Translations under genes and position numbers: made by a program
Origin: Patescibacteria group bacterium
GTDB taxonomy: Bacteria > Patescibacteriota > Gracilibacteria > UBA4473
Assembly: GCA_965660445.1 (NCBI GenBank)
Contig: CBFIAK010000001.1
Coordinates: forward strand, 96,001-160,000
DNA: 64,000 nt
Reading direction: 5' to 3'
The notes under the pieces: model-generated
Told to the model about the DNA's origin: nothing
What the model saw: only the letters and a program-made list of their open reading frames with translations
Database searches by the model: none
Shown here: positions 1-64,000 of the stretch, piece by piece
How the letters are laid out: the number at the start of each line of letters is the position of its first letter
How positions within the stretch are numbered: position 1 is the first letter of the stretch

Positions 1-537
1 ATTGCCCTTGCCGCTCAAAATATACTCAGCGACCTTTTTTCTTCTTTTTCGATCTACTTTGATAAACCGTTTCAAATAGGCGATTATATTGTCGTTGGAA
101 CTGATAATGGAATTGTGAAAAAAATAGGACTCAAAACGACACGAATTCAAACACTTCAAGGAGAAGAACTTGTTATTGGGAACAAAGAACTGACAAATGT
201 TCGTGTACAAAATTTTAAAAAACTCAAAGACCGACGTGTAGTCTTTCATTTCGGTGTCACTTATGACACAAAACCAGAAACACTTCGCACAATCCCACAA
301 ATCATCAAAGATATTATCAACTCAAAAGAACTCACAGAATGTGATCGAGTTGTATTCACAAAATTTGCTGATTCAAGTCTTGATTTCGAAGTCGTTTATT
401 ACGTACATTCAAAAGAATATAACGATTATGCACACGTGCAACATGATATCAATATTGATATTAAACAAATATTTGACGAGAAAGGAATTAGTATGGCGTT
501 CCCAACGCGCACTATTCATTTGGAACAAACGACGTAA
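1..537 (+). CDS. Small-conductance mechanosensitive channel (MscS family), 5'-truncated by window
   Basis: Frame open from base 1: IALAAQNILSDLFSSFSIYFDKPFQIGDYI...GIVKKIGLKTTRI...GISMAFPTR, typical MscS motifs. Confidence 0.9.
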   Translation: MALAAQNILSDLFSSFSIYFDKPFQIGDYIVVGTDNGIVKKIGLKTTRIQTLQGEELVIGNKELTNVRVQNFKKLKDRRVVFHFGVTYDTKPETLRTIPQIIKDIINSKELTECDRVVFTKFADSSLDFEVVYYVHSKEYNDYAHVQHDINIDIKQIFDEKGISMAFPTRTIHLEQTT

Positions 538-3496
538 TTCCAAACGATTGCCAAAACAAAATATCTTCATCGTTATTGGGGTCTCTCAATGGGAATTCGA
601 ACCGTTGTAAATGCTCATGAGCGTCTTTAAGCTCCGCAATAACCTGTGCTCGATCTTCATCGGTTACTTGTAATGATCGCTGAGAAAACTTTCCGTTTTT
701 ATCGGGAGTCAGGAAATCTAATTCACAAGAAGATACCGTCCAAGAAAACCCTTTTGCTGATCGGGCAAGTAAGTCATAAAAAACAAGCTGTCTCCAATAT
801 CGACCACCTTGTTGTATAGCTTTTGGCATTCCTGATTTGTAATCGACTATTTTCACTTGTGTACGATTCGAATCTAAAAATAATAATTTATCAACCTTTC
901 CTGTAATACGGATTCCATCAATGGTCGGCACAAAAGGACCAAAATCAAACTCTGTCATCGCATCAGCACTCAATGATTCTTGTCTTTTTTCGAAATACTG
1001 ATCCAATGCAGATAATCCATCTGCTTTCAGTTTCAAAAACAAATCATGTTCTAAATTCTGCCCCCGCAAAGCACGTTCGAATTGTTGTAATAAAACTTCT
1101 TTTGTGGGTTTTATCCCCGACTGATGCCAAAGTCTTATATATCGTTCCAATGCTTGATGAAGAGCTGTTCCATATGCCATAGTGGGCAATGGTCGACGTG
1201 GAAACCGATACAAGTTTTGGTATAAAAACTTTCGAGGACATTCTAAAAAGGTTTGTAAACTGGTTGCAGACCACACAAAGGATTGAACAATCGGCGCTAA
1301 TATATCTTTTTCAGACGGTAAAAGCTGGGGAGTATCGGCATGAGAAGATAAAAAAACTGGAAGTTTTTTTTGCAGTGCTCCTTCTTGTTCTTCTTGTGAG
1401 GTATAAACCACTTTTTCATCTGGTATTTCATCAAGGAATAAAGATGGTGTTTTTTGTTTTCCTGAAAAATCAGTATGGGCATACGATAAAAAGAGTTCCT
1501 TTTTAGCACGTGTAAGAGCTACAAAAAAGAGTCTTCGTTCGTCCTCATTTTCATTCGATTCTGATGCGAAAACATGAGGGATAGGCAATCCCGACCGAGA
1601 TCTCGTATTGCCCCAAACCCCGTCGAGCATACCTGGTAAAAATACGATATCAAACTCGAGTCCTTTTGATTTATGCGCTGTCATAATACGAACAGATCTC
1701 GAATCTAACGGCAACGGATCAGGGGACAAAGAAATCCCAAGCTCCTGATGCAGTTCAATACGGTGTAATAAATCATCAAGTGTTTCACAGCGTTGTTCTC
1801 GAATCCAATCTAAAAATTTACGAATATTTTGCCATGCAGAAATTGTTCGTTCAGAACGAAGAGTTGATAAATAAGAGCCCATACCCGATTCATACAATAA
1901 CTTTTCTGTGAGCACCTCTGGACGACAGTGCCAATACTCTTTTCGGAACGTAATGAGAACATCAATCGTTTCCTGCAAAGAAGGATATTGTTCTCCTTGT
2001 TCTAAAAGGAAAGAAATGAGTGCTGTATCTGGATCTTGTTTTTTTTGTTTATCAAAATCAAGCATCAAACGAATCAAGACTTCTTTTTCTATCGGAAAAA
2101 AAGGAGCATGTAAAATCTGCATTAGCTTATCATTGTGTGTTGGGTTTGAAAAAATCTGAAGCATTCCAATAAGTATTTGTACAAAATCGTGATCAAACAC
2201 GTTTTGAAACACTTGTGCTGCTACGGGAATACCAAAAAGAGGTAAAGCATGAGCTACTTCTTTTACTTCTCTATTATTGCGCACTAAAACAGCGATATCG
2301 TTTGGCTGAACACCTTCTTGTAAAGCGTTTTGGATCCGATCAACAATAAAGCCAAGCTCCATATATCGAGTTTCAAACTCTGATTTTGTTATTTTCCCTG
2401 CATAGTGAACATTTTCACCCGATGATATAAGCGATTTATGGGGATCCACTCGTTGTTCATTATTCTTAATACTTGAGAAGGCAACATCTAAAATACATTG
2501 TGCAGATCGATAGTTTTGAGTGAGTGTAATATTCGACCGTGTGGGAAATCTATTCTGAAATTCAAATATATTCTCAACACTCGCCCCCTGAAACCGAAAT
2601 ATAGCCTGATCGTCGTCCCCTACCGTAAAAATATTCGGCGATTGGTCATAGTCAGTCAGAGACCATAAAATTGAGTTTTGTGCAGTATTCGTGTCTTGAT
2701 ATTCATCCACTAAAATCCATTGGAACCGTTCTTGTAGATCAAGTTTTACGTGTTCATTTGTTTTCAGTGCTGAAACAACCCACATCAATTGGTCATCAAA
2801 ATCAAAAAAACCATGTTGAGCCAATACTGTTTCATACACTTCCCAAAACGCAACCGTCTCATGCATAAGGTTTATTTTTCTATCAATTTCTATTCGTTTT
2901 GTAGGTTTAAAATCACCTTTTTTATAATCTCCCATAGCACGAGAATAAAAATTTGATGGATCTGATTCGAGTCGTTCTTGTTCTTCTGGTATTCGGTTTC
3001 GATAATCTTGAGGCGATATGTTTTCTCGTTTCAAATGAGATATAAGCGAAAGAAAACTATTTTTATAATAAAAATCGTTCCATCGAGTCGAAAGATGCTC
3101 CCATGACCGAGACTGAACTGTTTCTTGGAATGCCAATGCTTTTTGAAGATCATCCGCAACCACTCGATCACCACGAATATCATAAAAATGGTCATAATAT
3201 TGATTCATAACCCATTCACAAAACCCATGAAACGTTGATATTTTAATAGCATACGCTTCTTTTCCAATCCAACGCCGAAGTCGGTCTTTCATTTCTACCG
3301 CTCCGTTTTCGGTAAACGTTAAGCACAATATATTATCAGGATTTGCTCCCACATCACTCGACAACAAATGCGCAATGCGCGTTGTCAATAAATGAGTTTT
3401 TCCTGTTCCAGGACCTGCCAAAACTAATACCGGACCCATAAGTGTCTCGACCGCTTTTCTTTGTTCGGGGTTGAGGGTTTTGAGTAAATCTTTCAC
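512..3496 (-). CDS. UvrD/PcrA-type SF1 helicase fused to C-terminal PD-(D/E)xK nuclease (AdnA/B- or AddA-like)
   Basis: AGPGTGKT Walker A, LVDEYQD, VGDDDQAIFRFQGA, MTAHKSKGLEF, RRLFFVALTRAK; C-terminal GKVDKL..IVDYKSG..QLVFY. Confidence 0.9.
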   Translation of the reverse strand: MKDLLKTLNPEQRKAVETLMGPVLVLAGPGTGKTHLLTTRIAHLLSSDVGANPDNILCLTFTENGAVEMKDRLRRWIGKEAYAIKISTFHGFCEWVMNQYYDHFYDIRGDRVVADDLQKALAFQETVQSRSWEHLSTRWNDFYYKNSFLSLISHLKRENISPQDYRNRIPEEQERLESDPSNFYSRAMGDYKKGDFKPTKRIEIDRKINLMHETVAFWEVYETVLAQHGFFDFDDQLMWVVSALKTNEHVKLDLQERFQWILVDEYQDTNTAQNSILWSLTDYDQSPNIFTVGDDDQAIFRFQGASVENIFEFQNRFPTRSNITLTQNYRSAQCILDVAFSSIKNNEQRVDPHKSLISSGENVHYAGKITKSEFETRYMELGFIVDRIQNALQEGVQPNDIAVLVRNNREVKEVAHALPLFGIPVAAQVFQNVFDHDFVQILIGMLQIFSNPTHNDKLMQILHAPFFPIEKEVLIRLMLDFDKQKKQDPDTALISFLLEQGEQYPSLQETIDVLITFRKEYWHCRPEVLTEKLLYESGMGSYLSTLRSERTISAWQNIRKFLDWIREQRCETLDDLLHRIELHQELGISLSPDPLPLDSRSVRIMTAHKSKGLEFDIVFLPGMLDGVWGNTRSRSGLPIPHVFASESNENEDERRLFFVALTRAKKELFLSYAHTDFSGKQKTPSLFLDEIPDEKVVYTSQEEQEGALQKKLPVFLSSHADTPQLLPSEKDILAPIVQSFVWSATSLQTFLECPRKFLYQNLYRFPRRPLPTMAYGTALHQALERYIRLWHQSGIKPTKEVLLQQFERALRGQNLEHDLFLKLKADGLSALDQYFEKRQESLSADAMTEFDFGPFVPTIDGIRITGKVDKLLFLDSNRTQVKIVDYKSGMPKAIQQGGRYWRQLVFYDLLARSAKGFSWTVSSCELDFLTPDKNGKFSQRSLQVTDEDRAQVIAELKDAHEHLQRFEFPLRDPNNDEDILFWQSFGITSFVPNE

Positions 3497-3543
3497 ACGC
3501 TACAGTATAGTACAATGAAAAAAAAGGTCACCTTATTTTCATC

Positions 3544-4638
3544 TTATACATTAAACCGAAAATGAAGAATATCTCCATCTTGCACTACATAATCACGACC
3601 TTCTGTTCTCATTTTTCCGTTTTCTTTTGCTCCAGCTTCACCATTAAATGCAACAAAATCATGAAATGCGATTGTTTCTGCACGAATAAACCCTTTTTCA
3701 AAATCAGTATGAATTGCTGCGGCTGCTCGAGGAGCAGTATCTCCTTTATAGATAGTCCAACTACGCACTTCTTTTACTCCCGCTGTAAAATAGTTTTGTA
3801 ATTTGAGTATCTCAAACCCTTTTTGTATCAATGATTCAAGTCCTGACTTCTCAGCACCAATATCTTGTAAAAACGCAAGCGAATCATCGGGAGACAACGA
3901 AGCAAGTTCCGCTTCAATTTGGGCACAAATAGGCACAATCGGAATGTCTTGGTATCCGCCAATTTTTTCTCGAAACCGATATTCATCAAACCCAGAAAAA
4001 TCCGATTCCGACACATTCGCCACAATAATAAACGGTTTATTCGTTAATAACTGAAACCGACGAGCAATATGCTCTTCTTTTTCATCACATTCTACGGTTC
4101 GGGCAAGCCCCCCTTCTTGCAACACTGTTTTATATCGTTCCAGTAATGCAACTTCTGCTTTTGCGTCTTTGTCTCCTGACTTCGCTTTTTTACTCGTTCG
4201 TTCTATTTGTCGTTCTACACTTTCAAGATCAGCAAATATAAGCTCTGTAATAATAATTTCTAAATCATTTTTTGGATCTACTTTTCCATACACGTGATGA
4301 ATATCGGTACTTTCAAAATCACGAAGCACATGGCAAATAGCATTACATTCACGAATATGAGACAGAAACTTATTTCCAAGCCCTTCTCCTCGAGAAGCAC
4401 CTTCAACCAATCCGGCAATATCAACAAATTCAACAATTGAACGGACAACTCGTTCGGGCTGAACGATTCGAGTCAATGTATCAATACGCTGATCAGGCAC
4501 TTCAACAATACCTATATTTGGATCAATAGTACAAAACGGAAAATTCTCTGCCGCTGCTTTTTGAGACTTAGTAAGTGCATTAAAAAGCGTTGATTTTCCG
4601 ACATTTGGTAACCCCACAATACCTATTTTTAAGTTCAT
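3544..4638 (-). CDS. ychF: Redox-regulated ATPase YchF
   Basis: GIVGLPNVGKSTLFNALT, NFPFCTIDPN, DIAGLVEGASRGEGLGNKFL, C-terminal TGS domain. Confidence 0.97.
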   Translation of the reverse strand: MNLKIGIVGLPNVGKSTLFNALTKSQKAAAENFPFCTIDPNIGIVEVPDQRIDTLTRIVQPERVVRSIVEFVDIAGLVEGASRGEGLGNKFLSHIRECNAICHVLRDFESTDIHHVYGKVDPKNDLEIIITELIFADLESVERQIERTSKKAKSGDKDAKAEVALLERYKTVLQEGGLARTVECDEKEEHIARRFQLLTNKPFIIVANVSESDFSGFDEYRFREKIGGYQDIPIVPICAQIEAELASLSPDDSLAFLQDIGAEKSGLESLIQKGFEILKLQNYFTAGVKEVRSWTIYKGDTAPRAAAAIHTDFEKGFIRAETIAFHDFVAFNGEAGAKENGKMRTEGRDYVVQDGDILHFRFNV

Positions 4639-4726
4639 AAGAAAAAATTTTTAAATCCTTGCTAGTAAACAAAAAGTTATCAAAAGTGTCAACACGAAAA
4701 AAAACAAAAAAGATTCTTAAAATTTT

Positions 4727-4754
4727 TTGACCTTGAACAACTTTTGTGTATACT
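4727..4754 (+). promoter_or_regulatory. sigma70-type promoter of putative ncRNA
   Basis: TTGACC-16 nt-TATACT just upstream of the structured region. Confidence 0.55.
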
Positions 4755-4761
4755 CAAAAAC

Positions 4762-4916
4762 GATACTGAAATGAGCGTCTTTCTTTCGATCTTTTTCTCC
4801 TAATCACCTTTAAAAGGGATTTCCGAACAGGTATTTCCGTGGAGATACCGTACGAAAACCCACCTGTGGTCACCTCAGGAAAATAGAGGCATAAAGGAAG
4901 GCGTCATTTTGGTAGC
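4762..4916 (+). ncRNA. Putative 6S RNA-like rod-shaped ncRNA
   Basis: 5' TACTGAAATGAGCGTCTTTCTTT pairs with 3' AAAGGAAGGCGTCATTTTGGTA; internal bubble; apical hairpin GGTATTTC-cgtg-GAGATACC; promoter upstream, terminator downstream, no ORF. Confidence 0.6.
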
Positions 4917-4923
4917 ACACATT

Positions 4924-4950
4924 AAAAATCGTTGTAAAACGATTTTTTTT
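4924..4950 (+). terminator. Intrinsic terminator after putative ncRNA
   Basis: AAAAATCGTT-gtaa-AACGATTTTTTTT. Confidence 0.7.
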
Positions 4951-4993
4951 ATGTTACAGTGCTCAAAAACCAGTATTTATATTTTTAGTTTTC

Positions 4994-5338
4994 ATGACGA
5001 CTGACACAGACATTGCACACATTATTCATCAATTAATACACCTTATCGATCAAAAAGATGATAAAATAAGTATGGAAGAAAACACTTTAGCACACAATAT
5101 TACAGCGCTTGAAACTCGGTTTTCAGAAGAACTACAAAACCAACAAATTGCCGATATATACCTAGACCCTAATAAAGAAAAACTCTATCTAGAAACTCAC
5201 TGGAGCCCAGACTTAATTCCTGAAACAATTATCAGTGTGGACATCAACGGAATTATTACGAAAGAGAAAATAACGCCAGATCATGTTATTTTTGATTTAT
5301 ACGCAGCAGAAGAAACCGATGAGACTGATGAAATATAA
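4994..5338 (+). CDS. Hypothetical acidic protein
   Basis: 114-aa ORF filling intergenic space, no recognised motif. Confidence 0.6.
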   Translation: MTTDTDIAHIIHQLIHLIDQKDDKISMEENTLAHNITALETRFSEELQNQQIADIYLDPNKEKLYLETHWSPDLIPETIISVDINGIITKEKITPDHVIFDLYAAEETDETDEI

Positions 5339-5347
5339 AAATTACTC

Positions 5348-5719
5348 TTATCGGTAATACGGAGACACATTTGTAAAATATTCGATTGTTTTTTGAGTGA
5401 TACACACTACATCAATACGAAACTCTTGAGTATCGTATGGACGAGGAGCATACCAAAAAAAGTGGTGAGCCGTACGTTCTATTTTTTTTAGTTTCTGAGG
5501 TGTTACTGATTCTTGTGGTTTTCCAAAAAAAAGAGAGTTTCTTGCTTTTACTTCCACGAGAACATATTCTTTTTCGTTTGGGTCATAAAATATATGATCA
5601 ATTTCTCCAAACCGAGAATGATAGTTACTCGTTACCCATTCAAGTCCTTTTGACTCTAGAAATACGCGAGCATCGGACTCACCTTTTCGACCAAATTGTT
5701 GAGTGTTTCCCATATTCAC
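5348..5719 (-). CDS. YraN family (UPF0102) endonuclease-like protein
   Basis: GRKGE..A..FL, NYHSRFGEID, VEVKAR, RIDV. Confidence 0.9.
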   Translation of the reverse strand: MNMGNTQQFGRKGESDARVFLESKGLEWVTSNYHSRFGEIDHIFYDPNEKEYVLVEVKARNSLFFGKPQESVTPQKLKKIERTAHHFFWYAPRPYDTQEFRIDVVCITQKTIEYFTNVSPYYR

Positions 5720-6295
5720 TCATGAGTATGAAGAAGGGGCGAGAAAAATCAATTCTTCTACTTGTTCAACCATCATTTCAACCGTATCATTCAGCACCAC
5801 ATGACTATAAAACGGAGCCAGCGAAAACTCGTGTTCCATAGAAATAATGCGTTGTTGTAACTCGTCTTTACTCATCGCGCCCCTGTGTTGAATACGTCTC
5901 AACAATTCATCTTTTCCACCAGTAAGACTCAAAAACAAAGAAAGATATGATCCTTGTGGTAACTTTTTTCGAATTTGCTCAAACCCTTGCACATCAAACT
6001 CTTTCACGACTGTTTTTCCTTGTTTTGCTGGCACAAAAATAGAATCTCTATCGGTCCCATAATAATCTCTGTTATGCACAAAAGCATACTCTAAAAAATC
6101 ATTCTTTTTTATTTTTTCTTGAAACTCTTTACGAGATATAAAGTAATACGGGCTTCCATTTGATTCTCCTTCTCGAGGCGGACGAGTCGAATAACTCGGT
6201 GGAAACACCCAGTCACTGTGTTTCGTTTTGAGTTCTTGAATAAGCGTTCCCTTTCCAACTCCTGATGGACCAGAAACAAACACTATTTTGCCCAT
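5720..6295 (-). CDS. gmk: Guanylate kinase
   Basis: SGPSGVGKGT, STRPPREGE, FLEYAFVH..YYGT. Confidence 0.93.
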   Translation of the reverse strand: MGKIVFVSGPSGVGKGTLIQELKTKHSDWVFPPSYSTRPPREGESNGSPYYFISRKEFQEKIKKNDFLEYAFVHNRDYYGTDRDSIFVPAKQGKTVVKEFDVQGFEQIRKKLPQGSYLSLFLSLTGGKDELLRRIQHRGAMSKDELQQRIISMEHEFSLAPFYSHVVLNDTVEMMVEQVEELIFLAPSSYS

Positions 6296-8139
6296 TATGC
6301 ATTACTTGGTTCAAAATACGTTAAGAATTCTTCACGAGTCATGTTTTCTTTTGTGAGCAGGTCTTCTGCAATTTTTTGAAGCATATCTTTTCGTTGTGTC
6401 AAAATATCAATACATCGTGCCTCTGCATGAAGAACGAGTTTTTGAACTTCTTCATCAATAAGACGCGCTGTTGATTCCGAAAACTCTTTTTCATGGACAT
6501 CTACCCCCGCAAACCCTTTTGTTTTTTCAGCAAAAACAACGGGACCTATTTTTTCTGGATCCCCCATTCCATAGGTCATCACCATTGATCGAGCAATATT
6601 TGAAATTCGCTCTAAATCGTTTGAAGCTCCTGTTGTAGCCTGTCCAAAAAAGAGTCGTTCTGCAATACGTCCTCCATGCAGAGACACCATTTCGTCTTTC
6701 ATTTTTGATTCACTCGAAAGATATCGGTCTTCTCGAGGTAAAAACCATGTTAATCCCAAAGCCCCCCCACGAGAAATAATAGAAATTTTATGCACTGGTT
6801 CGCAATTTTCAGTAAAATGTCCCGCAATAGCATGTCCAACTTCATGATAAGCGATTATTTTTCGTTCTTCTTCATTGATACGGCGAGATCGTCTTTCTGG
6901 TCCCATAGAGACTTTTTCAACGGCTTCAAGTAATCGCGATTGAGAAAGAGATGATTCTCGTTGTTTTACTGTTGCAATAGCCGCTTCATTTAAAACATTT
7001 TCGAGATCAGCACCAGAAAACCCAACTGTTTTTGATGCAATTTCTTGAAAATCTATATCAGAAGCAAGTGTTTTATTTTTTGCATGAAGTGATAATATTT
7101 TTTCACGAGCATTCATGTCTGGCATATCAATATGAATACGTCGATCAAATCGCCCCGGACGAAGCAATGCTTTATCCAGAACATCTGGACGGTTCGTAGC
7201 GGCAATAACAATCACCGATGTATCGTTATCGAACCCATCCATTTCTGTAAGAATTTGGTTAAGGGTTTGTTCTCGTTCATCATGACCTCCTCCCATACCT
7301 TGTCCTCTTTGTTTTCCAATAGCATCAATTTCATCAATAAAAATTATTGACGGAGCATTTTTTTGAGCGGTTTTAAACAAATCACGCACACGACTCGCCC
7401 CCACACCAACAAACATTTCTACAAACTCTGAACCTGAAACTGAATAAAAAGGAACATTTGCTTCTCCCGCAATTGCACGAGCGACAAGCGTTTTTCCAGT
7501 TCCAGGAGCCCCTACCAAAAGAACACCTCTTGGGATTTTTGCTCCCATTTTATGATATTTTTTAGGGTTCTTAAGAAAATCAACAACTTCTTCTACTTCT
7601 TCTTTCGCTTCTTCTGCACCTGCAACATCAGCGAATTTTGTTTTCGCTTTTGTATGATCATACATTTTGGCTCGAGATTTCCCAAACCCAAACGGACCGT
7701 TATCGCCCCCCATATTACCCGCTTTTCGAGTCAGGAAAATAAGCAAGAAAACAATAAGAATAATAGGTCCCACCGCCAAAAGCACTTGCCCCCAAATAGC
7801 TCTTTTTGTGGTATCTATAACATTTATTTCAGCGGGATTCGTTTGGTCAGTGAGTCCTAAATCTGCGATAGTTGCTGATGGTTCTTTGACGGTTAAAAAT
7901 ATTTCTCCTGTTTCCGTTTCTGCTTTTAGTTCATTATTTTCAATAGTAATAGACGCAAACTCTTGGTTTTCATATGATCGCATAAATTCAGTAAGAGATA
8001 CTTCTTTTGTTTCTTGTGTTGTAAACAAAGTATCCGTATCACCAAAAACAAAAGTGAGCCCTGTGAGAATAAGAGCAATAAGGAAAACATAAAAAAAAGG
8101 ATTTGGTTTTTGTGGGAAATTTTTCGGTGTTGGTTTCAT
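6295..8139 (-). CDS. ftsH: ATP-dependent zinc metalloprotease FtsH (start placed at MKPTPK)
   Basis: Two TM helices, [28 protein letters not shown]. Confidence 0.97.
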
Positions 8140-8215
8140 AAAAAAACAATAAAAAGACGACAGCATACTACCCAAACAAAAGGTTTTGGCAATACTTTCT
8201 CGAAAAAAAAATCTA

Positions 8216-8734
8216 TCAAGAATAGGAAACTGATTGCATCAATTTCTTTCTTTGTTTTTCAGATAAATAATCAATAAACAAGACTCCTTCTATATGATCA
8301 TACTCATGCAAAAAAATACGAGCATTCCAACCATCAAGTTTTGTTTCACACCAATGACCGTCTTCGTTTTGCCAACGTACTTTTATTTTTTTCGGACGAG
8401 ATACTTTCCCAAACATACCCGGAAGAGATAAACATCCTTCTTCTAAAGACACTTTCGCAGGAGACGTTTCCAGAATCTCTGGATTGATAAACGCAACGAC
8501 TTTTTGTTTTTTTGTATCATGAGCATGAAGGAGTACCAAAAAAATTCGTTTAGCAACTCCCACTTGATTTGCAGCAAGACCAACCCCCATAACACCATCA
8601 TCAGTCGGCTGTGTCATAGTTTGGGTCATATCTTCAATCAGCCTTTTTAAATCATCATCAAACTCTGTCACCGGCTCACTTTTTGTTCGCAACGGTTCTT
8701 TTTGTGTTCCTACAAGAATAGGGAGGAGTGTCAT
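8216..8734 (-). CDS. def: Peptide deformylase
   Basis: GVGLAANQVG, EGCLS, HEYDH. Confidence 0.96.
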   Translation of the reverse strand: MTLLPILVGTQKEPLRTKSEPVTEFDDDLKRLIEDMTQTMTQPTDDGVMGVGLAANQVGVAKRIFLVLLHAHDTKKQKVVAFINPEILETSPAKVSLEEGCLSLPGMFGKVSRPKKIKVRWQNEDGHWCETKLDGWNARIFLHEYDHIEGVLFIDYLSEKQRKKLMQSVSYS

Positions 8735-10062
8735 TCTTGGTCTGTATTAAGATTCGTTTGTCGGTCTTCAAATGCTTCTTGTATACGGGTTCGCACCCCT
8801 GCTGGATTTCCTAAAATCCGCAAAGCCTCATCCATAACAGGATCTCTATCATTTTCATAGTCCTGTGATGTTCGTTCAATTTCAATATCAGGCGTAATTC
8901 CTGATTCATGAATAGAGCGTCCTAAAGGAGTAAGCCATTCAGCCATAGTTACTTTTAAACTTGATCCATCAGAAAGAGGAATTAGGTTTTGCACAGTTCC
9001 TTTTCCAAAACTTGTTTCTCCAATAAGCAAGGCTCTCTTATGGTCTTGCACTGCTCCAGCAAGAATTTCCGAAGCCGAAGCCGAACCTTTGTTTATAAGA
9101 ACCACTAATGGAATATCAAGAAATCCACCGCCTCGACGAGCCATAATTTCGGCTGTGTTTCCAAACTGTCCTCCTTCTGTTTTCACAATAACAACATTTT
9201 CAAGAAACTCTGAAATAATTTCAACAGCAGAATCTAAAAGTCCTCCACCATTATTTCGCAAATCAAGGATCATTCCTTTTGGTTCTAGTAAAAGTGCTTC
9301 TGAAAGGAAAGCTCGAAACTCAGAAAGAACAGTGTTTCCAAACTGAGAAATTTCAACCGTCAAAATTTCGTTTTCAAGGTTCCATTCAATAGCTTTAAGA
9401 ATAATATTATCTCGTACAATTGAAATTTTGAGAGGCTCGTCTTCTCCTTCTCGAATAACAGTGAGTTCTACTTTTTCTCCTTTTGGTCCTCGAATAAGAG
9501 TCACTGCCTCACTAATATTCATTCCTTGTGTCGATTTTTCGTCAATTTTAAAAACGACATCGCCTGCACGAAGTCCTGATGTTTCAGCGGGAGACCCTTT
9601 TAAAGGAGTAATAATAACGATACTTCCATCACGAATACCAATTTCAGCTCCAATTCCTTCAAATTCACCCGACATCGCATTTTCAAATTCAACCGATTCG
9701 GTTGGAGTCATAAAAACGGTATAAGGATCTTCTAAAGAATCAATGAGACCTTTTGTTGCCCCATAGATTTGATCTTTTGTATTAAATGCATCGGCTTTTA
9801 AATAATTTGATTCGAGCTGATGCCATGCTTCCCAGAAAATACTCAAATCAACTTCTTTCTCTTTTCTTTGTTTATCAAGGAACGTTTTGAAATTTGATGT
9901 TTTTGAAATAACAACATCTTGTAGTTTTTGGGTTGATTCTGGGTTTTCGTCTGACGAAGGACCTTGAAAGGTATGAAGACTTAAGTTCCAGCCGAGGAGA
10001 AAGCTAATAACAGGGAGCACAAAGATTAATAAAAGTTTTATATTTCGGTTATAATGAACCAT
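8731..10062 (-). CDS. S41 family C-terminal processing peptidase (PDZ + protease)
   Basis: FEGIGA, DLRNNGGG, SASASEI, SFGKGTVQ. Confidence 0.93.
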   Translation of the reverse strand: MVHYNRNIKLLLIFVLPVISFLLGWNLSLHTFQGPSSDENPESTQKLQDVVISKTSNFKTFLDKQRKEKEVDLSIFWEAWHQLESNYLKADAFNTKDQIYGATKGLIDSLEDPYTVFMTPTESVEFENAMSGEFEGIGAEIGIRDGSIVIITPLKGSPAETSGLRAGDVVFKIDEKSTQGMNISEAVTLIRGPKGEKVELTVIREGEDEPLKISIVRDNIILKAIEWNLENEILTVEISQFGNTVLSEFRAFLSEALLLEPKGMILDLRNNGGGLLDSAVEIISEFLENVVIVKTEGGQFGNTAEIMARRGGGFLDIPLVVLINKGSASASEILAGAVQDHKRALLIGETSFGKGTVQNLIPLSDGSSLKVTMAEWLTPLGRSIHESGITPDIEIERTSQDYENDRDPVMDEALRILGNPAGVRTRIQEAFEDRQTNLNTDQE

Positions 10063-10162
10063 GTATGTGTATTTAAAATCTAAATCTCAATAACAAAGAG
10101 ACCTCTGCATAATATAAATACGTCAAATTTTTGCAAATCAAGTCGATCAAAGAAACCGGTAT

Positions 10163-10552
10163 TTACTTTTTCTTTTTTGAGTATTCTCGACGAACAGAAG
10201 ACAACCTTTTTTCGTATTCACTCCAGATACTATAAGTGGTAGCAATCAAAAACCCAATACTTAAAGCAAAAAGAGAATACAACCAAAGTCGCATAGAAAA
10301 AAGCGGAATAAGGGCAAACCGAGAAAGAATCGCAATGATTCCAAGGACACCAAGGGCTATAAATTTACCCGTTCGGCGTTTAAGAGATTTTTTAAAATAT
10401 TTATCATTCGGCCCTAAAAAAAGAGCAATCGAACGAATAAACAGAAGTGCAACAAAAAATGCTAACAAAGGAAACCCAAGCAAAAAGTCTCCTTGGGGGC
10501 TCATATGCGTGTAATAATTCCAATCCAAAAGCTGAGAAAAATCAAAGTACAT
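10163..10552 (-). CDS. Hypothetical membrane protein (3 TM)
   Basis: Hydrophobic segments; start placed at MYFDF. Confidence 0.6.
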   Translation of the reverse strand: MYFDFSQLLDWNYYTHMSPQGDFLLGFPLLAFFVALLFIRSIALFLGPNDKYFKKSLKRRTGKFIALGVLGIIAILSRFALIPLFSMRLWLYSLFALSIGFLIATTYSIWSEYEKRLSSVRREYSKKKK

Positions 10553-10698
10553 TTCAAATAAATAAAAAAACAATCACATTGTGCCATAGAATTTATATTT
10601 TTCAAGTCCTTCTTTGCACAAATATCAAACACTATGCTTCACACAAGACTTCAAGTCAATTCACTGGTAAAAAAGAAGAAAAAAAAGATAATAAAACC

Positions 10699-11571
10699 AT
10701 GAAGTATATTATTGGATTTGGTGTGTTCTGTTTTGCAGTTGGTATGTGGATAATGCATATAAACCAACCAAAAGGAGTCATTCGGTTTGAAGAAAACTTA
10801 TTACAATACCAATGGCCAGAAGAGATTGAATTTGCTGGAGAAAAAGTTCCGCTTGATACATTTTACGTACGCGAAGCATGGGAACGTGATTTTATCGTCC
10901 TTCTTGATACTGATTATCAAAGTTTGTTATATCTCAAGCGATCCGGACAATATTTTCCTTTTATAGAAGAAAAACTCAAAGAGGCAGGGCTTCCTGACGA
11001 TCTCAAATATATTGCGGTAGCCGAAAGCGGGTTACGAAACACTGTTGTGAGTCATGCAGGAGCCGCTGGAGTATGGCAATTTATGCCGGCAACAGCTCGC
11101 CAATACGGATTACGAGTAGACGAATATGTAGACGAGCGTCTGCATTTTGAAAAATCCACAGAAGCAGCGATTCGGTATTTAACGTATCTCCATGGTATTT
11201 TTGAAAACTGGACACTCAGTAGTGCTGCATATAACGCGGGTGAAAACCGAATACTTGGACATCTTAATAATCAAGGAGTGACGTCTTATTACGATACATA
11301 TATGAACGATGAAACAGCTCGATATGTTTTCCGTATTATGAGTATAAAACAAGTCATGCAGAATGCCGATGATTACGGATTAGTTCTTACGAATGCTGAT
11401 ATGTTTTCGTTTCCAAAACAAAAAACCGTCAATGCGGAAGAAATAAGCGATTTATCAGTGTGGGCAAGAGAACAAGGAACGAATCTACGTATGATTAAAG
11501 AGCTCAACCCTTGGATTATAGGGTCGTCACTTCCTCTTGGAAACTGGGAGCTCAAAGTTCCTTTATCCTAG
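10699..11571 (+). CDS. Lytic transglycosylase (SLT/MltD-like)
   Basis: AVAESG, SHAGAAGVWQFMPATA, AAYNAGE, ETARYV; start at MKYII signal anchor. Confidence 0.9.
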   Translation: MKYIIGFGVFCFAVGMWIMHINQPKGVIRFEENLLQYQWPEEIEFAGEKVPLDTFYVREAWERDFIVLLDTDYQSLLYLKRSGQYFPFIEEKLKEAGLPDDLKYIAVAESGLRNTVVSHAGAAGVWQFMPATARQYGLRVDEYVDERLHFEKSTEAAIRYLTYLHGIFENWTLSSAAYNAGENRILGHLNNQGVTSYYDTYMNDETARYVFRIMSIKQVMQNADDYGLVLTNADMFSFPKQKTVNAEEISDLSVWAREQGTNLRMIKELNPWIIGSSLPLGNWELKVPLS

Positions 11572-11591
11572 CTATATCTTTATTTTTTCCT

Positions 11592-14255
11592 ATGAAGAAC
11601 TTATCAGATCAACAATGGTACAAATACAACATAAAAGAGGTATTACAAACTCTTGCATCAACGCCCAGTGGTATACTGAGTGTTGAGGTTTTACAAAGAA
11701 GAAAAAAGTATGGAATAAACCAGATATCCGTTCAACAAAAAAACAACGGACTTCGTATTTTCATAAGACAGTTTAAAGATGCTCTCATTCTTCTCTTAAT
11801 TCTGTCGGGGATTGTATCGGTTTTAGTCAACACAGAAAAACCAGCAGAGTCATGGGCTATATTTATTATTGTGTTTATTAATGTGCTTATTGGTTTCTTA
11901 CAAGAATACCGTGCTGAAAAAGCACTTCAAGCACTCTCAAACATGGCGCCTAAAAAATGTATCGTCAAAAGAGACGGACACGAGCAACGTATTGATGTGC
12001 AAGATCTTGTTCCAGGAGACGTTTTAATACTCGAAAGTGGAGATAAAATCGGTGCTGACGCTCGTATTCTTGAATCTGATGAACTGAAAATAGATGAGTC
12101 TGCTTTAACTGGTGAATCGGCTGCAGTTGAAAAATATGAATGTAAATTAAGAGCCCATACGAGTCTTGCTGACAGAAAGAATTCTCTCTATATGGGAACT
12201 CTGGTTCGGAGCGGACGAGCTATAGCAGTGGTTACTGAAATTGGAAATCGGACTGAGTTTGGAAAAATAGCACAATCACTTGGAAAAGTAGAAGAAGAAG
12301 CGACGCCTCTTCAAAAAAAGTTTGCTCACCTAGCACGACAAATCACTTATTTTGCAATGGTTTTGATTGGACTTGTTTTTGTAGTTGGAACGCTTAAATG
12401 GAATGATTCTGTTGGAGAACTTCTTATTTTTGCGTTAGTTTTGGCTGTAGGAACAGTACCAAGCGCTCTTCCTTTAATTGTAACATTTAGTTTATCTATT
12501 GGTGCTCGTCACTTAGCAGAAATAAAACTATTATTACGGAAGTTACCTGCTGCAGAATCTATGGGGTCTGTAGATTTCATTTGTACGGATAAAACAGGAA
12601 CGCTCACCAAAAATGAAATGACGGTGACGCAGGTTTATGTAGGCGGTCAAGATATACCTGTTGACGGACGTGGTTATACAGAGAAAAAGCGGTTTCATAT
12701 AGACACTCCTCGATTACAAGCTGATTTAGAGCAACTCTGTCGTATTGCGATTAATTGCAATAATGCTCATATCGTAGAAAACAAAAACCGGTTTGAGATT
12801 TTAGGAGATGCAATGGAAGGAGCCTTAATTGTGTTTGCTCATAAAACAGGATGGAAAGAAAAAGGAGACCGAAAAAAAGAGTTTCCGTTTGATTCAAGTA
12901 GAAAACGAATGAGCGTGGTGATGAATGATGAACATGTTTTTGTTAAAGGGGCCGCTGAACAACTCTTACCACTTTGCTCGCATATGCAACACGAAGGAGA
13001 AGTGATTCTCATGACAAAAGAACATAAAAAAAAGATACTTGACCAACAAGAAAAATACGGATCTCAGGCACTGCGTGTATTGGGGTTCGCGTATAAAAAG
13101 TCAGGAGCAAGTACAGTAACAGAAGCTGAAAATAATCTTATTTTCTCCGGTCTTGTTGGTATTCAAGACCCACCAAGAGAAGGTGTGTTGCAATCGATTG
13201 CTGAATGTCGAAAAGCGGGTATTCAAGTTATGATGATTACAGGCGATCATTTGGTAACCGCAAAGGCTATTGCTCATCAAATTGAGTTACTTCAACCGCA
13301 TCAGATATGTGTTGAAGGCCGAGTGATTCACAAATGGACAGATGCCGAATTGCGGTCAAAAGTAGAAACCATTGGTGTAATTGCCCGAGCTACCCCAGAA
13401 CTCAAGATGCGTGTTGTAAGTATATTACAACAAAAGAAACACGTTGTGGCAATGACAGGTGACGGAATCAATGATGCTCCCGCGCTTAAAAAAGCTGATG
13501 TTGGGCTTGCCATGGGAATAACTGGAACAGATGTCGCAAAAGAATCGGCAAAAGGAATACTTCTTGATGATAATTTTTCAACGATTGTAAACGCGGTAAA
13601 AGAAGGGCGAAATATTTACGAAAAAATTATTAAATCAGCGAAATATTTACTGTCTTGCAATTTTAGTGAGATATCGACTGTGCTTATTACGATGGTATTT
13701 CTGAATCAGCTTCCACTTCAACCGCTTCAGATCTTAATGATCAATATTCTTACTGATACGGCACCAGCGGCAGGACTGAGTATGGAAAAACAAGAACACG
13801 ACATAATGCATCGCCCACCTCGAAACCAAAGCATTCCACCTATCACAAAAGAAAAACTCTGGATGATATTTCTTTTTGGAGGAATAATGGGAATTTTTAC
13901 AAGTTTTATATTTTGGATTTCAAGACCAGAGGGAATTATTTATGCACAAACAATGGCATTTACAACGCTGGTGATAATGCAGTTATCGGCGGTCACAAGT
14001 ATGCGATCGCATCACGCAAGTCTTCGGAACTTAAATCTGTTTTCTAATCCCGCATTATTGGTTGGTATTTTGTTTTCGATAGGGCTTCAATTGATGGTCA
14101 TTTATATACCATGGGCACAAAACATTATGGGAACCGTTGCCTTGGGGGGTTCCGAATGGATACTCATTGGAAGTATGGGGATTATAAGTTATATTTTGTT
14201 TGAAGTAGGAAAATTTTTCTTGCCAGAATATAAACATGAACCCCAACCCAACTAA
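11592..14255 (+). CDS. Cation-translocating P-type ATPase (P2A-like)
   Basis: DESALTGES, DKTGTLT, MITGD, MTGDGINDAPALK. Confidence 0.93.
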   Translation: MKNLSDQQWYKYNIKEVLQTLASTPSGILSVEVLQRRKKYGINQISVQQKNNGLRIFIRQFKDALILLLILSGIVSVLVNTEKPAESWAIFIIVFINVLIGFLQEYRAEKALQALSNMAPKKCIVKRDGHEQRIDVQDLVPGDVLILESGDKIGADARILESDELKIDESALTGESAAVEKYECKLRAHTSLADRKNSLYMGTLVRSGRAIAVVTEIGNRTEFGKIAQSLGKVEEEATPLQKKFAHLARQITYFAMVLIGLVFVVGTLKWNDSVGELLIFALVLAVGTVPSALPLIVTFSLSIGARHLAEIKLLLRKLPAAESMGSVDFICTDKTGTLTKNEMTVTQVYVGGQDIPVDGRGYTEKKRFHIDTPRLQADLEQLCRIAINCNNAHIVENKNRFEILGDAMEGALIVFAHKTGWKEKGDRKKEFPFDSSRKRMSVVMNDEHVFVKGAAEQLLPLCSHMQHEGEVILMTKEHKKKILDQQEKYGSQALRVLGFAYKKSGASTVTEAENNLIFSGLVGIQDPPREGVLQSIAECRKAGIQVMMITGDHLVTAKAIAHQIELLQPHQICVEGRVIHKWTDAELRSKVETIGVIARATPELKMRVVSILQQKKHVVAMTGDGINDAPALKKADVGLAMGITGTDVAKESAKGILLDDNFSTIVNAVKEGRNIYEKIIKSAKYLLSCNFSEISTVLITMVFLNQLPLQPLQILMINILTDTAPAAGLSMEKQEHDIMHRPPRNQSIPPITKEKLWMIFLFGGIMGIFTSFIFWISRPEGIIYAQTMAFTTLVIMQLSAVTSMRSHHASLRNLNLFSNPALLVGILFSIGLQLMVIYIPWAQNIMGTVALGGSEWILIGSMGIISYILFEVGKFFLPEYKHEPQPN

Positions 14256-14589
14256 TACATTTGTTTTTATAGACAAAGAATGTCCTTTTTGTAGGCGCTG
14301 GAGTTATAGAATATGTTCTTGGCTTGGTGTTGAGAATCAAGTAACTATTATTCCGATTGATTATCGACAAGAATCAAGCAAGGAGGCATTGTGTATGCAA
14401 AAACTCAATTCGTGGGTTGTTCGTAAAGACATAATTCTGTACACAGAATATGCAGCGTTTACACAGCTTGTTTTTATTTCTCGATATGCGTGGACAAAAC
14501 CACTATTATCGAATAGAATAAGCATGGGCATTGGAACTTTTCTTTATCGATTTATTGCTCAAAAAAGAGGTTCTTGTGACCATTCTTGA
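14236..14589 (+). CDS. DCC1-like thiol-disulfide oxidoreductase (DUF393)
   Basis: N-terminal FIDKECPFC (DxxCxxC), C-terminal LYRFIAQKR. Confidence 0.75.
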   Translation: MNPNPTNTFVFIDKECPFCRRWSYRICSWLGVENQVTIIPIDYRQESSKEALCMQKLNSWVVRKDIILYTEYAAFTQLVFISRYAWTKPLLSNRISMGIGTFLYRFIAQKRGSCDHS

Positions 14590-15269
14590 TTATGATTTTT
14601 ATGGAGATATCATTTTTCAGATCAGTCGGTCAAAGATTTTCAAAGTTCAGAGACCATCAACGACAAGAACAAGCTATGAAAAGCTTCAAGGCTGATATGC
14701 TTTCGAGTAATGAATTTATAGCCCTTATTGTTCTTGCTGCTGGAATTGCATCAATGGGGTTACTGAGAAACAATGAACCGGTGGTTATTGGAGCAATGAT
14801 CATTACACCACTTGTCAAACCGTTTGTAGGAATTCCTTTAGCGATCATAACGGGACATTTTGATGTTCTTTGGAAATCAATTATCAGGGCGATTATTGGA
14901 ATAGGACTTTTTTTTGGGACTTCGTTTGGATTTGGAGTTTGGTTTTTATCGGTTCATACAAACCAAGAAGTTGCGATTCGAACTGTGCAGGTAGGGATGG
15001 CAGAAATTATCATTGCTGCGTGTGCGGGGATTGTTGCTGCGTTAGCGTTAGCGTTTGAACGAGTGCATAATCGATTATCAGGAGCAGCGATTGCTCTTTC
15101 AATTGCACCTCCATTGGCTATTTCGGCGATTGATTTATCGCTTGGTCGTACGGAAACATTCGAAAAAGCCTTGCAACTATTCGGACTCAATGTATTGAGC
15201 TTGATGATAGCCAGTTTTGTGATTCTTATTTTGTTTGGGTTTAGAATTCACAGAAAAGAAGAAGTATAG
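14586..15269 (+). CDS. DUF389 family membrane protein
   Basis: IASMGLLRNNEPVVIGAMIITPL, GAAIALSIAPPL. Confidence 0.8.
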   Translation: MIMIFMEISFFRSVGQRFSKFRDHQRQEQAMKSFKADMLSSNEFIALIVLAAGIASMGLLRNNEPVVIGAMIITPLVKPFVGIPLAIITGHFDVLWKSIIRAIIGIGLFFGTSFGFGVWFLSVHTNQEVAIRTVQVGMAEIIIAACAGIVAALALAFERVHNRLSGAAIALSIAPPLAISAIDLSLGRTETFEKALQLFGLNVLSLMIASFVILILFGFRIHRKEEV

Positions 15270-15418
15270 AGTGTTTTTTGAGATCGATTCAGAACATTTT
15301 ATATTTTGTAGTACACTAAAATCTGTGAATACCTCAACAAAACATTCGTTTTTCTATGGAATTTATATTTATCTTATGATTTTATATATAGCAAACCTAC
15401 TATCATCCAACAACCGTT

Positions 15419-16186
15419 ATGTCATATTCTAAAAATATATCAAAGAATCGCATTTGGGAGCTTGATTTGGTTCGTAGTTTTGCCATCATTGGAATGATTA
15501 TATTCCATATATATTACGTACTTGATTACGAAGGAATAAAAAGTTACAACCTATTTCAAGGGACATGGAATACTTTTGGAGATACAATAAGAAACACTTT
15601 TTTTTCTATTGTGGGGGTGAGTTTAGCCTTGTCTTGGCAACGACAAGCTTCAAAAGAAAAACCTATAAAAAACTACTATGTACGACAATTAAAAAGAGCA
15701 TTTTTTCTTCTTCTTATTGGGTTTGCTATAACACTTATAAGTATGAGTGTAACGCCAGATAAGATTATTCGGTTTGGGGTTTTATCTTTTATTGGAACAG
15801 GAATCATTATTGTATTGCCAATTATACGTTCCCCTGTGCTATTGTTCTTCTTTGGATGGAGTGTTCTTGTGCTTGAGGGAGTATTTGGAGACACAGTGTC
15901 TCATCAATCACTTTTGAGTTATATTCTGGGGTTTTATCCTCAGTATGTGCCGAGTATAGACTATTTTCCTATTATTCCTTGGGTCTCATCAATCGCCTTT
16001 GGAGGTTTTTTAGGACATATATTTTTTAAAAATGGAGAAAGAAATTACCCATTTTTATCAAAACCTCCTACATTTTTTATTTTTTTGAATTGGGTAGGTC
16101 GAAATGCTTTGTGGATATATATACTCCATCTTCCTCTTATTGTTTTTTTAATATGGGGATGGGGGCATTTGAATTCTTCCGTTTAA
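15419..16186 (+). CDS. DUF1624 / heparan-alpha-glucosaminide N-acetyltransferase-like membrane protein
   Basis: RIWELDLVRSFAIIGMIIFH, DYFPIIPW, GRNALWIYILH. Confidence 0.85.
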   Translation: MSYSKNISKNRIWELDLVRSFAIIGMIIFHIYYVLDYEGIKSYNLFQGTWNTFGDTIRNTFFSIVGVSLALSWQRQASKEKPIKNYYVRQLKRAFFLLLIGFAITLISMSVTPDKIIRFGVLSFIGTGIIIVLPIIRSPVLLFFFGWSVLVLEGVFGDTVSHQSLLSYILGFYPQYVPSIDYFPIIPWVSSIAFGGFLGHIFFKNGERNYPFLSKPPTFFIFLNWVGRNALWIYILHLPLIVFLIWGWGHLNSSV

Positions 16187-16234
16187 AGAAAATAGACTGA
16201 ATATAAATCCGTCAGCTCCTTTTTTTCGATGTGT

Positions 16235-16359
16235 AAATTTTTTGAGAACCGAGAAATTCGAGGAGCCTAGTGCTGAATCGAGAAAAGCGTACCTCTAAAT
16301 GGTACGCGTTCGAGTGAAGTGCGTAGTGACGAAGAAGTTCGATGTGTTATCGGAAAATT
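16235..16359. repeat. ~125-bp palindromic (REP/RPE-like) element, copy 1
   Basis: AAATTT ends, central GCGTACC-tctaaat-GGTACGC hairpin; shares blocks with 19731-19853. Confidence 0.7.
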
Positions 16360-16385
16360 TGGCTGGGGCGGAGGGATTCGAACCC
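16360..16385 (-). repeat. Duplicated tRNA-Gln 3' end (att-like direct repeat)
   Basis: TGGCTGGGGCGGAGGGATTCGAACCC matches 17304-17329 at 24/26 positions; no upstream tRNA arms. Confidence 0.8.
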
Positions 16386-16496
16386 ATGATAAACACTGAA
16401 TGCAATCCCCATAAGGATCCTTGAGATTCACCGAAGAGGAAATTCGAATATTTTATGTCCTATAGTACATGGGTCTATTTGAACCCTTTTAAAATA

Positions 16497-16525
16497 TTGA
16501 CTTTTCTATAGAAATTCTATAGAAT
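16497..16525 (+). promoter_or_regulatory. sigma70 promoter overlapped by palindromic operator
   Basis: TTGACT-17 nt-TAGAAT, with TTCTATAGAA repeated twice across the spacer and -10. Confidence 0.75.
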
Positions 16526-16551
16526 AAATACAAATAAATAATAACTGAAAA

Positions 16552-16791
16552 ATGAATTCCACTATCATGGTTCACAAATCGGTGAAAGATCTTGCTGCAC
16601 AAAAAGCGAAAGCAGAAGGTCTTAGCTTGAGTACGGTTGCTCGATTTCTTCTTCAGGGATACGCAGAAGGCAAATTAAATATCGGTCTTGTAATTGAAGA
16701 TTCAGAAATACATCGAGTTTCACTGGATTCAGCAACACAAAAAACACTGGATGATTCTGTGAAAAAATGGCGTCATAAATTTGCCCAATAA
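16552..16791 (+). CDS. Putative RHH (RelB/DinJ-like) antitoxin
   Basis: 79 aa; N-terminal beta strand then K..A...A...GLSLSTVARFLL helix pattern; first gene of an abutting pair. Confidence 0.65.
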   Translation: MNSTIMVHKSVKDLAAQKAKAEGLSLSTVARFLLQGYAEGKLNIGLVIEDSEIHRVSLDSATQKTLDDSVKKWRHKFAQ

Positions 16792-17154
16792 ATGAAACGT
16801 ATTGTTTTTGCTCGTCAAATACTAAAGAAAGAAAAAATAACTCAAAAGGATATTGAGGTGATTTTGAAAATTGGTGGGAAAGATATTTTTCAACGAATTA
16901 AAGGCGAAAATTTGCCGACGGAATCCAGTTTGATAAAAATATATGCGACAACTATTGAAGGAGCTCGTCGATTAGTCTTGATTCTTGATGAATCGATTCA
17001 GGTGGGACATTTTCTCTTCTACCGAAAAAAAGAAGATCCGATTGGAAAAAATATCAGTATAAAAAATCCAGAATTCAAGAAAGCATTACAACAATATTTG
17101 AAACTTTGGGATGAGGATATGGAGAAAGATAATTTTGAAATTGTGGAATTATAA
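16792..17154 (+). CDS. Putative toxin (RelE-like size and charge)
   Basis: 120 aa, lysine-rich, GARRLVLI..FYRKK; starts immediately after the antitoxin stop. Confidence 0.5.
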   Translation: MKRIVFARQILKKEKITQKDIEVILKIGGKDIFQRIKGENLPTESSLIKIYATTIEGARRLVLILDESIQVGHFLFYRKKEDPIGKNISIKNPEFKKALQQYLKLWDEDMEKDNFEIVEL

Positions 17155-17303
17155 GCTTGCACTTAGTGCCCCTTCGCCATAGGTACATGGGTCTATCAGA
17201 ATTCTTTTTGACCGATCCAACCCCACAAAGCATACAAAAAAAACGGGTCTAGTACCCATTGAATCTTCTGTATGTCGGTCACAATGCACCTTAGTGCAGG
17301 TGT

Positions 17304-17378
17304 TGGCTGGGGATGAGGGATTCGAACCCCCGAATGGTGGGACCAGAACCCACTGCCTTACCACTTGGCTAATCCCCA
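17304..17378 (-). tRNA. tRNA-Gln(CTG)
   Basis: Reverse complement TGGGGATTAGCCAAGTGGTAAGGCAGTGGGTTCTGGTCCCACCATTCGGGGGTTCGAATCCCTCATCCCCAGCCA; cloverleaf, encoded CCA. Confidence 0.96.
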
Positions 17379-17467
17379 AAGTCTGAAAATATATTAAGAA
17401 GTCAGTTCTATTGGTCAAGTGATTTCTCAATGTATTGATTTTTAAAAAAGCTCTTGTATTATAGATA

Positions 17468-17950
17468 TTGATGAAGAAATTTATTGGTGTTTTGGCAACA
17501 ATAGGATGTGTATGGTTTGTAGGAAACGAACTATTCGGAACAGCGTCTTTGTTTCAGAAAGCAGAAACAATGCCATCGTTTATAACTGTTCAAACCCTTT
17601 CCCAAGCTATTGTACTTGATTCGGTCGAAAAAACAGGGCTTTCAAGTCGTTATAGCTACACTCCTGAAAAAATACATACACTCATTCAAGCTCGAAGCAT
17701 TGATATACCAGAAACAAATACATATCTTTATTTGTACTGTTTCGAGAGTAACTCTGCGCAATCACCAAAATCAAGTATGATTACACTTGCACTCCACAAA
17801 ACAAACGCACATGTCTTTGGAAAAGGGAGTGATCGATTTATGCAACTTCTTCCCGATATTGAGGCGTTGCCTTCCCAAGGAAGAAATAAAGACACTGTTC
17901 AAGAAATCCTTGATATTCAGCCAGAAACAGGGACTTGTTTTGAGATTTAA
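17468..17950 (+). CDS. Hypothetical secreted or membrane-anchored protein
   Basis: N-terminal signal-like sequence MKKFIGVLATIG. Confidence 0.6.
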   Translation: MMKKFIGVLATIGCVWFVGNELFGTASLFQKAETMPSFITVQTLSQAIVLDSVEKTGLSSRYSYTPEKIHTLIQARSIDIPETNTYLYLYCFESNSAQSPKSSMITLALHKTNAHVFGKGSDRFMQLLPDIEALPSQGRNKDTVQEILDIQPETGTCFEI

Positions 17951-17956
17951 GACTTT

Positions 17957-18574
17957 TTATCGGCGGTAATAGGTGTGCAATACACTTTTACCAAGAAATT
18001 TTCCCATACTGTTGATCATTAAATGCCCCGGAGTCCATTCGGGAATACTTTCTGTAAAAACTTTCTCAACAGCCCATACTTCAAATACAAAATTCGTTCT
18101 TTCTCCTACCTCAGGACAAGGCCCTCGGTATCCATAACTACCAAATTCATTGATACCAGCAGTAACTCCATCAAGATCAGTCTCATGGTCTATAAATGTT
18201 GTATCAGGGGGGATGTTCCAAAGTGACCAATGGACATCTTTTTGCCCGATTTCATTGATACTACTCAGAGTCATAATAAGCGATTGTGTTCCTTGTGGTA
18301 TATTCTGAATCGTTAATGGAGGAATAATGTTTTCTCCGTCACAAGTGTATTGAGCAGGAAACACTGACTCATCTTCAAACGCAGTACTGGTGAGTTGTAA
18401 ATCAGATTCTGGTACATCGGATGTAATAGCCATCTTTTTTTCGTCTCCCTGAATAGTTGTTTTTACTTGATCAGGAGATATTTCAACAGAAGTATTCGCG
18501 TCTGGTTCAGGAGAGTTTGGTTCTCCACATCCCCAGAGAAGTAAGCTGATAAGAGGTATTATAAAGATTTTCAT
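17957..18574 (-). CDS. YbhB/YbcL (PEBP) family lipoprotein
   Basis: Lipobox LWGC; LTSTAF..YTCDGENIIPPL, HWSLWNIP, GYRGPCP. Confidence 0.88.
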   Translation of the reverse strand: MKIFIIPLISLLLWGCGEPNSPEPDANTSVEISPDQVKTTIQGDEKKMAITSDVPESDLQLTSTAFEDESVFPAQYTCDGENIIPPLTIQNIPQGTQSLIMTLSSINEIGQKDVHWSLWNIPPDTTFIDHETDLDGVTAGINEFGSYGYRGPCPEVGERTNFVFEVWAVEKVFTESIPEWTPGHLMINSMGKFLGKSVLHTYYRR

Positions 18575-18655
18575 GCTTCAAAACCCTACAAAGAAAACCT
18601 CATTTCGTCAAGAAAACTCGTTTGCGTGTTTGTAACCAGTATTTATAATAAAGAC

Positions 18656-19555
18656 ATGAAGCTCTATTCAATCGGTTTTGTTTTCGTGGGACTTTTTTTG
18701 AGTGGGTGTATGAACCCTGTTCATGAAACAATTCCGAAGCAAACAATTGATCCTCAAAAAACAGTTGTTCGTGGGAGTTGTGATGCTCGTGAAGAAAACA
18801 GTACGTGTATCGATTTTCTGGGAACTTCGTGGGACGAAAAAGATACGCAAGAACTTTGTCAGATGGGAGTATGGTCTCATACGCCTTGTTCAGCTACCGC
18901 CGTTGGGGGATGCGCAACGAGTAACCACAAAGAAGCGGGGATTATTATTTGGTACTACAGTGATGGAGAATCTGGGTATACAGGTGATGATCTCGGGTTC
19001 GCAAAACGAGCTTGTAGCGACGAAACACAAACATCTCAGTGGATTGAAGGGGTTCCTCAAATAATAGAAGCAGAAGAAGAACCAGAAGAAAACACTGAAA
19101 ACACAACACCAGAAGAAAACACCGCTTCATCTGATACAGAAACAATTACTGAAACCATTGATGAAACTCAACCAACAAGCCCTGTGCTTGAATCAACCAC
19201 CGATGAACGGATTGAAGTAGAGTTTCCACAAGCCAACGATACGATCTCAAACCCAGTTATAATTACAGGAAAGGCTCGTGGCGGATGGTTTTTTGAAGCA
19301 ACGTTTCCGATTGATATTGTAAACTGGAATGGACTTATTGTTGGCGAAGGATTCGCACAAGCACAAGGTGAATGGATGACGGAAGAATTTGTGCCATTTG
19401 AAGCAACGGTCTCATACGATATTGATCCGCAAACTCCTTATTCTCATGGATGGATTATTCTCAACCGACATAATGCATCTGGACTTCCAGAACACGCGGC
19501 GGCTATTGAAATTCCTGTTGTTTTTGAAAGTTTAGTGACCGAATCAGAAAAATAA
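18656..19555 (+). CDS. Lipoprotein: Cys-rich N-domain, acidic linker, C-terminal Gmad2-like Ig domain
   Basis: Lipobox LSGC; ITGKARGGWFFEATFPI..WMTEEFVPF..NASGLPE. Confidence 0.75.
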   Translation: MKLYSIGFVFVGLFLSGCMNPVHETIPKQTIDPQKTVVRGSCDAREENSTCIDFLGTSWDEKDTQELCQMGVWSHTPCSATAVGGCATSNHKEAGIIIWYYSDGESGYTGDDLGFAKRACSDETQTSQWIEGVPQIIEAEEEPEENTENTTPEENTASSDTETITETIDETQPTSPVLESTTDERIEVEFPQANDTISNPVIITGKARGGWFFEATFPIDIVNWNGLIVGEGFAQAQGEWMTEEFVPFEATVSYDIDPQTPYSHGWIILNRHNASGLPEHAAAIEIPVVFESLVTESEK

Positions 19556-19599
19556 CTTGACCATTTCTTTCGGATTCTTAAGATAAACAAGCTTATTTC

Positions 19600-19674
19600 T
19601 GGGGATTAGCCAAGTGGTAAGGCACCGGGTTTTGGTCCCGGCATTCGGGGGTTCGAATCCCTCATCCCCAGCCA
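19600..19674 (+). tRNA. tRNA-Gln(TTG)
   Basis: TGGGGATTAGCCAAGTGGTAAGGCACCGGGTTTTGGTCCCGGCATTCGGGGGTTCGAATCCCTCATCCCCAGCCA. Confidence 0.96.
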
Positions 19675-19730
19675 GTTAGGTCTAGTACATAAAGTCAAGG
19701 CAATAGATACTAGACCCTAAGACGCAGCCA

Positions 19731-19853
19731 AAATTTTCAATATGCGTCGGATAACTTTGTCGCTACGATTTTCGCTTGCTCATGTACCATTGAGAGGTAC
19801 ATTCGCTTCGTCTCAAATCTAAGCTCCTCATTCTCCTTGCATCTTGAAAATTT
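19731..19853. repeat. ~125-bp palindromic (REP/RPE-like) element, copy 2
   Basis: AAATTTTCAA...TTGAAAATTT ends, central ATGTACC-attgaga-GGTACAT hairpin; preceded by CAGCCA. Confidence 0.7.
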
Positions 19854-19886
19854 ACACGTTGAGACGAAAGACTTAAGCCCGAAATT

Positions 19887-19942
19887 CCCAGCCACATTTC
19901 CCAATAACACATCGAACTTGTTCCTATGTGCTTCACTTGAGC
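19887..19942 (+). repeat. tRNA-end remnant CCCAGCCA plus truncated third copy of the palindromic element
   Basis: CCCAGCCAcatttcccaATAACACATCGAACTT matches the reverse complement of copy 1. Confidence 0.6.
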
Positions 19943-19968
19943 GAAGCAGTATTTTAAGAGAACCACAC

Positions 19969-21114
19969 TCACTCATATCTCTCATTTTCAAACTCATCTG
20001 ATATTCGATACCGAAACAGGTCATACAGAAGGTGTATCGGAGATCGAACAAGGTGATTGAATGATTGTTGGGCTATGCCTTTCAAAAAGTGTTCGACTTC
20101 TTCAGGATACAATGTGGTTACAATTCGATCTTTTTCGTTCAGCAAAAGAAGGTGATTGTGTTTGTTTTTTCGTACAAAATATTTTCCCTGAAAAGCAGGA
20201 ATCACAAAGTTCTGTTTTTTTATCTCATCAGAACTGTCATCGGTTGGAATCTCTTTCTGATTCAAACTATCAGTGAAATATAAAAAATTATTATTCGTTT
20301 TTACATCTTGAACTCCGTTTCGTTCTTCTTCCGTTGTGTGGTCTTCTATCCAAGTAATAACTTCTTGTATTCGGTCTTTGAACTGCTCTTTTGTTTCTGA
20401 TATTTCCTCTGCATACTGAAGAAGCACTTCCAGAAACAAGGTTTCACCGTCTTGTTTTAAATATATACCTTCTTGCAACTGAGAAAAAGCCGGACGCATC
20501 TGAACGGTATTTCCAAAAGGGTCTTGTGTCGGGTATGGAGTTTTGTCTTCTCTCGTAATCCAAGAATCTAAATGTGTATTTTTATCCATACGCGTATACA
20601 TATTTCGTTTATCAGGAGTCTCGTATTCCCAACCGTATACTCTTTTATCAACCCATATATTTTTTTTCTTTTCGAGTATATACAAACTCAAAGCTTCTAA
20701 AAACACAAGCGGGTTCTCAAACCCTATATCCCGAAAAACAGTCCAAAACTCTTTTGGAGACAAAACTTTTGACGGAAAATATCCACTCGTAAGAAGTGCA
20801 TCATCTGTACTACACGGGATAACTTTTTTATCTCCATGGGTATCAATAATCCATTCTTTTTCTTGGGGATCCGTGCAAAGCGTTTCTATTGTTTCTGTAT
20901 ATTGTGACCGTACTTCTTCAGGAATATTTTCAAAGTATCCTGCGTGTTTTAGGTCTCGTAAACGCGACTGAACATCGTCTTGATACACCATGCCTACAGT
21001 CTGTAATGCCCCATCATCAATAATTTTTTCAACTCGTTCTTTTAGAAACGACTGTTCAAGCTTGTCATACGAAGGTGCATCAAGTACATATTTTTTCATG
21101 TATATAAAATACAT
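19969..21114 (-). CDS. Hypothetical protein
   Basis: 381-aa ORF, no recognised motif. Confidence 0.7.
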   Translation of the reverse strand: MYFIYMKKYVLDAPSYDKLEQSFLKERVEKIIDDGALQTVGMVYQDDVQSRLRDLKHAGYFENIPEEVRSQYTETIETLCTDPQEKEWIIDTHGDKKVIPCSTDDALLTSGYFPSKVLSPKEFWTVFRDIGFENPLVFLEALSLYILEKKKNIWVDKRVYGWEYETPDKRNMYTRMDKNTHLDSWITREDKTPYPTQDPFGNTVQMRPAFSQLQEGIYLKQDGETLFLEVLLQYAEEISETKEQFKDRIQEVITWIEDHTTEEERNGVQDVKTNNNFLYFTDSLNQKEIPTDDSSDEIKKQNFVIPAFQGKYFVRKNKHNHLLLLNEKDRIVTTLYPEEVEHFLKGIAQQSFNHLVRSPIHLLYDLFRYRISDEFENERYE

Positions 21115-21176
21115 AATTATGACATTTCAACAACTGTTTTCTTGTATTGCGAATATATTAGTCGTATATTGAATAT

Positions 21177-21455
21177 ATGAATAATCCTTCAATGTTTGCA
21201 TTAGTTATATTATCTATATTATCAATCATAATATCAATGTTAATAGCTTATTATAGTTGGTATAGAAATAGATCTGTATTTAAAATAGAGCACGGTACAT
21301 ACTTTTTACACCCAGGTAGTCAAGAAAATAAAAATTGTAATGAAAAACTCGAAGAAAAACTTAGCTCTGGTCAGTATATGATTCTCTCAACTAATCCGCA
21401 TCAAGATAAAGGACCCATTGGGTATGACATTTTACTTGCAAAAATAAAAAAATAG
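21177..21455 (+). CDS. Small membrane-anchored hypothetical protein
   Basis: N-terminal TM helix; AT-rich; TATATT 6 nt upstream of ATG. Confidence 0.55.
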   Translation: MNNPSMFALVILSILSIIISMLIAYYSWYRNRSVFKIEHGTYFLHPGSQENKNCNEKLEEKLSSGQYMILSTNPHQDKGPIGYDILLAKIKK

Positions 21456-21468
21456 AAAACTACATTGA

Positions 21469-22179
21469 TTAATAAGAAGAAAAACGCAGTTCAAGTTGTT
21501 CTTTAATGACTTTCCAATTGTGACATCTTGAAGTCAAAAATCGGTAATATTCAGGACTATGATTTTGATATTTCATATGGCAAAGTTCATGCGTAATCAC
21601 ATAATCAATGCATTCTTTAGAAGCCTTTATAAGTTCTGGATTGAGTAAAACCTTTTTTTTCGTCAAAAAACTTCCCCAACGTTTTGGCATTTTTCGGATA
21701 GAAAGCTCCGGAGTAAAATCGTAATTGAATTTCTTTAACATCTGTCGATATCGCTCTTCAAATATTGATTGAGCTCTTTCTTCGTACCATTTGTCGAGCA
21801 ATTCCTTATTTCTGTGAGAATCTGTTACCGATCCGATCGTATGGAGAATTATTTTTCCACTTTCAAAATAAACCTGATCTTGGTCTGATTTTTCCACAAC
21901 AAGCTTGTACTGTCGCCCAAGGTATAACAAAGATTCTCCAGAGATATACTCCTTATTTTTATTGCTCCTCTGCAGTCTTTTGATGTCTTTTACTTGAGCT
22001 GTAATCCAACCACATTTTCGTGTCAAAAAGTTGATAATCTTATCTTCGGGGTGACCATTCGGAACATATAAAACAATCTTCAAATTCGGATACACAGTAA
22101 GGCGAAGCGTTTTCCGCTCCTCTCTGACCAAATAGTATTGGTATTTATAGTCTCCGTAATGAAAGGGTGTTGGTTCCAT
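21469..22179 (-). CDS. M48/YgjP-like (DUF45) metallopeptidase associated with type I R-M
   Basis: RWGS, DYVITHELCH..NHSPEY; overlaps hsdR stop. Confidence 0.9.
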   Translation of the reverse strand: MEPTPFHYGDYKYQYYLVREERKTLRLTVYPNLKIVLYVPNGHPEDKIINFLTRKCGWITAQVKDIKRLQRSNKNKEYISGESLLYLGRQYKLVVEKSDQDQVYFESGKIILHTIGSVTDSHRNKELLDKWYEERAQSIFEERYRQMLKKFNYDFTPELSIRKMPKRWGSFLTKKKVLLNPELIKASKECIDYVITHELCHMKYQNHSPEYYRFLTSRCHNWKVIKEQLELRFSSY

Positions 22180-25100
22180 TAGAATAATTCGTGGTTTTCG
22201 AGTGCCAAACTAATGACTAAATCAAGGATGGAAGCAAGTTCTTCATGAGTAAGATCTAAATCCATATTGAGTTTCACTTCATCGTACAGATAGTCATCAA
22301 TCTTATTCTTAATAATTCTTTGGGTGTCAGATTGTTTGTGCCAGTCAATAATGGTTTCTTTTTTGAGTATCCCAAATACGTCCAAAATAATCTTACATAC
22401 TTGTTCATCATTGAGTCCCAATGCTACAAATCGATCCTTTAAATTTCTGTAAAAAATATCTGCTCCTTTGGCATTTTGTAAGATTTCAGGCAATTGATCA
22501 TCTTCTTTATTAACCATTTTCTCCCGAGCCTCTCTTAGTCTTTTAAGAGCTTCTATGTCTGCCATTTTACCCTCCCGCATTTTTTTCAAAATATCTTGAA
22601 TCTTATCTGAAAATCTTCGGTAAAATTCAGGATCGGTATCTGCCTTTTCGGTAATGGTTCGTTGCATTTGTGAGGCAATCGCTTCGGCTTTTGATTTTGG
22701 CGTCCCTAATGTTTCAAGAGCTTGCTCAAAAGCCTCTGAATCATTTATATTTATCGGTTCAGTGAGCAATTCTACTTTATCGGCATCAATGTATTCATCT
22801 AAAATCTTAACCAGTTGTTTCTTGTATTCAGAAAGGTCTTTTCTATCTGCAAATTTAATCTGACTTGATTTTCGGAGTTCTGCATATCTCTTGAGTTCGA
22901 GCTTATAGGTATCAATGTGTAGGAACCGTGCCGAAAAATCAGGCAATGACATACATTCATCTAGATTTCGAATGAAAGCATTAAAAAGGCTATAAAAATC
23001 ATTTCGTCGTTGTTCTCCTGCTTCCTCAGTGCCCAAAAACTCTAGATAGCTCTCTGTGTCTTTTTTGTTTTTTACGGTCTTAAAGTGCCCTTCAAGATTT
23101 GAATACGCTTGTTCTAGTTCGGATATCTTTTGAGTGGTATCGATCAATGTTCCTTTTACGTCTTCTTCATCAAAGTTCCCAAAGAGTTCCATTGCTGACT
23201 TAATATTCTGGGCATTCTCTGAATAGTCGATGATAAACCCTGCCGTTTTCGGCTTGTCTTTGTTTTCATAGAGTCGATTTACTCGAGCGATAGCCTGCAA
23301 AAGGTTGTGATCTTTGAGGTCTTTGGTGAGGTAAAGTACCGTATTTCGTGGAGCATCAAATCCAGTCAGAAGTTTGTCTACTACAATCAATATTTCAATT
23401 CCATCTGGATCATTTTTAAAGCTTTCTGTGACAGCTTTTTCATAACTCTCTAAATCTCTGTAGTCAGATGATTTTTTCTTTAGGAAATCAGATACTTCTC
23501 GTTTGTGGCTATCGGTTTCATCATCGTGTGCTTGAGCTTCTGATATTACCACTGCAGTGCGGAGCCTTTGTCCTTCTTCGAATACTTTTTGAAACAGTAA
23601 GGCAGAATATTTTGAAGGAGCTACCAATTGAGCCTTGAGTCCTGTTCCTTGGAAATAACTTCGAAAGTGATCTTCGATATCATATGCAATCTCCGTAATC
23701 CGATGAGGATTGTTTTTGATTACTTTTTGATTAATAAATCGTTGTAAATCTTTTACCGAATCAGGATCAAGTCCTGCGGTGATTCGTTCTACATGACGAT
23801 CTACTTTCTCTTTATTCTGATTGAGTTCGGTATATCGCCCTTCATAGATTAAGGGTAGAACTATCCCGTCTTCGAGTGCATCATCAATCGTATATTTATC
23901 AATAAATCCACCAAAACGATTGTGCGATTTATCATTTTTGAGAAGTGGCGTTCCCGTAAACCCAATAAAACACGCATTTGGAATCATCCGTCGCATTTCT
24001 TCACTTGCCATTCCGTATTGTGTTCGATGGGCTTCATCAATAAGTACAAAGATATTTTCGTCTTTATCTGCAAAACTTCCTCGTTTTTTGCTGAGACTAT
24101 CAAATTTATGTACGAGAGATGTGATAACCGCAGGATTTTTTTCTTTCAGTAATTTTAAAAGTTGATTTCCATTCTTTGTTTTAATGACGTCCTTTTTGAG
24201 ATTACAGTTCTTGAACGTATTTGAAATCTGTCGATCCAAATCGACTCGATCGGTGATAATCAAAATTCGAGGATTGATGAGTTCTGGATTTTCGATCAAT
24301 GCTTTTACAAAAAGCACCATCGTTAAAGATTTCCCCGATCCCTGCGTATGCCAGACGATTCCTCCTTGTCTCTTTTCTCCCTCTACGCCCTTTTCTTTCA
24401 GAGAAACTCGTTTAAGCATTTTACTAATCGCAAAGTACTGCTGGTATCGAGCAATTTTCTTTGTCCCACCGTCAAAGAGCATAAAGTATCGTGTCAAATT
24501 GAGAAGCCGATCTGGTCGTAAAATACAGTACAGCGTACGATCTTGCTTGGTCGTCAGCCGATCTGTAAGCTGACGATGATTGAGGGTTACCCCATTCATA
24601 TCCGTGCACATGATTCTGTAAATTTCTGAGTCAATATGTGTATGGATATGTTTTTGGATTTCTGTATCAAGGACATCCAAATCAGTTTCTTTCTCTTTCC
24701 ACGAAGCATAAAACTTCGTCGGGGTTCCCGTCGTTCCGTATAAACATTCCTCCACATTGGTTCCGATCAAAAGCTGAGGATACACAAAGAATTTTGGTGA
24801 ATACTCCGGTTTTTGATTTCGGTTCATTTGATTGAGTGCGTCTTTTACTTCGGTGCCTGATTTTTTGTTTTCAATTACCACGAAAGGAATCCCGTTTACA
24901 TAACACACGATATCGGGACGAATATTTTCATTTTTCCCATTCACAGGTACTTCAACCGCTACATGAAAGCTATTGTTTTTTGGATTCTGGAAATCAATAA
25001 ATCGAAAGTTTTGTGAAGAAGGTTTTCCATCAATCATAACGGGGAAAGTTTTTCCGCCTTCGGTCATGATAAGGTGATAGACTTCTTTGGCGGTGTCTTG

Positions 25101-25364
25101 AAGCCCATGAACTTGGATGTTTTCAAGTTCTTCAATCGCATCCCACACATTCTTATCACTAAAAGGATATATCTCCCCTTTGTATTCAAAGTGATTGATT
25201 TTCTTCAGGCTTTCAAAGGCAATATTCTTGAGGATAAATTTTCCATTCTCTTCTCGGCGTTGCTTTTTGAGTTCTTCGCACGAGAGATACGTGTACCCCA
25301 TATTGATCAGGAGTTCTACGGCAGGGAGTTGGGATTGTCGGGCTTCGTCAAAATTAGCTTGCAT
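22179..25364 (-). CDS. hsdR: Type I restriction endonuclease subunit R
   Basis: RPDIVCYVNGIPFVVIENK nuclease, WHTQGSGKS, IDEAHR, GFTGTP, QAIARVNR. Confidence 0.96.
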   Translation of the reverse strand: MQANFDEARQSQLPAVELLINMGYTYLSCEELKKQRREENGKFILKNIAFESLKKINHFEYKGEIYPFSDKNVWDAIEELENIQVHGLQDTAKEVYHLIMTEGGKTFPVMIDGKPSSQNFRFIDFQNPKNNSFHVAVEVPVNGKNENIRPDIVCYVNGIPFVVIENKKSGTEVKDALNQMNRNQKPEYSPKFFVYPQLLIGTNVEECLYGTTGTPTKFYASWKEKETDLDVLDTEIQKHIHTHIDSEIYRIMCTDMNGVTLNHRQLTDRLTTKQDRTLYCILRPDRLLNLTRYFMLFDGGTKKIARYQQYFAISKMLKRVSLKEKGVEGEKRQGGIVWHTQGSGKSLTMVLFVKALIENPELINPRILIITDRVDLDRQISNTFKNCNLKKDVIKTKNGNQLLKLLKEKNPAVITSLVHKFDSLSKKRGSFADKDENIFVLIDEAHRTQYGMASEEMRRMIPNACFIGFTGTPLLKNDKSHNRFGGFIDKYTIDDALEDGIVLPLIYEGRYTELNQNKEKVDRHVERITAGLDPDSVKDLQRFINQKVIKNNPHRITEIAYDIEDHFRSYFQGTGLKAQLVAPSKYSALLFQKVFEEGQRLRTAVVISEAQAHDDETDSHKREVSDFLKKKSSDYRDLESYEKAVTESFKNDPDGIEILIVVDKLLTGFDAPRNTVLYLTKDLKDHNLLQAIARVNRLYENKDKPKTAGFIIDYSENAQNIKSAMELFGNFDEEDVKGTLIDTTQKISELEQAYSNLEGHFKTVKNKKDTESYLEFLGTEEAGEQRRNDFYSLFNAFIRNLDECMSLPDFSARFLHIDTYKLELKRYAELRKSSQIKFADRKDLSEYKKQLVKILDEYIDADKVELLTEPININDSEAFEQALETLGTPKSKAEAIASQMQRTITEKADTDPEFYRRFSDKIQDILKKMREGKMADIEALKRLREAREKMVNKEDDQLPEILQNAKGADIFYRNLKDRFVALGLNDEQVCKIILDVFGILKKETIIDWHKQSDTQRIIKNKIDDYLYDEVKLNMDLDLTHEELASILDLVISLALENHELF

Positions 25365-25366
25365 AG

Positions 25367-25972
25367 TCAGATAGTGGTTATTTGTTCTAAAATATTAGCT
25401 TTCGGGTTTATCATATATTTCAAATATTCAATAATGATTTCCCGAATTTTTTCATGGTTGTAGGTCAGTATCTGTTCATAGTGAAAAATTCTATTTCGAA
25501 ATTTTCTTATACGATCAAGATCTGTAGATATTTGTCCGAATTTAATCTTTTTTGTATTCGGAAAAACATGTTTTAATGTTGAATTTTTCCAAATATCTTG
25601 AGCATAGGCTTTATCACAAAGAGATGTCCAAAATCCAAAATTTAATTCCGATATCATTGTATCAACATTTAAATCTTTTTTATCTGCTAATATACGCTCA
25701 TATGCTTGCTCTAATTTTCCTTTATGTCTTGCATGTAAAACATTATTTGCAAAATAAGAAGAAGGGGCATACCAATCTTCCCAATTTTTATTGAGATGTT
25801 TTGCTATTTTATTTCGTAAGATTATTTCTGTAAAATGCATTAAATGATAGAATTTCTGTGATATTCGTATATTTTTTGTATAAACTTCAAATGGAGATAC
25901 TCCAGATTCTTCAGCTTTTCTAATGTAGAATTCGGCTCTTTTCTCTGATATTAATTTCTGTAAATCTTTCAT
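25367..25972 (-). CDS. Abi_2/AbiF-like HEPN-domain protein (putative RNase toxin)
   Basis: EIILRN, ELNFGFWTSL, and Rx4H HEPN motif RNRIFH. Confidence 0.8.
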   Translation of the reverse strand: MKDLQKLISEKRAEFYIRKAEESGVSPFEVYTKNIRISQKFYHLMHFTEIILRNKIAKHLNKNWEDWYAPSSYFANNVLHARHKGKLEQAYERILADKKDLNVDTMISELNFGFWTSLCDKAYAQDIWKNSTLKHVFPNTKKIKFGQISTDLDRIRKFRNRIFHYEQILTYNHEKIREIIIEYLKYMINPKANILEQITTI

Positions 25973-26000
25973 TAAATTAAGTGATAAATTCTATAAAACT

Positions 26001-26029
26001 TTGACAACTTAGAATATTTTTCATATAAT
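26001..26029 (+). promoter_or_regulatory. Perfect consensus sigma70 promoter, divergent from the Abi gene
   Basis: TTGACA-17 nt-TATAAT. Confidence 0.85.
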
Positions 26030-26035
26030 AAGCTT

Positions 26036-26123
26036 AGCATAATCCAGGATTCTTCCTTGCAAATAGCCTCTTGGGGGCTTAAAATAGCCCAAGTTCTCAT
26101 CGCAATAGATACCTGGATTTTTT
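26036..26123 (+). ncRNA. Putative structured small RNA (candidate antitoxin of the HEPN protein)
   Basis: Nested stems AATCCAGG/CCTGGATT, TTGC/GCAA, CTTGGG/CCCAAG; ends in T-run; no ORF. Confidence 0.65.
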
Positions 26124-26129
26124 GTATGT

Positions 26130-27314
26130 TCATTGTTTTGGCATGGTTAGATTTTCGGGAGTTCGAATCTGTCCTGTGATCAGGTTATTGAGCAGATATT
26201 TTTTTTGATCTTCGAGTATTTGTTTTTTCTTTTCGAGGGCGGTGATTTCTTCATCAACTGTCGTGAGGATTTGAGCAATGGCAGTTTGTTCTTCTATATC
26301 AGGCAATTTAATAGTCAAGTATTGATATTCAGATAGATATTTCCGCTTGTGTTCACCTACTATAAAATTTACAAGTTGCATTCTCTCGTAGATAAATTTG
26401 ATATTAAATTTTGAATTGTCCTTTGATCGTAAAAGTTTCATTGCTGATGATTTCACCTTGAACTCAAAATCAACAAACTTATTCGCTGTAGTGAAATCAT
26501 CAAAAATAATTACAGGCAAATTTGTACAGATGCCATCTGTTTCATTTGTGTAGCCAAGAATAAAGCTTTTTCCAGCAGTTAGCACAGGCGTTTTATTTAA
26601 GTCATCATATTGATCACTATCTACTATGTATTTCTGAGGTTGTTCATAACCTAAAACCTCTCCAAGTTCATAGTTTCTCCACTCATCATTAAATCCCTTC
26701 AATCGCCTTTTCCCCGTCAACAACTCCTGCATCAATCCTTTTTTGATGTTTTTCTTGAGTTCGATTTTTCGCGTGAGTTTTTCGATGGATTTGTCCCATG
26801 TTTCGAGGATTGTGACGATGCGGTGTTGTTCGGGGATAGGTGGGACTTTTATTGTTGTGTCTTGAATTTTTGTTGGAGAAGTGTGTCGTACTTTTGTTCC
26901 AGATGCAGTTGCAGATATCTCACTTCTGAATCTCTTCGTCTTGAACGCAAAAAACAAAAACTCTTTGATGCAATTCTTTTTTATTTCAACTAATCCCAGA
27001 CGTTGATTATGTAGAAAGCGATTACTATCAGGTATTATGGCAGCACTCCCCAAAAGTCCTTCCTTTTGCTCGGTCATGGCAATTATTACATCACCCTTAT
27101 TTAAAAGGTATTGCTTCGGGAATTCTCCTGTATAAAATCGATCTTTTTCTCCCCTAAACTTAAAGCCGCCTTCTTCGTAAAAATTCCCTGGAGTTAATAA
27201 TATAAAATCACCTCTTTCTGAAAAAAACTGGCTAGAAAAGGCAAAACCATGCTTAATTTCAATAAGCTCTCCTAATTTCACCTGTTTCCAATCTGTCGGA
27301 ATGGGGTTATTCAT
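26130..27314 (-). CDS. hsdS: Type I R-M specificity subunit (two TRDs)
   Basis: IPTDWKQVKLGE, PPIPEQHRIV, KKGLMQELLTGK, PDIEEQTAIA. Confidence 0.95.
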   Translation of the reverse strand: MNNPIPTDWKQVKLGELIEIKHGFAFSSQFFSERGDFILLTPGNFYEEGGFKFRGEKDRFYTGEFPKQYLLNKGDVIIAMTEQKEGLLGSAAIIPDSNRFLHNQRLGLVEIKKNCIKEFLFFAFKTKRFRSEISATASGTKVRHTSPTKIQDTTIKVPPIPEQHRIVTILETWDKSIEKLTRKIELKKNIKKGLMQELLTGKRRLKGFNDEWRNYELGEVLGYEQPQKYIVDSDQYDDLNKTPVLTAGKSFILGYTNETDGICTNLPVIIFDDFTTANKFVDFEFKVKSSAMKLLRSKDNSKFNIKFIYERMQLVNFIVGEHKRKYLSEYQYLTIKLPDIEEQTAIAQILTTVDEEITALEKKKQILEDQKKYLLNNLITGQIRTPENLTMPKQ

Positions 27315-28326
27315 GGTTATTCCAAATGTTAGCAGTACGATAATCATACAGGTGTAGAATCTTCTGTTTCGCAGGCGTTTTATCTCTATTAAACCCAGCT
27401 ATTCGTGAACGAATTTTTTCAACATCTGGGGAATCTTCACGAGAAACTCCCAAGAATATATTCTTTACTGTTCCTTGTAATAGCCCATCCAAAATATGAT
27501 TATCATTATCTTTTAAGTAAGTCCCCAAAATCACTAAATCTCGATTCACTTCTTTTAAACACCTATAACAATGGTTTAGGTAACCATTATGGATTATTTT
27601 TGTCATTTTTTGAGAACTATCACCCTCTGAGATAAAAACGGGGTAAATCCCTGATGATAAACTATTTCGAACCTGTGTAATAAGCTCAATTCCAGAATTT
27701 TTATATGTTTTTTTAATGATTTGATCTCCTGCATCAAAAAGATGAAGAGCTCCATGAAGGTAGTGTACCTTGAAACTTCGTTTGTTTTTGTAAACAACAT
27801 ATCCTTCATGCTCACTATCTTCATCATTTCCAAATCCGTCCGTAAATTCTGTTTCTTCCGAAGAGGAGTGAATTACAGACCAATACAAGAGAAGGTCATA
27901 ATTCAAGGTAAAAATTTTATCAAAATTCCTCAAAAAAGTGACACATGAATCCTTCTTTTTGGCATCGATATCCGTAGAATTTGTTGGATGATTATTTGTA
28001 ATAATCGTTACCAAATATTCTTTAAGATTATCTGCATCATCCAACAACTGTTTTCTTAGGTTGGGATCTGCCTCATAAACATCAACTACTTTTTCTGTCT
28101 CATTTAATATTCTCATCACACTTTCAAAATCTGCAGTCTCAAGTTTTTGAAAAACCTTATAAACGTAGCTATCTTTTTCGATAATTTTATCCGCAACTGC
28201 AGACTCAAGAAGAGTTGTAAAAGAGAATCTCTCAGGTTCGTATGCCATACTAAAACCATTCCCCAGCAATACATGGGGATTGTTTGCTTGCTCAATAACT
28301 TGATCAAATGTGAGTAATGGGGTCAT
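27307..28326 (-). CDS. DUF4917 family (SIR2-like fold) protein
   Basis: HVLLGNGFS, FTLNYDLLLYW, DGFG, YLHGALHLF. Confidence 0.8.
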   Translation of the reverse strand: MTPLLTFDQVIEQANNPHVLLGNGFSMAYEPERFSFTTLLESAVADKIIEKDSYVYKVFQKLETADFESVMRILNETEKVVDVYEADPNLRKQLLDDADNLKEYLVTIITNNHPTNSTDIDAKKKDSCVTFLRNFDKIFTLNYDLLLYWSVIHSSSEETEFTDGFGNDEDSEHEGYVVYKNKRSFKVHYLHGALHLFDAGDQIIKKTYKNSGIELITQVRNSLSSGIYPVFISEGDSSQKMTKIIHNGYLNHCYRCLKEVNRDLVILGTYLKDNDNHILDGLLQGTVKNIFLGVSREDSPDVEKIRSRIAGFNRDKTPAKQKILHLYDYRTANIWNNHE

Positions 28327-28331
28327 GAGTT

Positions 28332-30155
28332 TTAAAATTTCAGAGCTGCTAAAAGTTTTTTGATCCTTTCCTTTGATTCATCATCAAGTTCAATTTTTTC
28401 TGTGCTTACTTTTTGTAAAAATAACCGAGCCAACAGGACTTTGTCTTTCTTTTGTTTCGAAACATACGCGGAGCTTTTTGTCGTGTATTTTGCCTTCTCA
28501 TTCCCCAAAACAAATTTCTTGAAATCCTGAATACTGAGAATGTCCTCAATTGCATCGCCCTCTTCTCCTGTAACTGCTTTTATTAAATCAGGACTTACAT
28601 GAAATGATTCCAGCCTTTTTTCTCCCTGATCTTTTCCGCTGTCATTGTCGAAAAGATATAAAACTTCAGCTCCCCATCCTTCGAGAATTGTTCCTACAAA
28701 TCCCATATTTGGAGCACCGCCTCCGTTAATAAAGTTGATATTTGTTTTGCTTGATGAAAGTTTTTTAAAGGCTTGCAAATAAAATACATCTGCAGGGCCT
28801 TCAACTACCACGTTCTTTTTTTGATCGATATTTAGAATAGAGTCATTAACCCCCAAACCAATAGCTGTTAGCACCGGAGTGAGAGTTTCTTTACTTGCTT
28901 CATTGTGAGCGTGAATTTTTCCCAAAATTTTACTCCCTTCAACATTGTCTTTTTTCTCAACAAGCCGAACAGCTTCCAGGTTCTCCGGTTCGATCAAATA
29001 GGGAGAATGAGTAGAGAAAAGTACTGGATAATTAGATCCATGTTCTCTAAGGACTTTTAATAAATCTTTTTGTGCTTTTGCGTGCAGATACAATCCAGGT
29101 TCATCAATGAGTATTATATTTGGTTTCCCATCTCTTATACGTGCTACGATCTTAACGTAAAAACTCAAATACCATTGCTGCCCCTTGCTCCGTTGAGATG
29201 GATAGTATTGTTTATCGTTCTCAACAATCCAAAAATTAACTTTTTCTCCATCTCTCTTGACCTCTAGTTTTATGGCATCTTGGGTCCAGAATTGTTTGAA
29301 CTTGTCGGTAAAATCAATATTAACAGCCCGCTCGTGATTTCCTCTCTCTTGAATATTGGTAGATTTGATTTTCTTGATATCAACCTGGCTCACTTCCTGT
29401 AAATCTTTTGCCCACTCATCATTTTCAAGAGCAGAAACATCTATTGATTGTGGGAACTCATCTTCAAAAGATGAGAAAAGTATGAAATAAGGAAGCTTTG
29501 ATGAGACAAATTTTTCTATAAAGTCCGTACAAAGCTTTTCCCTTGCAAAATATTGATCTATTGCGTCAATGACTGCCTCAGCCTTTTCATTGAGACCGTT
29601 TTTTTCTTCTGCACTGAAACCATGTGCCTGAATGTTTGTCTGGAAGCTTTTAATTTCTGTTTTTAAGGCTTTGAATGTTTTCGTTTTATCTAGACTTGGG
29701 ATCGCCAAATTCACAGTGGATCCATCTACGATTTTTTTAAGTTGCCCTAATCCATTTAGGACAATTTTTTTCTGTGGAAAATATATTAACTCTAGTCCTA
29801 AGGCCTTTCGAGACTCTAAATCCAAAATGTATTTCTTTTCTCCATAAGATTTTCTTAGGGAAATTTCTGTCTTTTTTGAAACACTTGATTCAAATCCTAT
29901 TTCACCAAATATCTCATTAATTTCCTTACTTGTTAGACTAAATGTAACAGATATTTCAGGATCTTCTTCTGAGTTTATTGATTTTGCTTCTTCTCGTATT
30001 TCATTGTTTTCGTGAAAATCTTCCAACGCTTCAAGTATAGAAGTTTTCCCTGACTCATTTTTCCCCGCCAATATGGTAAGACCTTTACTAAAATAACAGT
30101 CATTTGAGTCAACAATAGATTTATAGTTTTTGATTCTGAATTTAATAACTTCCAT
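28332..30155 (-). CDS. OLD-like ABC ATPase + TOPRIM nuclease
   Basis: GKNESGKTS Walker A, RSKG signature, LIDEPGLYLH, STHSPY; TOPRIM VVEGPAD and FDND. Confidence 0.87.
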   Translation of the reverse strand: MEVIKFRIKNYKSIVDSNDCYFSKGLTILAGKNESGKTSILEALEDFHENNEIREEAKSINSEEDPEISVTFSLTSKEINEIFGEIGFESSVSKKTEISLRKSYGEKKYILDLESRKALGLELIYFPQKKIVLNGLGQLKKIVDGSTVNLAIPSLDKTKTFKALKTEIKSFQTNIQAHGFSAEEKNGLNEKAEAVIDAIDQYFAREKLCTDFIEKFVSSKLPYFILFSSFEDEFPQSIDVSALENDEWAKDLQEVSQVDIKKIKSTNIQERGNHERAVNIDFTDKFKQFWTQDAIKLEVKRDGEKVNFWIVENDKQYYPSQRSKGQQWYLSFYVKIVARIRDGKPNIILIDEPGLYLHAKAQKDLLKVLREHGSNYPVLFSTHSPYLIEPENLEAVRLVEKKDNVEGSKILGKIHAHNEASKETLTPVLTAIGLGVNDSILNIDQKKNVVVEGPADVFYLQAFKKLSSSKTNINFINGGGAPNMGFVGTILEGWGAEVLYLFDNDSGKDQGEKRLESFHVSPDLIKAVTGEEGDAIEDILSIQDFKKFVLGNEKAKYTTKSSAYVSKQKKDKVLLARLFLQKVSTEKIELDDESKERIKKLLAALKF

Positions 30156-30158
30156 AGT

Positions 30159-31670
30159 TTATTGAATATTAAGTTCTTTAAGATATTGAGCCATTTGCCC
30201 CTCTAGCTTCTCAATCTCTGGCTCAAGCTCCGCCAACTCCTTTAAATTCGCTGAAATATCGATCGCTTCCTCTTCCTCAAAGGTATCTACATATCTCGTA
30301 ATATTGAGATTGTAGTCATTTTCTTTGATCTCATTAGCTTGAACAATTCTAGAAAATTTATCGATTTCTTTTCGCTTGGCATAGGTTTCGTAAATCTTGT
30401 CCGAGTTCTCTTCCGAAAGTGTATTTTGTGCTTTTCCCGAAACAAATTCTTTGCTTGCCTCAATAAAGAGGATGTCTTTTTTGTCTTCATTTGCACCACC
30501 TACTTCACGTGAGCGATCAAGAATCAAAATCGCCACAGGAATACCTGTTGTCTGGAAAAGTCCTGCAGGCAGACCAATGACCGCATCAATGAGATTTTCC
30601 TCAAGTAGTTGCTGACGAATTTTCCTTTCAGCCCCTCCACGGAAAAGAACTCCATGGGGTACAATTACTGCCACACGCCCCGTTTTGGGTTTTACGGTTT
30701 CGATCATGTGCGTGATGAAGGCAAAGTCTCCCTTGTCTTTTGGTGGTACTCCGCGATGAAAACGATTGTATGGGTCTGAATCCGCATTTTCTGCCCCCCA
30801 CTTCTTTAAGCTGAAGGGCGGGTTTGCCACACAAACATCAAATTGCATCAATTGGTCATTTTCAACCAATTGTGGATTGTTCAGTGTGTCTCCCCATTCA
30901 ATTCGAGCAGAATCTTGGTTGTGCAAAAACATATTCATCCGAGCCAGCTGGAAAGTACTCCCTGTGGATTCTTGTCCATATAGGGCGTAATTTTTTGAAC
31001 CGTCGTTTTTTTCTACTTCTTCCCCCGTCATAAGAAGAAGTCCCCCAGACCCCATCGCAGGATCACATATCCTTGCCCCATCTTTTGGTTGTGCGAGTCG
31101 AGCAAGCAATTGGGCAACTGATTTCACGGTGAAAAATTCTCCCGCTTTTTTCCCTGCGTCCGCACCAAACTTTTCAATGAGGTACATGTACGAATTCCCG
31201 ATCACATCTTCATTAATTTTCGTAAGATCGATCTTGTGAAAATCATGAATGAGGTGCCGAAGCATTTTGTTCCGAGATTCTAATTTCCCGAGTCGACTTT
31301 CTGAATTGAAATCAAGCGAGGTCAAAAGTCCTTCCAGTTTTTCTTTATTGCTATCTTCAATCTTATGAAAGGCTTTATTGAGCTCTTGTCCGATACTGTC
31401 GGTTTCTATTTTTTGATAAATCTCATCAAAGGATGTCCCTTCTGGAAGATAAAAACGATCCATTTTCATTTTTTCTCGAATACGAGTTTCATCCGCCCCA
31501 TATCTTTCTTTATATTTTTCATGCTGAACCTTTGAAAGATCGCTCAAATACTTATAGAAAAGCATTGCGAGTACGTAGTCTTTGTAAACTCCCCCGTCCA
31601 ATGTCGTCCGAGACGAATCAGCCGCATTCCAGAGGATTTTGTTGAGATGTTCTTGGGTGATAGTGGTCAT
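30159..31670 (-). CDS. hsdM: Type I R-M methyltransferase subunit M
   Basis: AGEFFT, DPAMGSGGLL, ANPPFS, PHGVLFRG, YNLNITRY. Confidence 0.96.
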   Translation of the reverse strand: MTTITQEHLNKILWNAADSSRTTLDGGVYKDYVLAMLFYKYLSDLSKVQHEKYKERYGADETRIREKMKMDRFYLPEGTSFDEIYQKIETDSIGQELNKAFHKIEDSNKEKLEGLLTSLDFNSESRLGKLESRNKMLRHLIHDFHKIDLTKINEDVIGNSYMYLIEKFGADAGKKAGEFFTVKSVAQLLARLAQPKDGARICDPAMGSGGLLLMTGEEVEKNDGSKNYALYGQESTGSTFQLARMNMFLHNQDSARIEWGDTLNNPQLVENDQLMQFDVCVANPPFSLKKWGAENADSDPYNRFHRGVPPKDKGDFAFITHMIETVKPKTGRVAVIVPHGVLFRGGAERKIRQQLLEENLIDAVIGLPAGLFQTTGIPVAILILDRSREVGGANEDKKDILFIEASKEFVSGKAQNTLSEENSDKIYETYAKRKEIDKFSRIVQANEIKENDYNLNITRYVDTFEEEEAIDISANLKELAELEPEIEKLEGQMAQYLKELNIQ

Positions 31671-31673
31671 GGT

Positions 31674-32243
31674 TTAGGCGGTTATGAGTTTATTAATAGA
31701 GGCTTCAGCGATTTCTTGGTGAAGCTGAGATCGACGCTCATAGAGTTCTGAGCGTCGAAGATGGTTTTTGTATATATCTATAATATACTCCTGAGTTTTT
31801 ATATCAGGAATTGGGATTTCAATTTCCGTAAGAGAACTTTTTGGTAAAGAACGAATAGTTGCCCCACGACTAAAATTCTCCAACAGTGCTTGTCCTTTTT
31901 GTGAATTCAGGAAAATAGATAAATATTCAGGGATAATAGATTTTTGATCTTGAACCCGAATTATATAAACCGATGAAGCGGCAATAATATTCTTTTGATT
32001 TCCCTCATAAAGACTCGAACGAAACGTTCCCCGATTCGTAAGAAGTATATCCATTTTCTGAACGAATCCTTGTGATCGCGTTTTATCAAGAGATATCCGA
32101 ACAAAATCAAGATCAAGAGTTCCATCTGTATTTATATTGCGAGCCTGTAGGACTCGATACTCCCCACGAGGATCATCTAATATCGCAGACCGAAATGTAT
32201 GCCCGAGAATTATTTCAGCAATATCTTTTAACTTATTTTGCAT
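31674..32243 (-). CDS. Single-TRD HsdS-like protein
   Basis: [30 protein letters not shown]; first gene of the R-M operon. Confidence 0.8.
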
Positions 32244-32249
32244 ACCAAG

Positions 32250-32277
32250 AGTATACAGATGTTTTTCTATGTGTCAA
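32250..32277 (-). promoter_or_regulatory. Promoter of the R-M operon (leaderless geometry)
   Basis: Minus strand TTGACA-16 nt-TATACT-6 nt-ATG. Confidence 0.7.
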
Positions 32278-32312
32278 GTTTTTTGTGCACACACTTGATT
32301 ACTGCATTTTCA

Positions 32313-32846
32313 TCACTCATTCCTATACACAAAAATACGAGCATGTGGTGTTTTCACGATATCGGGTTTTCCGTTCCAGTGGTGAATCGGGGCGGCATAC
32401 GAAACGACTTGAGCCGATGGTTTAAGTTCTTGTTGAAGTTTTAATCTTAAGGACTTACTCATAACAGAACTCAGTCCATACACATACACAACATCAATAT
32501 CACGCATATCGTAAGAAAAAACGTTTCCCCATATAATATTCATGTTTCGAGGTCCCCATAAAGACCTCAGTTTGGATATCACATACAACGGAAACGCCAA
32601 CTCAATACCCACCACAGAAACATCTGGATTCTGACGAGCAACAACCAAAGAAACTCGTGCCGTTCCACACCCAATCTCTAAAAACGTATCGCCTTTTTCA
32701 AACGCACACGTTTTTAGAATATTGTTTAAGTCTCTGTTATCAGTAGGCACCCAAGGAGCAAACGAAAACCATGCATACAGCGTAGAAACCGTCAATAATA
32801 CACAGATCACTACAATAATAGCATGAAACCAAAACGTATCAGTCAT
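32313..32846 (-). CDS. Membrane-anchored class I SAM methyltransferase
   Basis: APWVPT, LEIGCGTAR, GIEL, VVYVY, ELKPSAQVVS. Confidence 0.85.
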   Translation of the reverse strand: MTDTFWFHAIIVVICVLLTVSTLYAWFSFAPWVPTDNRDLNNILKTCAFEKGDTFLEIGCGTARVSLVVARQNPDVSVVGIELAFPLYVISKLRSLWGPRNMNIIWGNVFSYDMRDIDVVYVYGLSSVMSKSLRLKLQQELKPSAQVVSYAAPIHHWNGKPDIVKTPHARIFVYRNE

Positions 32847-32856
32847 AAATCTTCGT

Positions 32857-33243
32857 TTACGCGAAGAACCCAACCCATACAAGATATAACCCTCCAAGCA
32901 ACCATACGCCAGAAGCAAATCCCATCATTCGAGAAGAAAGAACCGATTGAGTAATTCGATCAAACCATGCTGGAAATAATGCCCATAGACTTCCTTTTAC
33001 AAGAAAACCAAGCGCCAATATACTCACCAATATTTCAGGAAGAGACCCCCATAAAAAATGGTTTAATACCAAAACCATACCCACCGAAATCATCGCAAAC
33101 ATACTCATAAATGAAGCTAAATTTGCATCGCCTATTGACTGAAACGCACGTGTATAAAACGACCGATTTACAAACAAAGCAATACTCAAAACAAATAACG
33201 TTGGCCCAAAAACTTGAGCGAGAAAAAGAGTCATAGGATCCAT
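32857..33243 (-). CDS. Hypothetical 4-TM membrane protein
   Basis: Hydrophobic ORF from MDPMT. Confidence 0.65.
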   Translation of the reverse strand: MDPMTLFLAQVFGPTLFVLSIALFVNRSFYTRAFQSIGDANLASFMSMFAMISVGMVLVLNHFLWGSLPEILVSILALGFLVKGSLWALFPAWFDRITQSVLSSRMMGFASGVWLLGGLYLVWVGFFA

Positions 33244-33303
33244 AAGGAAAAAAGAAAAGAAATAAGTATTCCTAGTATACAATGCCTGAGAAGAACAATG
33301 CAA

Positions 33304-34602
33304 CTATTGTGCAGTATAGATAATCCGATACACCGTATCAGCATAATCGTCCGAAACTAAAAGAGAGCCATCAAAATATGTTTCTACATCAACAGGGCGT
33401 CCCCAACGGTCATCACCTTGCAACCACCCAGATACAAACGGTTCATATCCCACCGATTCAGTTCCCGATAAACGCACTAAACTCACCTGATACCCAATAG
33501 GAGTGGTTCTGTTCCATGACCCATGCTCAGCAATAAACACTTGGTTTTGATACCTATCTGGGAACATGGTTCCTGTATAAAACCTCATTCCAAGTGCGGC
33601 AACATGAGGGCCGAGTTCTTGAACTGGCGGCACAAACTCATCACACGATCGTCCATCACCAAACTCCGAATCAAGAAAAGAACGGCCATGACAATACGGA
33701 AACCCAAAATGAGCACCTTCCGTTTCTAACCGATTCAGTTCATCTGGAGGGATATTATCACTGACCCAGTCACGTCCATTATCGGTAAACCATAACTCTT
33801 TTGTTTCAGGATGCCAATCAAACCCAACTGTGTTTCGAATTCCTGAGGCAATAACCTCATAGCCACCTGCCATATCAAACCGAGTCAAAGACGCATACAC
33901 TTCATTTTTTGATTCACACACATTACAAGGAGCGCCTACAGGAACATATAAATCACCCTCTGGTGAAAACCGAATAAATTTCCATCCATGACTTTTATCT
34001 TTTGGGTATTCATCAAAAAGAACTTCATACTCAAACGGTTCTGATTGAGACTCAATATCAGGAAACCTTAAAATTCGATGTATCTCTGCTACATATAAAT
34101 CTCCATCTTGAAACGCAACCCCATTCGGACTTTCTAATCCTTCCGCTAAAACCTCTACCTTATCCGCTTTTCCGTCCATATCTCGATCCATCACTCGATA
34201 CACTTTTCCTGGTTGTCGACTCCCAATATACACCACCCCCTCAGACCCTAAAGCCAGCGATCTCGCTCCTTCAATACCGTTTGCAAATACGTGAATCTCA
34301 AACCCCTCGGGAAGTGTTAATAAATCCAATGGTAAATCTGATGTTTGAAACAATAACTCTTCTTGTTCGTACAAGTTTTCCGTTTCTTTCCCTTTATTGG
34401 ACGTGTCTTCTGACGAAAGAGGTATAAAATCATCTTCCATAAAAACCTCATCATGCACACCTTGTTCAATAGGTGAAGATATAAATTCTTGAGAAGGTTG
34501 TTGTGAGTCTCGAAAAAACAAGAGAACCAACCCCCCAATACAGAGAAAAAGAGAAGCGAAAAAGAGGTTTCGTACTGGTTTTCGAAAGAGAACAAATATC
34601 AT
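33304..34602 (-). CDS. PQQ-dependent glucose/sorbosone dehydrogenase family protein
   Basis: LPEGFEI, VGAPCNVC, GIRNTVGFDWHP, HGSWNR, GRPVDV. Confidence 0.9.
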   Translation of the reverse strand: MIFVLFRKPVRNLFFASLFLCIGGLVLLFFRDSQQPSQEFISSPIEQGVHDEVFMEDDFIPLSSEDTSNKGKETENLYEQEELLFQTSDLPLDLLTLPEGFEIHVFANGIEGARSLALGSEGVVYIGSRQPGKVYRVMDRDMDGKADKVEVLAEGLESPNGVAFQDGDLYVAEIHRILRFPDIESQSEPFEYEVLFDEYPKDKSHGWKFIRFSPEGDLYVPVGAPCNVCESKNEVYASLTRFDMAGGYEVIASGIRNTVGFDWHPETKELWFTDNGRDWVSDNIPPDELNRLETEGAHFGFPYCHGRSFLDSEFGDGRSCDEFVPPVQELGPHVAALGMRFYTGTMFPDRYQNQVFIAEHGSWNRTTPIGYQVSLVRLSGTESVGYEPFVSGWLQGDDRWGRPVDVETYFDGSLLVSDDYADTVYRIIYTAQ

Positions 34603-34633
34603 ACCACGAGTATAAAACGCATATAGGAATCAA

Positions 34634-37600
34634 TCAACCTGCTTTTTTTACACGTCCGTTTTGCAAAACTCGAAAAAGAACGGGAATAACTAATAAGGTC
34701 ATTATCACTGATGTTAAAAGCCCTCCCAGCACCACTACTGCTAACGGTTTCTGAATTTCTGCACCCGTTCCCGTTGTTACCAACAGAGGAAGTAATCCCA
34801 GTAATGAAGTAAACGCCGTCATAAGTACGGGGCGCAATCGTTTGGTTGCTCCTGCCATCAATGCCTCATCTATATGAGAAAACGTAACCCTTTTCGTTTT
34901 TTTATACATTGATTCCAACGATTGTTGTAAATATAAAACAATCACAACCCCTGTTTCGACAGCGTTTCCGAACAAAGCAATAAACCCAACCCAAACAGCA
35001 ACCGAAAAATTATACTGCGACAAAAGCAAAGCTGCAATACCGCCAATAATACTCAATGGAATAGCCATCATAACCACCGAAACCATTTTTAGATCGTTAT
35101 AAGTAATATACAATATTAAGAAAATCAGAACCACAACAAGCGGCACAACCCACGACAGTTTTGATTTCGCTCTCACTTGGTTTTTATATTGTCCATCAAA
35201 CTCAAGACGATACCCAACAGGCAATTGAAGATTTTCATCAAGATGCGTTTTTGTGTCTTCCACAAACGATACTAAATCACGGCCTCGTACATTCATCTGC
35301 ACAACCGATCGAAGCTGTCCGTTTTCAGAATGCAATACCGCAGGACCGTTTTCAATTCGAATATCTGCAACGGCATCTAAAGAAACCAGTTGCCCATTTA
35401 AACCTCGGATAGGCAGACCTTTTATGGTTTCAATATCATCACGCATATTGTGTGCAAACCGTAACTGAACGCCGTATCGTTCTCGCCCTTCAACAACCGA
35501 ACTCACAACCGCCCCACCCATTCCCACAGATATCGCTTGTAGCACATTTGATTTCGGTATACCATAAGCTGCTAATTGGTCTTCTTTGATATCAATATTG
35601 AGATACCGCAACCCTAAAGTCCGAAGGGCAACAGTACCGGAAGCACCCGGTATATGACTCATCATTTGTTCTATATCGAGAGCAATGTTTTCAAGATCAA
35701 TAGGGTCTGTTCCAAACACTTTAATCCCTACTTGAGCTCGTATACCAGTAGAAACCATATCAATACGTCCAATGATAGGTTGTGTAAACCCGTTCCATAA
35801 CGAAGGAATTTGAATACTTCTATTCATCTGCGTAATAAGGTCTTCTTTTGTGACTCCAGGTCTCCATTCTGATTTTGGTTTCAGGGTTATAAACGTTTCA
35901 ATCATAGCTAAAGGAGCAGGATCTGTTGCGGTATCGGCTCGTCCAGCTTTTCCCATAACCATTTTCACCTCAGGAAAAGAAGCAAGGATCGCATTTGTTT
36001 CTCGCAATAACTCTGCAGCTTTTCGTTCGGACACATCAGGAACAGTCATCGGCATATACCAAATATCACCTTCATCTAAAGGAGGCATAAATTCTGACCC
36101 TATAAAAACAGAACTCCCCAATGCTCCCAAAAGCAAAACTCCACTCACCCCCAAAACAATTTTATTATGAGAAAATGCCCATCGCAAAAGTGGTTCATAA
36201 AGACGTTGAAACCAAAACACTGCTGGAATATGTTCATCTGCAAAAAGACGACCACGCAAAAACCAAACGCATCCTAATGGCACAAAGAAAAGAGCTGATA
36301 ATAAAGCACCGAGCATCGCAAATATACTTGTAAATGCAAGTGGCTGAAACAGTTTTCCTTCCATGCCTTCAAGAGCAAAAATAGGCACAAAAGAAATCAT
36401 AATAATACAAATAGCAAACAGTAATGGTAACCCTACTTCTTGTGTTGATCGCAAAACAATTTGAATACGCGAAGAAATAGAGTTTCGTTCTTTTTCAGAC
36501 GCAGAAACAAGATGCTGATATGCATTTTCAAGCACCACAATGATAGAATCGACCATTGTTCCAATAGCTATGGCAATTCCTCCTAAAGACATAATATTAG
36601 AAGGAATTCCAAACAGTTTCATCACTAAGAAAGTCAAAAGGACTCCAAAAACTAAAGCAATTCCAGTTACAAGCGTTGATGGAATATGACGTAAAAATAC
36701 CCACATAATAAAAGCCGTGATGACCACCATTTGTACCAACACCCATTTCAGAGTGTTAATAGAACCAGTAATAAGTTCTGTTCGATCATAAAAAGGAGTA
36801 ATCCGTATCTCGTTTCCAATACGGTTTTCTATATGCGGAATTTTTTCTTTCACGCGACTAATAACTTCAAGCGGATTTTCACCGTATCGCATAACCACAA
36901 TCCCCCCCACTTTTTCTTCTTGAGCATTGGCTAAAATACCTCGTCGAGGAGCACCACTTATACGAACAGTCGCAATATCAGAAACAAGAATTGGATTCCC
37001 GTCGTTAAACCGACCAATCACCATGTTCTGAATGTCTTCGAGAGACTCAAAAAAACCGAGTCCTTGAATAGATATTTCTCGTTCTCCGTATTCTAAAACG
37101 TTTCCCGCCACAGTTGTGTTTCCTTGTTGAAGGGTCTGAAACACGGTTTGAATACCCACCCCCATATCTGACATACGCACAGGATCCAAAACAACCTGAT
37201 ATTGCATTACATATCCTCCAACAGAAGCAACCTCTGCAACACCAGATAGACTTTCGAGTTCTTGTTTTACCACAAAATCTTGTAACGATCGAAGTTCTGT
37301 AAGCGATAAATCTGGATGATCAAGTGTATAGAGAAATATATGCCCAAGTCCTGTTGCGTCAGGCCCGATACTGGTTACAACTCCTGACGGCAGCATTGAT
37401 TGCACTTGTGCCAATTTTTCGCTTACTCGATCACGTGCAAAGTAAATACCAGCATCATCCTCAAAAATAACCGTTACCATAGAAACACCCATCATAGAAC
37501 TACTCCGAACCGTTTTTACTTTTGGAAGTGATTGCAATGCCGTACTTAAAGGGTACGTTACTTGGTCTTCTATATTTTGAGGCGATTGACCTCTCCACTG

Positions 37601-37750
37601 AGAAACAACAATAACTTGGTTTTCTGAAAGATCTGGAAGGGCATCAACGGGTGTATTATATACCGCCCAAATACCAGATGATACAAGAGCAATAAAAAGA
37701 CTGACCGTCAAAACCCAACGATTGAGTAAAAGCGAAAGAAAAGTATTCAT
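34634..37750 (-). CDS. cusA: CusA/CzcA heavy-metal efflux RND permease
   Basis: DALPDLSENQVIV, GPDATGLG, NIMSLGGIAIAIG, GSEFMPPLDEG, RLRPVLMT. Confidence 0.9.
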   Translation of the reverse strand: MNTFLSLLLNRWVLTVSLFIALVSSGIWAVYNTPVDALPDLSENQVIVVSQWRGQSPQNIEDQVTYPLSTALQSLPKVKTVRSSSMMGVSMVTVIFEDDAGIYFARDRVSEKLAQVQSMLPSGVVTSIGPDATGLGHIFLYTLDHPDLSLTELRSLQDFVVKQELESLSGVAEVASVGGYVMQYQVVLDPVRMSDMGVGIQTVFQTLQQGNTTVAGNVLEYGEREISIQGLGFFESLEDIQNMVIGRFNDGNPILVSDIATVRISGAPRRGILANAQEEKVGGIVVMRYGENPLEVISRVKEKIPHIENRIGNEIRITPFYDRTELITGSINTLKWVLVQMVVITAFIMWVFLRHIPSTLVTGIALVFGVLLTFLVMKLFGIPSNIMSLGGIAIAIGTMVDSIIVVLENAYQHLVSASEKERNSISSRIQIVLRSTQEVGLPLLFAICIIMISFVPIFALEGMEGKLFQPLAFTSIFAMLGALLSALFFVPLGCVWFLRGRLFADEHIPAVFWFQRLYEPLLRWAFSHNKIVLGVSGVLLLGALGSSVFIGSEFMPPLDEGDIWYMPMTVPDVSERKAAELLRETNAILASFPEVKMVMGKAGRADTATDPAPLAMIETFITLKPKSEWRPGVTKEDLITQMNRSIQIPSLWNGFTQPIIGRIDMVSTGIRAQVGIKVFGTDPIDLENIALDIEQMMSHIPGASGTVALRTLGLRYLNIDIKEDQLAAYGIPKSNVLQAISVGMGGAVVSSVVEGRERYGVQLRFAHNMRDDIETIKGLPIRGLNGQLVSLDAVADIRIENGPAVLHSENGQLRSVVQMNVRGRDLVSFVEDTKTHLDENLQLPVGYRLEFDGQYKNQVRAKSKLSWVVPLVVVLIFLILYITYNDLKMVSVVMMAIPLSIIGGIAALLLSQYNFSVAVWVGFIALFGNAVETGVVIVLYLQQSLESMYKKTKRVTFSHIDEALMAGATKRLRPVLMTAFTSLLGLLPLLVTTGTGAEIQKPLAVVVLGGLLTSVIMTLLVIPVLFRVLQNGRVKKAG

Positions 37751-37756
37751 ACTATT

Positions 37757-39364
37757 TTATTGAAAAAGAGAAAAAGAAGGGTTTGTGATAATGGTATCTC
37801 CAATAACAAGATCTGAAGATCGCACTTGTAAAAACTCACCATTATCAGCAATAACGGAAACGAAAACTTGTTGGGGTTCGTTTTCAGTAAGCGTCCATAC
37901 AAAATACTGATTTTGACGCTTTTTTACTGCTTGAGATGGAACAGAAACAATGTCAGAAGTCGGATCAAAAACAGAAACAAATAATGTTTGTCCATGTAAA
38001 AACCCGTCTGGCACCTCTTCGTCAAAAACAGCACTCATTTTTATGTTTCGAAACCGAGGATGTACCTGTGAACTGACCCGGAAAAGAGTTCCCGAAAAAA
38101 CGTTGCCATTTATGTCACTTATTTCAACAGCATCGTTTAGTTTCAAATGAAGAGCCCATTGTTCAGGAACTGAAAAATGAACCTCAAACAATGCCTTTTG
38201 TGATTGAACTGTATCAGCGCCTTCTAAAGAAAACAAAGGCATATTCGGTTGCACCGATTCTCCAACTTCAATCATTCTATCAGTAATGATACCATGAAAA
38301 GGAGAAATAATTGATTGGTGTCCAGACTGTACAAGAACAGAGTTATACCGAGCTCTTGCTAATTCTACGTTTTTTTCAGCTTGTGTAATAGAAAGTGCCT
38401 GTTGTGAGGTAACTAAATCACGTCTTTGTTGAGAAGACTCTGTTTGAATATTTTTTTCAATCGATAAAGACGCCATCGTTTCTATTTTCTCCTGAAGACC
38501 TAAAATCGATTGGCGTATTTGAGAAAGTTTTAATTGTTGAGACGCAATAACATTTCTATGATGTTGAATAGTAGTGTCTGCGAACCGTTGAGTTGATCGA
38601 GCTTGTTTATAGAGCTGTTCAGTGTGCGAAAGAAAATCATCAAGCATATCTATATGGATAAACAAGTCGTCTTCTGTATCAAAAACACCTGAAGAAACGA
38701 GTCTGTATATATCAGAAGCGAGTAATTCAACTCGACTTTCAAGTACCGCATGAGCAAAAACACCTTGAAGCGTAAAACTGTTTTGATACACACTGTCACT
38801 AAAAAGCAAAGGCCGAACCGTTTCCCATACCTGATGAAGAACGACAATGCCTTCTGCTTTTTTTGCTTGCAGTTGAGAATCCAGTTCTAGTTGCGTTACA
38901 CTTTGTGTTTGTTCTTTTGCATACGATTCTTCAACTGAAATCTGAGATACATCAAGTGTTTTTTGTGCAACAGCACGAACACTTTCCAGATCCGATTCTG
39001 CTTTTTGAAGAGCCGCCAAAGCCTCTTGTATTGCAGCAGAACTCTGCCCTTCAATTCCCTGAGGAAATAAAGATACAAGCACTTGTCCCTGAGAGACTGT
39101 GTCTCCAATATCAACGAATACATCACGCACAACACCATTTCGTCGTGGAACAATGACAACTGATTTATTAGATTGCAAAACTCCTGGAACTTTCAATGCA
39201 GAAAATGCACGTGATCGTACCACCTGAGTTGTTTTCCATTCCGTATCAGAAATATTATTTGTCTGAGCATAAACTGGTTTTGGAGTATGAGAAAAAGATT
39301 CAAGAAGAAACCATCCCACCCCAAAGAGAAAAATGCTGATACCAAAAAAAATTATTTTATGCAT
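37757..39364 (-). CDS. RND periplasmic adaptor (membrane fusion protein) with long coiled coil
   Basis: GVVRDVFVDIGDTVSQGQVL and IISPFHGII lipoyl halves; adjacent to cusA. Confidence 0.8.
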   Translation of the reverse strand: MHKIIFFGISIFLFGVGWFLLESFSHTPKPVYAQTNNISDTEWKTTQVVRSRAFSALKVPGVLQSNKSVVIVPRRNGVVRDVFVDIGDTVSQGQVLVSLFPQGIEGQSSAAIQEALAALQKAESDLESVRAVAQKTLDVSQISVEESYAKEQTQSVTQLELDSQLQAKKAEGIVVLHQVWETVRPLLFSDSVYQNSFTLQGVFAHAVLESRVELLASDIYRLVSSGVFDTEDDLFIHIDMLDDFLSHTEQLYKQARSTQRFADTTIQHHRNVIASQQLKLSQIRQSILGLQEKIETMASLSIEKNIQTESSQQRRDLVTSQQALSITQAEKNVELARARYNSVLVQSGHQSIISPFHGIITDRMIEVGESVQPNMPLFSLEGADTVQSQKALFEVHFSVPEQWALHLKLNDAVEISDINGNVFSGTLFRVSSQVHPRFRNIKMSAVFDEEVPDGFLHGQTLFVSVFDPTSDIVSVPSQAVKKRQNQYFVWTLTENEPQQVFVSVIADNGEFLQVRSSDLVIGDTIITNPSFSLFQ

Positions 39365-39370
39365 ATTCTA

Positions 39371-39595
39371 TTAGTGGTTATGGTTCATATGATCTGAATC
39401 AGAATTTCCATGTCCCATATTAAGATGGTCTTCAATCGACATATTCATTCGAGCTGCTGCTTCTTTTTGTTCTTGAAATTCTTCAAGTGAAAGTCCATAT
39501 TGTTCTGCCATTTCAGATTCCGTCATGGGCGCTTCGCTGCATCCAACAAGAAAAAAAGGAAAAGAAAGAAGGAAAAAAGAGAAAAATGTTTTCAT
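39371..39595 (-). CDS. Small Met/His-rich lipoprotein
   Basis: Lipobox LVGC; ends MNMSIEDHLNMGHGNSDSDHMNHNH. Confidence 0.65.
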   Translation of the reverse strand: MKTFFSFFLLSFPFFLVGCSEAPMTESEMAEQYGLSLEEFQEQKEAAARMNMSIEDHLNMGHGNSDSDHMNHNH

Positions 39596-39716
39596 AGTGT
39601 AAAAAAGATAAAAAATAAAAATAAAAAAAGAGAGACGCATATACCGTTTCGGTATTCGTCTTCACATACGAAAAAAACACACGTTTCTTCATAAAAAACG
39701 TGCATCTACAAAAAAA

Positions 39717-40097
39717 CTAGACAATTAAAATGACTGTTGTGTCTGGCATAACCGTCTTCCATAATACCTGTGGTGGTGGAATATAGGATGTGCCCAACAC
39801 AGAAACAGATGTCAGTGGAGTATGTAGGAGGAAAGACGTATCTATCGAAAACGAAAACAATGGTATTTCTTCAATAGGAGCTACAAAAGTAGATGAATCC
39901 GATTGAAGAACCTGCAGTGTTTGTTCACACATTGAACAATGCGGAGAAGTTGAGACTTCTTGTTTTTGTGCTTGATGACACGGGGAAACTGCGGGATGAG
40001 AGGTCGCCGCAAAAACACCAGAAAAAGACATAAAGGTCATACAGAGAAACAATGCACTCTGTAAAGAAAACATGAATAATGATATTTTCTGTTTCAT
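39717..40097 (-). CDS. Hypothetical secreted protein with CH..HCxxC and PPP (DUF2946-like)
   Basis: SPCHQ, PHCSMCEQ, YIPPP; upstream of metal efflux genes. Confidence 0.55.
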   Translation of the reverse strand: MKQKISLFMFSLQSALFLCMTFMSFSGVFAATSHPAVSPCHQAQKQEVSTSPHCSMCEQTLQVLQSDSSTFVAPIEEIPLFSFSIDTSFLLHTPLTSVSVLGTSYIPPPQVLWKTVMPDTTVILIV

Positions 40098-40121
40098 TTC
40101 TTTCTTACCCTATACTACTTT

Positions 40122-41282
40122 TTATTTCTTGTCTAGTGATGAAAAAGACTGGGGTAATAATCCCGAAAAAGGAAGTGTCTCCATTTTTTGTGTTAACTGA
40201 TTATATCGCACAATAGTGTATATTTTTTCGCTTGTAGCAAATACATCGAGCAGTTCTTGCAAGTCTTCATAATCACCAGAAAACTCATCGGTTATTTTTT
40301 CTGATTCTAAAACAAACCACACAAAATCTCCATCAACATTCATCCATGAAACAGTTTGGTCTTCAAACGAATACAAACGTGTTGCTGTTTCAGATTCACG
40401 ATGCCATTCAAAAAGATGGTATTGAAAAGAGTCATCACGAATAACAGCCAATAACCGATTATCGTCATCGCTCCACGTAGCATAAATAATCTCACCAATA
40501 TCCTGTAAAACAGACGTAGCTGTTCCATCCGCAGAAAAAATAACAATATAACTCACAGGGCTAAATACGTCTTGATCTGGTTTTTGTTTGAGTAATAAAT
40601 GCCGCCCATCAGACGAGAACCCAAAGTTTTGAAAATAGTTTCCGACTGGCTGTATATTGTCTGGATCTTCCTGTAAAGGAAACAAAGAAAACCCAAAGTT
40701 TTCAAACGGATTAGCACCCACAAGTAACTGAGAAGACTCAGAAACTGCAATATTTTGCAAGGGGAACTCTTCATACAAAGACTTCCATGTTTTTCGACGA
40801 AAAGAATACGTCCACACACTCCGAGCATGATCAGATTGTGCTTCAAAGAAAATCATATCATTGGCTGTCCATGGATACAGTGTTTGTAATTGAACACCGT
40901 ACGGAACAGCAATACGTCGTGTTTTTCCTGTGTTTATATGCAGAGAATAAAGTTGTTGGGTTTTATAAATTGATCGTAGTCCGCTCCATTGTCGTTTTCG
41001 TATTGCTGTATAAAAAATAACCGTATCTTCTTGAGGCGTACGTACCAATGAAAATTGGTTCACAATCAATGATGAAGGCGATAAAAACGTAATCGATTCA
41101 GTATTTGGGTCAAATGCAGCAAGTCTTCCTGCACTTTCCTCATCGGTACTCATAAACACTACTGTTTGAGATGAAAAATCAGGAAGTTGTTGTGTTTGTT
41201 CCCATATCCATAAAAAAAGAATCCCGACTCCACAACAGAGAAGAATAAGAGAGACCACACGATCAAAAGAAAAAAGTTTCAT
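40122..41282 (-). CDS. Membrane-anchored beta-propeller (TolB-like) protein
   Basis: FSSDGRHL, WSDDDNRL repeats; N-terminal TM. Confidence 0.6.
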   Translation of the reverse strand: MKLFSFDRVVSLILLCCGVGILFLWIWEQTQQLPDFSSQTVVFMSTDEESAGRLAAFDPNTESITFLSPSSLIVNQFSLVRTPQEDTVIFYTAIRKRQWSGLRSIYKTQQLYSLHINTGKTRRIAVPYGVQLQTLYPWTANDMIFFEAQSDHARSVWTYSFRRKTWKSLYEEFPLQNIAVSESSQLLVGANPFENFGFSLFPLQEDPDNIQPVGNYFQNFGFSSDGRHLLLKQKPDQDVFSPVSYIVIFSADGTATSVLQDIGEIIYATWSDDDNRLLAVIRDDSFQYHLFEWHRESETATRLYSFEDQTVSWMNVDGDFVWFVLESEKITDEFSGDYEDLQELLDVFATSEKIYTIVRYNQLTQKMETLPFSGLLPQSFSSLDKK

Positions 41283-41980
41283 TAGTAAATATAGGGAATA
41301 TCAGGGACAGGGATTATTTCAAAGTCTTCCATTTGAATAAAAAGAGGTTGCGAAAGAGTATCATCTAATAAAAAAGTTCCTGATAAAGAAATCCATGTAT
41401 CAGAAGGAATCTGAATACTGTTATCCGATGATCGAACTCGAAACACAACAGGCCGAGCATCAGCACTACAACAACGAATAAGAAATCGAGCAATATAAAA
41501 ATCTGATCCCAAAACAGTGTCGTCTCGATACACAAAACCTTTCATACGAACGGGTTCATTTTCGTATTGATGAGGATAATCACTCGATCCAATAATATGA
41601 ACCCAATCCGAAAACGTACGCTGAGAGCTATCAATATTGAACTGTACCGGTGATCGAAGCGTTATATGAGAAAGATCCGTATTTATTCCTCGCTGAAGCA
41701 CTGATGCACTCGAAAGTGGGCGAGGTGGTATAAAAAACGCAAGGAAAAACAGAAACGAGAAACCGATTATTTCTAAACGTTCAAACGGAATAAAAAACGT
41801 AGATTTTGTACGGATACTCCACAATAAAAACAAACTCAAAGCACAAAATAGAATCCCGCTTATACTCACAAGGATATTAAACCGTGGAAGAATATAAAAC
41901 GCTAAATCTCCCGCAAGCCATAGTTTCAAAAACCAAAGCCCAAGTAATAAGAAAACGAAAGCAACAAGGAATCGTTTCAT
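41282..41980 (-). CDS. TIGR03943/YcgQ-like membrane protein
   Basis: YILPR, GFVYRD, ARFLIRCCSADA, DTWISLSG, PYIY. Confidence 0.87.
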   Translation of the reverse strand: MKRFLVAFVFLLLGLWFLKLWLAGDLAFYILPRFNILVSISGILFCALSLFLLWSIRTKSTFFIPFERLEIIGFSFLFFLAFFIPPRPLSSASVLQRGINTDLSHITLRSPVQFNIDSSQRTFSDWVHIIGSSDYPHQYENEPVRMKGFVYRDDTVLGSDFYIARFLIRCCSADARPVVFRVRSSDNSIQIPSDTWISLSGTFLLDDTLSQPLFIQMEDFEIIPVPDIPYIY

Positions 41981-42879
41981 TACCAGAAAAATATATCAAA
42001 AGTATAGGTCCAGAAAAATACAATTGCAAAAACAAGAAGCGTCAGATACACCAATGCTTTCGTCGTATAAGCCGTTTTCATAAGAAGTAAAGCTTTTATA
42101 TCAATCATCGGGCCAAAAACAAGAAAAGCAACAAGGCTCGCTGGGCTAAACTGGTGTGCATACGCAAGAGCAAAAAATGCATCCGTAGTTGAACAAATAG
42201 AGATCACAAATGCCAACCCCATCATCGCTAAAATTGAAAGAATGGGTGTTTGAGCAATAGAAACAATCATTTCACGAGGAAAAAATGCTTGCATACTCGC
42301 AGCAACAAAAGCTCCAAAAATCATAACACTTGCCATATGTAAAAATTCTGAAGACGTATGAACAAAAAGGGTTTGAATTTTTGACCACAGTGGTTGAGAA
42401 GTATGACTATGAGTACAGCAATCTTGGTCGTTCGAGAACTCTTTTCGAACAATTTCTTCTGAAGGTGCCATAGAAAACAAACTCCCTACAACAGTAGCAA
42501 CAAAAAAACCAAGAATAATACGCCCCCACCAAATAATAGGCGTATCTGGGAACGCAACAATGGTCGTAATAATAACGATAGGATTTAAAATAGGAGCTCC
42601 GAGTAAAAAACTAATTGAAGCACCTGCTGGTATATTTTTTCGAATCAATTGTCGAGCCACTGGTACGTTTCCACACTCACAAACAGGAAAAAACATGCCC
42701 CACAAACTCACACTCGCACATCCCAAAATTGGGTTTTTAGGAATATAAGACAGTGCTGTTTCCGTTCGAACAAACACATGAATATAAGAAGAAACCAGAC
42801 TCCCCAAAAGAATAAAAGGGAATGCTTCAATAACGATTCCTAAAAACAAAGTGACTCCATCATAAAATGCTGTAGGCAT
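41980..42879 (-). CDS. DUF318/YcgR-like permease
   Basis: EAFPFILLG, PVCECGNVP, SICSTTDAF, GPMIDIK. Confidence 0.9.
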   Translation of the reverse strand: MPTAFYDGVTLFLGIVIEAFPFILLGSLVSSYIHVFVRTETALSYIPKNPILGCASVSLWGMFFPVCECGNVPVARQLIRKNIPAGASISFLLGAPILNPIVIITTIVAFPDTPIIWWGRIILGFFVATVVGSLFSMAPSEEIVRKEFSNDQDCCTHSHTSQPLWSKIQTLFVHTSSEFLHMASVMIFGAFVAASMQAFFPREMIVSIAQTPILSILAMMGLAFVISICSTTDAFFALAYAHQFSPASLVAFLVFGPMIDIKALLLMKTAYTTKALVYLTLLVFAIVFFWTYTFDIFFW

Positions 42880-42888
42880 AGAATGAGG

Positions 42889-43389
42889 TTAAAAAAGAAA
42901 AAAAGAAAGCGCCATTCCAATCATCAATAAGTCTTCAATAATAGTAATAACACTCATAGGAAGCTGAAACCCTACCCCCAAGCAAGCACATTGTATGGTT
43001 TGTTTTCCGAGCACACTTTTACAAACCCCGATAATACTTATACCCAAAACAAAAAGAACCGCTCCATGCAGGTAAGGATGATTAATACCTCGTAAATACA
43101 AAACTCCAAAAACAAGTTCTATAAAAGGATAAATCCATGCCCAAAAAGGAATGTATTTCGATGGAATATCGTATCGTTTATAGGCGTTCACAAACCCAGG
43201 CAAATCAAGAAGTTTAAAAAAGGAGAAAACAAGAAAAAATAATCCCATAAAATCGCTCATCCACAATACTGAGCTCCCGCGAATCCATGATAAATGACCA
43301 ACACCTCCGATAATAAAAAGAAGAATCAGAAATAAGGGGAAATAAGTTTTTAACGAACGTTTTGGCAACTCAGTTGATGTATGATCCAT
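42889..43389 (-). CDS. MauE/DoxX-like membrane protein
   Basis: FSFFKLLDL, YPFIEL, IQCACLG, TIIEDL. Confidence 0.8.
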   Translation of the reverse strand: MDHTSTELPKRSLKTYFPLFLILLFIIGGVGHLSWIRGSSVLWMSDFMGLFFLVFSFFKLLDLPGFVNAYKRYDIPSKYIPFWAWIYPFIELVFGVLYLRGINHPYLHGAVLFVLGISIIGVCKSVLGKQTIQCACLGVGFQLPMSVITIIEDLLMIGMALSFFLF

Positions 43390-43440
43390 AGAGAAAAATA
43401 CTAAAAATATAGGCCAAGTATAGATTGTGTTTTTGAAAAA

Positions 43441-45387
43441 TCAAAATGTTCGTCCGGCTTTCTGCACAGATTCAAGAAGTGATTGCGGATTCGGATCTCG
43501 ATGCATATACGCACGAAAAAGGTCTGCACTTGATTTTGATGATCCTTGCGATAAAAATGCATCATAATAATGCGTTCCATTTTCGCGTGTAAATCCACGT
43601 GATTGAAATTCTGAATACGCATCAATACTGAGTACTTCAGCCCATTTATAACTATAATATCCAGCACTATATCCACCTGAAAATATGTGCTGAAACGAAC
43701 ACTGAAACTTATTCCATGACGGATAAGAGATATTCAATTCTGACCGAACAGTATCAAGTACTGTTTGTACATCTTGAGCAGAAGCAATAACCTGTGTATG
43801 AATACGCATATCAAAAAGAGCAAACTCTAATTGTCTTATGGTCGCATTTCCTTCCCAAAAAACACGCTGTTTCTCAAGCTTTGAAAGGAGTTCTTGAGGA
43901 ATTGGTTCATGTGTTTTATAATGACGAGCAAAGTTTTTTAAAAGTGAAGGTTCAAAACAAAACCCTTCTAAAAACTGAGAACTCCACTCTACAGTGTCCC
44001 ACTCAACACCTTCAATACCACTTACTGTAATATCTGATTGTTCACTACAAATATGCTGCAATACATGTCCCATTTCATGAAAAAGAGTGACGACTTCAGT
44101 ATGGGTTAAGAGCGATGGTAAGGTATGAGTGGAAGGCGTAAAATTAGCCGTTATAAAAGCAATTGGTAAATCTTTTTGATGATCAGAGTAAGCGTATCCA
44201 GTGGTCATATGACTCATCCATGCTCCCTCACGCTTATTTTCACGAGCGGTAAGATCCATATACACTCTTGCTTTTAGCTGATTATCTTTCCAGACATCAA
44301 AACACTGTACATCTTCTTCCCACGTTTCAACATTTGTATTTTCTTCAAACCGAAGACCAAACAGATGAAGCAAAATATCAAATAGTCCTTTTTGAACCGC
44401 TTGTCTTTCAAAATAAGGACGAATCTCATTTTCATCAAATTGCAGTGACCCTTTCTTGTATTGTTCTACAAAATAAGCTCTATCCCATTGCTGTAAGTCA
44501 AGAATACCTGAGTGAGATTCTGCAAATAATTGTAGATACTCATTTTCTTGGTCACGTAACGGTAAGAAATCTTTTTTCACTTTATCGAGAAAATCAAACA
44601 CATCTTGAGGCTTATCTGCCATCTTAAAGACGAGTGATAAATCGGCATAGGTTTTAAACCCTAATAATCGTGCTTTTTCTTGGCGAAGCGTTAGTATTTT
44701 TTCGATAATTGGCTCGTTATCAATTGCTCTTGTACTATACGCTTTATAGAGTTTTTCACGCACAGACCGATTATTTCCGTATCTCATATAAGCCATATAA
44801 GAAGGAGCTTGAAGGGTGAATCGGTATCCATCTTTGTCTTTATGCCGAGCTCTTTCATCTTCTGGAAAATCTTGAACATCTTCTTCTGAGACGGTAATGG
44901 AAAAAGCGGCGGTATCACGAATCACATTTTGAGTAAATGTATGTGATAGGTCTGACAGTTCCGCGTTTATTGATTTGAGTCTATTTTTCGTGGTTACATC
45001 AAGCCCGATTCCTTTCAGGCGAAATTGCTGAAGTATATGGGTAATAAAACGGTTTTGATAAGGAAGTAAATCTTGAGACAGCAGTGATTCAAACGCCTTA
45101 TAAAGGTCTTCTCGCTGGGCAAGCGTGTCATACCATTCTGATTCAATGCGCAATGATTGAGCTTCTAGTTCTTGAATTTTATCGGTTGATTTAACGGCAC
45201 TTATATGATGCAGTCGAAAAGTAAACTCATGAATAGATTCAAGAATAAGAGCATATGGGGTTACAAACTCATCCCAGGTAAAGAGAGATTGTTCAAGAAG
45301 ATGGTCAATAGACTGAGTAGATTGCTTTAAAAATGTAGTTAAATCTGTTATATATGTGGGATAATGGGGTTCTTGGAAAGACTTCAT
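43441..45387 (-). CDS. prlC: M3 family oligopeptidase A
   Basis: KREGAWM, TLFHEMGH, FQHIFSGGYSAGYYSYKWAEVL. Confidence 0.9.
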   Translation of the reverse strand: MKSFQEPHYPTYITDLTTFLKQSTQSIDHLLEQSLFTWDEFVTPYALILESIHEFTFRLHHISAVKSTDKIQELEAQSLRIESEWYDTLAQREDLYKAFESLLSQDLLPYQNRFITHILQQFRLKGIGLDVTTKNRLKSINAELSDLSHTFTQNVIRDTAAFSITVSEEDVQDFPEDERARHKDKDGYRFTLQAPSYMAYMRYGNNRSVREKLYKAYSTRAIDNEPIIEKILTLRQEKARLLGFKTYADLSLVFKMADKPQDVFDFLDKVKKDFLPLRDQENEYLQLFAESHSGILDLQQWDRAYFVEQYKKGSLQFDENEIRPYFERQAVQKGLFDILLHLFGLRFEENTNVETWEEDVQCFDVWKDNQLKARVYMDLTARENKREGAWMSHMTTGYAYSDHQKDLPIAFITANFTPSTHTLPSLLTHTEVVTLFHEMGHVLQHICSEQSDITVSGIEGVEWDTVEWSSQFLEGFCFEPSLLKNFARHYKTHEPIPQELLSKLEKQRVFWEGNATIRQLEFALFDMRIHTQVIASAQDVQTVLDTVRSELNISYPSWNKFQCSFQHIFSGGYSAGYYSYKWAEVLSIDAYSEFQSRGFTRENGTHYYDAFLSQGSSKSSADLFRAYMHRDPNPQSLLESVQKAGRTF

Positions 45388-45488
45388 ATCGAAAAAAATA
45401 AATCAGAACTTATTGTAAACGAAAAAAACAAAATAGAAAAAAAAGAAAAAATAAATATACTCTTTGTTGTAATTCTTCTTTTTTTCTT

Positions 45489-46124
45489 ATGACACAAACG
45501 ATTATTATTCTTCATGGTTCTCCTGAAGTAGAAAGCAATTCAAGTACAATGGCTCATGAATTTGCACAAGCCATACTAAAGGAATCGCCATCAACACTTA
45601 TAGAGCATGTCTATTTACGGGATATTCCATTTGAATACTATTCATATAAAGCAAAAACACCTCTTGAGTCAGAAACAGAATTTAAAACACTCACTGATAA
45701 AATACAAAGAGCTGATGCACTTGTTATTGCAACACCGGCTTATAATTTTAGCGTACCAGCAAAACTAAAAAACTTCATTGATCGTATAGGATTTTTTGCA
45801 CTTGATTACACAAAAAAAACAAAACTTGGACAACCTCGACCACAGCTACAGTATTTACGTACATTTTTTCTCGTATCAGGCGGAACTCCTTGTGCGATGA
45901 AAAAATGCTTATTTTTTCTTTTTCCTGATTTTTGGTTATGGGCAATATTTCAATACTATGGAGCAAAAACATATGGGTCTTTATATGGAGGAAATTTGAG
46001 CTATACGACTCCCGCAAAAAAAGATTTAGATCTCTTAAAAAAGTGTCAAGAATGCGGAAAATCGTTCATTCGAAAAGTAGAAAAAAACATCAAATCTAAA
46101 AAAGAGCAAAAAAGTGAAAAATAA
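45489..46124 (+). CDS. NAD(P)H-dependent FMN reductase / flavodoxin-fold protein
   Basis: HGSP...NSS, ADALVIATPAYNFSVPAKLKNFIDR. Confidence 0.87.
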   Translation: MTQTIIILHGSPEVESNSSTMAHEFAQAILKESPSTLIEHVYLRDIPFEYYSYKAKTPLESETEFKTLTDKIQRADALVIATPAYNFSVPAKLKNFIDRIGFFALDYTKKTKLGQPRPQLQYLRTFFLVSGGTPCAMKKCLFFLFPDFWLWAIFQYYGAKTYGSLYGGNLSYTTPAKKDLDLLKKCQECGKSFIRKVEKNIKSKKEQKSEK

Positions 46125-46126
46125 AT

Positions 46127-46155
46127 TTGACAAACAAAGACGTTCTTCCTACAAT
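46127..46155 (+). promoter_or_regulatory. rRNA promoter
   Basis: TTGACA-17 nt-TACAAT about 190 nt upstream of 16S. Confidence 0.8.
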
Positions 46156-46342
46156 CTCGTGGCTTTTGATAAAGAAGCATTTATTGAAGAAGCTCTTTTT
46201 CATTTCGAACGCAGCAAAAAAAACAAACATTTTTTTGTGTTAAAAAACATTACAGATAATTCTGTGAGATAACAAAACAAGTACGTATGCATTAATTATT
46301 CCAATGCATACATAGTTAGAAGAAAAATTTTCTTTAAAAATA

Positions 46343-47830
<1,488 letters not shown>

Positions 47831-47990
47831 CCAGAAGGCTCAAGGTATTCCGACGTCTTTCTTAATTTGTCGGAGAAAAGCAATAGTTTCTTTTTTCGGA
47901 AATGTTGTTCTATTGTGTAAATCCCTTTAGGTCACTGCGTTCGAAGTGAAAGAGAGTTTTCTTTATATAAAAAAACTCAGAATTCAAACC

Positions 47991-48025
47991 AAAAAAATCA
48001 CAAAGTGTTACTTTGTGATTTTTTT
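47991..48025 (+). terminator. Intrinsic terminator after 16S
   Basis: AAAAAAATCACAAAGT-gtt-ACTTTGTGATTTTTTT. Confidence 0.8.
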
Positions 48026-48075
48026 GTGATTCCTAATTCATACTTTTAAATCTCTGATATTGAAGATAAAAAATA

Positions 48076-48455
48076 GAGACCGGTCTCTGTTTTAAGAAAA
48101 AGGAACAATCATAAGGCTGTGCACCACCTTGTGATTCCTGCGCTTCTTGCGATTTTACCAAGATTCAAGATTCCAGATTCTCATTTAGATTCTAGATTCT
48201 AAAACAATATTATAAAATGATTTCAAAAAAACAAAAAAACGCACAACAAAGCCAAAAGTTGGAGACCGGTCTCTAACTTTTGGCTTAAATAAAGCATTCG
48301 GCATGTCAAATTCCCAAGCTTCTATTATTTTTTAATCTATACCTGCTCAAAATGGAGACCGGTCTCTGTTTTAAGAAATAAGGAAAAATCATAAGGCTGT
48401 GCACCACCTTGTGATTCCTGCGCTTCTTGCAATTTTACCAAGGTTCAAGATTCCA
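48076..48455. repeat. Two ~100-bp direct repeats and a 38-bp palindrome, all containing GAGACCGGTCTC
   Basis: Copies at 48076-48175 and 48355-48455; palindrome at 48249-48286. Confidence 0.85.
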
Positions 48456-48528
48456 TGTAGCTTCTGCGATTCCCCATAATTCATAATTCCTACTTCATAC
48501 TTTACACTTCATACTCTATACTACAACC

Positions 48529-49614
48529 ATGAAACGAATAGCAATTATTATGGCAGGAGGGTCTGGTGAGCGGTTTTGGCCGTTATCAAGAAAATCACAT
48601 CCCAAACAACTCCTCCCTCTCGGACAAACTGAAAATACTATGCTTCAAGAAGCAGTTGATCGCATAAGAGGCATCATTGAACCAGAAGACATCTTCATCG
48701 TCACCTCTGAAATTCTACAGAAACCCATTCAAGACAGCTTCGCAATTCCAAAAGAAAATGTTATTGCTGAACCGTATAAACGAAATACTGCATCATGTCT
48801 TGCCCTTGGGGTTTCCTATGTACTAGCACGCTATAAAGACTCTCATATATCAGTAGCTGTTTTAACAGCTGATCATATTATACAAACCACTGATCAGTTT
48901 CAAAGCACAGTCACAAGAGCTTTGCAATATGCCGAAGAAAATAAAAAAATTACTATTATTGGCATCCCTCCTACCCGACCAGAAACTGGGTATGGATACA
49001 TAGAAAAAGGAAATCTTTTAACGACAGATCAAGAAAAAATATATAGAGTCCTTCAGTTTCGAGAAAAACCAAACGAAATAACGGCTGAAAAATATGTAGA
49101 AAATGGAAACTTTTTATGGAACTCTGGAATGTTTTTCTTTCCTATTGAAACTTTTATAAAAGAATTTCAAACACATCTACCAGAAATTGGAAATTATATA
49201 CAAACTCTTTCGCAAACGTATAGAAATAATAACGTATCTCAACGGAATGAAATATTTCGAATTTTTCCTGATATATCGATCGATTTTGGAGTAATAGAAA
49301 AATCACAATCAGTTGTTATGACTCCTGCTGATTTTCAATGGGATGACGTGGGGGACATAAACTCTATAGAAAGAACAAAAAAAACAGATAAAAATGGAAA
49401 CATCACCATTGGTGCACATTCAATTATCAAGTCTCATAATTGTATTCTTATAAATCAGAGTCGTAATGAAAAAATAGTTGCAACCGTTGGTATGCATAAT
49501 ACCGCTATTATTCTTACCGACGATGCCGTATTGGTTTGCAATCGAAATGATGTACAAAACATAAAAAAAGCCGTAGCAGATATACGAAAAAACTACGGAG
49601 AACAGTATCTTTAA
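48529..49614 (+). CDS. manC: Mannose-1-phosphate guanylyltransferase
   Basis: IMAGGSGERFWPLSR..PKQ, EPYKRNTA, PETGYGYI, FREKP, WNSGMF, WDDVG. Confidence 0.92.
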   Translation: MKRIAIIMAGGSGERFWPLSRKSHPKQLLPLGQTENTMLQEAVDRIRGIIEPEDIFIVTSEILQKPIQDSFAIPKENVIAEPYKRNTASCLALGVSYVLARYKDSHISVAVLTADHIIQTTDQFQSTVTRALQYAEENKKITIIGIPPTRPETGYGYIEKGNLLTTDQEKIYRVLQFREKPNEITAEKYVENGNFLWNSGMFFFPIETFIKEFQTHLPEIGNYIQTLSQTYRNNNVSQRNEIFRIFPDISIDFGVIEKSQSVVMTPADFQWDDVGDINSIERTKKTDKNGNITIGAHSIIKSHNCILINQSRNEKIVATVGMHNTAIILTDDAVLVCNRNDVQNIKKAVADIRKNYGEQYL

Positions 49615-49628
49615 TTAAAAAAGTTTTT

Positions 49629-50912
49629 CTATACAGCAACAATAGCCAATATTCCCATAAATACACTGAGGAATATACCAAAGAATACTCGTTTTAAGAG
49701 CGATTTATCAGCAATAAAAAATACAAAAATAGTTTTCGTAATTGTATTCATAAAGAGCGCAATCATAAGTGCGTTTTTCGCAATATCTAAAGACAAAGTT
49801 CCTGATTTGAGAGCTTCTAAACTAGAAAGAACAATCGAATCAATATCAAACACTCCTGAAAATACAGCCGCCATATACACCCCCAAAGACCCAAGATATT
49901 GTTTCCCAATAGCTAAAGCGAGTAAGACGAGACAAAAAACAAGACCAAACTTTAGAGCAGGAAGAATTTCAAATGGACTTTGTAATTTCATAAACTCTTC
50001 TTTTTTTAGTGTTTCTATATGTTTTCCTCTATTCGCAAAAAAACAAAAATATGTTCCCACCATATAACTCATTAAAGACATAAACACAGGCACAAGTATA
50101 AAACTCTTCATATCAGTCGTCCCTAAAAAATAAACAACCACCGCTACACGCATTTGCATTGTTGCGATAGCAATAAGAATTCCTCCCGATAATACGTTTG
50201 GAAAATGAAATTTCTTTGATAAGTGAGAGAGAGAAAGTGTCACCGCTAAGCTTGAAGTCAATGACCCTAAAAACCCAACCAATGGAATACCGCCCTTGAG
50301 ACCTAAATATTTTAAAAGAAAATACCCAAAAAATCCAATACCCGATATTAAAACGACTAAAAACCAAATATTAAAAGGGATAATGACTCCCCACGGATCA
50401 ATCGCTTCTCGCGAAAGAAGTGGCAGAACAAATACTGAAATAAGACTGAGTTGTAATGCACCTGACCATTCTTGAGTAGTGAGAGTTTGAATAAAATTGT
50501 GTAATGAGTATTTATACGCATTGATCAGTGACAAGAAAAGAACAATCGAAACAGCCAAAAACAATCCTTCATCACCAGATCCAACCAGAACACCAACCCA
50601 AAACACACAAAAAGCAGTCAGTTCTGTTGTAATTCCTTGAATCCCCATTTTAAACCGTGCATGATAATAGGCAATAGCCATAAGAATAACAAACGCAACA
50701 AAAAAATACAGAGGAAGAAATGGGACACTCGGAATAAATGTGGAAAGGGTTCCACAAAAAGCAACAAGAAATAATGATCGAAAACCCATAAACTCGTGGT
50801 GTACAGAATACCTCTTTGTATCCAATTCTCGTCGAATTCCCAAAAACCCACCCAAAAGACCAGATAAAATGAGTTGTATAATCGGGTTTTGAAACGATAA
50901 AATTTCAACCAT
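49629..50912 (-). CDS. MgtC/SapB-DUF4010 family membrane protein
   Basis: LGIRRE, GFRS, GITTE, VVLISGIGFFGY; multi-TM. Confidence 0.82.
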   Translation of the reverse strand: MVEILSFQNPIIQLILSGLLGGFLGIRRELDTKRYSVHHEFMGFRSLFLVAFCGTLSTFIPSVPFLPLYFFVAFVILMAIAYYHARFKMGIQGITTELTAFCVFWVGVLVGSGDEGLFLAVSIVLFLSLINAYKYSLHNFIQTLTTQEWSGALQLSLISVFVLPLLSREAIDPWGVIIPFNIWFLVVLISGIGFFGYFLLKYLGLKGGIPLVGFLGSLTSSLAVTLSLSHLSKKFHFPNVLSGGILIAIATMQMRVAVVVYFLGTTDMKSFILVPVFMSLMSYMVGTYFCFFANRGKHIETLKKEEFMKLQSPFEILPALKFGLVFCLVLLALAIGKQYLGSLGVYMAAVFSGVFDIDSIVLSSLEALKSGTLSLDIAKNALMIALFMNTITKTIFVFFIADKSLLKRVFFGIFLSVFMGILAIVAV

Positions 50913-50954
50913 CTCTTTATTATACCCGAAAAAAGAAAAAATAGAAAGCAAAAA

Positions 50955-51290
50955 TCACTCTGTATCCGAAAAATCAAGTGCTTGCTTCACACGATCAAGA
51001 GCTGATAATACTTCTTTATACGATTTTTGTGCATCAGACAACGCTGATTGAACTTCCGAAACACGTGCCGCCCCTGAATCTTTTGCTGCAGAAAGGTTGC
51101 GAGAAAGGTCTTGAATCGTTGTTTCAAGTTCTTGTTTTTTTTGTTCTAATTCTGACACATTTGCTGAAGCGACAAACGTTTGAATTTGTTCAACGTTTGG
51201 AATATCTGGCACAGAAAAAGACGCATCGTCTGAACCAAAAACCATCCAAATCCCAATTCCAACCAAAAAAGCTATAATGAGAGAAAACAT
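50955..51290 (-). CDS. Hypothetical membrane-anchored coiled-coil protein
   Basis: N-terminal TM followed by heptad-like region. Confidence 0.6.
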   Translation of the reverse strand: MFSLIIAFLVGIGIWMVFGSDDASFSVPDIPNVEQIQTFVASANVSELEQKKQELETTIQDLSRNLSAAKDSGAARVSEVQSALSDAQKSYKEVLSALDRVKQALDFSDTE

Positions 51291-51293
51291 AGA

Positions 51294-51641
51294 CTATGGA
51301 AGAAATAATTTTCGTACGTCACGATCATGAAAATTTTTAAGAGAATGCATAATATCTTCTACATTTTTAGGAGAGACTTGTGGACGAGGAAGCGCTGATC
51401 TTACTTTGTTGTACATTTTTGGAAGCAATATCCGAAACATAGTATCTGGAATATGTTCTTGAATATCAGCACAAATAGATATTTGCGCCCCACAGTTTTT
51501 ACAAGGCACAAATATATCGGCTTGAGTCTCTTGGACGTTTTTTACTTCCAAAACGTCCTCACTCAGCAATTCTGAGCAACGAGGGCACGGCACATCAGTT
51601 AAAATGGTTTCAATGATATGCTCTAAATAAACAAGCTTCAT
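51294..51641 (-). CDS. Hypothetical zinc-ribbon protein
   Basis: CPRC...CKNC. Confidence 0.65.
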   Translation of the reverse strand: MKLVYLEHIIETILTDVPCPRCSELLSEDVLEVKNVQETQADIFVPCKNCGAQISICADIQEHIPDTMFRILLPKMYNKVRSALPRPQVSPKNVEDIMHSLKNFHDRDVRKLFLP

Positions 51642-51732
51642 CAGTTTGTATTGTAATTAAATTTTAAAAATTGCAAATCGAAAGAGTGGTTCTTGAATTT
51701 TTTTTTGTTTTTATCACAATAGGCGTGATTTC

Positions 51733-52788
51733 ATGATTATTCAATCTCTTTCTTCGGTACGAAATACAATAAACCAGATACTCCACTCTCCATTTGGACT
51801 GCAGTTGAGCATCCTTTCGCTTTTTGTTTTGTTTTTAACCAGTTTTCAACCGACATACTTTTTTTGGAATAAAACACCGTTCGGAGACAGTTTGTTTTTT
51901 CAACAAGAACGAATATTCACCATTACAGAAACTGGATTTATTGATAATTTTGCACAAGTTCAAAACACAGGGATTCAAGAAATAACAACCGATGAAGACG
52001 GTAACTTAGTCGCACAAAGAAAACCAAGAAACACCACAAAAGCTCTTGATTACACCGTCAAATCAGGAGACACTCTTTTAAAAATTAGTCATAAATTTGG
52101 TCTGAATGTCTCAACGCTGTTATGGTCAAACAATCTTACTATTAAAGAAACGATAACTCCCGGACAAATACTCACTATTCCTCCTGCTGATGGCGTTTAT
52201 TACACCGTAGAATTGGGAGACACATTAAGTGAAATCGCACAATTACATGATATTAGAGTGCAAGACATCTATCAATATAACGATTTAAATAATGAAGGGA
52301 CTATTCATAGAGGAAAAGAATTATTCTTACCCGATGCAAAAAAGATTTATATTGAACACACACCGTTTCAATCACCGATTCGAAGTGTTGCTTCCGCTCC
52401 ACCAACACTTTCTTCTACGGGACTCAAACTCAAAAAACCAACAACGGGTATCATAACACAAGGGGTTCACGCCGGACACACCGCAATAGATATTGCCAAT
52501 AGTATGAATACGCCTATTTATTCAGCACAAGCTGGAAAAGTTGTCACCGCTGCAGGAGGGTGGAATTATGGATACGGAAATCATGTTATTATTGATCATG
52601 GAAACAATATCCAAACACTTTATGCCCATTTAAATAGTTATAACGTGAAAGTAGGACAACAAATAAAAACTGGTGAACTCATTGGAAAAATGGGAAATAG
52701 TGGAAACGTGATCGGCCCGACAGGAATTCATTTGCATTTTGAAGTCCGAATCAATGGACGAAAAATGAATCCGAATAATTATTTCTAA
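51733..52788 (+). CDS. LysM x2 + M23 peptidase
   Basis: YTVKSGDTL, YTVELGDTL, HTAID, YAHL, HLHFEV. Confidence 0.92.
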   Translation: MIIQSLSSVRNTINQILHSPFGLQLSILSLFVLFLTSFQPTYFFWNKTPFGDSLFFQQERIFTITETGFIDNFAQVQNTGIQEITTDEDGNLVAQRKPRNTTKALDYTVKSGDTLLKISHKFGLNVSTLLWSNNLTIKETITPGQILTIPPADGVYYTVELGDTLSEIAQLHDIRVQDIYQYNDLNNEGTIHRGKELFLPDAKKIYIEHTPFQSPIRSVASAPPTLSSTGLKLKKPTTGIITQGVHAGHTAIDIANSMNTPIYSAQAGKVVTAAGGWNYGYGNHVIIDHGNNIQTLYAHLNSYNVKVGQQIKTGELIGKMGNSGNVIGPTGIHLHFEVRINGRKMNPNNYF

Positions 52789-52796
52789 ACCCATTT

Positions 52797-54236
52797 ATGT
52801 TTTCTTCTTTCTCTTTGCCCTCGCAACAGTTTCGATTGATTGGGCTTGGAGGATTGTTCGGGTTGTGGAGTATTCAAACTCATCAATTACATCTCCCGCT
52901 TCTTCTTGGAACATGTATAAGTATATTTTTATGGATTGTATGGAGAAAATGGGAGATAATAATATGTATTGCTTTTTTTGGAATGGGGTTTTACAGCAGT
53001 CTATCACATCGAGATATCCAAGAGCATATCCTCCCACTCCATTTTCATAATACGACTGTTGTTTTTGAAGGATGGGTTGATAGTTTTCCTGAAGAAAAAG
53101 AAAAACAAACTCAGTTTATAATCAATGGAAATATACACATCAATAATCGCATTATACAAACTCGAATGCTCGTGCAAGACACAAAAAAAAACGTCTTCCC
53201 TCCAGGTTCTTTTATAGAAGGCGAGGGAAAACTTATGATTCCTCAACCATTTGAAACATTTGATTATGCTCGATACTTACAACGATTACATGTTTATTCA
53301 ATTATAAAACCAACAAATATTGAGCATAAACCGCATCAAGACAAATATTCGTTCACTCGTACAGGGTATACGCTTCGATCTCGGTTTCAAAAAAATATAG
53401 AAGATCATCTCCCCAGTCCTCACCAACAAATTGCTATGGGGATTTTATTTGGTATAAAAAAAGAGCTCCCTCCATATACCGATACTGCATTTTCACGTGC
53501 GGGACTCACGCATATTCTTGTTGTTTCTGGATTTAATGTAACGGTTATAATGCTTATTGTTGGGGCACTTTTACGTCCATTGGGAATGAGTTTGGTTTTT
53601 GTAGGAACGATTCTCATACTTGGATTATTCTTACTCTTAACAGGATTTGATCCGCCTATAATACGTGCAATTTGCATGGGATCATTAAGTGCATGGGCTC
53701 TCAGTATAGGACGAAAATCTGACACAAAAAACATAATTATAATGACATTTCTCATTATTGGGTTGTTCAATCCTCTCATTATACAACGAGATATTGGGTT
53801 CTTTTTAAGTGCTTTTGCAACACTTGCAATAGTGCTGTGGAGCGAAAGTATTGCAAAATACTTTTTGTTTCTGTCAGAAAAAATAAGAACCATACTCAGT
53901 GTCACACTGGCTGCACAAATATCTGTTATGGGACTTATTATTTATTTTTTTGGGAGTTTTCCATTTATAGGACTCGTAAGTAATATAGTTATTGAACCAC
54001 TCGTACCATTAGCAATGGGGCTATCAGCGTTGGTCAGTTTTTTAGGATGGATTCCAAATCCAATAGGAGGAATTATAGCTATTCCTGCAATATCAGTGAT
54101 TGAGGTACTTTTATTTCTTGGAAGTTTTTTTGGAAAAATTGACCCCATAAGCCTTCCTCGTTGGGTTGGGATGATTGGTATAGGAATAGTGATTGCTTTT
54201 TTTCTTCTGTCTCTCTGGCCTCAAAAGAAAAAATAG
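52797..54236 (+). CDS. comEC: ComEC/Rec2 DNA uptake channel (no metallo-beta-lactamase domain)
   Basis: FDYARYL, AGLTHILVVSGFNV, IIRAICM, GFFLS. Confidence 0.9.
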   Translation: MFSSFSLPSQQFRLIGLGGLFGLWSIQTHQLHLPLLLGTCISIFLWIVWRKWEIIICIAFFGMGFYSSLSHRDIQEHILPLHFHNTTVVFEGWVDSFPEEKEKQTQFIINGNIHINNRIIQTRMLVQDTKKNVFPPGSFIEGEGKLMIPQPFETFDYARYLQRLHVYSIIKPTNIEHKPHQDKYSFTRTGYTLRSRFQKNIEDHLPSPHQQIAMGILFGIKKELPPYTDTAFSRAGLTHILVVSGFNVTVIMLIVGALLRPLGMSLVFVGTILILGLFLLLTGFDPPIIRAICMGSLSAWALSIGRKSDTKNIIIMTFLIIGLFNPLIIQRDIGFFLSAFATLAIVLWSESIAKYFLFLSEKIRTILSVTLAAQISVMGLIIYFFGSFPFIGLVSNIVIEPLVPLAMGLSALVSFLGWIPNPIGGIIAIPAISVIEVLLFLGSFFGKIDPISLPRWVGMIGIGIVIAFFLLSLWPQKKK

Positions 54237-54275
54237 CATTTGACAATTTTACAAAAAAAAATAAGGTAGCAAGGT

Positions 54276-54390
54276 CAAAGACCGTTGGTATAAAAATAAA
54301 TCCAACCGAGACAGAAATATCCATTTTTGGTACAAAAAGAAAAATATTCTCTTTTGTCTCCAATCGTTTCTGTTTTTGAAAAAGGTCTTT
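54276..54390 (+). promoter_or_regulatory. L10-leader-like autoregulatory RNA in the rplJ 5' UTR
   Basis: AAAGACCGTTGGT...TAAATCCAACCGAG resembles the L10 leader core; TTGACA promoter at 54240. Confidence 0.7.
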
Positions 54391-54425
54391 ACACAGACTT
54401 TTTTTTTATTTCCTAACCCTTTCTC

Positions 54426-54971
54426 ATGGCCATTACAAAAAGCAAGAAAGCAGAGCAACTCGCAGAACTAGAAGCACAATTCAAGTCTGCACAAGGGATT
54501 GCATTTGCTGAATGCACTCGGTTAACGGTTGATGAGGCACAATCGGTTCGTCGAGAACTGCGAGAAAAGGGCATGACTTATAAGGTCATCAAAAAAACTC
54601 TTATTGCTTTAGCAGCAAAAAATACAGGAGTTGCTGAATTCTCGGTAGACGACTTATCAGGATCAGTATCAGTTATTGTGTCATCATCAGATGAAATTGC
54701 ACCCGCAGCAGCGATTAAAAAATTCAAAAAAGATTTTTTTAACAAAGCGACAAAGGAATCCAAAATGGATTTTGCTGGATGTATTTTCAATGGGATGTTT
54801 CAAAACGCAGCACAAACAGCTGTTATCGCAGAAACTCCAACTCGAGAAGAATCTCTTGGTAGAATTGTTGGAATGCTCAAGAGTGGACCTCAAAAAATTC
54901 ATGGAGTTCTCAATTCAGGATTCCGAAAACTCCACAATGTGTTGGAGAACGCAGAAAAATTTGCGTCTTAG
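54426..54971 (+). CDS. rplJ: 50S ribosomal protein L10
   Basis: MAITKSKK, LTV, YKVIKKTL, TPTREE. Confidence 0.93.
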   Translation: MAITKSKKAEQLAELEAQFKSAQGIAFAECTRLTVDEAQSVRRELREKGMTYKVIKKTLIALAAKNTGVAEFSVDDLSGSVSVIVSSSDEIAPAAAIKKFKKDFFNKATKESKMDFAGCIFNGMFQNAAQTAVIAETPTREESLGRIVGMLKSGPQKIHGVLNSGFRKLHNVLENAEKFAS

Positions 54972-55001
54972 TTTTCTTTTATTTTTTAATTTATTTTTAT
55001 C

Positions 55002-55388
55002 ATGTCAGATACAGAAGTAACTCTTTCAAAAAACGAACAATCGGTTGTTGATGCAATCGAAAAACTAACCGTTGTTGAAGCAAACAACGTAGCAAAATAC
55101 TTTGAAGAAAAGTATGGTATTACCGCAGCTGCACCAGTAGCTGTTGCTGCAGCTCCTGCTGCAGAAGAAGCAGAAGAAAAAACATCATTTAATGTCGTAC
55201 TTAAAGACTGTGGATCTCAAAAAATTGCTGTTATTAAAGTTGTACGAGAAGTAACAGGGCTCGGACTTGCAGAAGCAAAACAACTAGCAGAAGACGGTGG
55301 AAACATTAAAGAAAATGTTAAAAAAGAAGAAGCAGAAGAATTGAAGAAAAAATTCGAAGAAGCGGGTGCAAAAATCGAGTTAGCGTAA
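55002..55388 (+). CDS. rplL: 50S ribosomal protein L7/L12
   Basis: Ala hinge, [30 protein letters not shown]. Confidence 0.97.
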
Positions 55389-55400
55389 GAAAACAACTCA

Positions 55401-55436
55401 TACAAAAAAAAGGCGATGATTCGCCTTTTTTTTGTA
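55401..55436 (+). terminator. Intrinsic terminator of rplJL
   Basis: TACAAAAAAAAGGCGA-tgat-TCGCCTTTTTTTTGTA perfect 16-bp stem. Confidence 0.85.
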
Positions 55437-55485
55437 CTCATAGAAAGAGAAGACTTTCTTTCAAAAAAGAATACAATGCAAATAT

Positions 55486-56778
55486 ATGCGATTTAGTATA
55501 CAATACGGTAGTGTTTTATTAGCTCTTTCTGCACTTGTTTCCAAGGGGCTAGGGCTTTATCGTGATCGATTATTTTTGACACTGTTTGAATCACCTGAAA
55601 CGGTCGATCTTATTTTTGCAAGTTTTCGTATTCCTGATTTTTTCTTTTTCTTATTGATTGCGGGGACTGTTTCAACCCTCCTTATCCCACGCGTACACAA
55701 TCTTGAAAAAACCGAAAAAACTCTTTTTGTGTCTAGCTTTTTTTGGGGTATTCTCGTTTTTTTCGGAGCAATCTGCGCATTAGGTGTAGTATTCACACCT
55801 TTCTTTATTCGAATATTTGCTGGTGGGTTTGAGTCCTCTCTTCAGTCACAGATGATACCACTATCGAGGTTTCTATTTGGGTCTGTATTTATCCTTAGTA
55901 TTTCATCTGTTTTTGCTGCATTTCATCAATACAAGAAACAGTTTGCAATACTCGCCCTTGCCCCTGTTTTATATACCGCAACGCTCTGCGGAGGACTTCT
56001 TCTTTTTCAAACACAATACGGACTCACAACTGTTGGAATAAGTGCATTATGTGGTGCTTTGTTTCATGCATTCATAAACATTGGACTCTATGTATACAAT
56101 GGTGAAAAAATAAAACTCTGCTGGAAAAAACCATCATCATCATGGCAATCGTTTCGAAAAGATTTTCTCTTTCGAGTACTCAATAATTCAGGGTTTCAGA
56201 TAAACCAATCGATTGATATTTTAATTGCTTCTTTTTTGATGATGGGGAGTGTAACTGCTTTTTCACTTGGAACAAATACCGGTATGGTATTACTCTCTAT
56301 TGTCGGACTCCCCATTGCAAATGCAACATTCCCCTATCTTACTGATGCAAGTTCTGATACAGAAAAACAACGAAAAATTGTTATTCAAACACTCAAGCAA
56401 GTTTTAATAATTGCTATTCCTGCGTCACTTATTGGTATTTTTATTGGAAAACCATTGCTTGCTTGGGCGTATAATATTGAAAACATAATGCTTACACAAA
56501 CCTATACTGTGTTTTTTTGGACGGTATTATCACTTCCCTTCGCATGTATGATTCCCACTCTTTCTCGAGTATTCCTCGCCAATAATGACACCAAAACTCC
56601 ACTCATTGTCACTTCTCTATCATTAGCAGCAGCAACGCTTGTGGTGCTTATCTCCGTTTTTATAATTTTACCAGAAGAAAGGGCTATTTTAGGACTCGCT
56701 CTTGGGAATTTAACCGCTAACACATTATCTGCCCTTCTTTTTATAAGCCTTATTTTTCGATCTCCACGTAGAACATGA
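55486..56778 (+). CDS. murJ: Lipid II flippase MurJ/MviN
   Basis: SKGLGLYRD, ASFRIPD, RVFLANNDTKTP; multi-TM. Confidence 0.87.
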   Translation: MRFSIQYGSVLLALSALVSKGLGLYRDRLFLTLFESPETVDLIFASFRIPDFFFFLLIAGTVSTLLIPRVHNLEKTEKTLFVSSFFWGILVFFGAICALGVVFTPFFIRIFAGGFESSLQSQMIPLSRFLFGSVFILSISSVFAAFHQYKKQFAILALAPVLYTATLCGGLLLFQTQYGLTTVGISALCGALFHAFINIGLYVYNGEKIKLCWKKPSSSWQSFRKDFLFRVLNNSGFQINQSIDILIASFLMMGSVTAFSLGTNTGMVLLSIVGLPIANATFPYLTDASSDTEKQRKIVIQTLKQVLIIAIPASLIGIFIGKPLLAWAYNIENIMLTQTYTVFFWTVLSLPFACMIPTLSRVFLANNDTKTPLIVTSLSLAAATLVVLISVFIILPEERAILGLALGNLTANTLSALLFISLIFRSPRRT

Positions 56779-57650
56779 CATATACCAAACGCATTACCAT
56801 TACAGAGTCTTTACACGGTCAACGTATTGATTCGATCGCACAAACTATCATTCCTCATATCTCTCGCAATCAATGGAAAAAAAATGGTGAATTTTTCCTG
56901 AACAATGAAAAAAAAGACCCAAAAACAAAAACAAAACGAACTGAAATATGGGATATTGTGTACAAAGAACCACCTATTGAACATTTAATCCCTTGGAATC
57001 ACCCGTTAGTTATATTACAAGAGTCTGAATCATGGATTGCTATTGAGAAACCACATGGTATTTCTGTGCATCCTTCAGTATCTGATCCTTCTCCTCATAC
57101 AATTGTCAATGCTCTTATTCATCAATGGACATCTTTATCAGAGGTAGGAGGTATAGAACGCCCTGGTATTGTCCATCGACTCGATAAAGGTACTTCTGGT
57201 GTTTTATTAGTCGCAAAAACAAATAAAACACATCGGTTTTTGCAAGAACATTGGGGAGAAGTGATAAAAATATATCACGCACATACCAATGGAGTTCCTC
57301 CACTTAAAGGAAAAATAGAGTCAGGAATACAACGAAGTCATCAAAACCGTCAAAAGATGAAAGCGAGTGACGACCCAACAGCGAAACAAGCTATAACTCA
57401 TTTTGAACGTTTATCAACACAGAAAAACAGGTCTCATCTTCGTATTCAAATTCCCACAGGACGAACTCATCAAATACGAGTTCATTTAAGTGAAATTGGG
57501 TTTCCTATTGTAGGAGACGAAAAATACGGTGGAGAACCATTTGAACGCATGATGCTGCACGCATACAGTATTTCATTTCCCGATCCTGATAAAAAAGGAG
57601 CGACTACAACCGTAATCGCCCCCCTCCCTCATATGTTTACATCTGTTTAA
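56775..57650 (+). CDS. RluA/RluD family pseudouridine synthase
   Basis: KPHGISVHP, RPGIVHRLDKGTSG, TGRTHQIRVH. Confidence 0.93.
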   Translation: MTYTKRITITESLHGQRIDSIAQTIIPHISRNQWKKNGEFFLNNEKKDPKTKTKRTEIWDIVYKEPPIEHLIPWNHPLVILQESESWIAIEKPHGISVHPSVSDPSPHTIVNALIHQWTSLSEVGGIERPGIVHRLDKGTSGVLLVAKTNKTHRFLQEHWGEVIKIYHAHTNGVPPLKGKIESGIQRSHQNRQKMKASDDPTAKQAITHFERLSTQKNRSHLRIQIPTGRTHQIRVHLSEIGFPIVGDEKYGGEPFERMMLHAYSISFPDPDKKGATTTVIAPLPHMFTSV

Positions 57651-57684
57651 AAAAACATGTATAGACCCACTCAAGAAGTATTAT

Positions 57685-59640
57685 TTAAAGAATAACAATC
57701 TCCAACGCTGGTTCTTTCTTAAATTTCTGAATTAAAAGTTTCTGAGCAACAGTGGTCAACATATGTTCCATATCTTTTATTGATTTTTCTTTCGAATAGT
57801 GTGGTTCAAAACTTTTTTTAAGTTCTGATTTTAAGAGTGAAAAAATCTCGTGGTTCATACCCATATACACAAACCCTCGAGTACGAATATCGATTGATTT
57901 TATTGTTCCATTCGTATGATGAATCATACACAAGAGAACCCCATCATTTGACATTTGTTTTCTATCAGCCATTACATGTTCACCAATTGGATCATGCAAA
58001 TCAATCATGATAATACCCGTTGGCACTTTTTCTTTATCGCTCATCAGTCGAGCTCCATTTTTATTTAAGACAATACCTCGACCATTTTTCATAATGAAAG
58101 CATGTTCTGGATTAAAGCCAAGCTCTTTGACGACTAAATCTTTATGAGCATACCGCATATAAAGTTCTCCATGAATAGGAGCGAAATATTTCGGGTTTAT
58201 AAGTGTAGTAAAGAGTTTTAATTCTTCACGATGACCGTGACCTGAAACATACACATCAAGCTCTTTTTTATCAATGATGCGACACCCTATTTCAGCAAGA
58301 TTATTTAACACCGACACAATAGCAATTTCGTTTCCTGGAATAGGTGAAGAAGAAAACACAATAGAATCATCTTTATTTAATTGGACATCTTTATGTATTC
58401 CGGCAGCCATACGAGTCAAAGCCGCAAGTTCTTCCCCTTGTGATCCAGTAGAAAGAATCATAATTTTGTCTGGTGGAAGTGTTGACACTTTTCGAGACAT
58501 ACGTTGAATCGTTTTATCTTTGCATTTCAAGTAGTTCAATTTTCGAGCGATCGCAATATTACGCTCCATTGATCGTCCAGAAAAGAAAACCGTTCGCCCA
58601 TGTCGTTCCGCCGATTCTATGAGTCGTGCAATACGACCAATTGTACTGGCAAAAGTAGTAATAATAAGTCGTCCTTTTGTTTGTGAAACAACATTATCAA
58701 GTGTTTTTTGAATCACAGATTCTGAAAGCGTGTGTCCAGGACGTATCGCATTGGTTGAATCCACCATAGCCAGAGCGACTCCTTTTTTTCCAATACTCGC
58801 AATGCGATGAAGATCTGCTGGCATTTCATCAGAAGGATTATGATCGATTTTGAAATCTGCAGAATGCACAATTGCACCATAAGGAGTATGAAGTACGACC
58901 CCAAGACACTCTGGAATCGAATGGTTTACATGAAAAAATTCACATTCAAATCGTCCAAGTTTTATTTTAGAACGAGGTGTTATTTCAATAAGTTTTAGTT
59001 TTTTTGTATCAACATGTTCTTCGCTATTAGCAACAATAAGCTCGTTTGTAAGACGCGACCCATACAATGGAGGAAAGCCCAGAGATTGTATTAAATATCC
59101 TACTCCACCAATATGATCAAGGTGTCCATGAGTAAAAATAACACCTCGTATTTTTTTCTTATTTTTCAGAAGGTATTCAATATTAGGAACAAGAATATCA
59201 ACACCTAAGTGTTCTGCTGAAGGGAAAAGTGTTCCCATATCGATAATAATAATATCATCGCCCCATTCTACGAACATCATATTAAACCCAACCTGCTCCA
59301 TCCCACCCAAAGGAACAACTCGAATATCACCAGCATTTTGTGGCAACAAGAACTGTGTGGGATGGGTAGATGCTTTTTTTGCTATTGTAGGTCTTCCGAC
59401 CGTTGGATCATGTGTTGTGCTATAAGGAGGATGTGTTTTTCCTTTTTGTGGAGGTCTTTTCTTATTTCTCGATGTATTATGAGATAAAGACTGATTTGAT
59501 GAAGTTTGTTTTGCTCCATCATTGCTTTTTGATGGTTCTGCTGTATGAGAGTCTTTTTTTGGTGATGAAGGAAGTTGAGTGTTTGATAATTTTTGAAGAA
59601 ACGTATCAAGTTTTTTCTTATCAGGTGTTGAATTGTCCAT
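57685..59640 (-). CDS. rnj: Ribonuclease J with ~100-aa disordered N-terminal extension
   Basis: PLGGMEQVG, THGHLDHIG, VNHSIP, TGSQGE, SGHG, PIHGE. Confidence 0.95.
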   Translation of the reverse strand: MDNSTPDKKKLDTFLQKLSNTQLPSSPKKDSHTAEPSKSNDGAKQTSSNQSLSHNTSRNKKRPPQKGKTHPPYSTTHDPTVGRPTIAKKASTHPTQFLLPQNAGDIRVVPLGGMEQVGFNMMFVEWGDDIIIIDMGTLFPSAEHLGVDILVPNIEYLLKNKKKIRGVIFTHGHLDHIGGVGYLIQSLGFPPLYGSRLTNELIVANSEEHVDTKKLKLIEITPRSKIKLGRFECEFFHVNHSIPECLGVVLHTPYGAIVHSADFKIDHNPSDEMPADLHRIASIGKKGVALAMVDSTNAIRPGHTLSESVIQKTLDNVVSQTKGRLIITTFASTIGRIARLIESAERHGRTVFFSGRSMERNIAIARKLNYLKCKDKTIQRMSRKVSTLPPDKIMILSTGSQGEELAALTRMAAGIHKDVQLNKDDSIVFSSSPIPGNEIAIVSVLNNLAEIGCRIIDKKELDVYVSGHGHREELKLFTTLINPKYFAPIHGELYMRYAHKDLVVKELGFNPEHAFIMKNGRGIVLNKNGARLMSDKEKVPTGIIMIDLHDPIGEHVMADRKQMSNDGVLLCMIHHTNGTIKSIDIRTRGFVYMGMNHEIFSLLKSELKKSFEPHYSKEKSIKDMEHMLTTVAQKLLIQKFKKEPALEIVIL

Positions 59641-59883
59641 AACAAATAAAAATAAAATATAAAAAGATCTTTTGTGAATAGAAACCCAGTTCCTCTTTTT
59701 ATGCGAGAAACTTTTCCTCTAACTGAAACAAAAGAACAAATGAGTGCACGGTACAAAATTGTATGTGCTGAGCCTGAAAATATTTTCAAAAGCTCAAATC
59801 TTGTCAATTATACGAAAAAAAAAGCAAAAGTAAAGAAAAACACCGAGCCTTGTCAAAAACAAAAACAAAAGTATTGTGTATCT

Positions 59884-60612
59884 ATGCATACTTATTCTTT
59901 GTGGAAACAAGGAGTGTTGATGAAAGAAAGTCGTGATTTACACGCGCTCACACACGAAGCACGAATAGAATCAAAACAATATCCTGACGAGTATTTTTTA
60001 TTAAAAGATGCTGGATATTTTCCATTGTTTGATTTTCATTACATACATCACAAAAATGTTGATGAAGCTTTGTTGCTCTGTATTGAATATCACAAAGAAC
60101 AAAAACGCAAAGGAGATCTGCGTCCTTACATTGAACATCCTTTACGGGTTGCGTATTTAACAAGTCAAATGACTCATGATCCCGATACTATTGCTGCTGC
60201 CCTTGGACATGATTTACTAGAAGACACTCTTTGTGATGAAAACACTATTGTGCAAAGATGCAATGCTCTGGTACTCATAATTATTCAGTCTGTTTCGGAA
60301 GAAAAAGATGTCCCTGATTGGAAGGAAAGAAAAATACGATATATCCATCGTGTTGATACGAGTATCACACAGGCACATTTTGTGTGTTTAGCAGACAAAA
60401 TTGCAAATATGGAGTCATTACAAACACAGTATCATCTTCATGGTGATTCAATTTGGAATCATTTTAATAAAAAAGATGATACGAAAACAAAAAAAGCATG
60501 GTTTGAACGAAGCGTGCTCAAAATGCTACACAAAAAAACACACATATCAAACCAATGGCTCGATAGATATGAAAATCTCATTAAAGAAGTTTATAATGAA
60601 GAAGTGTCTTGA
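59884..60612 (+). CDS. HD-domain protein, small alarmone hydrolase (SpoT/Mesh1-like)
   Basis: QKRKG..PYIEHPLRVA, ALGHDLLEDT, LADKIAN; start placed at MHTYS. Confidence 0.8.
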   Translation: MHTYSLWKQGVLMKESRDLHALTHEARIESKQYPDEYFLLKDAGYFPLFDFHYIHHKNVDEALLLCIEYHKEQKRKGDLRPYIEHPLRVAYLTSQMTHDPDTIAAALGHDLLEDTLCDENTIVQRCNALVLIIIQSVSEEKDVPDWKERKIRYIHRVDTSITQAHFVCLADKIANMESLQTQYHLHGDSIWNHFNKKDDTKTKKAWFERSVLKMLHKKTHISNQWLDRYENLIKEVYNEEVS

Positions 60613-61310
60613 TCGTGCTCAATTAAGAGGTATTGACGAATAGGGTTGAGAACAATATTAATCAGTAATGCAAACAAAAGTACGCCAAAAAAACGAGTGG
60701 TGATGATAATAAGTTCTCCAGCAATGGTTTGAGGGATAGCCTGGTAAACGCCGCCTAAAAGAACTTTCATAGACCACAGTAATGCCACTGGAATATTTGA
60801 AAACTCTGGACGAAACCCTTCAGCCAACCACATGCCAGTAGCAGAAAACAGCGCAACCGCTAAAAACAGCGTTGCGTATATTTCAAGTGTTAAGAAAAAC
60901 AATTCATGAGAATCTGATTTTTTATGTTTTATTTCCATTAGCTTCATAACACGCAAAACACGCAGGAACCGAAGAATTCGTAGTCCTCTCAGGCTTTTTA
61001 AAAATGTTAAATTTCCAAGTCCTAGATATGTAGGAATAATGGCAATAAGGTCAATAAACCCAAAAAACGAGAAAATATACCGAAACGGTTTTTTGTGTCC
61101 CACAATGCGACCTACATACTCAAGCGTAAAAACAAGAGTGATAATAAGTTCTACTACTCGAAACAATGGAGCATATTGTTTTAATCCAGATACTGTTTCA
61201 CACAGAAGAAGGAGTAATGAGAGAATAATAACGCCAGACAAAAACCGATTAACACACACAAAAAGTGGAGACCGAGAAGCATAAAAAATTGTCTGGAAAA
61301 ACAAACGCAT
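60591..61310 (-). CDS. Ion transporter (voltage-gated channel-like, 6TM)
   Basis: FTLEYVGRI, IDLIAIIP, S4-like LRGLRILRFLRVLRVMKL. Confidence 0.8.
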   Translation of the reverse strand: MRLFFQTIFYASRSPLFVCVNRFLSGVIILSLLLLLCETVSGLKQYAPLFRVVELIITLVFTLEYVGRIVGHKKPFRYIFSFFGFIDLIAIIPTYLGLGNLTFLKSLRGLRILRFLRVLRVMKLMEIKHKKSDSHELFFLTLEIYATLFLAVALFSATGMWLAEGFRPEFSNIPVALLWSMKVLLGGVYQAIPQTIAGELIIITTRFFGVLLFALLINIVLNPIRQYLLIEHDQDTSSL

Positions 61311-61386
61311 CGCTTCATTATAACAAAAAAAGAGAAATAATTCAAGTCTGTTTGGCAAGGAAGAAGAGTCGCTATACAATAAAGAT

Positions 61387-62775
61387 ATGATACTCAAAAA
61401 CTATATATTTCGTGCATACGATATTCGAGGAGAAGCATTTATTGATTTTGATGCTGATGGATTTTTTCAAATTGCAAGAGCGTTTGCACAGCACATACAG
61501 GAAAAACACGCAAATTCAACGCCTCGCATTTTTGTATCAGGAGATGCAAGAACATCAATGGCATCGTTGTATCCATGGGTTATTTCTGGTTTGAAACACG
61601 AAGGCGCTCATGTCACTTTTGGTGGCAATATTCCTACACCCATGAATTATTTTATGCGTTATGAAGGTGCGTTTGATGCTATTATTCAAATATCGGCATC
61701 ACACAATCCTCCAAAAGATAATGGACTCAAAATGAAAGATGTTTTTGGACCTATTTGTGGAGACGAAATTCAAGAAATATACAACCGAGTACAAACACTT
61801 GATGAAATAAAAAAACCAATTGCACAATCGCCAGACACGGTTATCTCAGAATCTCAAATCGTATCTGCGTATAAAAAAAAATTACACAGCATACTCCCTT
61901 CTCTGCAATCAAAAAAAATAGAAATTGATTGTGGAAACTCAATTCCTGGAATATTCTATCCAGACCTCTTTAGAGAATTTGGACAAAAAGTTGGTGAGAT
62001 TTATTGTGATTTAGATACTCGTTTCCCAAATCATCAACCAGACCCAGAACGAGCTGAAAATGTTGCTGATTTGATAGCACACATGAAAACAGAATCCGCT
62101 GATTTTGGATTCGCTTTTGATGGTGATGGAGATCGAATAGGTATTATTTTATCCGATGGAACTCGACTTTCTGCTGATAAAATTCTCTATATTCTCTCGA
62201 TTGATTTTTTAAGTCGAAACCCAAAAGGGTCTATTGTTGTGGATGCAATGTGTTCAAACACACTTATTGAAAACATAAAAACCAAAGGTGGAATGGTTCA
62301 TGTTTCTCGGACAGGACATGCTTATATTCATGAAACCATGAAACGCACTGGTTCTTTGTTTGGAGGAGAACAATCAGGACATTTCATGTTTGGAGAAAAT
62401 TTTTATGGACACGATGATGCATTACTTGCTGGTTTACGGTTTTTACAAGCCGTTGAGTCACATCCTCATATTCTGAGCGAAGTCACAACTCAGTGGAAAA
62501 AAATGCATGAATTTTCAGAAAAAATAACGGTTGATGACGCACATAAGTTTGAGATTTTACAACGTGTATCAACACAATTGTCACAAAAATATCCAGATGC
62601 ACTCACAACCGATGGTATTCGTATATCGTTTTCTGATTACGAATGGGCTATTGTACGATGTTCTAACACAACACCAAAAATAAATATTCGTATTGAAACC
62701 GAAACTGTTTCTGAGCTTGAACGACGAAAAGAAGAGTTATTATCGCTGATAGAAAAAGAAATAAAATCTGTTTAG
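61387..62775 (+). CDS. Phosphomannomutase/phosphoglucomutase
   Basis: FRAYDIRG, SASHNP, FDGDGDR, GEQSGH. Confidence 0.94.
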   Translation: MILKNYIFRAYDIRGEAFIDFDADGFFQIARAFAQHIQEKHANSTPRIFVSGDARTSMASLYPWVISGLKHEGAHVTFGGNIPTPMNYFMRYEGAFDAIIQISASHNPPKDNGLKMKDVFGPICGDEIQEIYNRVQTLDEIKKPIAQSPDTVISESQIVSAYKKKLHSILPSLQSKKIEIDCGNSIPGIFYPDLFREFGQKVGEIYCDLDTRFPNHQPDPERAENVADLIAHMKTESADFGFAFDGDGDRIGIILSDGTRLSADKILYILSIDFLSRNPKGSIVVDAMCSNTLIENIKTKGGMVHVSRTGHAYIHETMKRTGSLFGGEQSGHFMFGENFYGHDDALLAGLRFLQAVESHPHILSEVTTQWKKMHEFSEKITVDDAHKFEILQRVSTQLSQKYPDALTTDGIRISFSDYEWAIVRCSNTTPKINIRIETETVSELERRKEELLSLIEKEIKSV

Positions 62776-63218
62776 GGCATATTTTTTATAGGCACAAACC
62801 CAGCATCAATCGCTTCTTGTTTTGAGTTAAAAAATCGTCGATCAGAAGGATGAGTTCCTCTTGCATAATAGGAATCTGAAGGATAGAACTTCATTGTCTT
62901 TTTGTTTCCAGTATACAAAAACTGTGAAAACTGAAGATCTTCAGGTGTAAATATCTGAGATAATGGAATTTTCAAGGATCGTGTTTGTGGGTCTGGTTCT
63001 CGAAATTGATCATCGCCCCACACAAAACGGACATTCCCAAAAACAGACATCTGCAATAGGTCTCCTGATATTGATTGAATATCAATCACACTTATTTCAT
63101 GATGCGGTTCTCTTTTTTCCCATTGTACATCTGGTAACGGAGCAATAGAACGCCCAATAAAGACACCCAATAAAAGGGCACAAACAAATATAAGTGATAC
63201 CTGTATTTTATGATTCAT
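62772..63218 (-). CDS. Hypothetical membrane-anchored protein with Ada-metal-binding-like C-terminus
   Basis: N-terminal TM; GNKKTMKFYP...RRFFNSKQEAIDAGF. Confidence 0.6.
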   Translation of the reverse strand: MNHKIQVSLIFVCALLLGVFIGRSIAPLPDVQWEKREPHHEISVIDIQSISGDLLQMSVFGNVRFVWGDDQFREPDPQTRSLKIPLSQIFTPEDLQFSQFLYTGNKKTMKFYPSDSYYARGTHPSDRRFFNSKQEAIDAGFVPIKNMP

Positions 63219-64000
63219 AAAAACTATACAAAGAATCTACTGATCGAACAACCCCTTTAATTTGTAAGAACGTAAGTGTTGCATTGACCGTATGCGATGG
63301 CATATTTGTTGCACGAGTAATATCATCACACGATTGTGATGAGTTTTGTTTCAAGTAATCAAGAATTGTTTTTTCGGTATCAGAAAAGGGAAGAGAGAAT
63401 CTTTCTTTTTTTTCAGAAGAAAACAGTGATAGTTGTGGTTTATAACCAAATATATCAATTATTTGTTGCGCTTTGTATACAGCTGTTGCTTCCCCTTTGG
63501 CAATAATTTGATGACACCCTTGTGATTGAGCGGAAAAGAGAGACCCTGGAACGGCAAAGACTTCTCTATTTTCTTCAAGAGCGAGTCGAGCGGTTATGAG
63601 ACTTCCTGATTTTTCACGAGCTTCAACCACCAATGTTGCTGAAGAAAGACTCGCCACAATACGGTTTCGTGCTGGAAAATGGTGTGGAAGAGCTGGGGTA
63701 TGAGGGAAATACTCTGAAACAAAAAGCCCTATTTGTGTTTCGAGTAGTTGGCGGGCAAACATTTCGTTTTGGCGTGGATAGATGGTATCGAGTCCATTCC
63801 CTAAAACACAGATAGTACGGGCATTGTTTTGAAACGCTCGTTGATGGGCATAGGTGTCAGTGCCTAAAGCAAACCCAGACACAATAGAGAGTGAAGAAGG
63901 AAGTGTTTCAAAGAATGTATCGAGCACTTGTTTTCCGTATGAGGTAATTGATCGAGATCCAACGATAGAGAGTGTGGTATCAGACAAAATATCAATATTT
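63208..64000 (-). CDS. dprA: DNA-protecting protein DprA (5'-truncated by window)
   Basis: IVGSR, IVSGFALGTD, FPARNRIV, VEAREKSGSLITA, C-terminal winged helix. Confidence 0.93.
   Translation of the reverse strand, partial: NIDILSDTTLSIVGSRSITSYGKQVLDTFFETLPSSLSIVSGFALGTDTYAHQRAFQNNARTICVLGNGLDTIYPRQNEMFARQLLETQIGLFVSEYFPHTPALPHHFPARNRIVASLSSATLVVEAREKSGSLITARLALEENREVFAVPGSLFSAQSQGCHQIIAKGEATAVYKAQQIIDIFGYKPQLSLFSSEKKERFSLPFSDTEKTILDYLKQNSSQSCDDITRATNMPSHTVNATLTFLQIKGVVRSVDSLYSFYES

Follow-up and report, generated by a model that had tools for sequence, protein, structure and literature searches.

A PD-T4-5-like HEPN gene with a candidate opposite-strand hairpin RNA antitoxin inside a type I restriction-modification operon

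Does a small HEPN gene that sits between hsdS and hsdR of a type I restriction-modification (R-M) operon have its own RNA antitoxin, and from which strand would such an RNA be made? The question arises from the window (the whole 64,000-nt stretch of DNA that was analysed), where the 157-bp gap between hsdS and this Abi gene (25973-26129) contains a consensus promoter and a nested hairpin (Table 1). A first-pass annotation had proposed that gene and hairpin form a defence cassette inserted into the R-M locus. The insertion is supported by the presence of the RNA and gene pair outside any R-M locus in a Peregrinibacteria MAG (L036), by further pairs in P2-like prophage tail regions and on plasmids, and by a drop in G+C, which is 27-30% over the cassette and ~35-40% in the flanking R-M genes. 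The genome in which this defence cassette lies nested in a type I R-M operon is ~1 Mb in size.

Table 1. Features of the cassette and of its R-M context, with positions counted from the first letter of the window.
Feature	Coordinates	Strand	Basis or remarks
hsdR (context)	22179..25364	-	Pfam HSDR_N, SWI2_SNF2, T1R_D3-like; begins 2 nt past the Abi stop
Abi gene, putative RNase toxin, 201 aa	25367..25972	-	stop codon 2 nt before the hsdR ATG
53-aa ORF, judged not a gene	25972..26133	-	exactly fills the hsdS-Abi gap
sRNA promoter	26001..26029	+	TTGACA 26001-26006, 17-nt spacer, TATAAT 26024-26029; sequence, equivalents in homologue loci
Predicted sRNA, ~88-90 nt	26036..26125	+	probable start ~26036 (7 nt past the -10), probable end in or after the T-run
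Nested hairpin, ~80 nt	26041-26119	either	folds, identity to L036, RNAalifold and pair counts
P1	26041-26048 with 26112-26119		AATCCAGG pairs with CCTGGATT
P2	26057-26062 with 26100-26105		TTGCAA pairs with TCGCAA
P3	26070-26075 with 26088-26093		CTTGGG pairs with CCCAAG
T-run, intrinsic-terminator-like sRNA tail	26118-26123	+	ends 6 nt before the hsdS stop
hsdS (context)	26130..27347	-	Pfam Methylase_S, E 4e-29; stop codon 26130-26132

We confirmed that the 201-aa protein has the intact RNRIFH HEPN motif ascribed to it: the Rx4H motif is R159-N-R-I-F-H164, and R159, N160 and H164 do not vary among the 39 sequences of a family alignment. The match to Pfam Abi_2 (PF07751) has an E-value of 8e-4 and, at 20.2 bits, is under the 25.6-bit gathering cut-off; membership in the Abi_2 superfamily is nevertheless supported via the relatives, because 28 of the 39 family members match the profile at E<=0.01 (best 9.8e-10). 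The best HMM match is to the PADLOC model for PD-T4-5 (PDLC04038), with E 6.6e-9 over residues 6-199, and all 39 family members match this model as well (best 3e-23). Judged by these profiles, the protein belongs to a PD-T4-5-like branch of the Abi_2/HEPN superfamily. Its AF2 model is all-helical (pLDDT 93.6), and a homodimer is predicted with a score of 0.83 (best control 0.00), with runs that agree on at least 97% of contacts and a partner pLDDT of at least 88; 20 of 30 solved homodimers and 1 of 23 solved monomers attain this mark. The predicted interface includes residues 163-165 and 49-54, and the Rx4H motifs are predicted to meet there, as expected for a HEPN RNase. A Foldseek search of the PDB with the AF2 model returned no HEPN entry (best E 1.6, TM ~0.2), which we treat as a soft negative because of the limited power of Foldseek for all-alpha proteins. 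In the PDB, neither a sequence nor a profile match was found at E<=10, and an hhalign comparison with phiC2 AbiF was insignificant (1.3% probability).

In the gap itself, reading the sequence confirmed that the TTGACA-17-TATAAT promoter opposite the R-M operon is perfect, as had been claimed. It is the single exact match in the 64-kb window, where base composition predicts ~0.04, and of the 28 promoter-like sites in 21000-33000 no other scores 12/12. One consensus promoter alone is not significant across a scan of many windows, and the weight of this one comes from the comparative data on homologue loci. The coordinates of the nested hairpin, with its CTTGGG/CCCAAG apical stem and the T-run before the hsdS stop, also proved correct; a 2-bp helix lies between P1 and P2, and the hairpin starts 11 nt after the promoter end. 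Read on the plus strand, 26001-26123 has the layout of an intrinsically terminated sRNA gene, namely a promoter, a short leader, a GC-closed hairpin and a U-run. The plus strand folds with -27.3 kcal/mol (z -2.9, 2 of 200 shuffles as good) and the minus strand with -30.7 kcal/mol (z -3.6, 0 of 200). Two other identities for the hairpin were rejected: a genome-wide repeat, since it is single copy in its own genome (one RNA and one gene there), and an hsdS terminator, since the T/U run is on the wrong side for the hsdS strand. Tandem antitoxin repeats of the ToxI kind were not found in 25000-26600, where TRF gives one trivial 15-nt repeat. The link to the Rfam abiF motif that the first-pass annotation had suggested checking did not materialize: RF03085 has no match at E<=10 in window positions 24000-28000 or in 14 + 16 + 6 related loci, with phiC2 27065-27100 scoring 37.6 bits as a positive control, and no other Rfam family matches the element, here or in the related loci, at gathering thresholds or at E<=10.

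Genome and metagenome scans gave ~369 relatives of the protein, and locus DNA was taken for 159 of them. Both strands were searched symmetrically for a complete promoter, hairpin and T-run unit at 151 non-identical homologue loci, a comparison that leaves out the five closest protein relatives (P0003-P0007, 56-65% identity). The complete unit was found opposite the Abi gene at 101 of the 151 loci and on the gene's strand at none, with the T-run a required element in all 101 unit-bearing loci, counts that overstate independence because the loci are phylogenetically related. The background rate of complete units is 1.1% (54 of 4884 windows). Upstream placement accounts for 81 units and downstream placement for 21, one locus having both. 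The complete unit was not found at 50 of the 151 loci, including both alphaproteobacterial members of the window's class. By eye, the antisense promoters of those two alphaproteobacterial loci are weak.

Near-consensus sigma-70 promoters in antisense orientation occur upstream at 36 loci and downstream at 25, and in sense orientation at 7 and 5, respectively. The promoter ends 9-12 nt before the hairpin in 93 of the 102 detected units. Among Bacteroidota the promoter of the sRNA unit is of the Bacteroidota type: of 59 unique modules, 53 have an antisense -7 box, TAnnTTTG, that precedes the hairpin by 8-10 nt (0.008 expected per module), and all 59 have the counterpart of the T-run, which reads as an A-run on the strand of the gene. 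The claim that a separate promoter opposite the Abi gene points into a T-run-ended hairpin is supported by the comparison of ~150 homologue loci.

Hairpin modules adjoin homologues in Chitinophagaceae and other Bacteroidota, Campylobacterota, Melainabacteria, Alpha- and Gammaproteobacteria, and Peregrinibacteria; one of the gammaproteobacterial carriers is an IncC plasmid of E. coli, and homologues are present on 542 PLSDB plasmids. The RNA gene is divergent and upstream in most clades. In Melainabacteria it is convergent and downstream, with P2-like gpU/gpX and gpD as neighbours and without a second Abi gene, and in one alphaproteobacterial group it is again downstream, the next gene being a convergent priA. 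The RNA gene appears, from these layouts, to shift side and keep its orientation, a pattern that would fit an RNA acting in trans. Searches further afield returned little: a pattern scan of viral contigs gave 0 matches and a viral protein scan 3 distant loci. No close homologue was found in 400 further genomes from each of two phyla, the window's phylum giving 2 marginal matches (E 3e-5 and 6e-4) and that of L036 none at E<=1e-8. Querying E. coli genomes with the Edwardsiella locus gave a single 37-nt match.

The claim that a structured RNA element is conserved beside the gene is likewise supported by the ~150 loci. Between the window and L036 the hairpin is identical at 77 of 81 positions, next to proteins that share ~50% identity and flanks that cannot be aligned. 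For the 4 sequences of the window's class, RNAalifold and pair counts give 97.6% of cells paired, and compensatory changes occur in 9 of 21 pairs with the alphaproteobacterial copies included, against at most 2 in slid controls. P1 and P2 covary in a 20-sequence alignment from Bacteroidota, Melainabacteria and Gammaproteobacteria. The internal loops, UCCUCUC and GAUGA, are strongly conserved in sequence, and the hairpin class switches with the protein clade.

HEPN/Abi_2 toxins with RNA antitoxins were defined as a class only in 2024-2025 (AbiV, AbiF/RCd22, PbAbiF), and HEPN/Abi_2 toxins are proposed ancestors of Cas13. Systems of the ToxIN/AbiQ type are reportedly activated by phage-induced transcription shut-off, a finding attributed to work by Guegler & Laub in 2021. 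The present locus resembles ToxIN/AbiQ type III toxin-antitoxin (TA) systems in logic, an RNase toxin being checked there by a labile RNA that needs continuous transcription, and differs from them in the absence of tandem repeats, in the toxin fold and in placing the RNA on the opposite strand. A single hairpin without a tandem array is shared with AbiF and AbiV.

Closer likenesses are found in the AbiF/AbiD-F type III TA systems (RCd22 of C. difficile phi027/phiC2; PbAbiF-AbiFr), which likewise combine a small Abi_2-superfamily HEPN protein containing Rx4H (here a predicted homodimer) with a short conserved hairpin RNA encoded beside the gene, in a mobile, defence-island or prophage context. 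According to the cited sections of the respective reports, AbiF is neutralised through direct binding by the ncRNA RCd22 (PMC12373285), PbAbiF-AbiFr is a type III TA pair (PDB 8VZ6; PMC12737573), and the flank of lactococcal AbiD/F is, as here, conserved better than the gene (PMC13064643). Unlike AbiF, which has 287 aa, the protein described here has 201 aa and no detectable similarity to phiC2 AbiF or to any PDB chain. The RNA also differs: an AbiF-style RNA, co-transcribed upstream on the same strand, was not found, and the unit architecture points to an RNA encoded solely opposite the gene, between a promoter and a terminator of its own, and sometimes downstream of the gene. AbiV (abiV1/abiV2 of Lactococcus) is alike in pairing a 201-aa HEPN RNase with an adjacent RNA antitoxin that was first mistaken for a small ORF, much like the 53-aa ORF here, and is different in that the abiV2 RNA, as the cited part of the preprint describes it, is ~296 nt long and upstream on the same strand (bioRxiv 10.1101/2024.05.05.592566); PADLOC gave no AbiV match for the 201-aa protein. 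PD-T4-5 itself is a validated, Abi-type and TA-like defence gene, plasmid-borne in E. coli and called a distant AbiF/D relative that acts by abortive infection, and the cited sections of that study describe no partner RNA or antitoxin for it (Vassallo et al. 2022, PMC9519451). We found no description in the literature of an opposite-strand RNA for this PD-T4-5-like family; Zilberzwige-Tal et al. 2025 (Cell) may treat RNA partners of other AbiF clades, and abiF is unmentioned in the main text of Weinberg et al. 2017, where the motif is presumably in the supplement.

Taking these data together, we think that the locus is probably an abortive-infection cassette of the type III-like toxin/RNA-antitoxin kind, with a free-standing sRNA, encoded antisense to the gene, as its antitoxin. 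The toxin would be the 201-aa PD-T4-5-like HEPN protein, a predicted homodimer whose Rx4H motifs meet at the interface; the antitoxin would come from the opposite strand, where a consensus sigma-70 promoter, a leader of 4-6 nt, the ~80-nt hairpin and a U-tail would make up the sRNA gene. Transcription of the hairpin from the plus strand is suggested by this layout, and the antitoxin role by analogy with AbiF/RCd22 and AbiV only. The sRNA would be made constitutively from the strong promoter, bind the HEPN dimer and block its RNase site, as AbiFr and RCd22 do for AbiF. Once a phage halts host transcription or breaks down the RNA, the supply of the labile sRNA would cease, and the freed RNase would stop growth, resulting in abortive infection; the RNA-protein binding, the RNase activity and the phage defence in this scheme are what we infer for the pair. 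Against the antisense sRNA stand the 50 of 151 loci that lack a complete unit and a protein that is under the Abi_2 cut-off and lacks a PDB neighbour.

Also against it is the strand that folds best, which leads to an alternative that we consider unlikely, in which the functional RNA is a gene-sense hairpin in the Abi mRNA (in the 5' leader here and in the 3' UTR in clades with a downstream module), perhaps excised by the RNase itself, an arrangement like that of AbiF/RCd22 and AbiV, with the opposite promoter secondary or regulatory. MFE is near-neutral between the strands overall, and class B helices, with 347 Watson-Crick pairs and 1 G.U in antisense and 0 in sense, are so purely Watson-Crick that they carry little strand signal. 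In the window's class, however, the gene's strand is slightly favoured: the core folds with -27.7 kcal/mol in gene sense versus -23.4 kcal/mol in antisense, and an invariant G.U pair of P2 on the gene-sense strand becomes an A.C mismatch in the plus-strand RNA. The characterised relatives AbiF/RCd22 and AbiV have their RNAs upstream on the toxin-gene strand, according to the cited parts of both reports (PMC12373285; bioRxiv 10.1101/2024.05.05.592566), the Campylobacterota hairpin resembles the abiF-motif layout on the gene's strand (P1, a 1-nt bulge, P2 and a 5-6-nt 3' bulge), and read-through from hsdS in the window would yield a sense RNA. These points are opposed by the distribution of complete units, 101 opposite the gene and none on its strand, and by the likely origin of the Abi mRNA: a sense TAnnTTTG lies between hairpin and ATG in 33 of 59 Bacteroidota modules, so that the Abi mRNA would start downstream of the hairpin, and the ~14 nt between the upstream terminator and the RNA region on the sense strand of gammaproteobacterial plasmids leave no room for a sense promoter. 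On the sense strand, moreover, no U-run follows the hairpin.

The sRNA could also be real and act on nucleic acid, either as a cis-antisense, type I-like regulator of the hsdS-Abi-hsdR mRNA or through transcriptional interference, whereby its strong promoter would block Abi (here also hsdR) by convergent or overlapping transcription; we give this no better a chance than the gene-sense hairpin. The sRNA of the window is fully complementary to the intercistronic part of the hsdS read-through transcript, and no sigma-70-like promoter of at least 9/12 was found for Abi on the minus strand of the gap. Where RNA and Abi gene diverge, the -35 of the sRNA promoter touches or overlaps the region of the Abi start, the Bacteroidota -7 boxes stand back-to-back, and the helices consist almost wholly of Watson-Crick pairs, which would let either strand fold. 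What argues against it is that the sRNA does not consistently overlap the Abi mRNA, its gene lying upstream and divergent in most clades and downstream and convergent in others, that the strongly conserved internal loops suggest protein recognition over simple antisense pairing, and that the hairpin class changes with the protein clade.

It is very improbable that the hairpin is a mere terminator, an insulator or a DNA inverted repeat left by insertion, with the promoter a chance match in AT-rich DNA. One exact consensus promoter is indeed expected over many scanned windows (0.04 per window), the region is AT-rich, and the T-run after the hairpin is close to the hsdS stop, but on the hsdS strand an A-run precedes the hairpin and no U-run follows it, the hairpin is 95% identical to that of L036 in an unrelated context and covaries, and across phyla promoters of two different types stand at a fixed distance from it.

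The hairpin had also been called ORF-less, which is wrong for the minus strand, where a 53-aa ORF fills the gap; we judge this ORF spurious. It overlaps both the hsdS stop (ATGA) and the Abi start (TAATG), no homologue was found among 5.8 billion proteins, and in L036 its frame ends immediately past the hairpin and is missing its N-terminal portion; we rejected it as a gene because of the missing homologue and this interruption. A role for the ORF as a small protein antitoxin, with translational coupling to both hsdS and Abi, seems to us the most far-fetched of the readings, since the exact overlaps and the somewhat unusual run of 53 stop-free codons in AT-rich DNA are outweighed by the lack of any homologue or family match (Pfam, PADLOC), by the loss of the frame in L036 despite 95% nucleotide conservation, by the window-L036 differences in the shared stretch, 2 of 5 of which are synonymous as we read them, and by the precedent of the AbiV 'small ORF' that turned out to be RNA, as the cited part of the preprint describes (bioRxiv 10.1101/2024.05.05.592566).

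For the family at large, it is quite possible, although we stop a little short of calling it probable, that every PD-T4-5-type HEPN Abi protein, be it from CPR bacteria, an IncC plasmid of E. coli or a P2-like prophage, depends on one of a family of uncatalogued, free-standing hairpin sRNAs of ~55-125 nt made from a consensus promoter opposite the toxin gene. With the antitoxin supply tied only to host RNA polymerase at one strong promoter, the pair would sense phage transcription shut-off directly. If true, this would supply the missing antitoxin of the validated PD-T4-5 system and add a second, independently organised RNA partner lineage to the presumed source family of Cas13, in a separate branch (~150 relatives) whose RNA differs, is absent from Rfam, has its own opposite-strand promoter and terminator and stands on either side of the toxin gene. 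Confirmation would explain how single-gene PD-T4-5-like defences stay non-toxic. Annotation would then gain a new RNA family next to hundreds of genes on plasmids, in prophages and in defence islands, spurious small ORFs like the 53-aa one would be corrected, and a compact, orthogonal toxin/RNA pair would become available for study.

The TTGACA-17-TATAAT promoter that the first-pass annotation had placed on the strand opposite the R-M genes was confirmed between hsdS and the gene for the 201-aa putative HEPN RNase (the Abi gene), all genes of the locus from hsdM to the YgjP-like peptidase gene being on the minus strand. No other exact consensus occurs in the window (chance expectation, ∼0.04 per window), and of 28 promoter-like sites in 21000-33000 it alone scores 12/12. 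The nested hairpin behind it and the T-run just before the hsdS stop codon were also as described, with predicted folding energies of -27.3 kcal/mol (z -2.9) on the plus strand and -30.7 kcal/mol (z -3.6) on the minus strand. Hairpin and Abi gene each occur once in the 0.99-Mb genome, and the G+C content over the cassette is 27-30% versus ∼35-40% in the R-M genes. The gap had also been described as free of ORFs, which is not strictly so, as a 53-aa minus-strand ORF fills it. We rejected this ORF as a gene because it has zero homologues except itself among 5.8 billion proteins, no family match in Pfam or PADLOC, and a frame that is broken in L036, a homologue locus in a Peregrinibacteria MAG, where it ends right behind the hairpin and the N-terminal part is missing, with the nucleotides 95% conserved. 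We treat it as an artefact, a by-product of the RNA element; abiV2 of Lactococcus was likewise initially taken for a small ORF, according to the available part of its report (bioRxiv 10.1101/2024.05.05.592566).

Features of the R-M locus and of the hsdS-Abi gap
Feature	Position	Strand	Remarks
hsdM	30159-31670	-	
OLD-family ATPase-TOPRIM protein	28332-30155	-	
DUF4917 protein	27307-28326	-	
hsdS	26130-27347	-	
hsdS-Abi gap	25973-26129		157 bp; promoter, hairpin and T-run on + strand
sRNA promoter	26001-26029	+	TTGACA 26001-26006, 17-nt spacer, TATAAT 26024-26029
Nested hairpin	26041-26119		starts 11 nt after TATAAT
T-run	26118-26123	+	end 6 nt ahead of hsdS stop codon
53-aa ORF (artefact)	25972-26133	-	overlaps hsdS stop and Abi start
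201-aa protein (Abi)	25367-25972	-	carries Rx4H motif
hsdR	22179-25364	-	
YgjP-like peptidase	21469-22179	-	

Several other features of the operon were seen. The 607-aa OLD-family ATPase (AAA_15 plus TOPRIM domain; PADLOC matches AriA/Old/GajA-like) and the 339-aa DUF4917 protein (weak SIR2-like similarity; PADLOC PDC-S21, E 1.9e-107) are encoded as a pair between hsdM and hsdS (27307-30155, -), which suggests another candidate defence cassette, this one of two genes, within the type I R-M operon. Besides the full hsdS, a half-size hsdS-like ORF of 189 aa with a single Methylase_S domain (31674-32243, -) is present immediately upstream of hsdM; a possible operon promoter is the TTGACA-16-TATACT site at 32277-32250 (-). 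The YgjP-like metallopeptidase gene shares one base with the end of hsdR and is probably a member of the operon.

Among the relatives of the Abi gene, we fetched 159 loci (79 of 147 in species-representative genomes and 80 of 222 in metagenomes), in most of which a hairpin adjoins the gene and across which hairpin classes track protein clades: ∼80 nt in the window, L036, L001 and L148; ∼41-45 nt in Bacteroidota, to which the forms of Melainabacteria/Gastranaerophilales and gammaproteobacterial plasmids are related; ∼36 nt in Campylobacterota; and ∼65 nt in an alphaproteobacterial/gut-MAG group. Homologues are also found in 542 PLSDB plasmids and seven phage records, and all six plasmids inspected (E. 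coli IncC, Aeromonas, Edwardsiella, Xanthomonas, Agrobacterium and Acinetobacter) have the hairpin upstream of the gene. An Rfam search of the modules in the window and related loci matched no family, the abiF motif (RF03085) included; the positive control, phiC2 27065-27100, was recovered at 37.6 bits on the strand that also carries abiF. In a Flavobacteriales MAG, a DUF805 RNA (RF03081, 70.3 bits; L003 5224-5293, +) follows the Abi homologue at a distance of ∼600 nt and is probably unrelated.

The closest locus with DNA, L036 (protein ∼50% identical, partly masked), has its hairpin 59 nt upstream of the Abi homologue, identical to that of the window at 77 of 81 positions; the flanks are unalignable, and the neighbours are a DUF1499 gene, a DUF924 gene and a tRNA, with no R-M system. 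The alphaproteobacterial loci L001 and L148 (proteins 38-39% identical) contain a recognisably homologous hairpin. For these four sequences, a small sample of about three lineages, RNAalifold gave 21 pairs in four helices with 97.6% of cells paired, and two-sided changes in nine pairs versus at most two with structures slid by 1-3 columns, a sign of a covarying structure. A covariance model built from the four was strong on its sources and gave weak matches elsewhere; 27 of 27 matches fell on the Abi gene strand, the orientation used to build the model, so the orientation of the element relative to the gene is constant. When 20 sequences from the Bacteroidota, Melainabacteria/Gastranaerophilales and gammaproteobacterial-plasmid group were aligned, helices P1 and P2 covaried, and the internal loops UCCUCUC... 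and GAUGA (antisense RNA) were conserved in sequence. G.U pairs are nearly absent from the helices of all hairpin classes, with 347 Watson-Crick pairs and one G.U in class B (class B and M hairpins, e.g. L010 3884-3938). This is unusual for structured RNA and may mean that both strands must fold, or merely reflect low diversity.

Read on the strand opposite the Abi gene (antisense), the module runs -35, spacer, -10, short leader, hairpin and T-run; on the gene's strand (sense), it reads A-run, hairpin, ∼10 nt, ATTATA-like box, 17 nt and TGTCAA. We searched symmetrically for units (sigma-70 promoter with at most two mismatches, or Bacteroidota TAnnTTTG, 4-20 nt before a hairpin plus T-run) on both strands, from 230 nt upstream to 170 nt downstream of the gene. 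Of the 151 non-identical loci, 101 had complete antisense units (81 upstream and 21 downstream, one locus having both) and 0 had sense units, the loci being phylogenetically related and the counts not independent events; 50 loci, L001 and L148 among them, had no complete unit. The background in the remaining parts of these loci was 1.1% (54 of 4884 windows), and the promoter-to-hairpin distance was 9-12 nt in 93 of 102 units. Bacteroidota are said, after work by Bayley and colleagues in 2000, not to use TTGACA/TATAAT. Their 59 unique modules all have the T-run, and 53 have an antisense TAnnTTTG 8-10 nt before the hairpin versus 0.008 expected; a sense TAnnTTTG also occurs in 33, in 27 of these 21-25 nt before the Abi ATG, indicating a back-to-back promoter pair. 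The antisense unit is longer in enterobacterial and Aeromonas plasmids (L166, L171 and L172), with TATACT or TACAAT as the -10 and, after the class hairpin, two more hairpins, of which the last is GC-rich and terminator-like and has a clear T-run in L171 and L172 and a weak one in L166; the sense strand has no space for a promoter. This three-hairpin unit of E. coli IncC, Aeromonas pAsa4c and Edwardsiella is ∼125 nt long (L171 389-589), and in the E. coli copy the last stem contains a G.U when read antisense, which would be an A.C mismatch when read sense. Counting for the sense strand, in the hairpin class of the window that strand folds better and carries an invariant G.U, and a wobble-pair test of strand had few G.U to compare, the helices being almost entirely Watson-Crick. 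The characterised relatives AbiF/RCd22 and AbiV have their RNA on the toxin gene's strand, as far as the available accounts describe. Overall, the RNA is probably transcribed from the strand opposite the Abi gene.

The unit changes position among clades but not its orientation relative to the gene: in Melainabacteria it follows the Abi stop codon, convergently, in a cassette between P2-like gpU/gpX and gpD tail genes, and in an alphaproteobacterial group the Abi gene is followed by the unit and then by a convergent priA. Such P2-like prophage tail insertions of gene plus sRNA were seen at L057 3192-5709 and L031 3198-5712 (Melainabacteria-type genomes). Because the element has its own promoter and terminator, switches sides and varies together with the protein clade, the reading that fits best is a trans-acting partner of the Abi protein. 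Antisense or interference effects of the sRNA or its promoter on Abi and hsdR expression are a real secondary possibility, since the strong plus-strand promoter opposes any hsdS read-through into Abi-hsdR and no minus-strand promoter of at least 9/12 was found within the gap. With only 2 nt between the Abi stop and hsdR start codons (25362-25369), hsdR expression may depend on transcription, perhaps translation, through the cassette past the opposing promoter. A hairpin serving as a 5'-leader switch fits less well with an element that has its own promoter and terminator.

The putative trans-acting RNA would be paired with a protein whose intact RNRIFH motif (R159 to H164) was verified, R159, N160 and H164 being invariant, with E49, R53 and N54, in a 39-sequence family alignment. 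Pfam Abi_2 scores 20.2 bits, under the 25.6-bit cut-off, and the PADLOC PD-T4-5 model reaches E 6.6e-9; across the alignment, Abi_2 matches 28, PD-T4-5 all 39 and AbiD 10 sequences. The AlphaFold2 model is all-helical (pLDDT 93.6), with no neighbour in the PDB by Foldseek (best E 1.6); PDB sequence and profile searches found nothing. A homodimer was predicted at a score of 0.83 versus 0.00 for the best control (in calibration, the mark was reached by 20 of 30 homodimers and 1 of 23 monomers of solved structure), with runs agreeing in at least 97% of contacts and partner pLDDT of at least 88. The predicted interface includes residues 163-165 and 49-54, which fits a composite HEPN active site. 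From the motif, profiles, alignment and model combined, the protein is a member of the PD-T4-5-like branch of the Abi_2/HEPN superfamily; it is not demonstrably AbiF in the strict sense, RF03085 being absent and hhalign against phiC2 AbiF insignificant.

PD-T4-5, the nearest named relative, has been validated as an Abi defence and is called TA-like and distantly related to AbiF/D, with no antitoxin described in the available part of the source (PMC9519451). By analogy, the system would work like AbiF/AbiV-type (type III) toxin-RNA pairs; unlike the AbiF family, it lacks RF03085 and, judging from sequence, an RNA upstream on the same strand. The literature passages searched report no opposite-strand RNA partner, and an earlier description may exist. 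[quoted passage not shown] The structural claims of the first-pass annotation are thus supported and its functional ones are drawn by analogy, and we regard the full explanation, a HEPN toxin with an opposite-strand RNA antitoxin in one cassette, as moderately likely. Activation of ToxIN reportedly proceeds through transcription shut-off. In the window, the plus-strand sRNA would bind the HEPN dimer and block its RNase site, and its loss in infection would release the toxin.

Follow-up and report, generated by a model that had tools for sequence, protein, structure and literature searches.

Two genes of a Patescibacteria group bacterium, one for an OLD-like ATPase with a TOPRIM domain and one for a SIR2-like DUF4917 protein, separate hsdM from hsdS in a type I restriction-modification (RM) operon. 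Do they form a defence system of two parts, or are they independent genes that share a site? The locus lies in a 64,000-nucleotide stretch of contig CBFIAK010000001.1 (the window), and a preliminary description favored one system built from a sensor and an effector. Our analyses point, with a probability of roughly 0.7, to a type I RM operon that carries three single-gene modules (OLD, SIR2-like, and Abi_2-like) as embedded cargo, and not to a new two-part system.

Layout of the operon and its gene junctions

The whole region is a single type I RM operon, composed of a half-size hsdS, hsdM, hsdS, hsdR, and a YgjP-like gene, with the cargo genes lying in between. From its 5' end, the operon contains the following features.

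32250..32277, minus strand: promoter-like site TTGACA-16-TATACT just 5' of the operon's first gene, by consensus match only (11/12)
31674..32243, minus strand: half-size HsdS-like gene, 189 aa, one target-recognition domain (Methylase_S 1.1e-13)
30159..31670, minus strand: hsdM, type I methyltransferase subunit, 503 aa (N6_Mtase 2.1e-101, HsdM_N 5.3e-23, PADLOC MTase_I 4.2e-128)
28332..30155, minus strand: cargo 1 (P0001), predicted Class-1-like OLD-family nuclease with ABC ATPase and TOPRIM, 607 aa (AAA_15, AAA_21, OLD-like_TOPRIM)
27307..28326, minus strand: cargo 2 (P0002), DUF4917 protein of predicted SIR2 fold, PADLOC PDC-S21, 339 aa (DUF4917 2.1e-64)
26130..27314, minus strand: hsdS, specificity subunit, two target-recognition domains (Methylase_S 4.1e-29 in two stretches, PADLOC Specificity_I 1.1e-63)
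25367..25972, minus strand: cargo 3, short Abi_2-like gene between hsdS and hsdR, 201 aa (PADLOC PD-T4-5 6.6e-9; Pfam Abi_2 8e-4, under the cut-off)
22179..25364, minus strand: hsdR, restriction subunit, 1061 aa (HSDR_N, SWI2_SNF2, T1R_D3-like, T1RH-like_C; PADLOC REase_I 3.8e-159)
21469..22179, minus strand: gene for a YgjP-like metallopeptidase, with which this RM backbone usually ends (YgjP-like 4.4e-52)

Promoter-like sites in the region number 29 against a shuffle mean of 36.9, so their total is not above the shuffles. Much of the layout recurs in related loci. The half-size HsdS-like gene keeps its place 5' of hsdM (L003, L004, L006, L066, L070, L071, and others), a YgjP-like gene follows hsdR there too, and the Abi_2-like cargo has a homologue at the same position in L016 and a full Abi_2 counterpart in L041.

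The TAA stop of hsdM is followed after 3 nt by the ATG of the ATPase gene, and the TAA stop of the ATPase gene after 5 nt by the ATG of the DUF4917 gene, whose own stop lies inside hsdS. These gaps on the minus strand confirm the tight packing of the two genes between hsdM and hsdS and the overlap of the second with the hsdS start, both of which had been noted before. The longest hsdS reading frame begins at 27347 and would overlap the DUF4917 gene by 41 nt; an alternative in-frame ATG at 27314 (ATGAATAA) gives an 8-nt overlap and the N-terminus MNNPIPTDW, and judged from the sequence this start is more likely. The cargo genes are probably co-transcribed with the RM genes, and the ATPase and DUF4917 genes are probably co-translated.

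Identity of the two cargo proteins

The N-terminal part of the ATPase protein is an ABC ATPase, in which a script located Walker A (GKNESGKT at 31), the ABC signature (SKGQQ at 323), Walker B (LIDEPG at 349), and the H-loop (STHSP at 381). The same polypeptide carries the TOPRIM glutamate and DxD motif, in VVVEGP (E452) and DNDSGK (D503 and D505), and the catalytic residues of both parts, including these three, are invariant in an alignment of 34 homologues. Pfam matches were obtained to AAA_15 (2.7e-23), AAA_21 (8.7e-16), and, narrowly, OLD-like_TOPRIM (PF20469, 24.2 bits against a cut-off of 23.2); like the DUF4917 match of the second protein, they lie well outside what chance would give. 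In the predicted model of the whole protein, residues 447-527 form a beta-alpha repeat and the ATPase head matches SMC, Rad50, and PtuA heads (Z 16-18.5). The best PDB profile match is 6P74, the Class 1 TsOLD of Thermus scotoductus (8.4e-13, 51 bits); 6P74 is also the top Foldseek match of the model (5.3e-11, 670 columns), at a low TM of 0.32-0.37 that reflects a different domain arrangement or model error. The protein is most like this Class 1 (stand-alone) OLD nuclease.

Published Class 1 OLDs defend alone through DNA cutting or nicking. The class definitions, as given in the accessible part of one review (PMC10568477), describe them as single genes, and the neighbors of the ATPase gene here are hsdM and the DUF4917 gene. 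Among 114 immediate neighbors of ATPase relatives at 80 loci, no UvrD-like helicase (Class 2), retron reverse transcriptase (Class 3), or separate AriB (Class 4) was found.

The DUF4917 protein is catalogued in PADLOC as the single-gene candidate PDC-S21: residues 1-336 match positions 1-335/336 of PDLC04960 (E 1.9e-107, 357.7 bits), and PDLC04961 is matched at 5.2e-75. GNGFS at 22, TLNYD at 140, and LHG at 190 were located by script, and G22, N23, G24, F25, N142, D144, H191, and G192 do not vary among 34 homologues. NYD and HG align with motifs of PsSIR2 (8w9l) in a weak match (E 0.43), and the conserved Asn/Asp and His are taken by us to be catalytic by analogy. The predicted model (pLDDT 88.9, pTM 0.88) retrieved SIR2-HerA chains in Foldseek (5.3e-9, probability 1.0). 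By VIA, it matches the SIR2 of SIR2-HerA (8wld) with Z 17.1 and an rmsd of 4.4 over 277 residues, KomC, DSR2, and ThsA with Z 12-13, and classical sirtuins lower, with Z 10.6-11. The modeled fold is thus that of SIR2, closest to antiphage SIR2 proteins. A four-cysteine zinc module is a criterion for sirtuins; of the three cysteines in the DUF4917 protein, the alignment shows one to be near-invariant and another to be partly conserved, and no such module is therefore seen.

For both proteins, every motif quoted in the preliminary description was found intact by script, and its domain calls (OLD-like ABC ATPase with TOPRIM, SIR2-like DUF4917) agree with Pfam, Foldseek, and VIA.

Occurrence of the two genes and competing readings

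Around DUF4917 relatives, none of 57 genome loci and none of 75 metagenome loci, the latter on contigs of which many are short, had the OLD-ATPase/DUF4917 pair, and it was likewise absent from all 80 genome loci around relatives of the ATPase. Genomes were sampled at one per species; the upstream flank reached at least 1.9 kb in 44 of 56 genome and 35 of 74 metagenome DUF4917 loci, the downstream flank at least 1.1 kb in 67 of 80 ATPase loci, and L007, which has no ORFs under table 11, was left out of the scoring. Neither the window ATPase as a phmmer query nor the 34-homologue ATPase profile matched anything in the 57 genome loci, and the sole match of that profile in the 75 metagenome loci was marginal (19.5 bits) and fell on an opposite-strand ORF. 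The DUF4917 profile found no match in the 80 loci around ATPase relatives. Pfam searches detected no AAA_15/OLD ATPase among 138 unannotated immediate neighbors of DUF4917 relatives, which also held no conserved partner gene, and neither SIR2 nor DUF4917 among the 114 neighbors of ATPase relatives. The DUF4917 gene is present in 0 of 60 close relatives of the source genome (~1 Mb).

Each gene occurs singly at the same hsdM-hsdS junction of the same RM backbone (HsdM 70-77% identical). DUF4917 stands alone in L003, L004, L006, L011, and L151, where HsdM is 74-77% identical to that of the window, and the ATPase gene stands without DUF4917 in L066, L069, L070, and L071 (70-73%). The two genes therefore do occur independently, and the proposal of a single sensor/effector system of two components is not supported, while the domain calls and the insertion between hsdM and hsdS stand. 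Independent occurrence and a match to a described system were findings that the preliminary description itself had named as contrary to its proposal, and DUF4917 by itself does match the catalogued candidate PDC-S21.

The hsdM-hsdS junction is a cargo hotspot. Among 32 HsdM-related loci, hsdS directly follows hsdM in 8, and one to five cargo ORFs intervene in 12; this cargo includes ThsB-like TIR, SMODS+SAVED (CBASS-like), Shedu SduA_C, RhuM, Bro-N, Fic, and SLFN_AlbA_2 proteins. Junctions of hsd-embedded DUF4917 and ATPase genes in relatives overlap or span 1-13 bp. DUF4917 relatives are hsd-flanked at 28 of 57 loci (7 as hsdM-DUF4917-hsdS, 9 as hsdS-DUF4917-hsdR), and the family is RM-embedded across many phyla, with archaea, candidate-phyla bacteria, and proteobacteria among them. 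For ATPase relatives the figure is 15 of 80 (11 as hsdM-ATPase-hsdS), and 10 of 16 at an identity of at least 53%. Because the queries used matched no hsd gene at roughly half of the loci of DUF4917 and at most of those of the ATPase, the link to RM is frequent and not obligate. Defence cargo inside type I RM operons has been described, and the PDC candidates were derived from such embedding (10.1101/2024.01.29.577857, in the text accessible).

On the preferred reading, the gene junctions of this RM operon act as a landing site for defence cargo, and the hsdM-hsdS junction would here have received two unrelated single-gene cassettes in tandem. The first is a predicted Class-1-type OLD family nuclease with its ABC ATPase fused to TOPRIM; the second, DUF4917/PDC-S21, may consume NAD+ upon infection by analogy with the SIR2 of SIR2-HerA, DSR2, and ThsA; a third, Abi_2-like, occupies the hsdS-hsdR junction. 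We infer these enzymatic activities and also that neither cargo depends on the other; a defence role for both the ATPase and DUF4917 genes is plausible. Against independent cassettes, the 5-bp spacing and probable co-translation also fit a functional pair, and the solved structure nearest to the DUF4917 model is a SIR2 dependent on an ATPase partner, HerA. Against the NADase reading, the one published study of a DUF4917 protein, in its accessible part, reports a protein deacetylase (PMC10421069).

A more far-reaching reading, which we hold to be doubtful, treats the OLD clade and DUF4917 as guards tied physically or functionally to restriction enzymes, forming a layered immune unit in which, once a phage anti-restriction protein disables the RM enzyme, one would cut DNA and the other burn NAD+. 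If so, the DUF4917 family, SliP of Campylobacter included, would consist primarily of antiphage NADases and not of host-directed sirtuins.

It is unlikely that the pair is a true two-gene system, recently formed in this lineage, in which the OLD-like ATPase senses infection or anti-restriction proteins and switches on the SIR2-like NADase. The pair recurs in none of the 57, 75, and 80 related loci, other operons with this backbone have one gene but not the other at the hsdM-hsdS junction, and the ATPase already has its own TOPRIM effector. The close spacing on one strand of one operon agrees with such a system, but other unrelated cargo is packed as tightly at the hsdM-hsdS junction; both intact motif sets, the ATPase that regulates the nearest solved SIR2, and the pairing of ABC ATPases with varied effectors in other defence systems (10.1101/2024.01.29.577857, in part) also speak for it. 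A backup function triggered by anti-restriction, which had been suggested for the pair, is possible for each gene separately.

Equally improbable is that both cargos are guards of the type I enzyme in the manner of PrrC, an anticodon nuclease controlled by an RM enzyme (EcoprrI). Each would be silenced by the Hsd complex and freed when a phage anti-restriction protein disables Hsd, so that the two would be mutually independent and RM-dependent. Each gene does recur as an insert among hsd genes, tightly packed by the junctions given above, and the ATPase clade is also found between type III mod and res and adjoining type II methyltransferases (Pfam on relatives' neighbors). The position of DUF4917, however, differs among loci (hsdM-hsdS, hsdS-hsdR, or after a type III res), and the gene has no nearby RM gene in about half of them and is alone on Leptospira plasmids. 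The PrrC precedent and the argument on ABC-ATPase cargo in part of 10.1101/2024.01.29.577857 favor RM guards, but one Class 1 OLD is described as defending by itself, without an RM partner (PMC12392090, in part).

It is highly improbable that the DUF4917 protein acts outside defence as an NAD-dependent protein deacetylase, like Campylobacter jejuni SliP, and has only an incidental place in the operon. C. jejuni homologues are 45-49% identical to it, and sirtuin-type deacetylase activity and secretion are reported for Cjj81176_0779, but the operon of SliP also encodes a type I R subunit (PMC10421069, in part), the family is RM-embedded in many phyla, the top matches of the model are antiphage SIR2 proteins, and no four-cysteine zinc module is seen.

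Read as an RM operon with single-gene cargo, the region is an ordinary example of an arrangement already described, and the main value of the analysis is that the false lead of a supposed new OLD+SIR2 system is removed. Since a confident antiphage-like SIR2 model coincides with RM embedding across archaea, candidate-phyla bacteria, and proteobacteria, DUF4917 (PDC-S21) is a good and cheap candidate for validation. The Class-1-like OLD clade is habitually found with type I, II, and III modification genes, which may help explain the triggers of stand-alone OLDs.

Comparison with known systems

Compared with the Class 1 OLDs (P2 Old, TsOLD 6P74, and Vc OLD of Vibrio cholerae), the ATPase protein is matched best by 6P74 in both profile and Foldseek searches, at low sequence similarity (51 bits to 6P74, ~80 bits to the PADLOC Old and AriA models). 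The present clade is habitually RM-embedded, whereas the reviewed Class 1 genes are described as not near other defence genes (PMC10568477, accessible part). Gabija (GajA with the UvrD-like helicase GajB) was rejected, as no helicase gene adjoins the ATPase and the GajA models match weakly (1.8e-14 or worse). PARIS (AriA with a separate AriB, a DUF4435 TOPRIM) was likewise rejected: TOPRIM is fused to the ATPase here, no AriB-like gene is present, and the AriA match (2.4e-23) spans the ATPase part only.

The DUF4917 protein shares the SIR2 Rossmann fold and the GxGxS, N/D, and HG motifs with SIR2-HerA (Nezha), DSR2, ThsA, SPARSA, and KomC, but its 339 aa form a single domain, without HerA, SLOG, pAgo, or a long sensor domain, and the identity is 12-17%. 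SIR2-HerA itself does not apply, since the adjoining ATPase is of ABC/OLD type and no HerA occurs among the 138 neighbors of DUF4917 relatives; nor does Thoeris, whose ThsA combines SIR2 with SLOG and has a ThsB TIR partner, as no TIR gene lies in the operon. PDC-S21, proposed by 'guilt-by-embedding' (Payne et al., 10.1101/2024.01.29.577857, in part), matches by full-length profile and is also type I RM-embedded; it is an unvalidated single-gene candidate, and a literature search by that name returned no paper.

The published Campylobacter 'secreted sirtuin' SliP (Cjj81176_0779) belongs to the same Pfam family, the RM-embedded DUF4917 family. Its reported role, histone deacetylation in host neutrophils (PMC10421069, in part), is the only published DUF4917 function and fits uneasily with the RM context.

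PrrC/EcoprrI and the present locus have in common an accessory defence gene between hsd genes that is probably co-transcribed with them, an arrangement that recurs in the relatives studied here. PrrC is an anticodon nuclease coupled to its RM enzyme, whereas the cargo here consists of a predicted OLD nuclease and a SIR2-like protein.

Layout of the operon

The minus strand at 21469-32243 carries a single run of genes, in which a type I restriction-modification (RM) backbone (half-size hsdS, hsdM, hsdS, hsdR and YgjP) is interrupted by cargo genes at its junctions.

Genes of the operon in order of transcription, assigned with Pfam and PADLOC
31674-32243, minus: half-size hsdS-like gene
30159-31670, minus: hsdM
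28332-30155, minus: OLD-like ATPase, 607 aa
27307-28326, minus: DUF4917 (SIR2-like) protein, 339 aa
26130-27314/27347, minus: hsdS
25367-25972, minus: Abi_2-like gene, 201 aa (PD-T4-5, 6.6e-9; Pfam Abi_2 below cut-off)
22179-25364, minus: hsdR
21469-22179, minus: YgjP-like peptidase gene

The tight junctions of the preliminary description were borne out: from stop to start, hsdM and the ATPase are separated by 3 nt and the ATPase and DUF4917 by 5 nt, and the 3' end of DUF4917 overlaps hsdS. The hsdS start is likely the ATG at 27314, which would give an overlap of 8 nt. The ATPase, TOPRIM and SIR2-like motifs first noticed in the two proteins are all present, and they are invariant among 34 homologues of each. 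A strong promoter-like site (32277-32250, minus) lies directly upstream of the first gene of the operon, the half-size hsdS-like gene; the region as a whole is not enriched in such sites.

The half-size HsdS (31674-32243, minus) contains one target-recognition domain, points the same way as the full hsdS and is conserved upstream of hsdM in loci of this RM backbone from many phyla. It might provide a second specificity or act as a partner in recombination. The Abi_2-like ORF (25367-25972, minus) is a third embedded cargo gene, located in the hsdS/hsdR junction after a gap of 157 nt from hsdS; it spans only about two-thirds of the profile and thus may be truncated.

The source genome comprises 991 kb in 5 contigs, and the ATPase and DUF4917 are each single-copy. 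Since none of 60 relatives of this genome yielded DUF4917 and the ATPase had only weak ABC matches in them, the locus or its cargo was probably gained by horizontal transfer. In G046, a genome of the same class, one match contains 20 in-frame TGA codons. Part of the Gracilibacteria class evidently reads TGA as sense; the genes of the window are open under table 11.

Genomic neighbourhoods of the two cargo genes

The preliminary description had proposed that the ATPase and DUF4917 form a two-component defence system. We collected loci around relatives of DUF4917 (57 from one-genome-per-species contigs and 75 metagenomic) and of the ATPase (80), and the co-occurrence counts are therefore those of species representatives and short metagenome contigs. 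By phmmer, no ATPase relative was found near DUF4917 in the 57 genome loci. A 34-sequence ATPase profile also found none in the DUF4917 loci, except for a 19.5-bit match in one of them (L214) to a 118-aa ORF on the opposite strand. DUF4917 was found in 0 of the 80 ATPase loci by phmmer and by profile. At least 1.9 kb of upstream DNA was present beside DUF4917 in 44 of 56 genome and 35 of 74 metagenome loci, and at least 1.1 kb of downstream DNA beside the ATPase in 67 of 80. One Gracilibacteria record (L007), in which table 11 yielded no ORFs, is not among the scored loci. The neighbourhood check thus spoke against the proposed pairing, with no co-occurrence of the two genes in the 57 + 75 + 80 loci searched, L007 unscored. 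A complex prediction for the two proteins, run without controls, gave no answer (score 0.00, mark 0.32); by the rule of the method this outcome argues neither for nor against binding.

Neither gene has a recurrent partner among its unannotated immediate neighbours searched with Pfam (138 ORFs beside DUF4917 and 114 beside the ATPase). DUF4917 neighbours include RhuM, Bro-N, Abi_2, DUF4145, SLFN_AlbA_2, PemK, Fic, AbiEii, TIR+SLOG, DUF4062 and others. Those of the ATPase include the mod and res genes of type III systems (L072, L073, L102, L120, L125), type II methyltransferases (L082, L084, L086, L088, L089, L134), GmrSD, Mrr, HNH and BrxL. In the listed mod/res and methyltransferase loci, the ATPase relatives lie between mod and res, or right after orphan-looking methyltransferases (C5, EcoRI-like, D12). 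The OLD clade of the ATPase seems to be tied to DNA modification genes generally, and might be their nuclease partner.

Each gene by itself is often inserted into type I operons. DUF4917 is hsd-flanked in 28 of 57 loci (7 as hsdM-DUF4917-hsdS and 9 as hsdS-DUF4917-hsdR) and the ATPase in 15 of 80 (11 as hsdM-ATPase-hsdS), in counts that rest on a search with the window's own RM proteins and may be too low. Among ATPase loci of at least 53% identity, the order hsdM-ATPase-hsdS is found in 10 of 16. The backbone of the window itself recurs with either cargo. Five loci (L003, L004, L006, L011, L151) hold only DUF4917, with HsdM 74-77% and HsdR, where present, 54-68% identical to the window's, and four others (L066, L069, L070, L071) hold the ATPase without DUF4917, with HsdM 70-73% identical. 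The junctions of these loci resemble those of the window: between hsdM and the cargo there is anything from an overlap of 14 nt to a gap of 7 nt, and the cargo overlaps hsdS in most of them. The same backbone with one cargo or the other, at similar gaps, indicates that the window combines two common architectures, each with a single cargo.

A wider view of the junction was obtained from 32 loci collected with the window's HsdM. The hsdS gene follows hsdM immediately in 8 of them, one to five ORFs intervene in 12, and the remaining 12 are cut off or unclear at this point. Among the intervening genes are those for ThsB-like TIR proteins, a membrane protein of the 8xMP type, SMODS+SAVED and further CBASS-like proteins, RhuM, Bro-N, Fic and SLFN_AlbA_2, together with a Shedu SduA_C fragment that adjoins an ISL3 transposase. 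Stacks of DUF4917 with RhuM or Bro-N occur in L022 and L041, and L065, L069 and L070 combine the ATPase with RhuM or unknown ORFs. From this variety, stacks of unrelated cargo are normal at the junction, and the RM backbone functions as a small defence island. In six loci (L228, L230, L231, L235, L236, L241), it is the hsdM/hsdS or hsdS/hsdR junctions that carry the TIR genes, the 8xMP gene, CBASS-like SMODS/SAVED/patatin sets and the Shedu fragment with its neighbouring transposase.

Identity of the ATPase and DUF4917

The ATPase passes as a Class 1 OLD protein by the computational tests run. Pfam matched AAA_15 and AAA_21, and OLD-like_TOPRIM narrowly (24.2 bits, cut-off 23.2). With a 34-homologue profile, the best solved relative is 6P74, a Class 1 OLD nuclease from Thermus scotoductus (8.4e-13), followed by PtuA, AriA and GajA. 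The AlphaFold model (pLDDT 83.9) has 6P74 as its top Foldseek match (5.3e-11, 670 columns, low TM). By VIA, the head matches those of SMC, Rad50 and PtuA (Z 16-18.5), and the top 50 for the full model are ABC/SMC-type heads only; the TOPRIM part is barely probed by this comparison. No strong match to the ATPase was found among PADLOC or NCBIfam models, and in the NCBIfam scan neither protein has a family above cut-off.

Over its full length, DUF4917 matches PDC-S21, a single-gene phage defence candidate in PADLOC (E 1.9e-107). Its confident model (pLDDT 88.9, pTM 0.88) adopts a SIR2 fold and lies closest to the SIR2 subunits of SIR2-HerA (Foldseek 5e-9; VIA Z 17.1, rmsd 4.4 over 277 residues), followed in VIA by KomC, SPARSA, DSR2 and ThsA (Z 11-13) and classical sirtuins (Z 10.6-11). 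A four-cysteine zinc module is the criterion for deacetylase sirtuins. DUF4917 has three cysteines, one near-invariant and one partly conserved in the homologue alignment, so no such module is seen.

One locus, L014, hints at a link to NAD. Directly upstream of its DUF4917 gene (6989-8038), on the same strand, are two genes of NAD salvage (4404-6989), an NMNAT/NUDIX fusion and NAMPT, with the NAMPT stop abutting the DUF4917 start; a possible role is that of an NAD-replenishing partner for an NAD-consuming DUF4917. In L027 (2334-3362), a DUF4062 gene adjoins DUF4917 on the opposite strand. DUF4062 is described as a TIR-like NADase in a 2026 preprint; if this report holds, two NAD-linked candidates would stand side by side.

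Proposed working and comparison with known systems

The operon is probably expressed as one transcript, in which the RM enzyme would provide first-line restriction. The OLD protein is expected to work like its Class 1 relatives, for which killing dependent on ATPase and TOPRIM is reported (PMC10568477), as is nuclease activity; the one in Vibrio cholerae is reported to defend by itself and to nick DNA (PMC12392090). Once triggered, DUF4917 would be expected to consume NAD+, judging from its structural neighbours.

The sole published study of a DUF4917 protein concerns C. jejuni SliP (Cjj81176_0779), which it calls a secreted sirtuin, with ThsA as the best threading match; by its own account the gene shares an operon with a type I R subunit, and phage defence falls outside the tests described there (PMC10421069). 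The Campylobacter-type loci of this analysis, from uncultured Campylobacter records (L023, L031, L032, L051), have the order hsdS-DUF4917-hsdR-YgjP. Our literature searches found the name PDC-S21 in no searchable paper, nothing on DUF4917 in phage defence, and nothing specific to the family on a SIR2 or NADase embedded in type I RM. The family-wide embedding suggests, at the level of gene context, a role in phage defence, which makes such a role worth testing for the family, SliP included.

Membership of Gabija, PARIS, SIR2-HerA and Thoeris was rejected, as the partner genes fail. The embedding of cargo in type I RM operons is already described and was used to nominate 145 PDC candidates, and PrrC is reported to sense the state of the RM enzyme (10.1101/2024.01.29.577857). 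The OLD protein or DUF4917 might sense it likewise. By profile match, DUF4917 is one of these 145 candidates. Collectively, the described embedding, this match, the Class 1 OLD assignment and the failed memberships lead us to rate the operon, with putative functions throughout, as a known kind of arrangement, cargo embedded in type I RM, of which it is a new member.

Follow-up and report, generated by a model that had tools for sequence, protein, structure and literature searches.

A variant anti-Shine-Dalgarno sequence fixed in a family of candidate phyla radiation bacteria and lacking a cognate Shine-Dalgarno motif in the genome examined

Few stretches of the bacterial ribosome are as conserved as the anti-Shine-Dalgarno (anti-SD) sequence, and its natural exceptions reveal what constrains it when pairing with mRNAs is not used. 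The initial annotation of the locus described here had pointed to such an exception, a 16S rRNA tail devoid of the canonical anti-SD, and had proposed either that initiation is largely SD-independent or that an orthogonal SD complementary to the new tail serves a few genes. The locus thus raises the questions of whether the variant is genuine, what the mRNAs present to it, and what constrains such a tail.

A variant 16S rRNA tail fixed in a family

The window, which is the whole stretch of 64,000 nucleotides that was analysed (C1:96001-160000), harbours the single 16S rRNA gene of the genome on its forward strand, at 46344-47829 (Rfam RF00177, 1456 bits, model positions 1-1533). The gene ends in GGAUCAUCGCCUUUU. 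Beyond helix 45, the tail at 47816-47830 (forward strand) is GGATCATCGCCTTTT, and reading on to 47832 gives GGATCATCGCCTTTTCC for 47816-47832, where the reference of our alignment, the canonical form for most bacteria, has GGATCACCTCCTT. The CCUCC core of the anti-SD, which we take to be positions 1535-1539 in E. coli numbering, is replaced by UCGCC at 47822-47826 (forward strand), with C1535U at 47822 and U1537G at 47824. At the other end of the gene, 46344-46353 reads TTTAAGGAGAG, with a canonical AAGGAG at the very start of the rRNA.

The transcription unit itself appears ordinary. A promoter-like TTGACA-17-TACAAT site (11/12) is found at 46127-46155 (forward strand) by a consensus scan that gave 6 sites in the region for 4.7 expected. 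An inverted repeat, whose 5' leader arm (46190-46214, forward strand, 25 nt) is 88% complementary to a 3' trailer arm (47935-47959, forward strand), would form the leader-trailer processing helix of the pre-16S rRNA, and a perfect 17-bp palindrome (47990-48026, 100% complementary) with A and T runs on either side resembles a terminator. The 23S rRNA gene is located at C1:270317-273238, ~126 kb from the 16S gene and unlinked to it, and therefore the latter represents a transcription unit of its own.

The variant bases might stem from an error of assembly or binning, or from a chimaera, given that the genome is a metagenome-type assembly (991,330 bases in 5 contigs, 36-40% GC per contig and 36.7% overall, 100% complete, 0.74% contamination) and that rRNA genes are often misassembled. 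However, the 16S gene lies within an 828-kb contig, and a Logan DNA contig from run X1 (1411 bases, depth 17.7) is identical to it over positions 47400-48099, without a mismatch or a gap. As X1 may be the source sample, this match is not independent, and the independent evidence is comparative: the same G and a compensating base in the trailer (see below) are found in 27 other genomes of the family. An artefact is therefore hardly conceivable. Since the genome yields one 16S match only, it has no second copy bearing CCTCC or CCTCCT.

We scanned 43 genomes of the family, from 25 genera, and found the region to be assembled in 28 of them, from 19 genera. All 28 tails carry NCGCC, in the form of ACCGCC in 14 and of ATCGCC in the other 14, and the two forms mix even inside genera g19 and g20. 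The same 28 genomes match identically whether position 1537 is left open or fixed to G. A first look had revealed CGCC in 12/12 readable family tails, and CCTCC or other forms in other families of the class. The loss of the canonical anti-SD announced in the initial annotation is thus confirmed, both at 47822-47826 and in every assembled tail of the family.

A class-wide pattern scan of 401 genomes gave matches in 166. The pattern demanded CC at positions 1538-1539, and forms such as CCUCU, found in G040 and G030, were left uncounted. The 127 matches listed from other families share T at position 1537 with 4 exceptions, by a hand count that leaves 24 unlisted matches aside. The listed exceptions are G in G211 and G330, and A in G337 and in the second copy of G049. 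Among the matches listed, G211 and G330, which belong to one genus of family f11, have ACGCC, and UCUCC tails (C1535U) are frequent in families f8, f22 and f30. Position 1535 is thus loose across the class, and G1537 marks the family, with one convergent case (family f11) among the matches listed. The class shows unusual variability of the anti-SD, with CCACC in G034 and in one G049 copy in addition to the CCUCU forms, and two differing 16S tails are present in each of G038, G046 and G049.

Scarcity of SD motifs and search for a cognate one

On the mRNA side, we defined 899 genes in a crude way, as stop-to-stop ORFs of at least 70 residues, selected greedily by length and starting at the first ATG, GTG or TTG, without a trained gene finder. 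Upstream of them, the sequence is rich in A and T, with G at ~10%, and shows no peak of purines. Canonical SD 5-mers precede 34 of the 899 first starts (3.8%). The corresponding shares are 1.6% for downstream candidate starts (42 of 2546) and 2.1% for in-frame start codons deep inside genes (208 of 9725). As the downstream candidates fall below the internal background, SDs hidden at mis-called starts are unlikely. More than 95% of the genes have AU-rich leaders lacking an SD, which supports the largely SD-independent initiation that had been proposed.

Start regions fold less than internal regions, with mean MFE values of -3.72 vs -5.86 kcal/mol (n=694). For 120 genes with a promoter-like site of at least 10/12, the distance from the end of the -10 hexamer to the start is 5-9 nt in 22 cases and 20-34 nt in 48 cases; this spacing, measured from predicted sites, gives at most a hint that leaderless and short-leader mRNAs occur side by side. 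A putative leaderless signature, TAnnnT/TAAT at -12 and -15, was set aside, as it has a 3-nt period and is at least partly an artefact of defining starts as the first after a stop. With genetic code 11, ORFs of at least 150 residues account for 92% of the genome. Codes 4 and 25, which are used by some Gracilibacteria, were rejected because TGA readthrough improves gene structure neither here nor in four relatives.

We also counted AGGAG in SD windows and mock windows of four relatives, using 400-kb samples. The counts are 8 vs 4 (384 genes) in G026, whose tail is the canonical CACCUCCUU, 3 vs 3 (344 genes) in G016 (ACCGCC), 11 vs 3 (366 genes) in G013 (AUCGCC) and 16 vs 3 (343 genes) in G040 (CCUCU). 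The relatives are equally SD-poor whatever their tail, the canonical one included, indicating that the loss of SDs preceded the change of the anti-SD.

A TAAC(C/T) motif peaks ~12-15 nt before starts across the class, in 400-kb samples of these four genomes and of the genome under study (G000). In G016, 15 instances of TAAC fall at -15, and in G040 another 15 fall at -14; the extended forms TAACC in G016 and TAACT in G040 reach 18 vs 1 and 26 vs 0 in mock windows, respectively. This motif could be a non-SD initiation signal or a promoter signal, and the stop codons inherent in the ORF definition may contribute part of it.

According to the second proposal, UCGCC pairs with AAGGCGA or GGCG upstream of a few genes, such as rpsU and rpsR. 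It has a precedent in Chryseobacterium, Riemerella and related Flavobacteriia, which harbour an alternative anti-SD, ASD2 (AUCUCAUU), with which the SD of rpsU covaries, according to the available text of Jha et al. (2021, PMC7797042). In our genome, it can draw on an AGGCG motif (51721-51725, forward strand) that lies 7 nt upstream of the ATG of a gene for an M23/LysM peptidase (51733-52788). The motif is present, as the initial annotation had reported, but as a signal it does not stand: it is the sole near-start case of AGGCG among the 899 genes, against 3-4 in mock windows, and we regard it as a chance occurrence. Similarly, SD windows of the 899 genes contain no AAGGCG (3 in mock windows), no GGCGA (1 in mock windows) and a single GGCGG (4 in mock windows). 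All 5-mers complementary to the native tail taken together are found at 2/899 first starts, 23/2546 downstream candidates and 99/9725 deep internal start codons. Duplexes with the native 12-mer tail reach -7 kcal/mol or below in 22 SD windows vs 56 mock windows, a depletion near starts. In the genome-wide comparison of AGGCG with AGGAG, which had been suggested as a check, AGGCG is found in 1 SD window vs 3 mock windows and AGGAG in 32 SD windows vs 3 mock windows (see below). No enrichment of GGCG was detected in G013 and G016 either, in 400-kb samples.

The two genes for which an orthogonal SD might be most expected do not have one. The probable bS21 gene (C1:541716-541922, positions 1492-1698 of locus L175) codes for a divergent protein of 68 residues that matches S21 models with 18-21 bits, below their cut-offs, and its leader consists of a near-consensus promoter, TTGACA-N17-TATAAA, followed by 12 nt to the ATG. 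The leader of rpsR, whose product matches bS18 with 59.7 bits, is T-rich. Neither gene is preceded by an SD, be it canonical or complementary to the native tail, and neither leader has a purine box, so that the parallel drawn earlier with Bacteroidia fails at rpsU and rpsR. As far as the available text of Jha et al. allows comparison, our case resembles the ASD2 Flavobacteriia in that an SD-poor lineage carries natural anti-SD substitutions, C1535U included. It differs from them in that the flavobacterial changes are at positions 1535 and 1539, whereas U1537G defines the present family, and in that rpsU and rpsR have no complementary SD, their leaders are T/A-rich rather than A-rich and the bS21 match is weak (21 bits). 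Among other translation genes, rplJ (54426-54971, forward strand, Pfam L10) and rplL (55002-55388, forward strand, Pfam L12) do have the leaders for which they had been cited, both T-rich and without SD (CCCTTTCTCATG at 54417-54428 and TTTATTTTTATCATG at 54990-55004, respectively). The genome also codes for a short bS1-like protein of 351 residues, which matches S1 models with ~200 bits, below the curated cut-offs. No SD cognate to the new tail exists in the mRNAs; the orthogonal-SD reading is refuted, and we leave it a very slim residual probability.

A predicted trailer hairpin and a residual set of AAGGAG-led genes

A hairpin between the end of the anti-SD and the beginning of the 3' trailer is predicted at 47824-47839 (forward strand, MFE -7.0 kcal/mol), in which GCCUUU (47824-47829, positions 1537-1542) pairs with GAAGGC (47834-47839) around a UCCA loop. 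As MAFFT left the 3' arms unaligned, tails were folded singly, as single-sequence MFE predictions on 23-nt pieces. Of 23 class genomes, 21 have the same predicted hairpin, involving positions 1537-1541, whereas folding gives none in the remaining two (G027 and G034). The pair at position 1537 is G-C in 12/12 family genomes and U-A in 9/11 genomes of other families, and additional pairs covary at positions 1539 (C-G or U-A), 1540 (U-A, A-U or U-G) and 1541 (U-A or C-G). Predicted energies range from -5.8 to -9.3 kcal/mol in the family and from -4.2 to -6.1 kcal/mol in the paired genomes of other families. The double change at position 1537 and its trailer partner shows that the variant is authentic and that the small stem is under selection. 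Precursors of SD-using bacteria, e.g. Bacillus, likewise contain a local hairpin of the anti-SD with the start of the trailer, which is trimmed away. On this account, we interpret the predicted hairpin as a probable structure for the processing of the pre-16S 3' end.

Alternatively, the hairpin might be kept in the mature 16S rRNA and hide the anti-SD, the double U1537G/A-to-C change then strengthening the mask. This would make it an RNA counterpart of the protein pocket of Bacteroidia: in the available text of Jha et al. (2021, PMC7797042), the anti-SD of Flavobacteriia is described as sequestered by bS21, bS18 and bS6, with bS18 contacting U1537 in F. johnsoniae. The wide occurrence of the hairpin in the class, its covariation at four positions, the equal or greater stability of the G-C hairpins of the family and the paucity of SDs even in the presence of a canonical tail are consistent with masking. 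Nevertheless, the absence of a predicted hairpin in G027 and G034 and the trimming of like hairpins in SD users argue against it, and we consider such masking to be unlikely. RNA runs X4 and X9 and DNA run X2 contained only conserved 16S parts of other organisms.

The one SD-like motif enriched near starts is canonical. AGGAG is placed at -14 to -10 in all 32 genes mentioned above, with none at -20 to -15 or at -9 to -7. With GGAGG included, ~34 of the 899 genes are boxed; both preceding positions are A in 32/34, and 5-10 nt separate the box from the start. The letter that follows AAGG near starts is A in 33 cases, C in 1, T in 2 and G in 1, and this bias indicates that the motif is AAGGAG itself and not just the AAGG that pairs with CCUU. 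The initial annotation had missed this small set of genes that still carry the canonical box. With the native tail (AAAGG:CCUUU), the AAGGAG leaders pair at a median of -5.45 kcal/mol, compared with -9.45 kcal/mol for a canonical-type tail (n=34). Pairing with CGCCUU leaves the preference for AAGGAG unexplained, and the persistence of GGAG opposite CGCC is a puzzle.

Nearly all of the boxed genes are orphans. No Pfam family above cut-off was found for 28 of the 34, and the other six correspond to FtsK, Por_Secre_tail, HAD, NhaA, an ABC ATPase and a beta-CASP nuclease. About a dozen have signal peptide-like or lipoprotein-like N-termini, as judged by eye. Homologues in the samples of the four relatives were found for 2/34 boxed genes vs 480/865 other genes (Fisher p = 2e-9), and the L064 family was detected in 0/200 other class genomes. 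An attempt to assess the conservation of AAGGAG between orthologues led nowhere for this reason. Recent foreign origin was also considered and is unsupported by composition: the GC3 of boxed genes (0.272 vs 0.268 for the others) is that of the rest of the genome, which does not give them the look of recent imports. Their total GC is 0.347 vs 0.372, and their codon usage is somewhat apart, as 4 of 500 matched sets reach it.

A second motif, GTTCTTT, is present within 120 nt upstream of 19/34 boxed genes vs 16/865 others; restricting the analysis to upstream gaps of at least 100 nt gives 14/25 vs 6/246 (p = 1e-12). A looser form of it, defined after the data had been seen, is found at SD-like genes in G040 (4/17 vs 6/326) and, weakly, in G013 (3/10 vs 20/356). 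The shared layout is GTTCTTT, often TTCAT, then AAAGGAG, 5-10 nt and the ATG, as seen, e.g., at C1:160426-161253 and C1:161451-162284, just past the end of the window, at C1:304029-305833, in C1:705593-819580 and at C4:5610-6657. Judging from these upstream motifs, the AAGGAG/GTTCTTT genes look like a species-specific, co-regulated set.

Two members of the set deserve mention on their own. An AAGGAG-led gene at C1:792838-793740 (L082) codes for a secreted protein with a Por_Secre_tail, a type IX secretion sorting domain (35.1 bits, cut-off 27), which is unexpected in a candidate phyla radiation genome. The beta-CASP/metallo-beta-lactamase nuclease has two paralogues, a family-wide one at C1:338795-339838 and an extra one with an AAGGAG box at C1:745779-747338. 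A full-length homologue of the extra copy was found in 1 of 42 family genomes (G255), where its leader is A-rich and without a box.

We searched for other molecules that might be connected with the boxes. CsrA (PF02599) was not found in the genome. ACCTCCTT was not above its reversed control (36 vs 78), and this weak test gives no sign of another CCUCC-bearing RNA. Rfam searches at E of at most 1 on two AAGGAG loci gave sub-threshold matches only.

The weaker pairing of AAGGAG with the native tail than with a canonical-type one, together with the coherence of the boxed genes as judged from GTTCTTT, might suggest that G1537 was selected to weaken this pairing, either to hold the orphan regulon at a low or conditional level of translation or to avoid SD-like pausing within genes. 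However, the AAGGAG set is not conserved, as G016 has the same G1537 and no AGGAG excess, and in G013 the boxes (GGAG or GGAGG) are not preceded by the AA that CCUU pairing needs. Moreover, the boxed genes are orphans, and an rRNA change as old as the family can hardly have been selected for species-specific genes. We thus find adaptive retuning doubtful. A composite reading, with the rewritten anti-SD (U1537G) locked in a mature 3'-terminal hairpin, a ribosome blind to mRNA pairing by an RNA-only mechanism and an orphan regulon read at GGAG boxes without Watson-Crick pairing to the 16S tail, seems improbable as well; reading of the boxes could then involve a tolerated A-G mismatch or an anti-SD-independent reader.

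Known systems and a likely course of events

The association of SD scarcity with a variant anti-SD has been described before in a few other lineages, and was reportedly also addressed by Lim et al. (2012). In the available text of Amin (2018, PMC6107228), organisms without a perfect anti-SD generally lack SDs, and variant SDs matching a variant anti-SD are absent. Table 4 of Estrada (2024, PMC10783764) assigns 'C. Peribacter riflensis' (Peregrinibacteria), SR1, Campbellbacteria and Wolfebacteria to a category of SD-scarce lineages lacking CCUCC, and this was the sole relevant paper that we found joining Shine-Dalgarno and Peribacter. As described in the accessible parts of these papers, such lineages resemble ours in having a variant core, few or no SDs, no matching SD and close relatives that share the variant. 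Unlike them, our case includes a trace across the family (28/28 tails, 19 genera), compensation in the trailer and residual AAGGAG boxes. The CGCC tail, its spread over a family and the trailer compensation were not found in the accessible parts of these papers, the supplements of which may list the Peribacter tail.

Other candidate phyla radiation bacteria provide a further parallel. In a subgroup of Parcubacteria, the anti-SD motif CCTCCT was undetected at the 16S 3' end, with a detection rate of 48% (Tsurumaki et al. 2022, PMC9297842). That case is similar to ours in the lack of a detected CCTCCT in candidate phyla radiation bacteria. It differs in that it concerns another lineage and that the available text of that paper gives no variant sequence, SD census or trailer covariation.

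The explanation that we favour, and hold to be probably correct, is that SDs were lost, that constraint on the anti-SD was relaxed in consequence, and that U1537G, matched in the hairpin, became fixed with no cognate SD arising. The organism is a Peribacteria/Gracilibacteria-type member of the candidate phyla radiation with a ~1-Mb genome of 36.7% GC and the standard genetic code. Ribosomes of the class would start nearly all mRNAs without SD-anti-SD pairing, on leaders that are AU-rich, weakly folded, and short or absent. As mRNA pairing would no longer constrain the anti-SD core, U1537G could be fixed in the ancestor of the family, with position 1535 then free to alternate between C and U; that relaxed selection caused the anti-SD change is what we infer from this order of events. 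Selection would have remained on the small hairpin of positions 1537-1541 with the first 3' trailer bases, presumably for processing of the pre-16S 3' end. Because the hairpin would be kept under selection, the U-to-G change would have been matched by an A-to-C change in the trailer.

Two observations count against this explanation. G1537, C1538 and C1539 are invariant over the 19 genera, while neighbouring positions vary, which indicates a constrained core rather than one that drifts freely. We attribute this constraint to the hairpin, although a function in the mature ribosome could account for it as well. The other is the set of ~34 genes with canonical AAGGAG boxes, whose preference for this sequence is not explained by pairing with CGCCUU.

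The case of this family thus points to a structure for rRNA 3'-end processing, and not to mRNA recognition, as the remaining constraint on the anti-SD. For the annotation of these genomes, gene finders and SD-based start prediction should assume neither GGAGG nor a GGCG complement. Two aspects merit further attention, the compensatory change in the trailer and the orphan set with AAGGAG and GTTCTTT, behind which may lie a co-regulated accessory programme of an uncultured symbiont lineage.
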